The notes under the pieces: generated by a model
Database searches by the model: none
What the model saw: only the letters and a program-made list of their open reading frames with translations
Told to the model about the DNA's origin: nothing
Shown: positions 1 through 64,000 of the stretch, in pieces
How the letters are laid out: the number at the start of each line of letters is the position of its first letter
Numbering within the stretch: position 1 is the first letter of the stretch
Position numbers and translations under genes: made by a program
Source: Malacoraja senta
Taxonomy: Eukaryota
DNA: 64,000 bases
NCBI GenBank assembly: GCA_038087875.1
Contig: CM075988.1
Location: 14,510,001-14,574,000 of the forward strand
Reading direction: 5' to 3'

Positions 1-258
1 GAGCAAACAAAACCACAGACAGAATTTTAAAGCATGGATGCTCTGGAGTGGGCGAGAGCATGCGAGAAACCTGGAAGTGCAATGCGTATGTCAGTGGCAT
101 TTTAACTCGGAGCCTCCATTATTATTTAAACTTCTCCTTTCCGGTCCAATTGGTGCCAGCGGGGATGATGATAACACACCCGCCATGAATTCTTCTAATA
201 CCAAAATAAAATGTCTAGACGCAAAAGCTGCCTTGGAACCATGGCCATTTGCTCTGGA

Positions 259-1147
259 GTGGAAGCAAGGAACTGCAGGTGCCGGTTTATAATTAAAATA
301 AGACACAAAGTGCTGGAGTAACTCAGCAGGTCCAGCAGCATGTCTGGAAAACATGGATAGGTGAGGTTTCGAGTCGTCTCCCTTCTTCAGACTGATTGTG
401 GGGTTGGGTGGGAAGAAACCTGGAAGAGAGGAGAGACAGGACAAAGCCTTGCAAGTAATAGGTGGATACAGGAGAGGGAGGTTTTTGATAGGCAGTGGGT
501 TGGACAGAAGCCAGAGATGAAAAGACAAAGTGTTCCCAATGTGGCCTTCTGCACATTGACGAGACCAAGCATAGACTCTGCAACTATTTTGCCAAACACT
601 AGTGCTCAGTCTGCCAAGGCTTACTGGATCTCTCAGTTACAAACCATTTTAACTTTTCTTCCCATTCCCATACTGACATTTCTGTCCTGGGCTTCCTCCA
701 ATGTCAGAGTGCGGACAGCACGCAAACTGGAGACAACTGATATTCCACTTGGGTAGCTTACAACCAAATGGTACGAACAATTCACTCTCTTCTACCTACC
801 CTCTCTTTTCTTTACCCCCTTCCCTCCCCCCCCGTGCCCCCCACCTGGATTTGCACACACTTCACCCTCCTCCACCTTCTCCCCTTCCATTCCTTCCTCT
901 AGGTTCACAATTTGCAACTTTTGTCTCACATCTTCTCTTTCATCTCTGGCCTTTGTTCAACCATCTGCCCGTCAAAACCAACCCTCAGCTGTATCCCCCT
1001 ATTAATTGCCAGGCTTTGTTCTGCCCCATCTCCTCTCTTCCAGCTTTCTCCCCCTCTCCTGCCACCATAATCAGTGTGAAGAAGGGTCCCGACCCAAAAC
1101 ATCACCTATCCATGTTCTCCAGGGATGCTGCCTGACCTGCCGAGTTA
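259..1147. mobile_element. Penelope-like element: inverted terminal copy (259-~530) plus + strand GIY-YIG 3' remnant and tail
   Basis: ~545-790 is a degenerate match to the PLE endonuclease C-terminus (HFN..SHSHTD.SVLG...RKLE..LIFHLGSLQPNG). 259-530 is an inverted copy of ~920-1147. Confidence 0.8.
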
Positions 1148-1370
1148 GTTTGTATCTTGCTTTGCAGTGGAGATTGGGCAATGACACTGAAGTGTGAAGT
1201 GGCCTTTGACAGTGTGCTGTGGAGACTCCAGAGGGAGATAAGGGAAACAAAAACGAGTGCCCAAGACGAGAGAGTGTTGGAGATCCACGTCACGGCCGCA
1301 GTGTCACATCCAGGATCAATGAGCCAAGTAGTGCAGGAAAGAAGACAGCAATAGCACAACTGATTTATTC

Positions 1371-1917
1371 CAAGATTGACAGAAAATGCTGGAGTAACTC
1401 AGCGGTTACAGGCAGCATCTCTGGAGAGCAGGAATGGGTAACGTTTCGGGTTGAGACCCTTCTTCAGAATGATGTCAGGGGAGAGGGAGATACATAGATA
1501 AGTAAGTGTGAGATATGAAACCAGGAGAAAGGGGATGGAGATCAAGGAAAATGTAGAATAGATCATTGTTAGCTGGGAGAAGGTAACACCAAAACAAACA
1601 GAGATAAAATGTACTTGGAGACAATAAGACTGGTCGGAGATCTGGGAAGGGGGAGGGATGGAGGTGGAAAGCAAGGGTTACTTGCAGTTGGAGAAGTCAA
1701 TGTTCATACCGCTGGGGTGTAAGCTGCCCAAGCAAAATATGAGGTGCTGTTTCTCCAATTTGCGCTGGGCCTCACTCCGATAAAGGATGAGGCCTGGGAC
1801 AGAAGGTCAATGTGGGAATGGGAAGGGGAGTTAAAGTATTTAGCAACCGAGAGATCAGGTAGGTTTATGCGGATTGAGCAGAGGTGTTCAGAGAAATGAT
1901 CGCCGAGCCTGCGCTTG
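1371..1917 (-). mobile_element. Penelope-like element 3' part (GIY-YIG end plus tail)
   Basis: ORF 1704..1970 contains KRRLGDHFSEHLCSIRINLPDLSVAKYFNSPSHSH; the tail is shared with the other PLE copies. Confidence 0.85.
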
Positions 1918-4082
1918 TTGTATGTATTCAAGTGCGATGGGCATTGCTGGCGTTCAGAATTTATTGCCAATTCATAACTGCCATTGAACTGAACTACTGA
2001 TCAAGTTTATTTCAGAGGGTAGTTAAGATTTGATCAATATTATTTTAGACCAGATAAGGACATCAAGTGCCTTCCCTATATGGCAGTGGTGAATTAGATG
2101 ATTTCTTGCAACATTCTGATAGCCTCATCGTCAAAATTAATTTAATGATACCATCTTCTTAATACTAGATTTAATGAGCAAATATTAAATACCCAAGGGC
2201 TGTGCTGGGGTGTGAACCAGCCATAGGATTAGGTCTTGGAATCATTAGCTTTCCATATCTCGTCCATAAATCAGTAAATTTCCATAACTCTGGATCCCCT
2301 CTCCTGTGAGCTGCATGCTTCTGGTATTTGCTGGTGTTCCTGTTATCAATGGTCACTCTGGTTATCATATGGCAGTGTCATCTCACCCATGCTGTTCTGA
2401 AAGACGAGAACTCCACAAGTGTAAACCTCTAAACCTCAAAACTGTGCTTGACATTTCCAAGGTGCATGCGACACTTACAAAGTGTAGATGACAGCTCGAA
2501 AGTGTAGATGACAACTTTAACATGTGTAAAGGCATCTCTCAGCGCAAGCACAACAAACCCTTTCACACAAGCAGGTACAAAAGCAACTGTGAACATTATG
2601 TAGTCCTTGACATTTCCCCAACAATGGATCAGCTCAATGATGCCGTGTCAGAGGCTTGATTTCGCTGGAATTCATAGGAAGATTTGAAAACTCATGGAGC
2701 TAAAGTTTTCCTGATGGATTGTTTGGACCTCACCTCTTGAGAGGAGGTGCATAAAGAAACAATAAAAAGTGGTCGTCACAGAGTGGATCTGCATTCTTGT
2801 CCCTTCACAATTGTTCTCGTTTAATCACCAATTACAGCATCGCACACCCATGCATGGCTGTATCACAAGTATTACCACTACACATGCACTTTATTCCCCA
2901 TGCATTCCTTCACATAACATTTATCTGAAACAGATTGGGAGTGGGTTATAAAGTTTGAAGATGTTTTCACTCACTCAGACACAAGGCATAGAGTTGTGCA
3001 CCACAGACACAGGCCCTTTGGCCTTCCAACTCTCTTTCACCAATGCCGTCATCCCAATTATCCACATTATGTCAGTATCCCTTTTTGCCTTATTTATTCA
3101 TGTGTTTCAATGAATATGGCGATTATATCCAATTCCATCTCCTCCTCTAGACTGTGTTCCAAACTATAAGTAAAAAAACCTTTCCCCCAAATCATTTTTA
3201 AATTTCCTTCTCACCTTAAACCCATGACCTCTGGTTTTTTTGATAGCCCTATCCTGGCGGAAAAGACTTTGACTACCTACCTTATATCTACTTCTTATAG
3301 TTGTACGCATCTCCAATTGGTAACACCTCAACTAGCATTGTTACAAAACTTACCATCAGCGGCGCTGGAGATCTGCCACTGCCTGCGATTCCAGAGGCTT
3401 TGGGGGGGGGGGGGGGGGATTAAAATGCAGGTTTGTTTTGGTTGTCGGAGAGGGATTTCCTCGGGCTGCTAGCTGATGAAGAAAAATCGTTCGCGCTTCC
3501 GTTCCGCTTTTTTTATTTTCTATTTGCTGGACGATTGCATTGCCGGATTTAAGTTAAATGTGACTTCTAACACCTTCAACATCACAGATCGCAATATCAG
3601 GACAAAACAAAAGGTGTGTTGTTTATTTTACATGTTATCTTGCTTTTTTTGTGGCGTCATTTTAATCTTATGATGTGAAAAATGTTATTTAGGTCCCGAT
3701 ATGAATCGGCCATGTCTTGCCTGCCGATATGGGCTTAAAATTTATGGCAATGGCAACATTCCAATCGATCACATTCCAGAAACATCTACTCGCAAGATAA
3801 TCAAATTCATTATTTTTTTGCCATGTCATAAGAACATCTAAATCATCTATATTTTGTGTTATTGTCTATCCATGATCAATATTTTCATACTAAATATCCA
3901 CAGTACAGTTTTAGTCAGATGTATTGTGCAAAAATTAATGATTTTGATTATCTTGAGAGTGGATGTTTCTGGATTAATTTATGGGAATTAAACTTGGCAT
4001 TTGGCATATAGATTCATGACAAAGTGAGATTTAAAAATCATGTTACATTGTCAATTCTTGTGTGAATGGGATCAGTTTGTTA

Positions 4083-4613
4083 AGGGCCTGTCCCACTTGG
4101 GCGAACTAATCCGCGAGTTCTGGCGAGTGTGCCCTCGACTCATACTCGCAGCATGGTCGACACGAGGTCATAGGAGGTCTTCGTAACTCTCCTTCATGCT
4201 CGAGAGTGGTCTCCGCGTACTCAAGGCCTCATCTAGGTCCCGGAGTTTTTTTCAACATGTTAAAAAATGCCCGCAAGTAAAAAAAGGTCGCCATGGAAAA
4301 AATCGATACTTTTTTTACTCGTAGGTTTAGTCATAGTAGGTCATAGTAGGTCGGCACGTTAGTCATAGGTAATCAAGGGTAGTCAAAGGTAGTCATAGAT
4401 AGTCTTCATCATAGCCAAAGGGAGGTCGAAGGAGATCGTCTTCACTCTCCACTATTCGGTGTCCAATTTTCCCGAAGTTAGTCGTAGCTGGTCTTCAACA
4501 TAGTAGAAGGAGGTGGAAGGAGGTCTTCTACATAGTCGAAGAGGTCTTCAACATGTTATTTTTTCAAACTCTTCTAAACTCGCCAATTAGGTCGCCCAAG
4601 TGGGATAGCCCCT
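4083..4613. mobile_element. PIF/Harbinger-type MITE nested in the TIR element
   Basis: About 37-bp imperfect TIRs (AGGGCCTGTCCCACTTGGGCGA...), TTA on both sides (4080-4082, 4614-4616), and internal catagtcg/ggtcg repeats shared with 23781-25115. Confidence 0.85.
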
Positions 4614-4852
4614 TTAGGCTATTTAAAAAAAAAAAGCCTTTTGTTAAGAAATGGAGAGATGTCTAGATCTAGTAATTGAATTTAGATGAATTTAATTGAT
4701 TAGATGAATGATGAATATGATTTTTTTGTTGGGTATTTACTATTTGTTTTAGCGTTTAACTTTATCATTTCTACAAAATGATAAACCTGCAAATAATAAC
4801 TTTTTTCTGTTAATGCTGTTCAGTGGGTTTTTTTCCTTTACATTTTAAACAG

Positions 4853-5193
4853 ATGTCTCCGAAGAAGAAATGCAAAATTGTCAATCTAAATGCCCAGCAA
4901 AAGAGACTGATTTAGACAGCATTCGCAAAGATTATCCATATTTGGACTACTCCAAATGTGATGATCTACAGGATATTCTTAATGGGAAACTAGTGGGCAG
5001 AAAGGCATGTCGTGCGTGGTTTGAAGAGCAAAAACTTGTAATTTACAATGCCAAAATTGAAAAGTTGAGGAAAAACAAGGTGTACAGAGTTGCTTATTGG
5101 TTACAATCCGAGGAGTATGATGCTACTGATTATGATATGCCAATGTACCAGCTAGCAACTGATCTTCTCCATAAAGACTTGGTCTTTTGCTAG
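4853..5193 (+). CDS. Transposon-borne terminal exon remnant with Spin/Ssty (Tudor)-like C-terminus
   Basis: Pyrimidine tract and acceptor (ttttcctttacattttaaacAG|AT), then an open frame to TAG at 5193, ending LVGRK...YRVAYW...MYQLATDLLHKDLVFC. Confidence 0.55.
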
Positions 5194-5816
5194 AAATTGT
5201 AATTTCTTTACCCGTCTGTTACGGACTTACAGCATTTAATACAATAATATTAAAGTTCTGATCTTGAGAATATCACATTTTTGAATTTTCAAGGCAGTCT
5301 CGGTGTTTATTATTATTTCCGTCACAACGGTCAATTTTATAATTAACTACAATTGGGTAACTAACTAATTATAGGCTTTAATTTCAGGTCATCCAAGTAA
5401 GATGTTTCATATTTGTTTCAGAATGCTTCAATCTATAATAACTGAAAATTTAATTCAGTTCTCTTAATTTTAAGGAAGTTATGGGCTTTTGACCGTCCTC
5501 GACCACAGCTTTTGTGTTAAGTCAATGGAAAAGCAATAGGGAACAAGATGCTAATTTCCGAGTATAAAAATGACCATAACTGTTATAATACTGATGATAT
5601 GGAAGTGAATTAGGTATCAAATTAGTTCTTTTTATGCTTTATATGATGGGATACATTATAGGCTTAAAATCTCAAAATTTTGTAACATTCCTACCTCAAC
5701 ATTCTTTGCTCCATTATCTCCTCATAACAGAATCCAGGCATCAGGTTGATAAATCTTCACTGCATTCTCTCCAGTGAAACAACATCCTCTCTATATTAAT
5801 ATCATAATCCTTAACA

Positions 5817-6093
5817 GGGGTGGCACATTACAGCACCAGAGACCCGGTTTCAATCTTGACTATGGATGCTGTCTGTACAGAGTTTGTACATTCTCCCTGT
5901 GACCGGGTTTTCACCGGGCTCCCACACTCCAAAGACGTACAGGTTTGTAGGTTAATTGGCTTCAATAAACATTGTAAATTGTTCTGAGCGTAGGATAGTG
6001 CTAGTATACGGGGATTGCTGATCGGCCCGGACTCGGTGGGCAGTAGGGCCTGTTTCTGCTCTGTATCTCTACATTAAACTAAACTAAACTCTA
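5817..6093 (+). mobile_element. tRNA-derived SINE (HE1/V-SINE-like), internally deleted
   Basis: B-box-like ggtttcaatc, core ctcccacactccaaagacgtacaggtttgtaggttaattgg, CR1-like tail and (ctaaa)n. Confidence 0.85.
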
Positions 6094-6127
6094 ATGAGAA
6101 TCAAACCCAACTTGTACAAGTTAGCGA

Positions 6128-6222
6128 AGGTAGACAAAAATGCTGGAGAAACTCAGCGGGTGAGGCAGCATCTATGGAGTGAAGGAAATAGGCAATGTTT
6201 CAGGCCGAAACCCCTCTTCAGA
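6128..6222 (-). mobile_element. Penelope-like terminal fragment
   Basis: Matches the PLE tail shared across the window (aaatgctggagaaactcagcgggtgaggcagcatct...ttcagac). Confidence 0.75.
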
Positions 6223-6308
6223 CAAGTTAACAATTTGACAATTTTTGACAAGATGTACAAGTTAGCAATTTTATTTCCGTCTTTTTTTTTGTCCACAAAA
6301 AAAAACCT

Positions 6309-6616
6309 CACGGTGGCGCAGCGGTAGAGTTGCTGCCTTACAGCCCTTGCAGCATCGGAGACTCGAGATCGATCCCGAATACAGGTGCTGTGTGTACGGA
6401 GTTTGTACGTTATCCCCGTGACCGGGTGAGTTATCTCCGAGATCTTTGGTTTCCTCCCACACTCCAAAGACGTATAGGTTTGTAGGTTAATTGGCTTGGT
6501 ACAAGTGTAAATTGTCCCTAGTGTGTGTAGGATAGTATTAATGTGCGGGGATCGCTGGGCCGAAGGGCCTGTTTCCACGCTGTCTCTCTAAACTAGTAAA
6601 CCAAACTAAACTAAAC
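6309..6616 (+). mobile_element. tRNA-derived SINE (HE1/V-SINE-like)
   Basis: A box (ggtggcgcagcggtagag), B box (gatcgatcc), conserved core and (ctaaa)n tail. Confidence 0.9.
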
Positions 6617-7764
6617 ACAATCTATTTCTCACTTGCATCAAATATTGCTAATATTATTGGGTATTGTCTGAAATGTTTTAAACGTCTCATTAGTGAAATA
6701 CTTTAAAAAGAATGATTGTAAACAGTAACTGTACATACATATTAGCCATGCTCTGTCGGGGTGTTGTGCTGAATCATGGCTGTGGTTAGATTTTTTTCTT
6801 CTATAAACAGATAAACACATTTATTCAGGAAAATTTTGTTTTGACTACGCGAGGAAAACCACCCCAGGCTCGTTGATGGACATCCTCCGCCCGGCCAAAT
6901 CAGACAGGTTTTATCCTCTGGTCCTTATTCTGTTGCTGTCACAAACCATAAGTGTAATTTGTGTGATAAAATCTTACTCTCCCTCCTGCACCAAACAAAA
7001 CATTAACCAATCAGTTATGGATACTGGTTGCTAAGCAACAGTACAATCTCTAAATCTCTGCACCAGACCTCTGGGTTTCTTCATTTATTGCACAGAGTTG
7101 CGTGAAAAGTTAAACATCTGATAAATTTGCTGAAAAAAGATGCAAGCAAAGAAACAATTTAGCAGGCTGCCAATAAGAATACGGTTAAGAAGCATGCATG
7201 CTTGCAATTATTTATTTTTTAATATTTCACAAAAATTATTTTTAACGTGTTCCAACCAATGCCTAATGATGCTTTAATTTTAAAGATAAGAACCATGTAT
7301 TGAAATGATCTTCTCAAGACATTTATCTAAAGTCAAAAGATGGCTTGGCAGTGTTTGAACCTGCACAGTTCAGTGAAAGTCCACTTGCTGGGTCACCTAG
7401 GCTCGACCCACATTTAATAATCAAGCCCACACACCTATCCTCGAAGGCGATTCCCACTGAGAGCTCTCTGAACAGAGAGCAAATCCTCCAGCATCGATGA
7501 AGACCCAGAGACGTGAATAGAATCATCCAGGGTGACGGTCCAAAGTATGGCATGCAGTTAGACCAAAGCCCTGTCTGATCTATTAGGGCAGATAGGAAAG
7601 ATCTCAGGAACCATGAAGATCAGGCACGTTATCCCTAGTATCTGGCCAATACATGTCCTATCAGTATCAACAGGCAACTGAACCATTCTACCAACAACTA
7701 ACGTGCAGTCCTGAGCTACTATCTACCTCATTAGACTCAAGAGAGTTTTATTGTCATGTGTCCC

Positions 7765-8864
7765 TGATCCGTAGGCCCCCCCTCGGTCATGACTGACCAT
7801 GGGTGATGCATCCTAGTTGTGGGCTGCTTGCTCCAAACCTCGGCTGGAGCAGCGTTGCTTGTGGCTGAAGAGACCAATGCGGGAGTGACAGTCTCTGTGG
7901 CCAAGGTCACATTTGTGTGGGGTCTCTGGTTTGTTGAAGTTGCTGCGCTCCTTTCTGCGTGCCCGCTTGTCTGCCGCTGCGTTCAACAGTTTCTCTTCCC
8001 CCGTTTTGAGATGATGGTTCAGGGTACCTCTTCACCTCGTGTGGTCAGCTGCAGGGTCCCCCCAGGACTCCACATCGATGTCGAACGCCTTCATATCTCT
8101 CTTGCAGACATCATTGTAACGTAGCTGGGGGTGGCCAATGGTTCTCCTCCCAGATGTCAGCTCCCCATAGAGGATGTCTTTTGGAATACGGCCATCCATG
8201 CGGTGGACATGGCCCTGCCACCGCAATCTGCGCTGCCCGAGTAGAGTGTACATACTGGGAAGGCCAGCGTGAGACAGGATCTTGGCGTTGGACACTCTGT
8301 CTTGCCAGGATTTGCCCAGTATACGGCGGATGCTTCTCAGGTGGAAGGTGTTGAGTCTTCTCTCCTGTCTGGCATATGTAGTCCATGTCTCACTGCCGTA
8401 CAGCAGCGTGCTGATGACACAGGCGTTGTAGACTGCTATCTTTGTCTTCACTGTCAGCTTCGGGTTGGTCCACACTCAAGTTGTGAGGCGAGCGAGAGTT
8501 GTAGCTGCCTTCCCGATCCTCTTATCAATCCCTGTGTCCAAGGAGAGGTTGTCGGTGATGGTGGAGCCAAGGTACATGAACTCATGGACGGCATCGAGTT
8601 TGTAGTCGTCGATGGTGATGACAGGCGGCGCCTCAGTAATCCTGCCCCAAGTCGTTCGTCTTCTTCAGGCTGATGGTCAGCCCGAAGTCCTTGCATGCCC
8701 GATAGAAGCGGTCCATCAGTGATTGTAGTTCCTGCTGGGTGTGGGACACAACTACAGTGTCATCGGCAAACAACATGTCTCTGATGAGAGCTTCACGTAC
8801 TTTTATCGTTGCTCTGAGGCGGGAGAGGTTGAAAAGCCTGCCATCTGATCTAGTACGCAGGTAT
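7765..8864 (-). mobile_element. RTE-clade LINE, 5'-truncated and frameshifted
   Basis: ORF 8032..8475 (LLYGSETWTTY...RRLRW.GHV.RM.GRIPKDILYGEL) and the RT motif DMLFADD near 8760-8780. Confidence 0.9.
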
Positions 8865-8887
8865 CTGATCTAGTACTCTACCTTATT

Positions 8888-9474
8888 AGAGTCAAGAGTC
8901 AAGAGAGTTTTATTGTCATGTGTACCAGATAGGACAATGAAATTCTTGCTTGCTGCAGCACAACAGAATATGTAAACATATTCTGTTGTGCTGCAGCAAG
9001 CAAGAATTTCAGAACAGGAGATAAAAGTTCAGTGTGTCTATATACCATAGACCATATATATACACACAATAAATAAATAAACAGATAAAAGGCAATAGGC
9101 TGTTATTCAGAGTTTGTTTGATGGCTGTGGGGAAGCAGTTGTTCCTGAACCTGGATGTTCCAGATTTCAAGCTTCTGTACCTTCTTCCCAATGGCAACGG
9201 AGAGATGAGTGTGTGGCCACGATGGTGTGGGTCTTTGATGATGTTGGCAGCCTTTTTGAGGCAGCGACTGCGATAGATACCTTCGATGGGGGGATGTCAG
9301 AGCCGATGATGGACTGGGCAGTGGTCACAACTTTCTGCATTCTTTTCCGCTCCTGGACGTTCAAGTTGCCAAACAAAGCCACGATGCAACCAGTCAGCAT
9401 GCTCTCTACTGTGCACCTGTAGAAGTGCGAGAAAGTCCTCCTTGACATACCGACTCTCCGTCATCTTCTCAGGA
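8888..9474 (-). mobile_element. Rex1/Babar-like LINE 3' fragment
   Basis: ORF pieces FYRCTVESMLTGCIVALFGN...VVTTAQSIIG and GRRYRSLKSGTSRFRNNCFPTAI; the 3' tail has aataaaa and (ctcttga)n. Confidence 0.8.
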
Positions 9475-9641
9475 ACCTTGGACTATCTTTGATTGAACTC
9501 TACTGGACTTCCTTGCACTAAATGTTATTCCTATTATCATGTATCTGTCCAGTGTGGATGACTCAATTGTAATCAGGTATTGTCTGTTCACTGACGAGTT
9601 AACACATAACAAAAGCTTTTCACTCTAACTCGGTACACGTT

Positions 9642-9770
9642 CAAAGTTCATCAGTGATATGAGCAGAATTAGGCCTTCCGGCTCAAATCTGTCATGGCTG
9701 ATCTATCTTTTCCTCTTAACCCCATTCTCCTGCCTTCTTCCCATATCTCCTGACACCCGTACTGATCAAA
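9642..9770 (-). mobile_element. CR1 LINE extreme 3' end
   Basis: Reverse complement of the CR1 3' end seen at 51960-52110. Confidence 0.7.
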
Positions 9771-9807
9771 CATTTGACAATAAACTAAACTCAACTAAAC
9801 TCAACTA

Positions 9808-9905
9808 AGTCTGAAGAAGGGTTTCGGCCCGAAACGTTGCCTATTTCCTTCGCTCCATAGATGCTGCTGCACCCGCTGAGTTTCTCCAGCATCTTTGTGT
9901 ACCTT
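9808..9905 (+). mobile_element. Penelope-like terminal fragment
   Basis: Shared PLE tail, starting with the hammerhead-like motif. Confidence 0.8.
9811..9838 (+). ncRNA. Minimal hammerhead ribozyme-like motif (PLE-associated)
   Basis: CTGAAGA-A-GGGT[TTCG]GCCC-GAAAC-GTT: CUGANGA and GAAA core, stem II with UUCG loop, NUH triplet. Confidence 0.6.
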
Positions 9906-10725
9906 TAATATCCATTCACATTGGTGTTTTTCAGAGATTGTCATGTACAAATTAACTGCCCATTTTAGAACAGAGACCACATTTCAAATAGTAACCATTT
10001 CATTGGCCTTAAAGAGCACTGGAAAGTGCACCATGTCTTGATGCCAAATCTAAATGGTGGACGGTCCTGCACAGTACTGTTATGGGAGTACTTTCACCAA
10101 AAATACTGCAGCAGTTCAAGAAGGTGGCTCATCGCCATCTTCTCTTGCATTTAGGAATGGGCAATAAATTCTGCCCGTTCCAACGATATCCACACAGCAT
10201 AAAGCAATAAACGTTAAAAACAAATGTTGCACCAGTGTGTTGTTCTTCACCCCCGAAATTCAATCCATTATAGTGTGTTGAGCACAACTGACTGGGGATA
10301 TTTTGCTTGAGGCAAAGCAATTTTGTAGCACTTTTTATGGACTAGGGATGCCCCAAAGCACTTCACAGTCAATAAGTTCTTCCTGTTGTTTAATCACAAG
10401 TTAAAAAATACAAAATATGAAACACAGCAGTAAGTTTGTACACAGCAAACGCCAACAAATGGCAATCAGATTATCTATTCAGTGATGTTGTGTAAAAGAT
10501 AAATATCAGCCAAAATATCAACCAAGTTCCTCTAATGTTTTCTAATAGGACCACAAGATATTTCACATCCATTTGAGAGAGCAGGGGAAATCTCTCATTA
10601 AATTTTCCTTTTAAAAAAAGCACCACAGCATTATCCCTGTACAACACTGGAGAGGCAGCTAAGATTTCTGTGCTGACTTCTCTGGAGTGATAGCATCTGA
10701 ACCATGGTTTCACTTCAGACAGGTT

Positions 10726-10726
<1 letters not shown>

Positions 10727-10763
<37 letters not shown>
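10727..10763. repeat. (CA)n microsatellite
   Basis: Read directly from the sequence. Confidence 0.97.
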
Positions 10764-10766
<3 letters not shown>

Positions 10767-11906
10767 TCAATGTGCCAGCTCTCAAACCACCCTGTTCTTG
10801 GGACAATTCACAGCAGGAAAAAGGAAAAGCAAATCCACAGTTAAATTCCTCTGATAAAGTCAGAGGGCACAGGTCATTTTGGAAGCTGCAACACTAATCT
10901 CAATTTAATTTCATTTCATTTCTTCCAGATCCAAATATACTCTATACAAAAGTGTGATTTAACACAAAGTGATTTGTAGTGCAAGCATTGCTTCAGGGAG
11001 GCTGGCAGTCAGCATTCCTACCAATCCTTTTTTTCAGGTTTCCTCAAGAACCAAAACAAGTTCCAGGTGAAGAAGTTGAGCCCTTGTATCAGGCACTAAC
11101 ACAACAGTTCCGGTCATTTGGACTACTTGCGGTGGGAGCATTGGGTGGGTTCCAGGACATGTACAAATGAGTCTAGGCAGTGGTGGCACTGAAGGAGCAG
11201 GGAACCGGAGACTGAAGTATCAGCTCTGATCTGATCCTTTTCTGGCTGATAGAATGAAATCTTACTGACTACATTCAGCATGAAATAGTTCTTTGACAGG
11301 TGTACACAGCCTTACTGAACTCCTGATGGCAAAATTATGGAACATATACTGCCCACTTCAGATATGTCATCATATGAGAGAGTGAACTCTAACACATGTG
11401 GAACACATCTCAGCTGCAGAATCTGCTGTGGTAAAGGGCCAATGAATTATCTCCAAGGAAACGGTTTTTAACAAATCCCCATGTTAATAACACAAGAGCC
11501 TTAAGATGAAATCACCAAGCAGCTTTCTTAGATAAACAAAAGTATTACCAGATCAGCAGTGATGCAGAAGGCAACATTGCAAACAGTGCATCAGAAGCAC
11601 ATGTTCACTGGCCTAAAGATTGTCAGGAACTTTGGAGATGGTTTCATCAGGAGGAGCCCAGTGACAAAACCATTGACTTTAATTCAATCCTGAGATATAT
11701 TGGCCATCCCCATTTGCACTGAGTAATTCCTAGGCCATTTCACAGGGTTGTTAGGAGTCAACCAGCTTGCTATAGATCCTGTCACAATGAAGACAGATCA
11801 TCTTCTCCATTGGACATTAGTGAGTCAGATGGGTGCTTACAACAATGATGTGACCATTAGCGATGGGAGCATTTAATGCCATGTTAAAAATGTAATTAAT
11901 TGACCC

Positions 11907-12003
11907 AAGGTAGACACAAAATGCTGGAGTAACTCAGCGGGACAGGCAGCATCTCTGGAGAGAAGGAATGGGTGCCGTTTCAGATGGAGACCCTTCTTCA
12001 GAC
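11907..12003 (-). mobile_element. Penelope-like terminal fragment
   Basis: Shared PLE tail. Confidence 0.8.
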
Positions 12004-12059
12004 CTGTATTGAAGTTCGTCTCCATATCATTAGTACAAATTTCTAGGTTATTAGGATAG

Positions 12060-12342
12060 CACATTGACCCAACAGGTAGAGCAGCTGCCTCACAGCACCA
12101 GAGATCCGGGTTCGATCCTGACCTCGGGTGCTGTCTGCATGGAGTTTGCACTTTCTGAGTGTGACCATGCTCCAGTTTCCTCCACTTCCCAAAGATGTGC
12201 TGGTCTGTACGTTAATTGGCTTCTAAATTGTGCCAAGTGTGTGGAGAATAGGAAATTGGGATAACATAGAACTAGTGCGATGGGTGATTCGTGGTCAGTG
12301 TGGACTCGTTGGCCATAAGGTCTGTTTCCAGTCTGTATCTAA
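12060..12342 (+). mobile_element. tRNA-derived SINE, diverged
   Basis: ggtagagcagctgcctcacagcaccagagatccgggttcgatcc head and a diverged core. Confidence 0.8.
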
Positions 12343-13356
12343 TCCAGTTGTGAAACATTACACTCCCATTCCCTGTCTGTGGCTAAATGAATATTGATAT
12401 CACTCACATCTTATAGCTTTTCAGCATTGCTAAGATATTACTTGTTGCAGTTAAATATTGTTTTAAATGGATCATCCCATTAAAATTATTCTCTCTTGTT
12501 CAGCTTTCAACTAAGAAAGCGGCTTTGATGGGTACAGACACATTGCCATCTCTGCTCCAGTCACTAAAGCCTGATTAGTAAATGGCAGTGAATTACGACA
12601 GCTTTGAGCCTTTGGCGTCACCTGTAAACATCATCACCAGCAAAGCAGGTCTTATGAAATGAGTCGCTTTTGGTAGAGATGAAACCTTCATTGATATAAT
12701 GTTATTTAAATGATGTTGGCAATTCTTCACGACAGAGGCGTAATTATTTTAGCTTCCCACAGGTCCTTGCAGATTTTGTCATTAGGAGCAATGAGTGCCA
12801 CAGACTGTGTCTGTTTTAAGGCCAAGCTAATTTGATAGAAATAGATTGGAATCATTATAGTGTAGATAAAATATGTGCAACCTTCACCATGCAGAATGGA
12901 GCTCCTTTCAGCATCAAAACATAGATCGACCACCCACATCACTAATTGGACCTACATCCAAAAAGGGAAATTTGATCAAGAAAGGAGAAAATTGAGAAGG
13001 GAAAAAAAATTTCCATTGGATTATGGACACACTCCAAAAATAACTATCTAGATAAAAAAAATCTGCTGATCACAGAATCATGACAACTTTATGAAAAAAA
13101 AATGTTAAAAATGCAATTAAAATTTTGACTGTTTCCCATATGGGGAATTCTATTTGAATTCAAATTGCCATTGATATTCTCACTTGACCTAATAAATACT
13201 GAGCTGGAATGTGTAGGGGCCAAATTAACTTAAAGAGATTGATACTTCAACAATTATACAACTTGAGCAGGGTATACATTGATTGAGAGTCTCAATAATC
13301 CAGACAGTCGACTGTTGAAACATTGAGGAGGTTTTTCAACCATCCTTTTCCTCCAG

Positions 13357-13952
13357 AAAGTAGACAAAAATGCTGGAGAAACTCAGTGGGTGAGGCAGCA
13401 TCTATGGAGCGAAGGAATAGGTGACGTTTCGGGTCCAGACCTTTCTTCAGACTGATGTGGGGGTGGGGGGGGGGGTTTAGAAGAAGAAAGGAAGAGGCAG
13501 AGACAGTGGGCTGTGGGAGAGCTGGGAAGGGGAGGGAGGGAGAAAGCAAGGACTACCTGAAATTAGAGAAGTCAATGTTCATACCGCAGGGGTGTAAACT
13601 ACCCAAGCGTAATATGAGGTGCTGCTCCTCCAATTTGCGGTGGGACTCAGTCTGGCAATGGAGGTGGTCCAGGACAGAAAGGTCGGATTCGGAATGGGAG
13701 GCGGACTTCTCCAATTTCAGGTAGTCCATGCTTTCTCCATCTTTCCCCTTCCCTTCCCAGCTCTCCCACAGCCCACTGTCTCCGCCTCTTCCTTTCTTCA
13801 TCCCCCCCCCCACCCCCACATCAGTCTGAAGAAGGTTCTCGACCCAAAACGTCACCTATTCCTTTTCTCCATAGATGCTGCCTCACCCGTTGAGTTTCTC
13901 CAGCATTTTTGGTCTACCTTCGACTTTTCCAGCATCTGCAGTTCTTTCTTAA
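13357..13952. mobile_element. Palindromic Penelope-like element
   Basis: Minus arm 13357-~13700 encodes HSESDLSVLDHLHCQTESHRKLEEQHLILRLGSLHPCGMNIDFSNFR. Plus arm ~13704-13952 is its inverted copy. Confidence 0.9.
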
Positions 13953-14869
13953 ACCTTTCCTCCAGAAATGCTGCCGGAACCGTTGAGTTATTCCAGCACT
14001 TTATCCTACTGTTGATGGCTTTTGGAATTGTATTAGACAAAAGCCTTTCCAAATATGTAATAGGCTAGTCAAAATTTGACATCCAGATGAGATGATTATA
14101 TATTATATATGCTTATTATATGTTTAGATACCAACATAAAGCTTATTTAGCCAGAGAATAGTTAAGATGAACATCTCACAAATATGATGTGAATTTAAGA
14201 ATAAAGATGTATTTAAGGAGCAGCCTCCCAAGCACTCAGAGAACACACCAAAAACCTCCACAAAAATCAGTGAATTAGTGAAATTAAACGTTAGGACGAT
14301 TCTTCAGTGGGGCTACCTTCAATCCTTCAATAGAACAATGGTTGCAAGTTTCCTGATGGCGGCAATGTGCAGTGGCTTGCACCTGGGCATTACGAGGCCG
14401 CTGACTGCCTCCCCTATGTGGAGGTGCAGGTCTCTGGGGATCAAGCAGCTGGGTTTTTCCTCTACCTGATGGACTTGCTATTGTTTGTTTTGCATCCCCA
14501 AGTAAGAATTCATAAGCAGCATTTAGTGTCCCGAGCCATTATTTCACACACAGAACATTCCAATGTTCAGGGAACCTCCAAAGTTCACAAAATTATCCAT
14601 CAGCAAAAGTTCTGTGAACAAAACCGTCCACAGATTAAGCTCAGCTGGGAATTTGCGGCACCTATTGACAGTCAACCTATGACTGGCACATTTACCAGTC
14701 AGCTCCTCCCTTTGTGTTTTGTTTTTGCCTTGATTTTGTTATTGAGTTGTAGGAAGCACGAGGACCCAAAGGTAAACTTAACAAAACACATTTTAATTAA
14801 GTGATTAACAGTGAATATTGCTGACAGTCTCTCCAGAGAGGTTGGTTGCATGCAAGCTGGTATTCAGGT

Positions 14870-15020
14870 TATGCCCCTTCCCTCTTTCAATTGGCTTTCC
14901 CATCACGCCCCCTTTCTCCCTCAATCTGTCTGAAAAAGGGTCCCGACCCGAAGCGCCACCTTTCCATGTTCTCCAGAGATGTGTCTTGGCCCACTGAGTT
15001 ACTCCAGTACTTTCTGCCAT
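14870..15020 (+). mobile_element. Penelope-like terminal fragment
   Basis: tctgaaaaagggtcccgacccgaagcgccacc followed by the shared tail. Confidence 0.7.
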
Positions 15021-15495
15021 TGTTCAGGTTGAATACTGCACGCTGGAGTCTCATTCCATAGGGATGAATTTAACTCCAAACTCACTCATCAACCCAAGCA
15101 CTTCACGACTCCATCACTTTGGCTAAAAAAATTGAACCTTCCTGAACTTTAGCCTCGAGCACGAGAGTATTCCGCCAACAAAGAAGCAAACTCCAGTGCT
15201 TACTCACTCTCTCCTCTCCCCTCCCCCCCCCATACCCACCCCCCCCCCCATTGAAATTTGAAATAACAGGACTAATGATAAACAACATACAACATCCAGA
15301 TCCAGGCTGCGTACAAATGAAGCATATGGGCGAAAAAACTACTGAACAAAGTAAGCATGCTAGACTTGGGTGTTTCAAAACAAAGAAGTGGTAAAACCAT
15401 AGTGAATCTTGTCAAAATACTGTCAAAGTAACCTGACTTTTATCAGTTTAACTAAGCAACCTCATTATCTAAAGGGTCACATTTGTAGTTGCTTA

Positions 15496-15790
15496 GGTTT
15501 AGCTTAGAGATACAGCGCAGAATCATTCCCTTTGGCCCATTGAGTCCACACCGACCAGCAATCCCCGCACACTAACACTATCCTGCACACTAGGGACAAT
15601 TTACAATCTCTACCAAAGCTAATTAACCTAAAAACCTGTATGTCTTTGGAGTGTAGGAGGAAACCAGAGCACCCGGAGAAAACCCACGCAGTCACAGGGA
15701 GAACGCACAAACTCCGTACAGACAGCACGCGTGGTCAGAAACGAACCCGGGTCTCTGGAGCTGTAAGGCAGCAACTCTACCGCTGCACTG
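15496..15790 (-). mobile_element. tRNA-derived SINE (HE1/V-SINE-like)
   Basis: Reverse complement of the SINE consensus seen at 6309-6616. Confidence 0.9.
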
Positions 15791-16384
15791 TGGAAATTCT
15801 CAACCCACAATTATACATCAAATAATCAAACAAATATATAAATGTTGTTTACAAATCAATTAAAGTAGCCTGTCTTTTTTGCTAAATTATTTTTGATAAA
15901 ATAAATCCAAATCTTAAACTACTTTCACAGTGACCTAGTTATATTATGGCCTTGCCAAATGTATAAAATCCATTTGTTGAAACTTCCACAAGAATGGGAG
16001 AGATATGAAAAACATTTCATCAACTGAAGCAATCAGGCTATATCTGGATTACATACGTGCAGAAGATACACTCAAACAATGATGTGCAAGATCTTATCCT
16101 TGACATTGATAAGCTCTTTACCGTAATGCAACACATGTAGTGCATTGGTACAGCATAGGCTCTTTGACTGAAAGAAGCAAGGCAAAAATCAATTTTACTA
16201 CGCTATGTGACTTAGGAATATAATACTTCTGTTTTTAATCACATATTGTAAGCTTTAATCTCATCATAAACTACAAAGGATTTTTTTTCTTTTAGGGCCA
16301 TGAAACTGCCTGTGATTTACACTGATTGAAGGCTCTGGAAAGCAAGGATTCTGCTTCAATGTGAATTTTCGCAACATTTTAAAA

Positions 16385-16556
16385 AAAAAGCTGGTAAAAC
16401 CGTAGAAAAAAAGAAACTAGGTCCATTACAACCCATTTCACACGAGTAAATATGCAAATAAAGCCCAAGTAAAGTCACTTTATTTGCATATTTACTCGTG
16501 TGAAATGGGTTGTAATGGACCTAGTTTCTTTTTTTCTACGGTTTTACCAGCTTTTT
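16385..16556. repeat. Perfect 79-bp inverted repeat with 14-nt spacer
   Basis: 16385-16463 is the reverse complement of 16478-16556. Confidence 0.95.
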
Positions 16557-16614
16557 AAAAAAAAAATTAAATAAGAAAAATAAAATTAGCATTTACCCTA
16601 TTAAACACTACAAC

Positions 16615-16830
16615 CTCCGATTGGGTTCCAAACTACATAGTCTTTGGAGCATTATTGTTGCCTTTGCACTATTTTTGTATATTTGTCACTTTGTTGTTTT
16701 ATATATACAATCTTTTTTTTGTAGCTTATTATAGGTTTTACAGAGTACAATGTTTACCTATCTGTTATGCTGCTGCAAGAAAGAATTTCATTGTACCGTT
16801 TTGGGACATATGACAATAAAACACTCTTGA
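16615..16830 (+). mobile_element. Rex1/Babar-like LINE 3' UTR
   Basis: gctgctgcaagaaagaatttcattgt...atatgacaataaaacactcttga, the same tail as 8888-8975 in reverse. Confidence 0.6.
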
Positions 16831-16887
16831 AGCTTATTTTCGGTTTCTTCTACGGTTGAGTTGATTCTCCAATAAATTCACTTTAAA

Positions 16888-17189
16888 AGTTTAGCTTAGT
16901 TTAGAGATACAGTGCAGAAACAGGCCTTCGGCCCACCATGTCAGCGATCCCCATACCCTAACACTATCCTGCACACAAGGGACAATTTACAATTTTTACC
17001 GAAGCCAATTAACCTACAAACTTAGTATGGTTTTGGAGTCTGGGAGGAAACCAGAGCACCCAGAGAAAACCCACGCGGTTACAGGACGAACGTACAAACT
17101 CTGCACAGATAGTACCCACAGTCAGGGGATCGAACCTGGGTCTTTGCCGGTAAGGCAGCAACTCTACCGCTGCATCACCATGCTGCCCC
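16888..17189 (-). mobile_element. tRNA-derived SINE (HE1/V-SINE-like)
   Basis: Reverse complement of the SINE consensus. Confidence 0.9.
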
Positions 17190-18795
17190 ACTAGGGTAAT
17201 CTGGCACAAGTACTGTGGTCCAGGTCTCAGCCTGAGAAATCTGTCGAAGAGTGAGCTTCTCAGATGGTAACCGTATCAGCTCTGCAAGGATACATTTTAA
17301 ATAACGTAAAAAATCTTCCATACAAGTCAACTTATAGAGGTACACTTGCACCACCACTGTGCCAGCATAACACATCAGCACCAATGTTTTCCCTTAATGA
17401 TTTGGTCCAGTGTGCCAGATGATGAACATAGATACTGAGAAACCAGTTTCTGTGTCAGCCACGGGCCTCCTCATTTAGTTTAGCTATTTTTATTGTTGAG
17501 TAATCCCACTGAGCATTAAACACAGCAAATGGAACACAACAGCCATTCCTAATGAACAGGATCATATTACAGATGCTGTAGTTTACTGCTTTTTAAAATT
17601 ATGTTCTTGCATATCAGTCTATAATTACACCACTAAGTCCCAACTTTCACTGAGGGGGAAAAAAAGTCAGATTTTGCGAACGTCTTGATTACTGGCAATA
17701 TTAGTGCCTAGCAACACATGACCTCCTGCCACAATCATTACTAAAATAGTGCTAACTGTCCATCTATAAACAGACTGGGTTGGCAATAACTCCTGAAATT
17801 GTAGCTCTGCTTAGACTCAGTTTCCCAACAATAATGTCATCAGGTAAATGAGCATGAAAACGAAGATTGTCAACTTAAAATCATTTCATTGTCATAACAC
17901 TGATTTGTGCAAGAGAAGCAGTATTTCCATTGATGTCTTCTCGACAGTTTTCTAATCTGCTTTCCTGACACATTAAAAGTCAATGCAGGAAGCAGCATTA
18001 GCAACATACATTTTGCTCACTGAATGGAGTAGAGTTACATGGTGGAGCATTATTAATGCCAATTAACAAAAACTAAAGAGGATGTGGCTATACTGCCATA
18101 CAGTATAACTGGAATTGAAATGCCACTGCACAGTTAGATCCTGGTTTCATTTCAATACATATTTATGAATGTATATGAAACAATTTATTTACTGAATGAT
18201 CAATTATTTGTGGACATGTCGTGTCACTGGCAAGGTCAGTATTTATTACCTATTCTGAAAAAGGTAGCTTTCCGAGCCACTGTGCAAGGGTGGCACAGCA
18301 GTACAGTCAGTGAAGCTGTAGCCTGTAGCTATAGCTGTAGCTGTAGCTGTAGACGCGGGTTCAATCCCAACCTCGGGTGCTGATTGTGCATGGAAGGAGC
18401 CAGCTTGAAAGTGATGCATCAAATTGCCTTCTTTTGTATGGTGATAAATGCCACACAAGGATGCCAGAAGTTGGCCAAAATATAATGCACAATAAACCCA
18501 AGGTGAAAAATAGGCAGTGGAGACATTTGAACTGCTTTTTGAGAAAAAATAGGAATCCTTGCTTTGCTATCTTAAGATTTCATGACAAATTTCCGGTCCA
18601 GTGTTTAAAAAGAGCAAGTGTCAATGTATAAAACCTATCACAATTCAATTAATTTTGGAAAGATGATAGAAATCTCATTAACTAATCAAGTGTTGCTGTA
18701 GCACTCAAAGGATTGAAATAAGTTGTCTGCCATTGCTGCGCCTTAATTCACTGCTGGTAATCCTTGAGAATTCAGCACCTTAAACCCTTCAATAC

Positions 18796-19125
18796 TGTGT
18801 AGGAAACAACTGCAGATGCTGGTTTAGCTCAACATTGGATGCGAAAGTTAACTAGGCAGTAGCACCAAAAATATGTTGGCCCGTGTCTCCCACAAAAGTA
18901 CCCACTTGTGACAGAGACACTGGTACAGGAGTAACTCTGCAGTACAGGCAACATCTCTGGAGTGAAGGAATGGGTGACATTTTGGGTCGAGACCCCTCTT
19001 CAGACGGTCTTGATCCGAAACGTCACTCATTCCTTCTCTCCAGAGATGCTGCCTGTACTGCTGAGTTACTCCAGCATTGTGTCTATCTTGGGTTTAAACC
19101 AGCACTTGCAGTTCCTTCCTCCACA
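18796..19125. mobile_element. Palindromic non-coding Penelope-derived element
   Basis: Two inverted PLE tails meet at ~19005; the left arm is interrupted at ~18830-18925. Confidence 0.75.
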
Positions 19126-19729
19126 TACAGATACATATCTATGAAAATGCAGTTTGGAGGTCATGTAGCAGAGAACATCCAGCTATATAAATGACACCAC
19201 CGCAATATCATCGAGCCCTGGAGCATCTCTGCACTAACATTGCTCCATCGTTCTGCTGCTAACTCCTGGCGGTGGGAACATCATTAATGAAAGTGAGCAG
19301 AAAGAATGCAGCATGGTGCACAGGAAGAGAGCCAAAGGGGATATTGTGAAAATGGTGCCATACAAGGTGGTACAGTCATCCTCTAGTTCATCATTGCGGT
19401 TCAAATTCCACAATGGCTTAAGGCTCAATCCCAACAACCACCCTGGTCTGCATTTCAACAGCCCTCACATTGCAATTTTAACTAAAGATCCACAGGTAAA
19501 TACAGCACTCTGCCTCTGGGTAGGTAACTAAATTATAAATTTTCTTGCATGAAAATTAGGATTAAATGAAATGGTTCTCTCATCTGATCCAAAAAAATTC
19601 TGGAGGCAAATGAGAAGTCAATATCTCAAACCTTTGCTTACTTTGGTGATTGGCTGTTAATGGCAGTTCCATAGTTGGTTGCAAGATCTTAGTTATTCAG
19701 CATGATAACAGGCTTCTCACCCTTCCGAG

Positions 19730-20030
19730 TCCACTCTGATCATTAAGCATCCATTATCATAAATCCCATTTCATTTTCCCCACATTTCCATCAACTCCCC
19801 TCCGATACTTCCCCTCAGATGCTGCTTCTCACTATACACAATTTAAATTGGCCAGTTAACATACCAACCTGTGGATGTTTAGGGTAATGGGAGGCAAGCA
19901 AAGTATCTGGGGGATGCCTACGCAGTCACATGGAGAATGTGAAAACTCCACATAGATAGCGCCCTCTGACAGGATTGAATCCAAGTCACTGGAGCTGTGA
20001 GGCAGCAACTCTACTAGCTGTGCCACTACA
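19730..20030 (-). mobile_element. Old tRNA-derived SINE
   Basis: Diverged reverse complement of the SINE head (ggagctgtgaggcagcaactctactagctgtgccac). Confidence 0.65.
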
Positions 20031-21128
20031 TTTTCATTGACAAGTCCAGCAGATTACAAGCCCCACTGTCACATCAATTTAAACAGGCAAAATGGAGCAA
20101 GATTTAGAGCAGTGAAGAGAAATTGTTTCAAATGGTTGTGGTTTGCTGTTCACTCTAATGAAAGTTGGAGCTTTTTCTTCTCCCAAAGCCCAATGTTGTC
20201 AGGTAATTATAGAACACCTTGAAGAATTGCCCTATTGTTCCGACTGTGTCACAGTTCTGTGTTTACAGCCACTTTTGTCACAAAAACCCATGTACAGGTC
20301 TTCGTGCCATTGCTAATGTATTGATTCAGGTTCAATGGGTCAAGCGACAACATCACCATTTTAAGGATCTAGTACTCAGAGCTGCCACTTACTCTCCTTG
20401 CGTAAATTCTTTAGAATCCATCAAAAAATGATCAAGTACTTTTATGATATGATGAATCACTTTTACTGCCATCAGCAAAAACATCAATGGCAAGTGGATT
20501 TGTCTTCAACTTCACACAAAAAGTCTTCTTGTCACAACCAAGGACAGTTTGACAATCGACAATCAGGAAAGGTTTACTTGCCGAAACATAATCACCGTTT
20601 GCCAACTGTTCCATAGCAAGTCCAGGGCATAGTACAAACACCCTGAGCCAAAGGGCTGAATGGACTTCACATCGGACCTCTCAGGTTCATGCCATCTATG
20701 GATGGCAAACAGCCCACCTATGACTGGCATAATGGGGTTAACAACCTTCACACTATGAAATTTTACACCATTCAATCTCTGTGCTTTATTTACAGTAAAA
20801 CTCCAATAATCCAGCAAATTTAGGGCTTGGCTAGAACTTAACGAGCAGACTTTCCAGTCTATTGCATGCCACTCACATTGATATTCATACACGTTATCAT
20901 TTCATGTTTCTTTGCTATACCAAAGTATTATCAATTTCCCAGTGAATCCAGGAGGTTTGAAGGGTGCAGGAAATATGCAAGGCACTGCAGATACCAATTC
21001 TCGCTGCAAATCTAATTTTCCTGTCCCTTGGTATTCTGGACACCAACCCTGGCTCTGACCACACAACCTGTTTATACTCTGGACCGATGTGTGATCAATC
21101 TGCCAGACCATCAGTGTATCCAAACAGA

Positions 21129-21222
21129 CGGTAGACACAAAATGCTGGAGTAACTCAACGGGACAGGCAGCATCTCTGGAGAGAAGGAATGAGTGACGTT
21201 TCGGGTCGAGACCCTTCTTCAG
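21129..21222 (-). mobile_element. Penelope-like terminal fragment with consensus hammerhead core
   Basis: Minus strand 21222-21195 reads CTGAAGAAGGGTCTCGACCCGAAACGTC; flanked by the direct repeat tatccaaacaga. Confidence 0.8.
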
Positions 21223-21359
21223 CTGTTATCCAAACAGATGCCAGATTATCAGAATTTTACTGTATTTTATAGCATTTATATGTGTTAATAAAAATGTATG
21301 ATCTCGTTATCTTTGAAATAGGCTTTTGCTAAGAGTTCATGCTGACAATCAATATTATC

Positions 21360-21625
21360 ACCCATTAGCACTAATGCTACATTAATCCCATTTTTTATTA
21401 TAGTGACATCCTCATGAACTTCACATTCCCACATCCCATTTCCACCCCCACCACCTACAATACTGCTCTACGCACAACTAAGTCAATTCACACAATTCTG
21501 AGATATGGGAAGAAACCCATATGGTCATGGAGAAAACATGAAAGTACCACACAGATAGCACCCAAGATTGGGAACCTGCATCTCTGGCACTGTGCGGCAG
21601 TAGCTCAACTAGCTGCACACCATGT
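21360..21625 (-). mobile_element. Old tRNA-derived SINE
   Basis: Diverged similarity to the SINE head and core. Confidence 0.55.
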
Positions 21626-23151
21626 TGTGGTAATGTCTTTAAAAACCAACTACCAGTGTTAAGGAATCTCATTACTACCTCATTACAAAATTCATTGTGA
21701 GTTTCCCACAATCCCAAATCCCACAGAAGTCAAATCAACATTTCTAGGTGGTTTTTTTTCTCTAAATAGACAATTTATGTCATTTATTTATCTGGACAAA
21801 TCCTCGAGTTGCTGGAGCAACAGCATCCTGGGACCTGGACCAGTCACATGGCCAAGGGTTTTGACCAAATGTTCAGATGATCCTGGTAAAGTCCCAGAGT
21901 TACCACACACCCCTGGGGTTCGATAGATACGAGTCTCCGGTAGCGTTAGCAAAGCTCTCTGGTGAAACCATCCACCCCTTCTATAAAGTGTAACAATTAT
22001 CAATACCAGTCATCAGAAGCAGTTTCTCAAATTGTACCACACCCGCCAGTTACCAACGATAAATGCAGTGTGGAATGTTCTCAGGTTTTTTTTTAAACAG
22101 GTAATTCTTCTACAATTATGCTGGACTGTTTTGTCAGAATAACATTTCGAGACCTGGCAGTGGCTTTTATCTTAAAATACTTGATGCCCAAATTCAACAT
22201 GTGAACATTGTGAACCATATTGTTCTCTCTTCTGGACATTAGGCAATTAAATTGAAGTAGTCATATCTTAATATTGGTAAGTCAACATGTCTTAAATGAA
22301 TTCTCATGTATTGTCTGCTGCAGTTAAATGTTACTTCATATTCATAATTTGCATGGACTCAGTGGGTGCTGAGAAATAATTTTCCAAATGGGTCCATGAG
22401 GTTCAATTAAACGGTTTCTCTGAAACTGTTTTTGTCATTCCTTAATATAATCTACGTGAAACCTAGAAGACTGCCTATCAAAGTAAACAATATATTCTTT
22501 GCCTTGCCGAAATGAAATAAAAACAATAAATCAAATTATGAGATAAAACAATAAGATGAAAGTAAATAAAAAATCTTTGATTTATTGCTGTTTTATTAAA
22601 TACTTCTCAGCATCACTGGTGATCTTTTCTAACCAGCCAGAGATAAAGTCTCGTGAAAACTCCAGTGAAACTTGATGCAAAGTTGGGTGGGCTTTATATT
22701 CTTTGAATCTTTGCAATCAGATGTTGAACAATGTTCGCAAAACCAAACTAAATGCATTGCGACATTTCACGGGCAGAATGCAGAGTCAAGAAGATGAATC
22801 ACCAATCTCACTCCCCAATGGAGTGCAGTGCACAAAGACAGCAATTGCGTAAAAGTTGGGACATTCTCCCTGAACCATTGTGCCACCAGCAACTCTCCTT
22901 ACCCTGGCACCCTGTGTCATCCTGCACCTGCATTTCCTTCCTACACTAGCACAGACGAGACAAAGGTATCAATTCCAGTGGTATTCCATGGCAAAGTACA
23001 AGAGCTCAGGCAGCTTCTTCCAGATTCTGCAACTAATTGTGTATGTGCAGGCAACTTAAAAGTAGAAACAAGGAACTGCGCATGCAGGTTTAGAAAAAAA
23101 AGACACAAATTGCTGGAGTATCTCAGCATTTCTGGAGAACATGGATAGGTA

Positions 23152-23527
23152 AAGATTGTTAAGGGCTTAGACACACTAGAGGCAGGAAACATGTTCCCGA
23201 TGTTGGGGGAGTCCAGAACTGGGGGCCACATTTTAAGAATAAGGAGTAAGCCATTTAGAATGGAGACGAGGAAACAATTTTTCTCACAGAGAGTGGTGAG
23301 TCTGTGGAATTCTCTGCCTCAGAGGGCGGTGGATGCAGGTTCTCTGGATGCTTTCAAGAGAGAGCTAGATAGGGCTCTTAAAAATAGCAGAGTCAGGGGA
23401 TATGGGGAGAAGGCAGGAACAAGGTACTGATTGGGGATGATCAGCCATGATCACATTGAATGGCGGTGCTGGCTCCAAGGGCCGAATGGCCTACTCCTGC
23501 ACCTATTGTCTATTGTCTATTGTATTG
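23152..23527 (+). mobile_element. CR1 LINE 3' end inserted in a palindromic PLE (23062-23645)
   Basis: ORF MFPMLGESRTGGHILRIR...FFSQRVVSLWNSLPQ and a (tctattg)n tail; PLE arms on both sides. Confidence 0.9.
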
Positions 23528-23780
23528 TAACATTTCAGATCAGGAAGTCTGAATCTATCTAAAGAAGGGTACCGACCTGAAGCATCACCGATCCATGTTC
23601 TCCAGAGATGCTGATGACCTGTTGAGTTATGGCAGTGTCTTTTTTGGGAAGTGTTACAGAGCGATGATAGCAAATAAAAAGTTTCAATATTCAAGTTTGC
23701 CTGCATTGCCTGATTCAGTTCAGTTTTTCAGCCCTATGTTTTTCTTCAGTTTATTTTTTCAGTCCTAAGCAACAGTCTTA

Positions 23781-25115
23781 AGGGCCAGTCCCACTTTCAC
23801 GACATAATTCACGACCTCTGCCGAGTTTGCCCTCGACTCATACTCGCAGCATGGTCATCACGAGGTCGTAGGAGGTCGTAGGTAGGTCGTAGCAGTTCGT
23901 GATGCTAGTCGTAGGTACTCGTGGCATCAAGTAGGTTGGGGCGTTTTTTCTAGCCTGATAAAAAATGTCCACGAGTAAAAAAAAGGTCGGCATGGAAAAA
24001 ATCGATACTTTTTACTCGTAGGTAGGTCGTAGGTTGGCCGTAGTAGGTCGGAGGTGGTCGGAGGCATTCGAAGGTAATAGCTCCGGGGTGAAAAAAAGGT
24101 CAGTAGAAAAAAAGGTTATTTAAACAGCAGAACGTCACCTCTGTCACTCCAAGGCATGTTTATTCATAGCTGGAGAGTTTTTTGGAGAGGAGACTTGTGT
24201 TTTAGAGATGGCACCAAAAAGGCTGTAGTGCAGGGGGAGAACACAACCCTAAAAAAAAACTGCCATGTAGGTGTTACCCACCCAGGAGGAGGAGTGGAGG
24301 GAGGTGATGCCACAGGAGGTGATAGTGCAGGAGGAGGTTGCCCTGCATGAGAGACCCCTGAAGGAGGAGACCAGGGTGGTAGTATACAGTATGTCCCCAG
24401 CACCACCCCATCCTTCACTGCCTCATTTGAAGGCAGCAAAGCAGCCCTTTCTCCTGTGTCTGACACAGCATCAGAGGCAGATGCCCCATTGGTGGTGAGT
24501 GAGGGCTGGAGGAAGGTTATGCCCTACACCTTCACGAGGCAGCAGGAGGGGGACCTTGAGGAATGGTTCCAGCAGAATGCCATCCTGTACGAAAAGGAAA
24601 ATGAGGGGTACAGGGACAGGGACAAGAATGGCATGCTTGCCATCCACTGCCCCACATGTGTACTTAAAGTTCCATCTTTTGTCAAAGCCCAGCGCCACTC
24701 TCTTCCAGTCATCTGGTGTACTGGGACAGTCCATCACATCATCTCCATTCACTCATTGAGGCCTCTTCTTGTGCTTCCTCTTCACCCTTGCTCTTCCCCT
24801 TCTGCCTTTCTTAAAAGGCTGCTGAAGCAAAAGGGCTACTGCAAACAGCAGTAAAACGTACATGGTCGAAGCCAGTCTTCAACATAGTCGAAGGAGGTCG
24901 AAGGAGGTCTTCTTCATAGTCGTGGGAGGTCTTCAACATAGTCGCGGGAGGTCTTCAACATAGTCGTGGGAGGTCGTAGACATAGTCGTGGAAGGTCGTA
25001 GGAGGGCGAACACATAGTCGTGTAGGGGGTCGTAGGTTTTTTTACCTTGATTTTTTTTAGGTCGTTTAAGGTCGTCAGAGGTCGTGAATTAGGTCGTGAA
25101 AGTGGGACAGGCCCT
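23781..25115. mobile_element. PIF/Harbinger deletion derivative with transposase and Myb/MADF-like ORF remnants
   Basis: TIRs AGGGCC(A/T)GTCCCACTTTCACGAC(A/C)TAATTCACGACCTCTG, flanked by TTA/TAA. Minus strand reads CPSTPDDWKRVALGFDKRWNFKYTCGAVDGKH; plus strand reads FTRQQEGDLEEWFQQNAILYEKENEGYRDRDK. Confidence 0.9.
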
Positions 25116-25289
25116 TAACTAACAGAAAAAAACATAGTTTTTCTAACAGAAAAACTTAGTTTTTCAGCCCTAATTTTTTCTTCCGTTTATTTTTTCAGCC
25201 CTAAGCAACAGTCTAACTATTTGACTAAATGGAGTTTGGTGAATTTTATCTTGCTGTTCCTGTAACTAACCACATCAGTAAGTAACAAA

Positions 25290-25670
25290 GACTAGAGGTG
25301 AAAAGACGACTGAAGTGTGTCAGATAGGATAGAAGAGGAGTGAAATGTGAAGCCGAAGGGAAGTGTACGGGTAATGGGAGAGCAGGAAAGAGAGGGAATA
25401 TAGGAAAATCTAGGAGTCAGGGATGGGAGATGACTTACAAAGAAGGGGAAGGGAGGGGGTGGGGGGGGAAGTGAGGTGAGGTGGGAGATCTCATTGTATC
25501 CTTCCATCATTTGCCTGATTCTGTTTCGTTACGACTTCTCTTTTTCCAACTTTCTCCTCTTTATCCCAATCAGCCTGAAGAAGGGCCCTGTCCCCAAAAC
25601 ATCATCCATCACTTCCACAGATGCTGCCCAACCCATTGAGTTCTCCCCGCACTTTGTGTTTTGCTCCATT
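25290..25670. mobile_element. Old Penelope-like tail fragments in inverted arrangement
   Basis: Purine-rich arm followed by cctgaagaagggccctgtccccaaaacatc and the shared tail. Confidence 0.55.
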
Positions 25671-26205
25671 TTGTTTGAATGTGTTTCTACATTTGCAGAG
25701 AGTTGCCAGCATGCATGCTATATGTTGCAAAGCAATTGCATTGTTAAAGAACTACCAAGAGTTAGACCAGAGCCAACAGAAAGTGTGAAGTCTGTCAGCA
25801 GAAGCACCATGCCATGCCCCCATCTATTGATAAATAATGAATGCCGGAACAACACTGCAGCATGCCATCTGAAAATTCCTAAACTAATTAGCAAAATCTT
25901 CATCAGCAGTCTCAAATTTTGCAAAGCAACACCCACGCACCACTGATGGGAAAGGATGCCCGACTCAAAAATAGCTGCTTGATTATGCAATTTGCTTTGC
26001 CCATGGAGGATCATTTTAACATAATCAAAGACTCTTATCCAAGTTATAGGTCCATGGCGATGGGCTGCTTACTGCCAAACCATAATCTCAGTATTTAAAA
26101 CTCCAGCTTTATTCCTGCAAAAATATGACAGCAATTGTTTTTAAGCAAACTGTCACTTTGGATCAATAAAACAAATTCAAGAAATTGAATTCAAAACTAT
26201 ACTAC

Positions 26206-26515
26206 TTTTAGTTTAGTTCAGGGATGCAGTGCGATAAACAGGCCTTTTAGCCTACTGAGTCCACACCGACTAGTGGTCCCCGTACACTAGCACTATCCCA
26301 CACACTAGGGACAAGTTACAATATTAATCAGCCAAATTAATCTACAAACCTGGAGGTCTTTTGAGTGTGGGAGGAAACTGGAGCACCCGAGGGAAACCCA
26401 CGCGTTCACGGGGAAAACGTACAAACTCCGTACACACAGCACTCGTAGTCAGGATCACATTTGGGTTTCTGGCGCTGTAAGGCAGCAACTCTACCACTGC
26501 GCCACCCTGCTGCAC
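26206..26515 (-). mobile_element. tRNA-derived SINE (HE1/V-SINE-like)
   Basis: Reverse complement of the SINE consensus. Confidence 0.9.
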
Positions 26516-29500
26516 CTATCGATAATATGTCAATTTTTATAAATAATGATTTTCGGCCAGTAGCTCGTTGGAACTACCTATAACCATTTAACAACCAGCC
26601 CTTACCCCTACTGAGTAAAAATACTCAGTACAAACCAGGACAACCAAATCACATTACATTTTATTCCTTAACAACCCATCCTCTAAGTAACGTAGCTAAT
26701 CTCACTGCAAATTTTACCATGCAAACTGTTAACATTAAGGATTATTTTCCAAGGATCTTCACACATTCAACCCACATTGTTGAACTTTCTTGAAATAGAA
26801 ATTTAAATCATGATTCAAGTAGTTATTCCCAGATAGGCACACAACTAAAAATCCTGTTTTGATCAGATAAGAAAAGAAAATGCTGGTGTTCCTGGCATCT
26901 TATTTTTAAATGGATAACAAGGGGTAAATGGTACTTTTCTATCAAAGCATAAAATATCCAATTCATTTCAACCCAGAAAAGTCTTATTCTTTCACTTTTT
27001 GAATAGTATCCTTTAGCATCAATTTTACTTAGTCCCAAGACACAACATACAGCTACACAAAGGCCTTACCATTTTCCTCCCAGCATACAGCAATCAAATA
27101 TACCACCCACTTCTTATTAACTACTTATAATGTCAATTTGCCACACAATGTCAGGGCTTCTCATTTACTCCCAAAGAACAGCAATCTCTCACATCAAACC
27201 GTTTTCACCTGATGTCCCCATAGGATAATCAGGCATGGTAAACTCCCATTCTCAAAGAAAAGTTAAACACATCAAATAATTTCTCATTTATTCCTCAAGT
27301 TTCATTGCAGCAAGCAATGCTCATGTATACTTCTCATTGTATATATCTCCTCACTGAAACAGAACACTTTAAATACAGTTGATGCCAGCAAAGAAAATTA
27401 TCTTCTAAAATGTGCTTTTAATGGGATTATATTAAATGACAATGGTCCACTGACTTTCCCTGAGAAAATACATTGAGAAATCTAAGCATTTTTATTTTAA
27501 AAATATTCCTATTCATGGTTTATCTGTGAGACTGAATTGATGATTTTATCAATGGTTAAAAGTGATTAAATTGGAGACATATGCCTGTTTGCGATTTTAA
27601 ACTGGATGTTATAGAAATTCTGATTTAGACATAAGAGCATTAGATAATCAGTTAATTGTTATTAGAATTTAATTTGATCTGTGTCAATGTTGCAGTTAAA
27701 TGGCTAGTTAATGACTTACTTATCACTTGTGAACTATGAAAAAAGCACAGCTAAATCAAGCATCTTGGGCTTTTAAAAATTAAGAACAAACTCTCCATTC
27801 AATTTTCCTCACCACCAAATAAGGTAGAAAAGTTCCAAGCAACTGTTTTCAAGATGATTATTGCAATGTCATACTGGTAAATGATAAATCAGAAACAAGC
27901 AGCAGGCTGTGTTAATTATGTTGCCGACTGTGAATAATGGGGTCTATTTGGAGTTTTGAGATGGGTGCCTTAATATTCATTTTCCAGCCACTCAGAAGCT
28001 TCATCACAAAGTCAAAATTCAACTTTACTAACTCCTACTGAAACTAAGAAACTATATGGAAAACAATAAATCCTATTTCTGGTCAAAAAAATATATCCTA
28101 AACCAGCTGTTGAAAACCTGACACAAGTTCAGCTGCATGTATGTCAGTCTCTCAAACGAGAAAACTGTGCCTTCAGTCAAGCAAAATATAGCTCAAAGTC
28201 CTGAATGGGTTTAGATTGTCTTTGATATTTAATCTAGATTTTGTTGACTGATCCCCAACGGATAGATTGGCATCAAGTTTCCATGCATGATCTCTATTAG
28301 CCTATAAGTATAGGCAGTTGGCAGCACCACAAGGAACCTGGCTCATTTCCCTGGAACCAAAAGAAATCTCTCAGCACATTTACGTATTGTCCTTTTTTTC
28401 AAACCCGCTAAAATAATTGTTATTTTCTCTCTGGGATTTCATGTAGTTTTTATTAACAACAGAGATGTTTATGGCTTGAAGCATTCTGCCATTATAGTTG
28501 GGAAATACAATCACAAAGAGGATAATCGCCAGACAGAGCCAGTTCCACAAACGGTTGTTCAGCACAATGCATTAAAACCAACAGGTGCTACACCCAATGA
28601 ACAATATGGTTCAAAGCCTGGAATTCTTTCCTCGTTGTGTTTCTACGCACTAATAGATGAACAAGGACACCATTAAACTCTCTACCTCCCATATACTCTC
28701 ACCTTGGACCTCATTTTTTTGCTACTGGTTTGTTTTGAAGGCTAAACTTGAGTCATCAGGTTGCTTATTCTGAGTTGCCATTTGAGCCTGCTAATTTATT
28801 CATCATCAGTTTGCTGAATCACAATGACCTGCAATACTCCATATGGTTTATTACAGGGGGGTTTTTCAACTTACTTTATGTACCAAATATTCTTCAAGCA
28901 ATCTCATGCAAGGTAATTAGCTGGGATTGCTGCTGTATTTGACTAACAGAACACAAAATTAATTTAAAGCAGGTTCACATTATTACAGTCAAGTACATAA
29001 GTACATAAAGTGGGCACTACGAGATGAAAATGATTGGTTCTAAGCTGAATTACAAGATTAAGACAAAAACATTTAATCCTACAAAAATGAATAAACCTAT
29101 CAAATAAGTACTGCAGAAAGACTTCCTAATTCTACATCAAAAACTGGCAAGTTCATCGATTAAAATGAGCATCATTCAGTTCTCACATTTCCGTAGTCAG
29201 ACCACCAAATAAAATGAACAGTCTCCATTCTGACTTCAGGAGGTATTTTTGCAGTTGGGGAAAGAAATTAAATCAGCATTTACATATACAACACATCAGA
29301 GCAATTCACAACAAAATGAAGATCCTTTAAATGGGGACAAAGCTGTTTCATAAGCAAACAAGGTTGCAAATCTGTTTACAGCAAACTGCAAAAAAAAGGG
29401 AAATATGTGACCAGTGATACCATTCTGTTTACCAAGTCACAAGGAAGGTGCTCTTCTTCAAATAGTGTCATTTTTTTTTATTTTTATATCTACCTTAAAA

Positions 29501-29599
29501 TAAGTTGAGGCTTCAGACTACTAGCATTTCCAGAAAATTGAATTTCTAATGTGTGACCCCCTCAGTGCTGCAACAATTATGATGGAGTAATAAGAAACA

Positions 29600-29735
29600 C
29601 AGGCTGAAGAGGGGTCTCAACCCAAAATGTCACCTATTCCTTTTCTCCAGAGATGCTGTCTGACCCGCTGAGTTACTCCAACTTTTTGTGTCTATCTTAG
29701 GTTTAAACCAGCATCTGCATTTCCTCCCTGCACAT
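29600..29735 (+). mobile_element. Penelope-like terminal fragment
   Basis: ctgaagaggggtctcaacccaaaatgtcacc followed by the shared tail. Confidence 0.8.
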
Positions 29736-31923
29736 TTCGGCTGCAGAATTGCTGTTGCAAATGGCTCAATCCACGCTCGATGATAGAGGGAAGTAAATAC
29801 AAACTTAAAGGTACTGTACGCCAATTTTAAACACTCCTTGATCAGCTGCTAAGTGATTTTAAGCGGAATCTGACTATTCTCAGATGGGCTGTGAGTGGAA
29901 TTTCGTGTTTTTCTCAGGAAAGCACAGGGAGTGATGAGACACTGTACTAACAGATGAAAGCATTTCCTGCGACTATACTAGGACCATTCCTCTGAGGAGC
30001 TCAAAGAAAATAACGTTCTCATTCCTCAAGAACACGATTGCAACAATGACAATAAAATGGCAAGTGTCATGCTCATTCCAGGAGCATGAATGATTGAGCG
30101 AAAAATGTGCATAGATTCCAAGATAGGATGGAGAGAAAAAGGAATTATTTATGTGGAAGTAAATAGGGAGGCAGAATGGGAAGTGAATGTAAGTGTAAGC
30201 CAGATAGTCTATTTCAGGGGAACCTTTAGTGTCTGAGACATTAAACATCTTTGGTGTGTCATGTATAGCAACATACCTGATTGCCAAAGCTGGTTCTAGT
30301 AATAACTACAACACCTCAGCGGAAAACTATTCAGTAGCCTAAAATTTACAGGAGGCTTTGTACTCTGAATAATCTATGCACATGAGTGAATTTGATTGAT
30401 TTCTCTCATGGAATTTTCATTTTACATCATATTTCCAGACTTCATCTTCAGTTTCACTGAAATGAACTGGGGGAAAGTGAATGATGACTCATTTTTGGAG
30501 ATATTTTACAAGATGGTAACATTTGAAGGGACTCTCTGAGCAACCTAACCAATACAACAGTGCAATTTTAATAAATAAAAGCATGTTTGGACAGATTTAT
30601 ATTCATATGAATAGTTAAAGAAGAAGGCGGAATGCAAAAATAGAAAAGTCTATCCCACAGGCATGTCATTGATGACCTTTTTGGGATCCAATCATAATCT
30701 AATAACTAGTCAATTTCAAGCTCTATTCATTCTACACTTAACAATAAACAAGCAACAAGAACCAAATTGGTTAAATGCTATAGCACTACTTCATGCCAAC
30801 TTTTGCCAATCATTTTCCAGGATATTCCATAAATTCAACCTGAAATCATCCTCAAGCTATTGAAATATTTATACCACAAGCAAGATGAGGAACCAAGTTC
30901 TGAAGTAAAGCCACTGACCAGAATAGTTAAGTCTGTTTGCCTCGTCACTGATAATGCCCGACCTGCTGAGTGAGGTCTGTGGTCCGAAATTCTTCATTGG
31001 ATGCACAGACACAACTACCAAGCTAATTTACTCTACCTACTGGGGATGAATTTCTGGGTCAGTGTTGTTGCAATTCTGCTATTTTAACTTCACATTTTAG
31101 CCATTGTGCAGCTAATAATATTTTGACATTAACATTTGCCATAACCAATATAATAGTACAGAATGCTCCTTTGTAGTTTTAAACCATTGCAGGCCAATCA
31201 ACTGGATCAACGTTTTAGTCCTCATTGCTGTTGTACAACAATCTTATCAGAATTAAGATGATTAGCTTCCACTCCGTTATAAAGCAGAAATCCTATGATT
31301 TCTCAACAGCTGCAAAGTACAACTGATTAAAGGGTTAACTGGCATCACTGGGTGTTGTACCTGCCAATGGCTCGTTAAGCATAACAATACTTTGGCAATG
31401 ATTTCTAGACTAATTATGCAATGCTTTATTACACACAGACATGTGAAGCGTATCACTACTTATCATGGCAGCTAGCCTCCTTCGGGTGATCCCATATGTC
31501 TTAAGAGCATGGTAACTGATGCCTCATCAGAATCATTATACTTTCAGTGAAATATTTATTTTGATTTTTTTTATTAAACTCTCCATTGCTGCTGGAACTT
31601 CCATCAAACATATTCACCTTCATGTATCAATACATTTACATAGATACGTTTAGAAAAAGCCCTGGACAATTTAATGTCATGCAGACAAACTTTATAATGA
31701 AGAGGTGTGACGAAGAACCTGCTGGTTATGAATAGAAATTGTATTATATAAATTTTCCAGGAAAGTGTATATGCGTAACCAAGCAAAACTTTTGATCAGA
31801 ATGCTTTCCATCCAATTGGTTAATGCAAGGCTGGTTGCTGTCACAGTGCCGTGTGTAATGCCACCTTTATAACTTCATCATTGGTTATATTATGGAATAA
31901 TTAAATGTTGTGTAGAGTACAAT

Positions 31924-32235
31924 GGGTGGCATTGTGGCACAGCGATAGAGTTGCTGTCTTACAGTGCCAGAGACCCAGATTCAATCTGACTATGGGGGCT
32001 GTACTTCTGTACCGAGTTTGCACGTTCTCCCTGTGACCATATGGCTTTCCTCCAGGTGCTCCGGTTTCCTCCCACACTCCAAAGACGTACAGGTTTGTAG
32101 GATAATTGACTTCAGTAAGAATGTAAATTGTCCCTAGTGTGTAGGATAGTGCAAATACATGGGGTGGTCGTTGGTCGGTGCAGACTCGGTGGGCCGAAGG
32201 GCCTGTTTCTGCACTGTCTAAAGTCTAAAGTAAAA
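31924..32235 (+). mobile_element. tRNA-derived SINE (HE1/V-SINE-like)
   Basis: Full head, core and tail. Confidence 0.9.
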
Positions 32236-32360
32236 GCATTAAATTTCCATGTCAGATAAGTATTAAAATGGCATGGTGGCCCTCATAAAATGCACTTGAA
32301 CTAATGCCCAAGAACTTAATCCACTCGGTTGTAGAAATGCTTGTTGTTGGGTCTTTCAGG

Positions 32361-32433
32361 AAAAGCCAGGTTTTAACAATACTTTTCCAGGCTTGGACCA
32401 GCCTAGAACAGTATTATTAAAAACCTGGCTTTT
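32361..32433. repeat. Imperfect 73-nt hairpin
   Basis: aaaagccaggttttaacaatacttttccaggct - tggacc - agcctagaacagtattattaaaaacctggctttt. Confidence 0.85.
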
Positions 32434-32979
32434 GAGGAAATAATAATAACCCATTTAATTTGGTTGTTGCTATTTGTTCAAGGCAAATCCCTTTAAATAG
32501 TGAAAAAAGATTTTCAATAATCCAGGCCACTGTTTTTTTATATACATTAAATTGCAAAAATTGATCATGAACTCATCAATCTGAAATTACATAGATTCAG
32601 ACTTCAAAGCATACTAGTTAGAATGCAAACATTCAACACCCATAAATGACAAGACATAATCTATGGGTAAAGAGCCACTTGTAATGAGGCATTACAGCCA
32701 AATGCAGATGGGCCAGTATTTTCCCATCTCATGCTTTCCAATGTTTGTGATAAGAGATTGCCAAATTATTCATTCATTTGATTTTTTTAATTGTAAGTCT
32801 CAACTATCTTTCAATAGACCACTATAAATGACTACAAAGATAGCACTGCAGTTTTTATCCTGGTATTGCAAAAACGTGCAGTTTAAATAGAATTCCTCAC
32901 CTCTTAAGATGCGATCTCTGTACTTCGCTCCATTCTCCCCTTTTTACTGTCACCTGTATTTCATTTATCTTAACAAGAA

Positions 32980-33372
32980 TGTTTACTGGTCTGAGGAGTT
33001 TCAGCTCCAAAGTTAGACTGGAGAACCTGAAGTTGGTCTTTTTGGAGTAAAGAAGATTGAGAGGAGATTGGATGGAGGTGTAAAAGATCATAGTGACTTT
33101 GACTGGGTAAATCAAAGGTAGTTATGCCTAATATCAGATGGTGCAAGGACTAGTTTTTATGCACAGTGGCTATAATGCAGAATCTCTAAGGATGGTAGAA
33201 CAAGCAGCAATCCAGACTTTCAAATAGAGTTGGATTGGCAATTGAGGTAAAATCATTTGCTGAGCTATGGGGATAGAACAGGGCAATGGGACTGAGTGGA
33301 TTGCAGTTGATCAGAATGGACTCAATAGACAGAAAAGATTCCTTCTGTGCCGTGATAATTCTCTTATTCCAT
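32980..33372 (+). mobile_element. Old CR1 LINE 3' fragment
   Basis: agaagattgagaggagatttgatggaggtgtaaaagatcat and a diverged 3' UTR. Confidence 0.6.
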
Positions 33373-33823
33373 GATGCTAACCTGAATGGAGGAATTGGTA
33401 AACAAGTGTGTGAAACAAATAGTGTTTCGCTAACTTAAACAGTCAGCAATTTGATACCAAAGTATGCCCATATCTCCTGTGGTAGATTTGAACATTTTTT
33501 AAAAGCAAATCACACAGTGGATAGAATTCATGGTATTATGCAGAAATGTGGCTTAATGTGTCCCTTGAAATAGAGTATTAACTTCTTTACTTATTCCCAG
33601 GATTAGATTCACTTTGTTCTGACTGGAATTTAAAAAAAATCTTTAAGAAATGTCAGTGTTCATTAAGTGAAACATAAAGATTAGGTGACTCAACTTGCAG
33701 CTCAAGTTCATAATGTGTTGCTATTACCTTGATAAATTTAGTAAAGTTGTAGGAAACAAAATAATTAATTTTATTTTTCCTTCGTCAATACAGTATGTGT
33801 AATATTTCATCCATGAAGAAGTA

Positions 33824-34063
33824 TCTCACAGAGAGTGGCGAGTCTGTGGAATTCTCTGCCTCAGAGGGCGGTGGAGGCAGGTTCTCTGGATGCTTTCAAG
33901 AGAGAGCTAGATTGGGCTCTTAAAAATAGCGGAGTCAGGGGATCTGGGGAGAAGGCAGGAACGGGGTACTGATTGGGGATGATCAGCCATGATCACATTG
34001 AATGCTGGTGCTGGCTCGAAGGGCCGAATGGTCTACTCCTGCACCTATTGTCTATTGTCTATT
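33824..34063 (+). mobile_element. CR1 LINE 3' end
   Basis: Near-identical to 23282-23521, including the (tctattg)n tail. Confidence 0.9.
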
Positions 34064-34869
34064 ATCATGGTTAAATGTATCTGAACAATTGATGCCTATA
34101 TTACACCTTCAACAATAATCTACCACAAAATTAGAAAAGCTATATACTACACGATAATAGATTTACCTGCTAGACTTAACATAGTGTCTAAGAAACGTGT
34201 GAATTTTACTGGTTGACCACTTGCACTCTTGTACCATCAGAGGTGTTCATAAAGTTGAACCATAAAGTTAAGGAAATAATATTTTACGTGCCTCGGCCCC
34301 CCCCCACCCCCCCCCACACACCACCACCACCCCATTTCCTGCGTAACATTCACACCTAAAGCAAGAGGAACCAGTGTTTTATGTCACTTACCTCATTGTT
34401 GACTCGGGGGTAGGTACCACTTATGAACTGCAACATGGCTCCACATTTACAGCAATAATCACAATTCTAAATATTATTTCATTGTCTGAAAAAGATGTTG
34501 GAATGTCCTAGGATTCATAAGTTTACTACCATGAATTCCAGTTCCTGGATTCTCTTTATTTTCATATCAACAAGTATCTTTGCCATTTTAACAAAAGTGA
34601 AAATGTACTGCTGCCAACAGCGGCTGTTACGATATATATGTGTTCTTGACAACCAAAATGGTCCAGTTTATAAATGTGCCAATGGCAACATTAGAAAAAT
34701 GGCCCCAGCTGAAGTATATTCCCTGGATTGAGCTGTCTGAACCTTCTCTTCCTCTCTGAACATTTGTCAATGCAGCAAATGTTTCACACACAGACAGTAA
34801 GAGTTTCCCTTCCCTCTTTTCCCAGTGCAGCAGCTCAGAATGCAGTTTCAGCCAACTGCGGCTTTCCAT

Positions 34870-35046
34870 GTGTAACAAGGAACTGCAGATGCTGGTTTAA
34901 ACCGAAGATAGACACAAAAAGCTGGAGTAACTCAGCGGAACAGGCAGCATCTCTGGAGAGAAGGAATGGTTGACGTTTTGGGACCTATTCCCTCTCTCCA
35001 GTGATGCTGCCTGTCCTACTGAATTACTCCAGCTTTTTGTGTCTCT
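34870..35046. mobile_element. Short palindromic Penelope-derived element
   Basis: Inverted PLE tails meeting at ~34982. Confidence 0.75.
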
Positions 35047-35974
35047 GGCTTTCCATGCATTGGCCAACCATCCTGTCATTCCATGTGTGAGTTTGGACAT
35101 GGAATATTAATTACCTGGATCATACCATTATCTTCATCCATTAGAAATGCTGAGAATCAGAAAAAAAAGTTGTTTTTATTATCTCACAGCCTAAGGTCAT
35201 TGGTGTTACTTGTCATGTTACCTTAAATGACATTTTTAAGTTAATCAAAACAATTTTTTTAATTGCAATCTTATTTATTACAGATATTGAGAAGCCAACA
35301 AGTTTAAGATTTAATGTGCATGTCCTCTTGGTGAGAAAGCCAGAACCTTTATGGTAGTTAGCACTTTTGCAGACAGTGGCAGACATTCTGGCATGGGCAC
35401 CACAGTCACTAATCTCAGAAGGAGTTATTACTTGGCAGGTCACAGAAATTGAACCATTTATCTTCTGGAAAAATGTTCAATCCTAATCCAAGTTTATCCA
35501 GGGCACTTTCCTTCCCCTTATCTTGTCATGTATTAACCTATGGTGAGAGCACAGGCAACTATTTGTATCCATTGGGTATGCAAGCAAAGAATTTCACTGT
35601 GCCTAGTCACATGTGGCAATAAAATATTCCATAAGGTATTCCATTCCATTCCAACTGAACAAGCTGGTAGCTGACAATTGCAAAGCTAATCAAGGACAAT
35701 GTACTCTCCAAAGACATTGCTGCTACAGTGGCAAGGTTGTGATCAGAGCTGAGAATTAAAAATGTTCCTTTCTCTCTCTTGTACAATGCATTGGTTCCCT
35801 AGGCTTGCTGTGAATCATGCTGACCCCTCATTTCACATATTGTCTCTGTAGCTTCAGATGCAAATCCAATTGTATTTGATTGGAATAAGCTACCTGCTGC
35901 ACCATACATGTTATTAATATCAGCCAATATATCCCTGCCTTTCATCAAGAAATACCATTTCTGTTATCTAATAT

Positions 35975-36614
35975 ATCATGTTGGCCTTCATCATGAGAGG
36001 AGTTGAGTATAGGATGTCCTTCTGCAGTTGTACAGGGCCCTGGTGAGACCGCACCTGGAGTATTGTGTGCAGTTTTGGTCTCCTAATTTGAGGAAGGACA
36101 TTCTTACTATTGAGGGAGTGCAGCGTAGGTTAACGAGGTTAATTCCAGGGATGGCGGGACTGTCATATGGTGAAAGAATGGAATGACTGGGCTTGAATTT
36201 CACTGGAATTTAGAAGGATGAGAGGGAAAACATATAAAATTATTTAGGGATTGGACATGCTAAATGCAGGAAACATGTTCCCGATGTTGGGGGTGTCCAA
36301 AACCAGGGGCCACAGTTTAAGAATAAGAGGTAAGCCATTTAGAAGTGAGACGAGGAAAATCTTTTTCTCCCAGCGAGTTGTGATTTTGTGGAATTCTCTG
36401 CCTCAGAAGGCAGTGGAGGCCAATTCACTGGATGCATTCAAAAGAGAGTTAGATAGAGCTCTTATGGCTAGCGGAATCATGGGATATGGGGAGAAGGCAG
36501 GAACCGGGTACTGATTGTGGATAAAAAGCCATGATCACATTGAATGGCAGTGCTGGCTTGAAGGGCCGAATGGCCTTCTCCTGCACCTATTGTCTACGTA
36601 TCTATGTCTATGTA
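35975..36614 (+). mobile_element. CR1 LINE 3' fragment
   Basis: LQLYRALVRPHLEYCVQFWSP motif, ORF 36251..36514 and a (tctatg)n tail. Confidence 0.92.
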
Positions 36615-36999
36615 TTAAGGTAATCACCAAAATTATTGATTTGGAAACTAGGTGAGGAAGAATGGATATTAAATGGATGGCTGAGGAAATCTCCCTATCG
36701 ATCCAGTTACAGATAACATATGGGATAGACAGTGGGCAGAGCTAAGAATAAGCAACTTTCTCCTGAGGTTCTGGGGCTACTACTGTGAAGTATGCAGGAA
36801 GAAGGAAGTCACAGGATAACTCCTGAGAACTACAGGCCCGTGAGCCTTACAGCAGAAGTAGGAAAATTATTATAGAAATACTAATAGATCAATACGCAAG
36901 TCCTCTTGGTGAGAAATTCAGAACCTTTACAGTAGTTGGCACTTTTGGGAACAGTGGCAGAGTTTCTGTAATAGTCTCTGACATTTGGACATGTGCATT

Positions 37000-37875
37000 T
37001 GGGAAGCCTGGGGCTGATCAGCATGGATTTGTGCAGGAGAATCGTATCCTACTAATTTGATTGATTACTACATAGAACACAGACTACTACAACACAGAAA
37101 CAGGCCCTTTGGCCCACAATGTCCATGCTGAACATGACGCCAAGTTGTAGGAGGAGCAGCACCTCATATTCCGCTTGGGCAGTTTGCACCTTAGCAGCAT
37201 AAACATTGACTTCTCCAATGTCCGGTAGCCCTTGCTGCCTCCTCCATATATTGTAAATTGTAGGGCACCGAGGAATCTTGATGATCAGAGGGATCTTGGG
37301 GTTCAAATAACTTGAAAGTGGCAACACAAGTAGATAGGCTGGTAACGGCATATGATATGCTTACCTCCATGAGTCAGAACATAGCTTCTACAAGTTGGGA
37401 AGTTATGTTGCAATGTTATACCCAACTGATTAAACTGCACTTGGAGCATTGTATTGTTCTCATTGCCACCCAAGGGGAAGGATGTGCTTGCACTAGAGAG
37501 AGTGTACAGCAAGTTCACTAGGGTATTGCCTGGACTGGAGGACTTTAGGTTGGATAAACTATGCTTGTTTTCCTTAGGGAATGAAGATGAGGTGTAACCT
37601 GATATAGATATATCCAACTATAAAATAGACACATAGGGTAGATGGCCAGAATTGTTTTGCCCTCTGATAGGGTCGTTAACAAGAGACATGGGCCAAAGGT
37701 GAGAGGAAGTAGTTTTCAAGGGGAGTTGTGGATAAACTTTTTTTTACACTATTTGTGATATCTGGAATGCGCTGCGGAGCAGTGATGCAGGCAGAAAAAG
37801 ACATGGGGATATGGACCCAATGTGGACAAATGGGCATGAATGTGTGGATGAGCCAAAGGGCCAATTTCTATGATG
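37000..37875 (+). mobile_element. Degenerate CR1 fragments with an embedded PLE GIY-YIG piece (~37150-37245)
   Basis: cagcatggatttgtg (QHGF), KVATQVDR, KLHLEHC; plus EEQHLIFRLGSLHLSSINIDFSN. Confidence 0.6.
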
Positions 37876-38190
37876 TTTCGAAAAGGTAAGTGAGATTCAC
37901 TCTCTTGTCTCAATGGTATTTCGTTTTGCATTTATTTTATGGCCAAATGCTTGATAAAGTGTATCCCGCAAAATATTGCTTAAATGCTTAAACAAGTAAA
38001 CTATCCCCTTTTTGTGTTACTTCCTTTTCGGAATCGATTGGTATGATCTGCAATGATTCAATGAACAGTGGGCCTCGTCATTCGGGGTATTTAAATCCAC
38101 GCTCACTTCGTGTGCACTGAATCATGGTTGAAGTGGGTTTTGTTATTAAGTGGGCTGTTCTGCACTTGGTGTTCGCACCCGGTTACTCAC

Positions 38191-38224
38191 CACCCCTCGC
38201 AAGTACATGACGGCGCCGTGACAT
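38191..38224 (-). CDS. Candidate alternative first coding exon (MSRRRHVLARG|G)
   Basis: ccaacATG start, 34 coding nt, then consensus donor G|GTGAGT. It has the same phase (1) as IGSF9B exon 1 and lies in the CpG-rich region. Confidence 0.35.
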
Positions 38225-38396
38225 GTTGGAGTGAGCAACGATAACATCACCCCGCCCGCACACATCTTGCAAGATGTCAGAGATGGAACAGGTTGCTCCA
38301 AGGAACGCCGGGGGAAGTTTGCAGCGCGGTCGACGGCAGCGTAAAGAGCTCCCCCTGTGACTCGGCAATGGCAGCTCTTTACAGTGCGGAGCGTTG

Positions 38397-38427
<31 letters not shown>

Positions 38428-38544
38428 CCTGGCTTGCTGCTTGCTGTCAGCTACACTAACCTTGTCCCCTTTACACTGGAGACTGCAGGCGACCCTCTGC
38501 TTGCAAAACCCAACTGTGAAATGTGTTTAACCGTCAATTCCCCG

Positions 38545-38665
38545 GTTGGTTAAACGTTGCGAATAACGATAGGAATACAGATAGGAATAACGCGTTGGTT
38601 AAACATTGTGGATAATGATAGGAATAAGGATAACGCGTTGGTTAAACCGAGTGAATAACGATAGG
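38545..38665. repeat. Three diverged tandem units of 43-49 bp
   Basis: gttggttaaac...gataggaata recurs at 38545, 38594 and 38637. Confidence 0.85.
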
Positions 38666-40073
38666 GAGTGAAATGTTAAGGACGATTTAATTCCAAATCC
38701 TATAACGCTGGTTCAAGCAGACTGCGGGGGACTCGCCACCTTCACCACACGTTTGTCACCTTTAAACGTGACCTTCCAAACTTGCGTTCCACTTTCATTG
38801 ATCGGCGTATTGCGGGTTTCTCGTGGAGCCGCGGTCCCAGCGGGGACACGCAGCCAGGAGGATCTCCCGTCAGGAGAACTAACGGGAAGTGATACAGATG
38901 TGCAGCGCGTATCCATCCACACACTGCGGCGCGGCGCCGTTCAGCAAAAAGGCGACTTTGCTCGCAACCGAGTGGAAATAAACCACCAGAGCGCACCCCA
39001 CCCCTCTCCCCACCATCCCGGACATGCCCGGAGAGTCCATGTCAACTGGACCCTGGTCCTTTCCAACGTTGGGGGTCGCGGGACCTTCATCCGACGAGAT
39101 CACTTGGAAATATTAAACCTCAACCCTGAGCCGCTGGGCAAGCAGTCTCACCCATCCATCTCAGTGCGAGGGACCATCGGATACCTGTCACGTTATCCTA
39201 AAACTCTTCCCACCCTGAAGATGTATTACAGTGCAGACTGGAGTGGGTGCCCCGTCACGGAAACGGTCTAAAATTGATCACCTCGCAGAATAGAATACGT
39301 CTGTATCCATTGACATTTTGAACTGTTTCATCGCTCGATTCCTTCCGTGTGAAATTGGTGGCGTTTTATAGTTACCGAATCGGAGAATTTGGTTACATGC
39401 ATAAAGAATTCCAACGTCGAACCGTGCCAATTCCCGTCACAGATTGCGTTATGTCAGAGGAAACTCCCCGACCTCCCTCTCTCCCTGTAAACTTTCCCTC
39501 CCATCCTCATACCGAGGAGCATCTTTCAGTCCCGAGTGTTGGGAGTCGCGTTGAGGCACTGCAGTGATATTCACACCTCAGCCGCTGCCCGCTCCTCCGA
39601 CAAAATAAAGCCGGCGCCCGCATCACCCCCAGCCTCAGCGGCCAACTTGACGAAACTCCCTGGTCCGGTGCACAAGTCCTACACCAAAGAAGCATCAAAC
39701 TGTGCTTCTGCCGACCAGACGTTGAAACATCTGCATTCCCCTGACAACGGGCGTGGTGCGGGAATGTCAAAGAATTGGCAGCATTTAGAACTTCTCTCAA
39801 ACTAAGGGCAAAAGTTTCCTCTTTCTCTCCAGAAAGCTGGTAACTTTACAGACCTCTCGCCAAGTGCCCCGGCATGACTCGGGGAGGACGGGGCATCTCT
39901 CACCCAGCGCCCTTCCTTTAAGGTTATCTGTACAATAGGGAACAATTCCAGACGTCTTTAACAAAAAAAACACAGCAAACGGCTCATTTCCCCGAATCAG
40001 TTAAAGCCACCGCTGTCCGCACAATCGCATCATCAAATAAACTTGGGTTGAATGATATTGAACTTCAACTAAC

Positions 40074-40137
40074 CTTGAGCTGCCGAACCTCTTGTGCTGA
40101 TTACACCCGCTAGCAAAGTGGCCACATACCAAATCAT
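40074..40137 (-). CDS. IGSF9B: IGSF9B (protein turtle homolog B) coding exon 1, signal peptide
   Basis: Minus strand ATG at 40137 (agtactATGa) reads MIWYVATLLAGVISTRGSAAQ+G over 64 nt, followed by donor GTTAGT. This closely matches the human IGSF9B N-terminus as I recall it (MIWYVATFIASVIGTRGLAAEG). It is too short to appear in the ORF track. Confidence 0.93.
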
Positions 40138-40285
40138 AGTACTGTCTCCCCACTGTGAGATATGGCTGGATCATATCTTGCAGCTCTTCACTTTTAGATG
40201 TTCCCTGGAAAAGCCCCTGCTCTGACCATCAGTGCAATGCAATCCTGCCGAGCATTTCCTCTTCATATCCTGCTTATTCGTTTTC

Positions 40286-40420
40286 TACTTCTTCTTCTTC
40301 TTCTTCTCTTCTTCTTCTTCTTCTACTTCTTCTTCTTCTTCTTCCTCCACCTCCTCCTCTTCCCCTGCCTCTTTCTCTCTCTCTCTCTGTCTCTCCTCTC
40401 TCTGCCTGTCTCTCCCTCTC
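40286..40420. repeat. (CTT)n/(CCT)n/(CT)n polypyrimidine tract
   Basis: Read directly from the sequence. Confidence 0.95.
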
Positions 40421-40600
40421 TCATTCGGTTACATCCCTTCTGGAATGGCACTTACACTCTTCCCAGCCTCTAACTCCTGCTCTTTCTCAGCGCGGAGAGA
40501 GCTCCCCCCCCCTCCCTCCCATCATCCCCCCCCCCCCCCCCCCCCCTTCTCGCCGGCAACCTAACTTGCTGACTGCCCGCCTCCTCCAGCTTCTCTCCCA

Positions 40601-40642
40601 CCGCCCATTGGCCGAGGAGGGAAGGCCCCCAGCGCCGATTGG
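40601..40642 (-). promoter_or_regulatory. Tandem CCAAT boxes plus GC box upstream of IGSF9B
   Basis: ATTGG (minus-strand CCAAT) at 40607-40611 and 40638-40642, 31 bp apart; CCGCCC at 40601-40606. Confidence 0.55.
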
Positions 40643-41017
40643 TGCGGAGAGACGTCGGTCAGCGGGGACGGCGGGCTTGCCTGTTCAAGGTGGGTTGAGG
40701 TGGAGCGGCTGGAGCGCCGCAGTATCATGCGCAATAGCACGGAGTGGAGGAGGAGCACAGCAGCGATTCCAGCAGCTGCCCAGCTCTTCCTCTCTCTCTC
40801 CAGCCCATCACACGTTAAAGGTGAACAGCTCCTCTCTCTCCCCCACACCAATGAACGGAGCATCCCCCCTGCTTCACGGATCACCGAAAGTTCATTACAA
40901 CGAAGAGATCGGCACAAAACAGGGACTATTCCCCAGCGAGTAGAAAACACAAAATAGCGCACTCGATAACGCCCGGTTATAATTATGATTAAGATCAGAA
41001 CATAAACGTAATAAATT

Positions 41018-41405
41018 ACATAGAAAAATAGGTGCAGGAGTAGGTCATTCGGCCCTTTCAATATCATCATGGCTGATCATCTAAAATCAGTACTGTTTTT
41101 TCCCCATATCCCTTGATTCCTTTAGCTCTAGGAGCTAAATCTAACTCTCTCTTGAAAACATCCTGTGAATTGGCCTCCACTGCCTTCTGTGGCAGAGAAT
41201 TCCACAGATTCACAACTCTCTGGGCGAAGAAGTTTTTCCACATCTCCGTCCAAAATGGCCTACCCCTTGTTCTTAAACTGTGACCCCTGGTTCTGGATTC
41301 CCCCAACATCGGGAACATTTTTTTCCTGCATCTAGCCTCTCCAATCATTTAAGAATTGCATATGTTTCTTAAGATGCCCTTTCATCCTTCTAAATTCCAG
41401 TGAAT
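41018..41405 (-). mobile_element. CR1 LINE 3' fragment
   Basis: ORF 41067..41348 (MFPMLGESRTRGHSLR...QRVVNLWNSLPQ). Confidence 0.92.
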
Positions 41406-42161
41406 TAATAAATTACATGTCGTGCATAATAGAAATGAACATGCAGCTTAAAGTCACCCGTGTTACTTTAGTATATAGAGGTGTTTATTTTGTATATTTG
41501 TATAAATGTATATTTGCAATAACGTGTAGGGAAAAGAAGTCTAAATTCAGAGGATTACAAGTAATGCAATAGGGAAATAAATATTTTGTTTTCTGTTATT
41601 TCCAATCTACATTTCAAGTTGGACATTCAATAACAGCTAACAATAGCAGACAAAGGTGCTGATCATTGGAAAAAGATAACATTTCTTGAAATCCTGATTG
41701 CAGTTCAAAACTTTCAAATATGTGAATCTTCTAAAATCACATTTTCATATTTTTCATAACTAGTGGATGACTCAATGTGAGGTAACAGCAAGAACCTGCA
41801 GTGATCTGGTATATTCAATAGAAAAAATAGATGTGAAACCATTTAATAGAGATAAAGCAATGGGAGCAGAGTACTTGGCCAAAAGATTAACCATATAGCT
41901 GATTTTTAAGGACATTAAGGAAGTCTTCTGAAGAGTGAGGTGGTGAACAGAGTGGGGAATGGATGATTAAGAGAATGGTGACCAACAATGAGATGCAGAA
42001 ATGGAGAAATTGATTAAAAAAAGATGAACAGTGAGGAAAGCTGTAGGGAAGAATAATATTACAAAATTAGGGAGGCAGCAGAATAATGAGTGAGAATTTA
42101 AAAAGTGGATGTTAATTAGACGGGACGGCTCAGTGGAAAAAATACTGGATAAACGTTGGGG

Positions 42162-42296
42162 TGTGTAGGAAGGAACTGAAGATGCTGGTTTACACCAAGG
42201 ATGGACACAATATGCTGGAGTAACTCAGCAGGTCAGGCAGCATCTCTGGAGAAAAGGAAAAGGTGACGTTTTCGGTCAAAACCCTTCTTCAGACTA
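42162..42296 (-). mobile_element. Penelope-like terminal fragment
   Basis: Shared PLE tail. Confidence 0.8.
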
Positions 42297-43920
42297 GGAG
42301 CTAAGGTTTCTCGTGAGTAGAGCAAAGCTAACCAGCAGCAGCCCCTTGATATAGATTGGTCTGGAGGTGACAAAATCAATGGGAAAGGGTTCCAGCATCA
42401 GGTGGGCTGAGAAGGAGAGTGAGGACATTGTAATGTGGAGAATATGATTAGCTGACATATTGCACATCATCAAGACTTCTTGGTTACATCATTCCTATTT
42501 TATATTTGAATGTATAATGCGTATAATTCAATGCTGCTTCTCAGTGGTGTTTTAGCGATAACTCTAATGAAATCACTAATGACTGAGAGAACAACCGTGG
42601 AAATTGAATTGCAAGGGAAGATTTACACTCGACAGGCATAGTTTATTAAAGGAGAGGTGCTTAGTGTCAACATTTAGACCAATACTCAATTAGTGACAGG
42701 GCAACTTGATCTCATTTGCACTGCTGAGTTCATAGTCTCAAATATGTTGGTATATGAGGTCAGAAACAAAGAGCTGACTGTGACAAATAGGAGACGATTA
42801 CATTTATTTTATTTGTTCATGGGATATGAATTTAATTCAGCAGGCTAGGATTTACTGCCCATCCAGAATTGCCCCTTTAACTGATTGGCTTGCTTGACAA
42901 TTTCAGAGGGCAGTTGAAAGTCAACCATATTGGGGGGCCCGAAGTCACATAGACCAAAACTGGAAGGGAAGGCAACTTCATGGCTCAGCATGAATATGTG
43001 AAATTGAGGAATTCATATTTCCCTAATATTTTGGAAACAGACGGGATTGGATAACTGATGCTCCGCTTACACCATTTATTCTGATATTTTATTCCTGTTT
43101 ATTGTTTAATTTTACAATTGGTGAAGCCCACTAGTCTTGGAATAGAATCCACATTTTGCAATCAGAGTCAGCATCATGCAATCCCCAGTTGACATAATGC
43201 AGGGTTAACTCAATGTAAGTTATCCATTGCTCTGCAGAGAAACAACAATATATTTCAGTTTCTTCAGAGTTATCCTTATTGTTTCTCTGGGTAAGATTGT
43301 TACTAATTGTGACTAGATTAAAACTAGATTTTTTTTAATGCCAGCTGTAAGCTTGTTGAAGTCTAACACCTCCATAGGTATTGGATCTCTGCAGTTGGCA
43401 GAATTAATTTGCAATGAACCCCTTTGGAACATGTCAAAGAAACACCCAATAAAGGCTTTCAAGAATGTGGCAAATCTACTTTCTGAGGCATGAGAAGATA
43501 GAAATTCCCACTTAGTTGCTTGCTCGAAATATGCACCATTGTAGTGACTGCATGCGGAATAAAATTTCTGAAATTCAGTTCCATTCATTTTTTGGAATTC
43601 CTTGATCCTATTGGGCATTCAGTTTAGTTGAAGGCAATTTATTTTACATGTTACAAGATGTAAGTGAACAAATAATGCGGGTATTTACTAACCTTCCATA
43701 TATGTCCTTGAAATGATAGTGGCAAGTTGCTTTTTCAAATCTGCAGATTTAATAAAGGTATTTCCAAAGTGTTATTCTGCAAGAAGGTCCAGAATTTTGA
43801 CTCAATGCAGGTGAAGGATCAGTTATGTATTTCGAAAGCAGATAACATATTTCATGGCATGGAAACTACAGATAATGGCATTTCCATGGGCCATTAAGAT
43901 CTGCTGTTAAAGGAGTGTTA

Positions 43921-44022
43921 GTCTTCAGACTGGAGAAGGGTCTCGAGCTGAAACGTCACCTATTCCTTCGCTCCGTAATTGCTACCTCACCGGCTGAGTT
44001 TCTACAGCACTTTTGTCTACCT
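43921..44022 (+). mobile_element. Penelope-like terminal fragment
   Basis: ctggagaagggtctcgagctgaaacgtcacc followed by the shared tail. Confidence 0.75.
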
Positions 44023-44204
44023 TTGGCTAGAACATACTGCTTTTGCTGTTTTGCACTCATATGGTCATTTGTATCAGTTTTTCCAGGTTGGCTCCTCATT
44101 TTTAGGTGGACCTGGTACTGTTCGAGATCCTTAGCTTATGGAGACTTCATTGTCGCGGGGTGATAAATATAGTTTCTCCAACTCGTATCTCCAAAATCAC
44201 AACA

Positions 44205-44635
44205 GTGACAGAAGAGACTGCAGGTGCTAGATTCATGAGCAAAAAGCAAGCTGCTGGATGACCTCAATGGGTCAAGCAGCATCAGTGGAGGGAAATGATT
44301 GGTCTCGGGTGAATGTGTAGGAAGGAACTGCAGATGCTAGTTTAAACTGCAGATAGACACAAAAAGCTGGAGTAACTCAGTGGGACAGGCAGCATCTCTG
44401 GAGAGAAGGAATGGGTGACGAGGGTCTCGACCCGAAACATCACCCATTACTTCTCTCCAGAAATGGTGCCTGTCCCACTGAGTTACTCCAGCTTTTTGTG
44501 TCTGGTCTCAAGTGAATCTTGAATAAGCGTCCTGACCTAAAACATCAACTGTCCATTTACTGTCTACTGCCACGGATGGTGCCTGGCCTGCTGAATTCCT
44601 CCAGCAAAAATTCCTTTTTGCATCAAAAAGACAAA
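44205..44635. mobile_element. Younger palindromic PLE (44313-44503) nested inside an older palindromic PLE
   Basis: The inner arms are near-perfectly inverted and flanked by the repeat tggtctc(gg/aa)gtgaat; the outer arms are diverged. Confidence 0.7.
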
Positions 44636-45438
44636 GTTAACTTAACTGAAAATCAGCACAACTTAAAATACTACCACTTAATCATGATGATTTGCTACAT
44701 CTTTACGTTCCAATGATTAATCACACCTGTTGCATCTCTCCTACAGGGCCAATGTGCAAAGATGAGTAGCCCCTGCCCAGAGATGACGAACTTTCTCAGA
44801 TGAACTCATTGCTTCCAAAGGTGCATCATCACAGGATGCTGCCAACCTGACACTAACAAAGGTGTGAGCACCAGTGGGTACAACTAGAGCGTCTGATGGA
44901 TTCATACCTGGTGAATCACAAGTGAGCAGAACAGAGTGTGGTAACAGAGCAGTGGCCACTATGGAGAGTGGCCACTGTTGTGCATGTCCCCCTCTAAACT
45001 CTGCTTTGTGGCACGTAGATGGTGAATCTCAAAGACCCTTAATAAAAAAGGAAGTAATAGAGAGATAATACTTACAAATGTGCTGTGCACTATTTGCAAA
45101 AACAGAGAGGAGTGTATTAATAGTACCAACTAATGCAGGAATCATCCTCAGTGGATCTTTATTTGGGGTATTCTATACAGGCCTTAACAATAGTCATTTA
45201 AAATGTTGATTTATGCTATTTTAAATAGGATAACATATTTATGCACATAATCATTACCATCACCCAAGCCAGCCTGATCCATGCCATACGGGTTCCCTAC
45301 TAAGATAAAGTAGTAGTGTACCACATGTCCAAGAGATAGCCAGTGTGGAAAGATGTCGGGAAAATGGAAACTCCGCTCAAAGAACTCCAACCTCTCAACT
45401 GCCTGTTACGCTGCCTACTGTTTTGATGGTCTTCTTCT

Positions 45439-45708
45439 GTTTAGTTTAGTTTATTGTCACGTGTACCGAGGTACAGTGAAAAGCTTCTGTTGCGTACTGA
45501 CCAGTCAGCAGAAAGACAATACATGATTACAATCGAGCCATCCACAGTATACCAATACATGATAAAGGGAATAACATGAATAAGTTTTAGTGCAAGATAA
45601 AATCCTGTAAAGTCCAATCAAAACTAGTCCAACGGTTTCTGACGAAGTAGATAGTAGCTCACAACTGCTTTCTGGTTGTTGGTAGGATGGTTCAGTTGCC
45701 TGATAACA
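45439..45708 (-). mobile_element. LINE-related 3' tail, uninterrupted copy of the element split at 7660-9808
   Basis: Reverse complement matches 7660-7736 + 9473-9640 + 9774-9808; (ctaaa)n tail. Confidence 0.7.
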
Positions 45709-46084
45709 ACACAATGGACAAACTTCACTATGTACAAACAGAAGTGTTGCGTTTGTATTGGGATCCTCATGAACACTAGCACTCAAAGATCTTTGGCTGA
45801 ATGTACCTAAGGGTCAGCCTGTATGTAATCCTACTGAAGCCGTAGATTTTACAACACTTAAGATCAAAGGGAGATGGATCCTCACGTGGGTCCCTATGAG
45901 TATGTGTGGTTGTCCTGTAGTTTCATCCACAGAACAACGGGTTGTTTACACCTGCCAGTTGCTTGCTGATTACTCCTGCACCAAGTGTCAACTTCTTCAG
46001 GTTAAGCAAGCTCCAGGCTGATCAGTGAGATTCAATGAAGCACAGAGTGCATCAATCAGAAATGGCAGCCGACTTATAGAATTT

Positions 46085-46512
46085 CTTTAACGACCAGTGA
46101 AGCCATGTCCCAGCTGAACCAGCTTGGAAATGCTGTCAAGAGTTTGAATGTTTGTCATTGTCACTTTGTCACTTACAGGTCTGGCCGTTTTAATGAAGGG
46201 AACCGGTGGGGGGAATGGGGGGGGGGGGGTGGCATTGAGATCAACGGGGCACCTGCTAGGAGCCGCCTGCTGCTGCGTGTGACAGCTGGCCTGGTGCGCC
46301 ACTGCGAGCACAACATAAAACTGTTCAATCAACTTTTTGTAACTTTGTCGCCCCAGAAACGTGACGACTCTTATGTGAGATCTAGGTGAGATCTGCTGTA
46401 TGATTTTACCGGGTTGTAAGCAAAACAAAGCATTCCACTGTTCCTAGGTACACGTGACAACAAAGTTTCATTGAATTGAAATGAATTGAATTGAATCCAA
46501 TTGAATTGAATT
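46085..46512 (+). mobile_element. LINE 3' remnant with (TTGAA)n tail
   Basis: caaagcattccactgttcctaggtacacgtgacaacaaag followed by a pentamer tail. Confidence 0.55.
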
Positions 46513-47357
46513 ACTAAAGTATGGAATTAAACATATTTTACTTATTATTTAAAAAATAATACAACACTGAAAACATTAAATATATTTATGAAAAAATGAA
46601 TTTAGCCAAAAGTCCAACAATTACCTGACCTTGCACCCTGATAGCCATTCCTGACCCTTTGCAGGAGCAGTGGGCAGATTTTCCACCACAATACTGGGAA
46701 ACTGTGGAGTTCATGAAGTAGCCACCATCAGACCTGTCAGCAGGGATCAGCTCTCAGGAAACTCAGGATTTCTGGGCTTACACATGCTTAAGAGGGACTC
46801 CCATGCTTATGCAAGATTATGTAAGTTCCAACAGTAATGCACAAACCTTGCTACTCTTTGGAGGAAGGTTCAACCCATTATGTTTCATTTACTTATTTAT
46901 GACCATTAAGTGAATTCACTTACATCACTCACTTTTCGACACCATTCTTCTCTGCTGAGTTTTAAGTTGCCTGCTGATGAACACCAGGACTTGAACTATG
47001 AGGCCCAATGGTTCCCACAAACCTGGTGCATTGCTGCTTTGTATCCATGGGGCTGAGGAACAGGAGACAGATGCGAAAGCTACTTTGGTCAAAGTCAGCG
47101 ATAATTAAAGTTTTGAGCCATGAAGGTATCTATGGCAACATTGGGAACGTGAAGCGGTCTGCAGGTAGAGGTCCATCTACCCTTTGGCCTTGTTCTTCTG
47201 CTCTTTATCTTTGAATCTACATCAGATGGAGAGAGAGAGTACATGGGTCTTAGTGATCCTCCATTCCTAATCCTTATTGCTATGCCATATTGTGCAGAAC
47301 ATCCTGAGAATAATTTCTGATTTATTTGTCCTGAAGGATCTTCAGACGTAGTCAGAC

Positions 47358-47646
47358 ATGGCGGCACAGTGGCGCAACATTAGAGTTGCTGCCTTACTGC
47401 GCCAGAGACCCGGGTTCAATCCTGACTACGGGTGCTGTCTGTACAGAGTTTGTACGTTCTCCCCATGGCCTAAGTGAGTTTTCTCCGGGTGCTTCAGTTT
47501 CCTCCCACACTCCAAGGACGTACAGATTTGTAGTTTAATTGGTAGGATAGTGCTGGTGTACAAGGATCGCTGGTTGTCGCGGTCTTGGTGGGCCAAAGGG
47601 CCTGTTTCCGTCCTGTATCTCTAAATTAAATTAAACTAAACTAAAC
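47358..47646 (+). mobile_element. tRNA-derived SINE (HE1/V-SINE-like)
   Basis: Head, core and (ctaaa)n tail. Confidence 0.9.
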
Positions 47647-48196
47647 AACTGAAATGTATCTTGAGAATTCCAAACACCAGATTATCTATAACTTACATGC
47701 AGTACTTTTCTGTTTCAATGGAGTAAGTCTCCACAGGTATACCTTTGAAAAGAGCTTACGTGCAACTTGTTGATTACCTTTATCCCCTACCAACAATACT
47801 AAAGCATTAGTTATGTTAAGAACAGGATTGGCATTTTTGGATAGGCACACATTGGGAATCTGACACTGACACACAGGAACATTTTCTTGTGATACTCAAC
47901 TGGCCAAACATCGATGGATTGAACTTTTTTTTTTAATGCAAATGTTGGAAATGTGAAATAAAAACATCATGTTCAGCACAAAAACTCACAGCAGATCAGA
48001 CAGCATCTGTTGAAAAAGTAACATTGTTAGTGTTTCAAGTCCAAAACCCTTTTATTAGAATATTGATTGGATTCATGCTGTTCTCTAGTTGATCTGGTGG
48101 AATGCCACAACTGAAATTCTTGCCATCATATGTCAACGAGAAGGCGACTGCAGAGGTAAATCCGAATGCCTCTTCAGTCTGGGTACCGTTATAAAA

Positions 48197-49478
48197 CATA
48201 GAACAATGAACAGTATAGCACAGGTACAAGCCCTTCGGCCCACAGTGTTTGTGCTGAAAATGATGACTCACTGAACTGCTCACATTTTCCTGAACATGAG
48301 CCACATCCATCTATTCCCTGCACTTCCATGTGCTTTTCTAAAAGCCTCTTAAATGCCACTATCATATCTGCCTCCACCACCACCCCTGGCAATGCATTCC
48401 AGCCCCCACCACCAATGTGTATAAAACCTTGCCCTGCACATCACCATTAAAATTTCCCCTTGTCACCCTATAGCTTTACCTTCTAGTTTAGGACATTTCC
48501 AACCTGGGAAAAAGATTCCGACTGTCTACTTTATCTTTGCTTCTCATAATTTTATATACTTCTATCAAATCTCCTCTTAACCTTCGGCACTCCAAAGAAA
48601 ACAATCCAAGTCTATCCTACCTACCCCGGTAGCTGAACCCCTCTAATTCAGGCCGTATTCTGGTAACCTCCTCTGCACCCTCTCCAAAGCTTCCACATCT
48701 TTCATGTAACGGTGCGACCAGAACTGCATGCAATATTCCAAATGAGGCTTCACCAAAGTCCAATAGTTATGACTTCCTGACCCTTATAATCAGTGGCCCT
48801 AGGAATGAAGGCAAGCATACAATATGCCTCCTTTACCACACTGTCTACTTGTGCTGCCACCTTTAGTGAGCCATGAACTTGGCCTCCAAGATCCCTCTGC
48901 ACATCAGTGTAGTTAAGGGTCTTGCCATTAACTGTATACTCTCTCCTTACATTCAACCTCCTAAAGTGCAACATCTCACTCAGGTTAAACACTATCTGCT
49001 ATTTCTCCTCCCATTTATGTAGCTGATCTATATCCTGCAGTATCTTCTGACAGCCTTCCTCACTGTCTGCAACTCCTCCTATTTTGGTGTTGTCAGCAAA
49101 CCTACTCACCAACCCATCTACATTTACGTCATGGTCATTTATATATAGCACAAATAGCAGAGGTCCCAGCACAGATCCCTGTGGAACTCCACTGGTCACA
49201 GACCTCTAGCCAGACGATCTACTTCCCACCACAACCCTCCGTCTTCTATGAATAAGCCGGTTCTGAATCCATACGATCGTCATCACAACATCCATACATC
49301 TTAATCTTCTGGATCAGCCTACCATAAAGGGCCTCATCAAAAGCCTTGCTAAAATCCATGTATACAACATCCAAGGTCCTTCCTTCATCAATCTCTTTGT
49401 CGCCTCCTCAAAAAACTCAATCAAGTTAGTGAGACATGATCTGCCACGTACAAAGCCGTTCTGGCTATCCCTAATTAT
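48197..49478 (-). mobile_element. CR1 LINE RT-to-3' fragment, degenerate
   Basis: TSGVPQGSVLGPLLFVLYIND...SRFADNTKIGG, LTNLIEFFEE and a CR1 3' end. Confidence 0.92.
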
Positions 49479-50785
49479 CACAAGAGTAATTCAAACACTT
49501 GCTACCCCAGGCAAATAATCCATCACCTACCCAGAAAATACTTTCTAGTAAGTCAAATGTATTGCTTTGAAATTATTGACAATGTGTAACATGGTGAAAT
49601 CATAATTATGTTGCACAGCCAACCGGTGACTCAAATTACCTTACTTACAGCCCATTAAACTTGAATTTATAAATAAAGAGACCATCTTCAACATCATGGA
49701 TTTATGCAGAGTGATGGGATTCTTCATACAACCAGACACCATTAGAAATGGACCATGCCTACAAAGGAAGCTCACACTGCTGCAATAAAGCAGATCAAAA
49801 GTACTAAAGGATGTAAGTGCAAGCGCTACTCGCAACACATGCCTGGGCTACATGACAGTCATTCAGCATTATTACCATAATACAAGAGAATGTTGTATAT
49901 ATACTGCACATTATGGGAACGATCTATGAATATATTACCAACTGCATCGTGTAACAACACAATTACCCAGAAATTAAATTGAATTGTTAAATCTATTTTT
50001 TTTTAAAGGCCCCTTCACTAGCTCAATGGATCTTTAAAAAATTGGCTAAGTGTCAATGTATATTTTCATGCAAAGAATGCCAGTATAGAGCCACTATTGT
50101 ATATAAAAGTGAGTGGGAGAATCATTTTCTTATAGCCATTGTTGAGATTGAGTTAATGCTTCTTAGAGCTCAGCATATAGGCACTGTAATGCCTCAATAT
50201 GCAGATGATTAGTTTTGCCTCCAGCATTTGGATTCTGTTTTCTTCAGACTAAAGAGAGCTGACAATCCCATTTGATTTTCTCATTTTCTCCAAGACAATT
50301 CAAATTTTCAAGTCAGGGAAACAAATATATGGATATTAGCTTGGTAGCAGTTAAACTGCCGTTTCCCAGAGAAGAAGTGATGGCAGATGACAATTTGGAA
50401 GTAAACTCATTTGTACGACCTCAGTGAGAAAAGCAAAAGTCTCCAAGGGAACAGGATGAGGCCATTTTGTTCCTTACACCTGCTCAACTATTCACTTATT
50501 TCATGGCTGATCTATAACTCAAATTGTTTGTCCTCATACCCTCACCTGACTTTACTTATCCTATCAAACATGTAAGTTCCTTTTAATACATGCATCCACA
50601 GCCTTTTGAAAGTGGTGATGGTGGTTACTGCTGTAGCTATATGATGTTTGATCCATTTTATTATGGCTGCGTGAACTCCCATGGTCTGCTTTGTAGGCAT
50701 CGTCCATTTCTAAAGAAATCTGGAATGCATGGAGAATGTCATTGTTGTAGTAGTCTGTACTAGGATGTTGGAGCCTTCAACTCAA

Positions 50786-50943
50786 ATACTTACCTGGCAT
50801 GGGGAGAATCAGTGGTCATGATGGTCGATCTCCCAGGATGAGGCTATCCCATTGCACTTTGGGTGTGCTGATGCCTGCAATGTCCCCAAATGCGGGATAC
50901 TCGACTGCAAAATTTGTGGTGGTGGGGGTACTGTTTTCGCGCT
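50786..50943 (+). pseudogene. RNU1: U1 snRNA copy (probable pseudogene or variant)
   Basis: ATACTTACCTGG 5' end, U1A loop ATTGCAC, CCCCAAATG.GGGA.ACTCGACTGCA, Sm site AATTTGTGG. The U1-70K loop is altered, the last ~8 nt are missing, and I see no PSE upstream. Confidence 0.9.
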
Positions 50944-50951
50944 AAAATATT

Positions 50952-51250
50952 TGGGTGGCACAGTGGTGCAGCGGTAGAGTTGTTGCCTTACAGCACTTGC
51001 AGCACCAGAGACCCAGGTTTGATCCCGACTACAGGTGCTATCTGTACCTTCTCCCCACGATGCATGGGTTTTCCCCGAGATCTTCGGTTTCCTCACACAC
51101 TCCAAAGACGTACAGGTGTGTAAGTAAATTGGCTTGGTCAATGTAAAGATTGTCCCTAGTGTGTCGTATAGTGTTAATATGCGGGGATTGCTGGTCGGCT
51201 CGGACGCGGAGGGCTGAAGGGCTTGTTTCCGTGTTGTATCTCTAAACTAC
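50952..51250 (+). mobile_element. tRNA-derived SINE (HE1/V-SINE-like)
   Basis: Head, core and tail, directly after the U1 copy. Confidence 0.9.
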
Positions 51251-51589
51251 GCAACTGCGCATAACTCTTGTGGATCACTGGTTTCAAGCACACAATATAA
51301 CATTGCTATCAAATGGAAAAAATATGGTGAAAGTGGAGAAATGTCACCAGCATATCTGGCTTAAATATTTTGCATTTACATCCATGCTTGGGTAATAAGA
51401 CGTCTATTAAGCTGTGAATGCAAGTTCATGGAGAAAGAGCAGTGTCCTTAAATAACCAGTTAAACAATGTGCCCCTGGAACATTTTAAAGCTTCATTGTG
51501 ATTTCACATGATGTGGCATTACACTCATTGCTCACTGAAGTCACTGTCATTACACACATAGCACTGGCACAGCTGGGGGGAACAGCTGG

Positions 51590-52110
51590 TAGTATTATGA
51601 GCAATTTTGGGCACTATGTCTGAGGAAGGATGTGCTGGCTCTGGAGAGGGTCCAGAGGAGGTTTACAAGAATGATCCCAGGAATGAGTAACATATGATGA
51701 GAGTCTGACAGCACTGGAGTTTAGAAGAATGAGGGGGGACCTCATTGAAACGTACCGAATGGTGAAAGGCTTGGATAGAGTGGATGTGGAGAAGATGTTT
51801 CCACTAGTGGGAGTGTCTAGGACTAGAAGTCATAGCTTCAGAATTAAAAGAATTTAGGAAGAAGATGAGGAGGATTTTCTTTGACTAAAGAAAGGGTGGT
51901 GAATCTGTGGAATTATTTGCCTCAGAAGGCTGTGGAGGCCGTCAATTGATATTTTTAAGGCAGAGATAGATACTTAATTAGTACGGATGTCAGGGGTTAT
52001 GGGGAGAAGGCAGGAGAATGGGGTTAGAATAGATCAGTCATGATTGAATGGCGGAGTAGACGTGATGGGCCGAATGATCTAATTCTGCTATCACTTATGG
52101 CCTTATGATC
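51590..52110 (+). mobile_element. CR1 LINE 3' fragment
   Basis: [22 protein letters not shown], followed by a CR1 3' UTR. Confidence 0.9.
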
Positions 52111-54053
52111 TAATGCTCCCCCAAAGCTTCAACAATTCTTGTGAATTTGAACTTTCCAAGTTGCCTGTGTGGAGTTTGTTCCTTCATGGCCACTTCAAGG
52201 TCATTCAGCAACAATATGTTTCAATGTAATTTTCATTGAGGTTTGGTGCTGAAAGTGTAAATTTAAAAAATAAATAATAATTCTAATTTTCAGAAAGTCA
52301 GGGGCTCCTAAGAGATTTAACAGTGATGTTTTTCATTTTTCATTTGTTGTGGTTTTTTTGCAAGTACAGAATCAATTTAAATAAAATTAGTAGTTTCACA
52401 CTGGGAAAAAGTAACTGGGTCATCTGTTGGCTTTCTGTTCTTTGAGTATGCATGAATAAATTGAGATTAAAATAGTTAAATGATTTTAGTTCTGTAAATA
52501 AAGCTGGCAATATTGATGTTAATAGCACTAGATTTTTTTTCTCATCAAATACTCTAATGAAATTTACATCAAGGAATAAAATAGCTTAAAGGGTACATAT
52601 CAACAGTTCTAATCCAATGTGAGAACAGGGGGAAGTTATAGATCCCCTTTCACCTAGTGTGTTGGGGTAGATTTACTATTGACTGCCCATGTATCATTAT
52701 GTCAGTGAGGGTTTCATATAACCTGCTGCTAAGTAAAGAAATGACTTGCATATGTACTTTGGTGCAGAACATCCGCTATTGATTCTGGCTACTCTGACTT
52801 ATCTCAGAGGCAGTGTAAATATAGAGTAGCATTTAAAATCGAAGTAAGGTTCCAGTGTCGTGGCAGTGGTGTGACTCGCTTTACAGTCAAAACAGCCTCC
52901 GTAGATTACAGGCCCGATGAGTGACACAGTCAAGGAGAGGAGATGGACAGAGGATGGAACCAGGTGCGGCTTGGGAAGTGGTCAGACTGAAGGTAGGGTG
53001 GTGATGGGCAAATAATTTGCATGTGCCCAGATTGAGATTGGGAAGAGAACAAGAAGAAAGGATGGGATTGTTCTCATTTTAGTGGAAAGAGCAAAGTGGA
53101 GATTTCAGAGACAATTAAAACCATGGTGTGGTTTAGATACAGGAAAAAGAGCTGCCTCAACTTAGAGTCAACGAGTAATACAGTGTAGAAACAGGCCCTT
53201 TGGCCCAACACCCACACCGGTCAACACAAACTTGAAAGAGGATCAGTAGCCAAAGGACAGAATTTTAAAAGGTGACTGGTAAAGAATATGAACATGGACA
53301 GGGAGATTTATTTTACAATGCAATAACTTGACATGATCAAGAATGCACTGCTGTAAAAGGAGTTTGAGGCAGTTTCTGTGGTAATTTCCATAGTGGAAAT
53401 GAACATGACAAAGGGAACAACTGACAGGGTGAAGGGGAAAAGATAGAGGAATAACTCTTTCATAAAGCTTCCTTCTGAGTTATGTAATCATATGATTCTC
53501 TGAGCAGAGCAGAGAGATGAAGACAAATGAAGCAGGAGATTGAAGTGGACAGTCTTTGATGAACATTGCTGTTAAAATGTGTGACGGCATCTATGTGGGA
53601 ATCATACTTTGGCATCTGTAAATTCTGGTCAGAGAAGGCAACGACACATTGTTTGCTCCACTACACATCATTATAATGATTGCAGATGAACTATTATTGT
53701 CGTTAATAGATTCATAGAGTCATAGAGTCATTCATGCGTGGAAACAAGACCTTCGGCCCAACTTGCCCCGCACTGGCCAACATGTCCCAGCTATGCTAGT
53801 CCCAACTGCCTGCATTTGGCCCATATCCCTCCAAACCTGTCCTATCTATGTACCTGTCTGACTGTTTCTTAAACATTGCGATAGTTCCTGCCTCAACTAC
53901 CTCCTCTGACAGCTCATTCCAAACACCCACCACCGTTTGTGTGAAAAAGTTACCCCTCAGATTCCTATTAAATCCTTTCCCCTTCACCTTAAAACTATGC
54001 CCTCTGGTCATCAATTCCCTACCCTGGGCAAAAGATTGTGCATCTACCCGATC

Positions 54054-54270
54054 TGTAGATTGGTTTATGCATGACAACCAATCATATATAGGTTAGCATC
54101 ACTAACCCCACCTTACTGTATCATTTATATTAACACCCACTTCCTACACTGCTCAGTTCTGGTAGCAGTCAGGATGCTCTGACAACTAACAATCTACTGT
54201 ACTGCTATAGTCTGCATATCGATTAAAGATGATCTTGGATTACATGTCGTGGGAGTCTCATGTTTACACA
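54054..54270. mobile_element. Candidate solo LTR inserted in CR1
   Basis: 217-bp non-CR1 insert with TGTA...TACACA ends, a TATA-like tatata, attaaa, and atc(t) duplicated at the junctions. Confidence 0.45.
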
Positions 54271-54524
54271 ATCTATTTCCCTCATGATCTTATAGACCTC
54301 TATAAGATCACCCCTCATCCTCCTGCGCTCCAAGGAATAGAGTCCCAGCCTACTCACCCTCTCCCTATAGCTTAGACCCTCGAGTCTTGGCAACATCCTC
54401 GTAAATCATCTCTGGCTTGACAACATCTTTTCTATAACATGGTGCCCAGAACTGAACACAATACTCTAAATGCAGCCTCATCAACGTCTTATATAACTGC
54501 AACATGACCTTCCAACCTCTATAC

Positions 54525-54689
54525 TCTTGTGTTTTTGGAAGGAATTCTGTCCCTGATTTATGTATTGGTCTTTATAACCTATTTTTTTTAAATTCTGATT
54601 ATATGTTTTCTATAAATCTCTGTATGGTGTCCTTGAGACCTCGGTATAAGGCGCCCGTAAATAAAATCAATTATTATTATTATTATTAT
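54525..54689 (+). mobile_element. L2-like 3' end with (TTA)n tail inserted in CR1
   Basis: ggtgtccttgag...aaggcgcccgtaaataaaatcaattattattatta; tatactc is repeated at both junctions. Confidence 0.6.
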
Positions 54690-55257
54690 ACTCAATACTC
54701 TGATGAAGGCCAATGTGCCAAAAGCCTTTTTGACTACCGTATCTACCTGCGATTCCACCTTCAAGGAACCATGCACCTGCACTCCTAGATCCCTCTGCCC
54801 TTCAACATCCCCCAGAGCCCGGCCATTCACTGTGTAGGTCCTGCCCATGGCAGACTTCCCAAAATGCAACACCTCACATTTCTCTGTATTTAGTTCCAAC
54901 AAACCATTCCTCAGTCCACCTGATCAATCGATCAAGATCCTACTACAATTTTTAACAGCCATCTTCACTATCTGCAAAACCATCCACTTCTGTATCATCT
55001 GCAAACTTACTAATCTTGCCATGTACGTTCTCATCCAAATCATCCAAATCCAATGATGTTTAAGTGTGTAGGACAATTTTTTTTTTAAGTTGTTGCTTTC
55101 ATAAGCAGTAAATCTTAATTTCTACTTACTGTACACCTATAATAACACTGAATGTGGCCATTCAACCCAAACGTCCATGCTGGCCCTAAAAAGTTGAGCA
55201 ACATCATTATTCCAAAACCCTCTCTTCTTATTTCCTGATATTGCCGAAAACATATAT

Positions 55258-55465
55258 GTAGGAAGGAACTGCAGATGCTGGTTACATTGAAGATAGACAC
55301 AAAATGCTGGAGTAACTCAGTGGGACAGGCAGCATCTCTTGAGGGAGGGAATGTGTGATGTTTCGGGTCGAGACCTTTCTTCACCCAAAATGTCACCCGT
55401 TCCTTCTCTCCAGAGTTGCTGCCTGTCCCACTGAGTTACTCCATCATTTAGAGTCTATCTTTGGT
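55258..55465. mobile_element. Palindromic Penelope-derived element
   Basis: Inverted PLE tails meeting at ~55383. Confidence 0.8.
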
Positions 55466-56616
55466 GTTACTCGCACATATGCTCATCAACTCTTGTGTGA
55501 TTCCCGAGATGGACATAATTAACTGTGGCTATTTAATCACAGGTACCTTTTTGTGATATGAGAGGAACCAAAACATGAAGGAAACCCATGTAGAATACAT
55601 GCATAATCTGCACACATGCAGTAACACCTGTGGTCAGGATTGAACCCAGAGCCTTGGAGCTGTGAGGCACCACCCTCATTAAAACAAAATGTTAATAAAA
55701 CAAAACTGCACATGCTGAAAATTTGAAATAAAAACAGAAAATCCTGAAACATATAAATGCCAGGCAGCATCCGTGGAAAGAGAAATGGAATAGATGTTCC
55801 TGATTGAAGACCCTTCACCAGAACCCCTGGGTGTTTTTACCATTATCTGCATTTATCCCAGTTATTTTTAAATTCTCCTTTGCCTTGATCAGCAGCTAGC
55901 ATCTATGTTGTGACTGTCTTATTTCTGGGAGAATATAAAATGTTATAAATCTTGTTGTACAGCTACATTGGGATGAGCGTTATTTTGCTGAAGATGTCTT
56001 TAATGCTTTGTTGAGAAGCCCATGACTTGGAACATGAGTTTAATCATGCGAGAATCTTTCTTTTGGACAATGGAGCAGTGATCTGAACAATAATTTCAAA
56101 TTGAAGCTTTTGATTTACTATTTAACTGAGAACCAGCTGCATTCCAGAGTTAGTACCAGAGTTAAAATGCTGGAAGTAATGGGGGGAAAAAGCACAACTT
56201 GCATTTTCCATGAGGAGAAATATGATCACGTTTCAGTCAATGTGCGCTTTACCTCACCTGACATGCTCTTCGGATATGTTTAAAGCAAAGGAATAATGAG
56301 ATAAGAGAAAGAGAGGGAATTATCAATATATATTAATGAATTGGAATGGGGAGAGAGTGATACTGAGAATCAGAGAGATTGGTACAAGGATGAGATTGAT
56401 ACAAGGGAACAGGTAGAATGGTATTCTGGTCATGTAGGTAAGAAAGGAATGAGGTAAGAAAGGAAATAAAATGAGTTTAAGAAGGTGGGGAAAAACTATA
56501 ATCGTGATGCTAATTGTCAACAAAGCAGTTGAAACATAATAAGGGTCGGCTCAATTTCAAAATGTTTGTACTATGCCTGTGATTACAAATCAGAAAGCAC
56601 ACTCTTCCTTATCTCT

Positions 56617-57893
56617 GTATCGTGTCTGACGAATCTTATAGAATTTTTCGAGGATGTAACTAGTAGAGTGGATAGGGGAGAACCAGTGGATGTGTTGTAT
56701 CTGGACTTTGAGAAGGCTTTCGACAAGGTACCACATAAGAGATTAGGATACGAACTTAAATCACACGGTATTGGGGGTTCAGTATTGATGTGGATAGAGA
56801 ACTGGCTGGCAAACAGGAAGCAAAGAGTAGGAGTAAACTGGTCCTTTTCACAATGGCAGGCAGTGACTAGTGGGGTACCGCAAGGCTCAGTGCTGGGACC
56901 CCAGCTATTTACAATTTATATTAATAATATGGATGAGGGAATTGAAAGCAACATCTCCAAGTTTGCGGATGACACTAAGCTGGGGGGCAGTGTTAGCTGT
57001 GAGGAGGATGCTAGGAGACTGCAAGGTGACTTGGATAGGCTGGGTGAGTGGGCAAATGTTTGGCAGATGCAGTATAATGTGGATAAATGTGAGGTTATCC
57101 ACTTTGGTGGCAAAAACGGGAAGGCAGACTATTATCTAAATGGTGGCCGATTAGGAAATGGGGAGATGCAGCGAGACCTGGGTGTCATGGTACACCAGTC
57201 ATTGAAAGTAGGCATGCAGGTGCAGCAGGCAGTGAAGAAAGCGAATGGTATGTTGGCTTTCATAGCAAGAGGATTTGAGTATAGGAGCAGGGAGGTTCTA
57301 CTGCAGTTGTACAGGGTCTTGGTGAGACCACACCTGGAGTATTGTGTACAGTTTTGGTCTCCAAATCTGAGGAAGGACATTATAGCCATAGAGGGAGTGC
57401 AGAGAAGGTTCACCAGACTGATTCCTGGGATGTCAGGACTTTCATATGAAGAAAGACTAGATAGACTTGGCTTATACTTGCTAGAATTTAGGAGATTGAG
57501 AGGGGATCTTATAGAAACGTACAACATTCTTATGGGGTTGGACAGGCTAGATGCAGGAAGATTGTTCCCGATGTTGGGGAAGTCCAGGACAAGGGATCTC
57601 AGCTTAAGGATAAGGGGGAAATCCTTTAAGACCGAGATGAGGAAAAACTTTTTCACACAGAGAGTGGTGAATCTCTGGAACTCTCTGCCACAGAGGGTAG
57701 TTGAGGCCAGTTCATTGGCTATATTTAAGAGGGAGTTAGATGTGGCCCTTGTGGCTAAGGGGATCAGGGGGTATGGAGAGCAGGCAGGTACGGGATACTG
57801 AGTTGGATGATCAGCCATGATCATATTGAATGGCGGTGCAGGCTCGAAGGGCCGAATGGCCTACTCCTGCACCTATTTTCTATGTATCTATGT
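56617..57893 (+). mobile_element. CR1 LINE, 5'-truncated, with uninterrupted RT C-terminal ORF
   Basis: ORF to 57801: SCLTNLIEFFE, YLDFEKAFDKV, SGVPQGSVLGP, SKFADDTKLGG, RPHLEYCVQFWSP; 3' UTR and (tatc/tatg) tail. Confidence 0.96.
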
Positions 57894-57894
57894 A

Positions 57895-57998
57895 ACCATT
57901 CCTTCTATCCAGAGATGCTGCCTGTGCCGCTGAGTTACTTCAGCTTTTTGTGTCTATCTTCAGTTTAAACCAGCATCTGCAGTTCCTTCCTACTACAC
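57895..57998 (+). mobile_element. Penelope-like terminal fragment
   Basis: Shared PLE tail directly after the CR1 tail. Confidence 0.8.
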
Positions 57999-58464
57999 AT
58001 CATTGCAGTTACAAATCAGTGTCTACGAGTGGTGATGTATTCACACATTAAATTTTACATTTGTGCAACATGGCATCTTTGTACAGACATTAAATAGGTT
58101 CCTTTAAATAACTGGGTCTGAAGTAAAGTAGAATGTGGCTGCAGAAAGAATATTGTTTCTTCACTTGATTATCGGTTTAAAAGCCATGTTTGCAAAGTAA
58201 CTTTGTTTAGGTTCAAGAGAGTTTTACTTATCATTTACCCAAGAGTCAAGAGTGCGAAGAGTCAAGAGTGTTTTATTGTCATATGTCTTGAAACGGAACA
58301 ATGAAATTCTGAATTGCTGCAGCAGCAGAACAGGTTTGAATTTCATTGTATTTCCTATGACTGCACCCTAAGCGCTAAAGATCTTTCTTGATAATTTGTT
58401 TTTTTTTAGTCTCCTGAAATTCGAAAGTTTCATCACATCAGCAAGAACACGCACTTGTCATCGA

Positions 58465-58785
58465 GTCATCCAGCACAGAAACAGGCCTGTGCCCCACCGA
58501 GTCCACACTGAACATCAACCACCTTTGTACACGATTCCAGTCATATTACCAATTGAATATACCCACATTCCCATCAACATCCTCCAGATTCAATCACTCC
58601 CCTGCACACTGGGGATAAATTGACAATATCCCATTAACCTGCCAACCCACATGCCTCTGGGATGTGGGAAGAAATTGGAGCTCTCAAGGGAAATTTACAC
58701 ACTCATGGGGAGAATGTTGAAAACCCATGCAGTCAGCATCGGACATCAACATCAGAGCTCTGAGGTAGCCATGTCACTGCGCCAT
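58465..58785 (-). mobile_element. Old tRNA-derived SINE
   Basis: cagaaacaggcc tail and a diverged core (tgtgggaagaaattggag). Confidence 0.6.
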
Positions 58786-58960
58786 CAATTAAAAACATGT
58801 TGCAGGGTGCAGGATAATGATCATGTTGTGCCGTTCATATCAGTAGGGTAAGTAAATAATGCAATCTCCCGCCACACCACAATGAGCCTTCAGCACAACA
58901 CCTCTACTGTTCTGCCCTTAGGCATATTCTGTCAGCACTTTACAGACATACACACACGCG

Positions 58961-59122
<162 letters not shown>

Positions 59123-59560
59123 AAAATGAGAAGACGCTGCTGACTCCTTTTAAAAAAGTCTGGAAAAGCAGGTTCACAGACACAGACACATACATTGGCC
59201 TGGGCTTCAAAAGTCCTCTGGAGAAAGGATGTCAAAGGCAGTAGGGTGCCAGTTTTAAACATTGAATGATGAGTTCTGGAATTTATAGGAAGTCCCTGGA
59301 CTATGAAAGCTTCGAGGTGCTTCTGGTATTTTGTGTACTTCAAGATGAATTTGAGTAAAATTAATGATTCTTCAGTAAGTGAAGGCATTTTAGTGCCCTG
59401 GGGTTAATGGGTCTAATTTATTTTATAGGTTTTTTGTTTGGGATGTTTTCTTTGAAGGGAAATTGGTTACAGCAAAAATGTTAATAACCAAATAGTAGTT
59501 GTAAAATGATGACACAAGTAAGGTAAACATGTAAACCAAAATATACATTGTAAGCATGAT

Positions 59561-59954
59561 ATGAGACAAAATAGCCTCAAACTAGGAATTGGTTGAATCA
59601 AGTTCAGGAAACATTCACCATGTTCTTGACATTTATGTTGTAAGTGAATAACATTCATTAATATCACTCCCAGCTATTTATTATACCAGATTTGAAAGGA
59701 CCATTGAAAACTATGAGAAATGAAAAGAATATTGTATTTCGAGAACATAATCCCATCGCAGTAGAACTGCATCAACACAACTAACATAGCCTAATTTCTC
59801 ATAGTTTTCAATGGTCCTTTCAAATCTGGTATAATAAATAGCTGGGAGTGATCTTAAAGAATGTTATTCGCTTACAACATAAATGTCAAGAACATGGTGA
59901 ATGTTTCCTGAACTTGATTCAACCAGTTCTTAGTTTGAGGCTATTTTGTCTCAT
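59561..59954. repeat. 161-bp inverted repeat with 72-nt spacer
   Basis: 59561-59721 versus 59794-59954; 5 mismatches counted by eye. Confidence 0.95.
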
Positions 59955-60299
59955 GAACTCTTTTAACTTGTAATTGTTGCAGTACTGGATGAAAGACGAC
60001 GGTTTGCTGGACGATCCGGATGGAGGCGTCAGCTGCAATAGGCCATTATGGCCAGCCGCAGCTTGGACTTTGAAAATGGTGTTAAACCTGGCGACTCTTG
60101 TACATGGTCCTAGCAGGCTATTTCTATATATTTTGTACTTGATCAGGGATTGTACTCATGTATAGTAATAATTTACTGAACTGTATGCAAAAAAAGTGTT
60201 TCACTGTACCTTGCTTCATGTGATAATAAAGAACCATTGAATATCCAAGGTACTGGAGGTCACCCATGTTTAACCATCTTAAATACTATTTTTATACCA

Positions 60300-60376
60300 A
60301 TGTAAAGCACTTTGGCCAACGAGAGTTGTTTTTTAAATGTGCTATATAAATAAATGTGACGACTTGACTTGACTTA
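60300..60376 (+). mobile_element. L2-like 3' end with (GACTT)n tail
   Basis: tgtaaagcactttgg...aaatgtgctatataaataaa and a short tandem tail. Confidence 0.6.
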
Positions 60377-61332
60377 AGTACAAGTCCTTGTCTTCAAGAC
60401 AAGAAGAAAACAGGTGAACAAAGCCGAAATGAATTTGAACAATTGTCCTTTCAAAAGATTTGCAATTATTATTTACCTGTGTTTTGTTCCCTCTTGCATT
60501 TTCCTTCTTAATATTTTGATCTTTTAACCTCTTCCAAAAATTAAATTAACAGTCCATTGTGATACCACAAAGGCCAAATCTTGAATCAAACTGTGCATCT
60601 GAAAATGTGAATCTAGGCTATCATCCACTTCCAAATTAAAATGTGTCACATCTCAGAAACTATGTGAAGAACAGCACAAACTGTACTTTAAAATATTCAG
60701 ATTATTGGCATACATGTTGTCCATTTTTATATTGGATTTTAAAGTGAATGAATGTTAGTTTCGCAAATGGAACAAGAGAATTCAGGAGTTTATGTAGGAA
60801 TAACCTTTAAAAAATATATATAATGCAGAAGCAGTTGCTTCACAGCCTCCTTTTAATTCCAGAGAACTTCCTCTGTAAATGTAAGGCAGCAGCTTTCTCA
60901 TGCCTCCAAAGGACAACTTCTTATGGTTTAAGGCAACAGCCAAGTTGTATCTCCAGTGAAAAGCTCCCTTAAAACTTCAGGGGAAAGTTTCAGCATAACC
61001 TCAGGAAAGGCATCTGTCGATTGCATAGGTCGTTCTCATTGTTCCAGTGCACAACCCTTTCATTTTGGACTCTGAGAGGTTTATAAAACTGGAAAGGAAA
61101 ATAGGGTGAGAGGGCACTGGTGCGTGTAGACAAGGAGAGCAGACCCCGAGCCACTATTGGCGGTGTTGATGAGGGGAAGGGAAAAGGAAGATGAGGAATG
61201 TTGGAGGCTGACGTGAAGGTGCAAATCATGAGGGGTGTGGATAGGATAAACAATGAGATCCTCTCAGACTGAAGAAAGGTTATCACTCAAAACGTCACCT
61301 TTTCCTTTTCTCCAGAGATGGTGCCTGACCCT

Positions 61333-61682
61333 GATCCTTAAGGGATTGGACAGACTAGATGCAGGAAAAATGTTCCCGATGTTGGGGGAGTCCAGAACCA
61401 GGGGTTACAGTTTAAGAATAAGGGGTAGAGATGAGTAAATATTTTTTCACCCAGAGAGTTGTGAATCTGTGGAATTCTCTGCCATAGAAGGCAGTGGAGG
61501 CCAATTCACTAGAAGTTTTCAAGAGATAGGTAGATATAGCTCTCAGGGCTAACGGAATCAAGAGATATGGGGAGAAAGCAGGAACGGGACATTGATTTTG
61601 GATGATCAGCCATGATCATATTGAATGGTAGTGCTGGCTCGGAGGGCCGAATGGCCTACTCCTGCACCTATTTTCTATGTTT
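61333..61682 (+). mobile_element. CR1 LINE 3' fragment inserted in a PLE tail (61264-61760)
   Basis: ILKGLDRLDAGKMFPMLGESRTRG; the PLE tail resumes at ~61727 (tgacccactgagatactccagc). Confidence 0.88.
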
Positions 61683-61778
61683 AGACAATAGACAATAGAT
61701 AATAGGTGCAGGAGTAGGCCACTCTATGACCCACTGAGATACTCCAGCATTTTGTGTCCATAAACAGTGAGAAACCTT

Positions 61779-62190
61779 TCAAAGTCAAAGTCAATTTTAT
61801 TCGTCACATGCACATAAATGTGCAGTGAAACGAATTTGCCAGCAGCGATACACTTAAAAAGAACACACAATACACAATAAGATTTAACACAAACATCCAC
61901 CACAGCATTCTTCACTGTGGTGGAAGGCACAAAATTCAGCCAGTCCTCCTCCTTTGTTCACCCGTGGTCAGGGCCATGAACCCTCTGTAGTCGCTGCTAC
62001 GGACGGCCTGATGTACAGGCCCTCTCATCGGGATGATCCAAACTCCGACGTCGAGACGGTCGAACACACTCCATGGCTTGGAGCGCCCGAATCGGCACTT
62101 TCTTACTGGAGACCGCGGCTTCAGAATGTTATAGGCCGCAGGCCGGCGGTCGGAGCTCTTCTCTAGCGATCCTCGGCAAGGGATCTCAGA
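61779..62190 (-). mobile_element. Retroelement 3' part with (GACTTT)n tail, CpG-rich
   Basis: tcaaagtcaaagtcaattttattcgtcacatg...cagtgaaacgaa resembles the other LINE tails in reverse. Confidence 0.5.
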
Positions 62191-63132
62191 CTCCTCTGAG
62201 CAGAGAAATCTGTAACCAGAGAGCGTAGGTTTAAGGTAAAGGAAAAGGAACCTAGTTAGGATTGGAATAAATGTTTATACGTGGAAGGTGGTTGAAATCT
62301 GTGTTGCACTGCTGGAAGGTGTTGGAGCTTGGCACTCTCACACATTATGGCATATTTAGGTGATCACTTGACATGCCGAACATAGAAATCAGTGTTGATA
62401 AATGGAATTAGTATAGAGAGTACTCAATGGCCACCAGCACACGGTGGGCGAAATGGCCAATTTCCATGACTCATTTAGTTTATTTGAAGTCAGACAACCA
62501 GGCCAACGGAGCAAGGCTGGGAGGGCAGGCAAATGATAGCGGATAGATGCAGCAAAACCCTGACGGTGCTTGAGTTTATGAAAAGCATTAAGAATAGCGG
62601 TCTGCTCATTATATATACGTGGCTATAATCTCCTTATATCTCCAGGAATTTTCATTCTCATTGAAAGATGAGCCAGGAGCAAAGATCACTTCTGCTGAGG
62701 AGGTGGAAATAAGTTGTCTTGCTGATAGAATAGATTTCGGATTAAAGCCGAGCTCTGGATTGAACAACATGCCAACTTCCATACAGCTTGTTTAGCTTCA
62801 GTGATAAAGCAGCAGAACTTCCAAGACTACTTAATAGGATGACTTTGCTCTTCCCGATATTCTTCGAAACAAATGATTATGAGCTAATGTCAGTCACATG
62901 GTCCAATGGTGAGCATTGTGTGAACATTACCTGGGTAAACCGCAGAGCAAGAAATGTGTGTTTATATCCAGGGAATAGACTCTAATCAATCGCTTCCTTA
63001 TACATAGGGGCACGGTTCTTTAAAAGTCCAAGCAATAGATGCTACATGACTACAGAAAGGTGCCTTGAAAAGATAGCATCTCCAGCACAATTCCCAGGCT
63101 ATAGAAATTTCCCACAGATATCCAGAGAATTA

Positions 63133-63472
63133 GGGGCAGCACACGGTGGTGCAGAGGTTGAGCGGTTGCCTTACTGCGCCTGAGACCAGGATTCGATCCT
63201 GACTACAGGAGCTGTCTGTTTGGAATTTGTACGTTCTCCCTGTGACACGGAGGCTTTCCTGGGTACTCCGGTTTCCTCCCACACTCCAAAGACGTGCAGG
63301 TTTGTAGGTTAATTAGCTTCGCTAAAGATTGTAAATTATCCCTAGTGTGTCGGATAGTGCTAGTGTTTGGAGATTGCTGGTTGATGCAGACACGGTGGGC
63401 CAAAGGGCCCTTTTCGGCATTGTATCTCGAAACTAAACTAAACTAAACTAAACTAAACTAAACTAAACTAAA
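63133..63472 (+). mobile_element. tRNA-derived SINE (HE1/V-SINE-like) with long (CTAAA)n tail
   Basis: Head, core and tail. Confidence 0.9.
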
Positions 63473-63714
63473 CCCACTTAGTCCTTCATGGTAAAGCCTC
63501 TTACGCCCCTCAAAACTAAAACACTCTTTTGAAATGGACATTTTGCTCAAGACACAAGATTAAAAAAATACCATTACTGCCACCGAAACCAATTAACAGA
63601 ATGGTTAACATGAGCATTACCAACCTCAGAACTATGTAATGTTCAGCATCATCAACCATTCCCAAAAGCTGATATTACATTGTCTTTAATCTGGCAAGCA
63701 CCTTTATTAACGAG

Positions 63715-63875
63715 AGAAAGAATAGGCGGCATTTAGGGTTGGAACCGTTCTTCAATTGAATTGACACAAAACTTCACTTATTCCTTTTCTCCAGAGACGC
63801 TGCCTGACCCGCAGTGATTCAAGCATTTTGTGTCTATCTTCGGTATGAGCCAGCATCTGCAGTTCATTCCTACAT
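63715..63875. mobile_element. Penelope-derived fragment, partly palindromic
   Basis: Shared PLE tail at 63770-63875 with a short inverted arm before it. Confidence 0.7.
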
Positions 63876-64000
63876 CTTTATTAATTGACGGCTGTACAAC
63901 AACTGCACAATCCAGGGCCCATCAGGACACTTGGACTTCAAGGTACTTGAATGAGTAGAGGGATGTGGTAATACGCAAGTGGGATTAGGATGGATAAAAA

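Follow-up and report, generated by a model that had tools for sequence, protein, structure and literature searches.

The insertion and its family

The window, that is, the whole 64,000-nt stretch of Malacoraja senta contig CM075988.1 analyzed here, contains a 2361-bp insert (3333..5693) with the ends TAG...CTA. The following features were assigned to the insert and its flanks.

3100..3325, resuming at 5701-5810, minus strand: old, interrupted LINE with an RT tail, presumably CR1-like, recognized by rejoining the flanks
3326..3332: left TSD, 7 bp, CCTCAAC, in line with the family TSD census
3333..3351, plus strand: left TIR, 5'-TAG, one of an inverted-repeat pair, with an identical end in family copies
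3333..3613, plus strand: left arm, predicted non-coding first exon, with splice donor GT at 3614
3614..4852, plus strand: predicted 5'-UTR intron, with acceptor AG 4851-4852 immediately 5' of the transposase ATG
3775..3973: internal inverted repeat with 44-bp arms, also present in other copies
4083..4613: nested non-autonomous TIR element, ~531 bp, with TTA flanks, private to the window copy
4853..4897, plus strand: transposase codons 1 to ~15 (MSPKKKCKIV...), in a frame that stops after 20 codons
4900..5193, plus strand: last 97 transposase codons, corresponding to residues 882-978 of the full-length product and put out of frame by the internal deletion
4975..5190, plus strand: remnant of a putative Spin/Ssty-like Tudor domain (W 5017, Y 5044, Y 5095; D 5161, D 5176)
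5194..5674, plus strand: 3' arm, ~91-92% identical to other copies
5675..5693, minus strand: right TIR, CTA-3', the other member of the pair, seen also in family copies
5694..5700: right TSD, 7 bp, CCTCAAC

The ends are as the sequence-only reading had given them: the imperfect TIRs at 3333 and 5693 have 19-bp arms that are 84% complementary, CCTCAAC is found on both sides of the insert, and other TIR-bounded copies occur genome-wide, the family numbering thousands. The 7-bp TSD is exact in 14 of the 17 two-ended copies from 30 protein-picked loci, in 13 of 22 from 30 UTR-picked loci (with one mismatch in five more; the two locus sets overlap by a few loci), and in all 16 two-ended long copies from the 20 long loci fetched. 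The alternative of an 8-bp TSD with the right end one base short fails, since no exact 8-bp TSD was found and the right end of the window copy is that of the family. A TIR/TSD search of metagenome loci (17, then 22 of 61) yielded no convincing two-ended element, and the 7-bp rule is thus established for this genome only; the right end of one 59%-identical relative (L087) is the same as in the window family.

The insert had also been placed within a CR1 element. It does split a LINE-like RT tail: the rejoined flanks form a single tail that aligns over the junction in three of seven related loci, and is presumably of CR1 type. The nested element at 4083-4613, which we take to be PIF/Harbinger-like, is counted within the 2361 bp and is missing from other copies. 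Sequence related to it occurs at 23778-25126 of the window.

Full-length relatives and the transposase core

Full-length elements of 4.27 kb with a single 978-aa ORF are present in the M. senta genome, the frame being found in 12 of the 20 fetched long loci. Ten intact two-ended long copies have a mean nucleotide identity of 99.8%, and the intact relatives were recently copied. The structure model of the protein combines an all-helical N-terminus, an RNase H-like core with a helical insertion, and a C-terminal beta barrel; a long coiled coil is also present. In Foldseek, Hermes occupies ranks 1-10 (best E 1.6e-6; TM 0.19-0.25 of the query). Residues D429, D506, C531-x-x-H534 and E784 are conserved at 97-100% in 121 aligned sequences, and D429/D506/E784 are likely the catalytic triad of the predicted RNase H fold. 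C531 and H534, at 100%, form a CxxH after the second catalytic Asp, which is a motif of hAT transposases. Another hAT motif, RW, corresponds to Hermes W319; at the likely RW-like position the protein reads G606-N-R-L-H, with no Trp (R608-L609). Neither a BED finger nor PF05699 was matched in Pfam at E up to 10, and the full-length profile retrieved coiled-coil noise only from PDB sequences. As an alternative, a MULE affiliation was considered and set aside, ISCth4 (E 2e-3) ranking behind Hermes in Foldseek. The core of this cut-and-paste transposon is predicted to have a hAT-type (Hermes-like) DDE fold.

With hAT elements as represented by Hermes (PDB 6DWZ, 4D1Q, 8SJD, 8EDG) the family shares the predicted RNase H fold with helical insertion, the D/D/E residues and the CxxH motif; its TIRs are likewise short, and it too has given rise to deletion derivatives that are non-autonomous. 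It differs from the canonical Ac/Buster/Tip groups in that no BED finger or PF05699 was detected, no Trp is seen at the likely RW-like position, and a long coiled coil and a C-terminal Tudor domain are present. Elements of the hATw group have 7-bp TSDs, as does the window family, and many Hydra proteins are among the homologs of the transposase. The family is probably the hATw of Repbase; no mention of a Tudor domain in hATw was found in the literature searched. According to PMC12730594, the usual TSD of canonical hAT elements is 8 bp, in contrast to the 7 bp seen here, and hAT groups with 5-, 6- and 7-bp TSDs exist. The same paper describes hAT7, which likewise has 7-bp TSDs but was described in rust fungi and groups with Ac/Tam3, and Kyakuja, rejected here because its 7-bp TSDs come without TIRs. 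The label hATw is applied to Hydra and amphioxus elements in PMC13465017 and PMC12905397. Assignment to hATm was rejected as well: as characterized in PMC6004678, hATm elements start with TAG, like ours, but their ends are TAGGGTG and their TSDs 8-9 bp, neither of which is found in this family.

The Spindlin-like C-terminal domain

The last ~70 residues of the transposase form a predicted Tudor-type barrel, conserved in relatives from sponges to fish. Of 105 homologs whose sequence extends to the end of the core, 81 have it. Mean identity is 45% in this domain, 53% in the core and 28-34% in other parts; against a 59%-identical relative the domain gives dN 0.22 with saturated dS (p 5e-12). The sequence-only reading had proposed that the parent element encodes a Spindlin/Tudor-like domain in a transposase or an accessory protein; the former placement, at the transposase C-terminus, is what we observed, and the latter found no support.

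Sequence profiles point to Spindlins. A profile of 56 domains matched 22 PDB sequences, Spindlins being 17 of the top 18 (best E 0.015), and one of 77 sequences, largely different, matched 26, with Spindlins as the top 16 (best E 0.005). These E-values are lowered because Spindlin has three repeats; the best single-repeat Spindlin match of the 56-domain profile has E 0.34. Aligned by hhalign with four host Spin repeats, the domain scored 31.0 (88%), and 60 column-shuffled controls scored at most 15.3. In the reverse direction, 56 of 61 full-length homologs had a match and in 51 the best one was in the last 100 aa. The PF02513 profile run over the M. senta genome matched the host Spindlin only, the family not reaching the Pfam cut-off of 25 bits, and PF02513 does not appear among 25 listed families matched by the 56 domains. 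The weak Pfam matches of these domains are scattered over the Tudor clan, including the SMN Tudor, and are led by the PTM/DIR17 Tudor (5 of 56, best E 2.4e-4); in the Atlas, PTM/DIR17 (0.76) and Spin-Ssty (0.75) score about equally, both as leads only. With the window ORF as a single query, nothing useful was found in Pfam, PDB or Atlas.

The domain model (pLDDT 95) retrieved Spindlin1 at ranks 1-9 in Foldseek (TM 0.58-0.65, best E 0.046), with SGF29 and PHF20 Tudors at TM 0.44-0.46; unnamed phage proteins gave TM 0.57-0.69. By VIA, repeat 2 of Spindlin-4 (Z 6.9, rmsd 2.1 over 61 residues) is tied by the plant RDM15 Tudor (Z 7.0), followed by TraI (6.6), BAHCC1 (6.2) and TnsB (5.2), and no chain reached Z 8. 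The Tudors of RDM15, BAHCC1 and PTM/DIR17 (PDB 7DE9, 8YE8; PF21743) equal Spindlin in structural score and provide the best Pfam hints, but they are absent from the PDB sequence matches of both domain profiles at E up to 10; by title, 7DE9 and 8YE8 are complexes with methyl-lysine histone peptides. A Tudor-type fold with Spindlin likeness, as proposed initially, is predicted from the family profiles and Foldseek, though not from the Pfam Spin-Ssty model or the window ORF alone, and strong significance was reached by no single search.

The domain shares with Spindlin1-4 repeats 1 and 2 (PF02513; PDB 5JSG, 7BQZ, 4MZG, 4UY4) a predicted barrel-plus-helix fold, the start (I/V)G-x3-H-x-W, the end L-x2-D-x4-DL and three aligned cage aromatics, at an identity of ~15-18%, which lies under the Pfam cut-off. 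It differs in that the acidic loop following strand 3 is longer, in an additional conserved Trp (W947) and in the uncertain fourth cage residue. Moreover, Spindlins have three tandem repeats, whereas a single Spin-type repeat is fused to the transposase here (one matched stretch in 148 of 150 listed representatives). Among 212 domains, W920, Y929 and Y946 are aromatic at 96-98%, D969 is Asp in 201 of 207, and D974 is Asp or Glu in 197 of 205. In the window copy, where the family His H918 is replaced by Arg, W 5017, Y 5044 and Y 5095 align to SPIN1 F141, W151 and Y170, and D 5161 and D 5176 to SPIN1 D184 and D189. Of MYQL-x2-D-x4-DL, on whose spacing the likeness to Spindlin had first been argued, D969, D974 and L975 are conserved, whereas the family as a whole does not have MYQL as a motif (M in 31, Y in 67 and Q in 45 of 210; L in 169 of 209). 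The SPIN1 cage is F141/W151/Y170/Y177, as given in PMC11167732. The fourth residue depends on the alignment, hhalign setting the non-aromatic P962 against Y177; judging from the alignment column, which is 88% aromatic, F/Y959 may stand in for it. In SPIN1, according to PMC3967050, D184 and D189 bind H3R2 and the amine of H3A1, and affinity drops ~90-fold in D184A.

On balance, and with moderate confidence, we regard the intact 978-aa protein as a transposase whose core is of hAT type and whose C-terminus is a Spindlin-like Tudor domain, the likely ligand of which is a methylated histone H3 tail. The domain would tether the transpososome to nucleosomes through its pocket, and the two acidic residues, counterparts of those gripping the H3 N-terminus in SPIN1, may share in this tethering. 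CpG-island-like DNA is not enriched in insertion flanks (7 of 77 versus 32 of 397 background bins), which counts against strong targeting to H3K4me3 promoters, although the test has low power and GC/CpG is a mere proxy for chromatin.

The same lack of a visible chromatin-linked bias fits a rather unlikely alternative, in which the barrel has a structural role, as an SH3/Tudor-like module with DNA or other transposase subunits as its partners, its Spindlin likeness reflecting fold or ancestry without histone reading. SH3-like domains of retroviral integrases and Tn7 TnsB bind DNA or other subunits, generic barrels come near the Spindlin scores (TraI, TnsB and the phage proteins above), the domain has a basic loop with a conserved K935, and the usual C-terminal dimerization domain of hAT was not detected, so that the barrel could replace it. 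However, aromatic and acidic residues make up the conserved face (W920, Y929, Y946, Y/F959, E951, D955, D958, D969, D974), for which a cationic ligand would be more fitting than DNA, and the sequence profiles retrieve Spindlins and no other SH3-like protein. It is improbable that the ligand of the pocket is instead a methylated protein other than a histone, such as a germline piRNA-pathway or chromatin protein bearing methyl-arginine, and that the pocket serves localization or evasion of silencing rather than target choice. Tudor domains do recognize methyl-arginine, and both the Tudor-clan-wide Pfam matches and the insertion data agree with such a role, but the conserved residues match D184/D189, specific anchors of the H3 N-terminus in SPIN1.

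Under the favored reading of H3 binding, the closest functional analogs would be chromovirus integrases with chromodomains and RAG2 with its PHD finger, in which a DDE recombinase is coupled to a histone-mark reader; they differ in reader fold and element class, the present case being a cut-and-paste transposase with a reader-like domain. Histone-mark readers are known in LTR integrases and RAG; for a hAT-type transposase, none was found described in a literature search covering sources other than Repbase and most subscription journals. The Spin/Ssty-type module is described as conserved in vertebrates in PMC3967050; the present domain shows that it has distant kin in the transposases of animals as far apart as sponges, cnidarians, molluscs and echinoderms, which bears on the origin of Spindlins. 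The wider proposal, that recently mobile hAT-fold transposases throughout animals read methylated H3 via a single Spin/Ssty repeat to reach target chromatin, and that this module was the pool for the three-repeat Spindlins of vertebrates and for other host single-repeat genes, is quite unlikely in its entirety. The intact single-ORF copies, 99.8% identical, make binding and targeting directly testable.

The remnant frame in short copies

The window copy is a dead internal-deletion derivative, an ordinary dead insertion. A deletion of ~2.6 kb, common to the short copies, joins codon ~15 to the last 97 codons out of frame, and all 30 protein-picked copies show this loss of frame. The intact enzyme may have mobilized such short copies in trans.

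The in-frame TAA (4846-4848), the acceptor AG (4851-4852) and the stop-free frame at 4849-5193 were reproduced at the coordinates of the sequence-only reading, which took this frame for a spliced exon. Its further claim did not survive: the acceptor leads into the transposase ATG at 4853, in another frame, and long copies have a pyrimidine tract and TAG at the same place. Of 17 short copies, 15 have the donor GT aligned at 3614, frequently within GTAAGT, with no conserved ATG, and among 25 aligned first exons none has an open ATG in phase to enter the Tudor frame (the donor column being off by a few bases for six long copies). The GT..AG joint of the predicted intron is not among the joints shown by contigs of four runs, possibly DNA, an observation that speaks neither for nor against it. 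The remnant decays neutrally, with pN/pS 1.09; of 22 UTR-picked copies, 6 have stops and 11 have frameshifts. The lower ratio of protein-picked copies, 0.48, arises from ascertainment, since they were chosen by their protein score.

It is accordingly very improbable that the short element expresses an accessory protein under selection, from the spliced exon or as a ~107-aa product from the in-frame ATG at 4870, despite the 114 open codons with an acceptor, apparent in-frame derivatives joining the N-terminus to the Tudor domain in other species (P0132, P0154 and P0224, by eye) and a lineage dN/dS of 0.40 that is not significant (p 0.23). Most likely, the remnant persists only because it adjoins the right end of the element. 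A derivative of ~1 kb without the domain occurs three times in 200 kb of background.

The window copy and its family

The element studied begins with TAG at 3333, ends with CTA at 5693, has imperfect TIRs and is bordered left and right by CCTCAAC, exactly as the sequence-only reading had described; the TIRs measure 19 bp. Once rejoined, its flanks form an old LINE reverse transcriptase tail, and in three of seven related loci the alignment runs through the junction, which upholds the claimed interruption of a LINE; CR1 is its presumed name. Typical short copies are about 1.8-1.9 kb long, and the window copy, an ordinary dead derivative, contains an additional insertion:

Window 4083-4613: nested non-autonomous TIR element, TTA on either side, short repeats inside, found only in this copy

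A longer relative of this nested element lies at 23778-25126, and a dispersed SINE-like repeat of about 270 bp (70-77% identity) occurs at 5828-6090 and at least eight other window sites.

Searching the 1.94-Gb genome with the window ORF yielded 2279 candidates (150 scored, 86-96% identity), and with the 3' arm 2885 candidates (40 scored). Two partly overlapping sets of 30 loci contain 17 and 22 two-ended copies, of which 14 and 13, respectively, have an exact 7-bp TSD; five more in the second set have it with one mismatch. Of 20 long copies fetched, 16 are two-ended, and each of these has an exact 7-bp TSD (two of them inside microsatellites). No two-ended copy of these three sets (30, 30 and 20 loci) has an exact 8-bp TSD; in two copies picked by the 3' arm 8 bp fits slightly better than 7, with mismatches. 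The 77 right flanks show a tendency towards the target consensus C-W-W-N-W-W-G. A third derivative of about 1 kb, without coding remnant, was seen three times in 20 arbitrary 10-kb stretches (L212:6485-7499, L214:8468-9428 and L215:8250-9294), and therefore probably outnumbers the 1.86-kb form by far.

Intact long copies and the putative exon

Two metagenome proteins supplied an upstream extension of the window ORF, and a genome search with it gave 150 matches, leading to the full-length copies whose recovery had been proposed: 4.27-kb elements with the same ends as the window copy and a single 978-codon ORF in 12 of 20 loci.

L061:4016-6949, and other long copies in fetched loci L062-L071 and L074: intact 978-aa ORFs, 99.8% identity

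The 99.8% identity, measured among ten intact two-ended copies, implies that this subfamily moved recently, and by sequence it is possibly a DNA transposon still active in a vertebrate-type genome. One long copy, older and broken (L077), is nearer to the short-family left arm in all six copies compared (81-87% vs 75-79%), suggesting that the older subfamily is probably the direct parent of the short copies.

The sequence-only reading had interpreted the stop-free frame, which indeed runs from 4849 to 5193, as a spliced Spindlin exon. This interpretation fails. The long ORF starts MSPKKKCKIV, and the same ATG is found at window position 4853, directly 3' of the proposed acceptor. The distance from ATG to stop is 344 nt in 30 of 30 short copies picked by ORF match and 341 nt in the window copy, so that the transposase tail is out of frame. 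An identical deletion junction is present in 22 of 23 usable copies picked by the 3' arm, and also in contigs of three organisms. In the 22 copies picked by the 3' arm, 135 of the private changes are non-synonymous and 29 are synonymous, which gives pN/pS 1.09 (p 0.76), and six stops and 11 frameshifts were counted; the C-terminal remnant in short copies is dead. A donor site some 280-300 bp inside the left end, together with the acceptor, suggests a putative 5'-UTR intron, and no first-exon ATG entering the Tudor frame was found. By eye, three short proteins (P0132, P0154 and P0224) have a transposase N-terminus joined in frame to the Tudor domain, and may have arisen independently, by deletion, in other species.

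The transposase and its C-terminal domain

A Pfam search assigned no family to the 978-aa protein. A search found 125 homologs, and the 120 listed, none annotated as transposase, include those of Hydra, Ephydatia, Patella, Littorina, Asterias, Lytechinus, Lingula, Priapulus and teleosts. In the AlphaFold model (pLDDT 86) the chain starts with a helical domain, followed by a coiled coil, by an RNase H-like core carrying a helical insertion and by a long helix, and closes with a small barrel. Foldseek placed Hermes at ranks 1-10 (E 1.6e-6), followed by ISCth4, and residues D429, D506, C531, H534 and E784 are 97-100% conserved. Its predicted mode of action is that of a hAT transposase, yet canonical hAT elements have an 8-bp TSD, a BED finger and PF05699, whereas this family has a 7-bp TSD, and neither domain was detected in the Pfam search. 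Its catalogue name is presumably hATw. No hATw definition appears in the available sections of PMC8721813, PMC12905397 and PMC13465017. Identity with hATm was rejected against the accessible part of its published description (PMC6004678), and hAT groups with 5-, 6- and 7-bp TSDs are known from the available text of PMC12730594.

The C-terminal domain is the second most conserved part of the transposase and is under purifying selection relative to a distant relative; the same contrast against L077 fell short of significance (p 0.25). At E <= 0.001 the domain is present in 466 clusters. Among the best 150 of these, 138 are new; in 125 of the new ones no more than 15 residues separate the end of the domain from the C-terminus, and the transposase profile matches 62 of the 70 new clusters with more than 50 upstream residues. 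Spindlins account for 17 of the 18 top PDB matches of a first domain profile (E 0.015) and fill the top 16 of a second (E 0.005), all Spindlin E-values being borderline. As proposed earlier, the domain of the window copy was modelled (pLDDT 95) and submitted to Foldseek, which returned Spindlin1 at ranks 1-9. The Pfam Spin-Ssty model does not match the domain, and the noted MYQL identity with SPIN1 is not family-wide. Spindlin-4 repeat 2 (Z 6.9) ties with the RDM15 Tudor domain (Z 7.0), generic SH3-like barrels score nearly equally, and Atlas does not separate Spin from PTM/DIR17. The profile-profile score against host Spin repeats is 31.0 (shuffled controls <=15.3), and 51 of 61 homologs have the match at their C-terminal end. 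That the domain is of Tudor type is well supported, and its kinship with Spin-type domains is probable.

With SPIN1 numbering carried over by counting along the PDB sequence and the host repeat, W920, Y929 and Y946 align to F141, W151 and Y170, described as cage residues in the available text of PMC11167732, the position of the fourth being uncertain. D969 and D974 fall opposite D184 and D189, the two aspartates that, according to the accessible part of PMC3967050, hold H3R2 and the H3 N-terminus. On balance, the domain would be expected to read histones. Insertion sites are not biased towards CpG islands (7 of 77 flanks vs 32 of 397 background bins). The family is a hAT-fold transposon with 7-bp TSDs, intact young copies and a conserved Spindlin-like C-terminal domain. 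No published description of a Spindlin-like or Tudor reader domain in a hAT-type transposase was found in searches of the literature on spindlins, Tudor domains, transposases and reader targeting, and the domain is apparently undescribed in such transposons.

Spin repeats in the host genome

The last reading frame of a single-copy host locus closes with a clear, single Spin/Ssty repeat (E 5e-9 against SPIN1).

L188:1495-1710 (G000:C17:1558710-1558925), minus strand: single Spin repeat, Pfam 18 bits, below the cut-off
L193:8492-9901 and L199:2-2278 (minus strand): upstream sequence of this locus

A large exon matching DUF5525 (E 9e-56) precedes the repeat by about 4 kb on the same strand; if both belong to one gene, it would encode a DUF5525 protein of the host that carries a Spindlin repeat. 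The transposase profile scores this single repeat at 17.6 bits, vs 10.3, 9.1 and -0.3 for the host Spindlin repeats. Single Spin-type repeats are thus present in three settings or more. Two equally scoring matches to the three-repeat host Spindlin gene were found, one on a chromosome-scale contig (G000:C1:146910001-146913122) and one on a small contig (G000:C1031:213027-216144); they may reflect a haplotype duplicate in the assembly.
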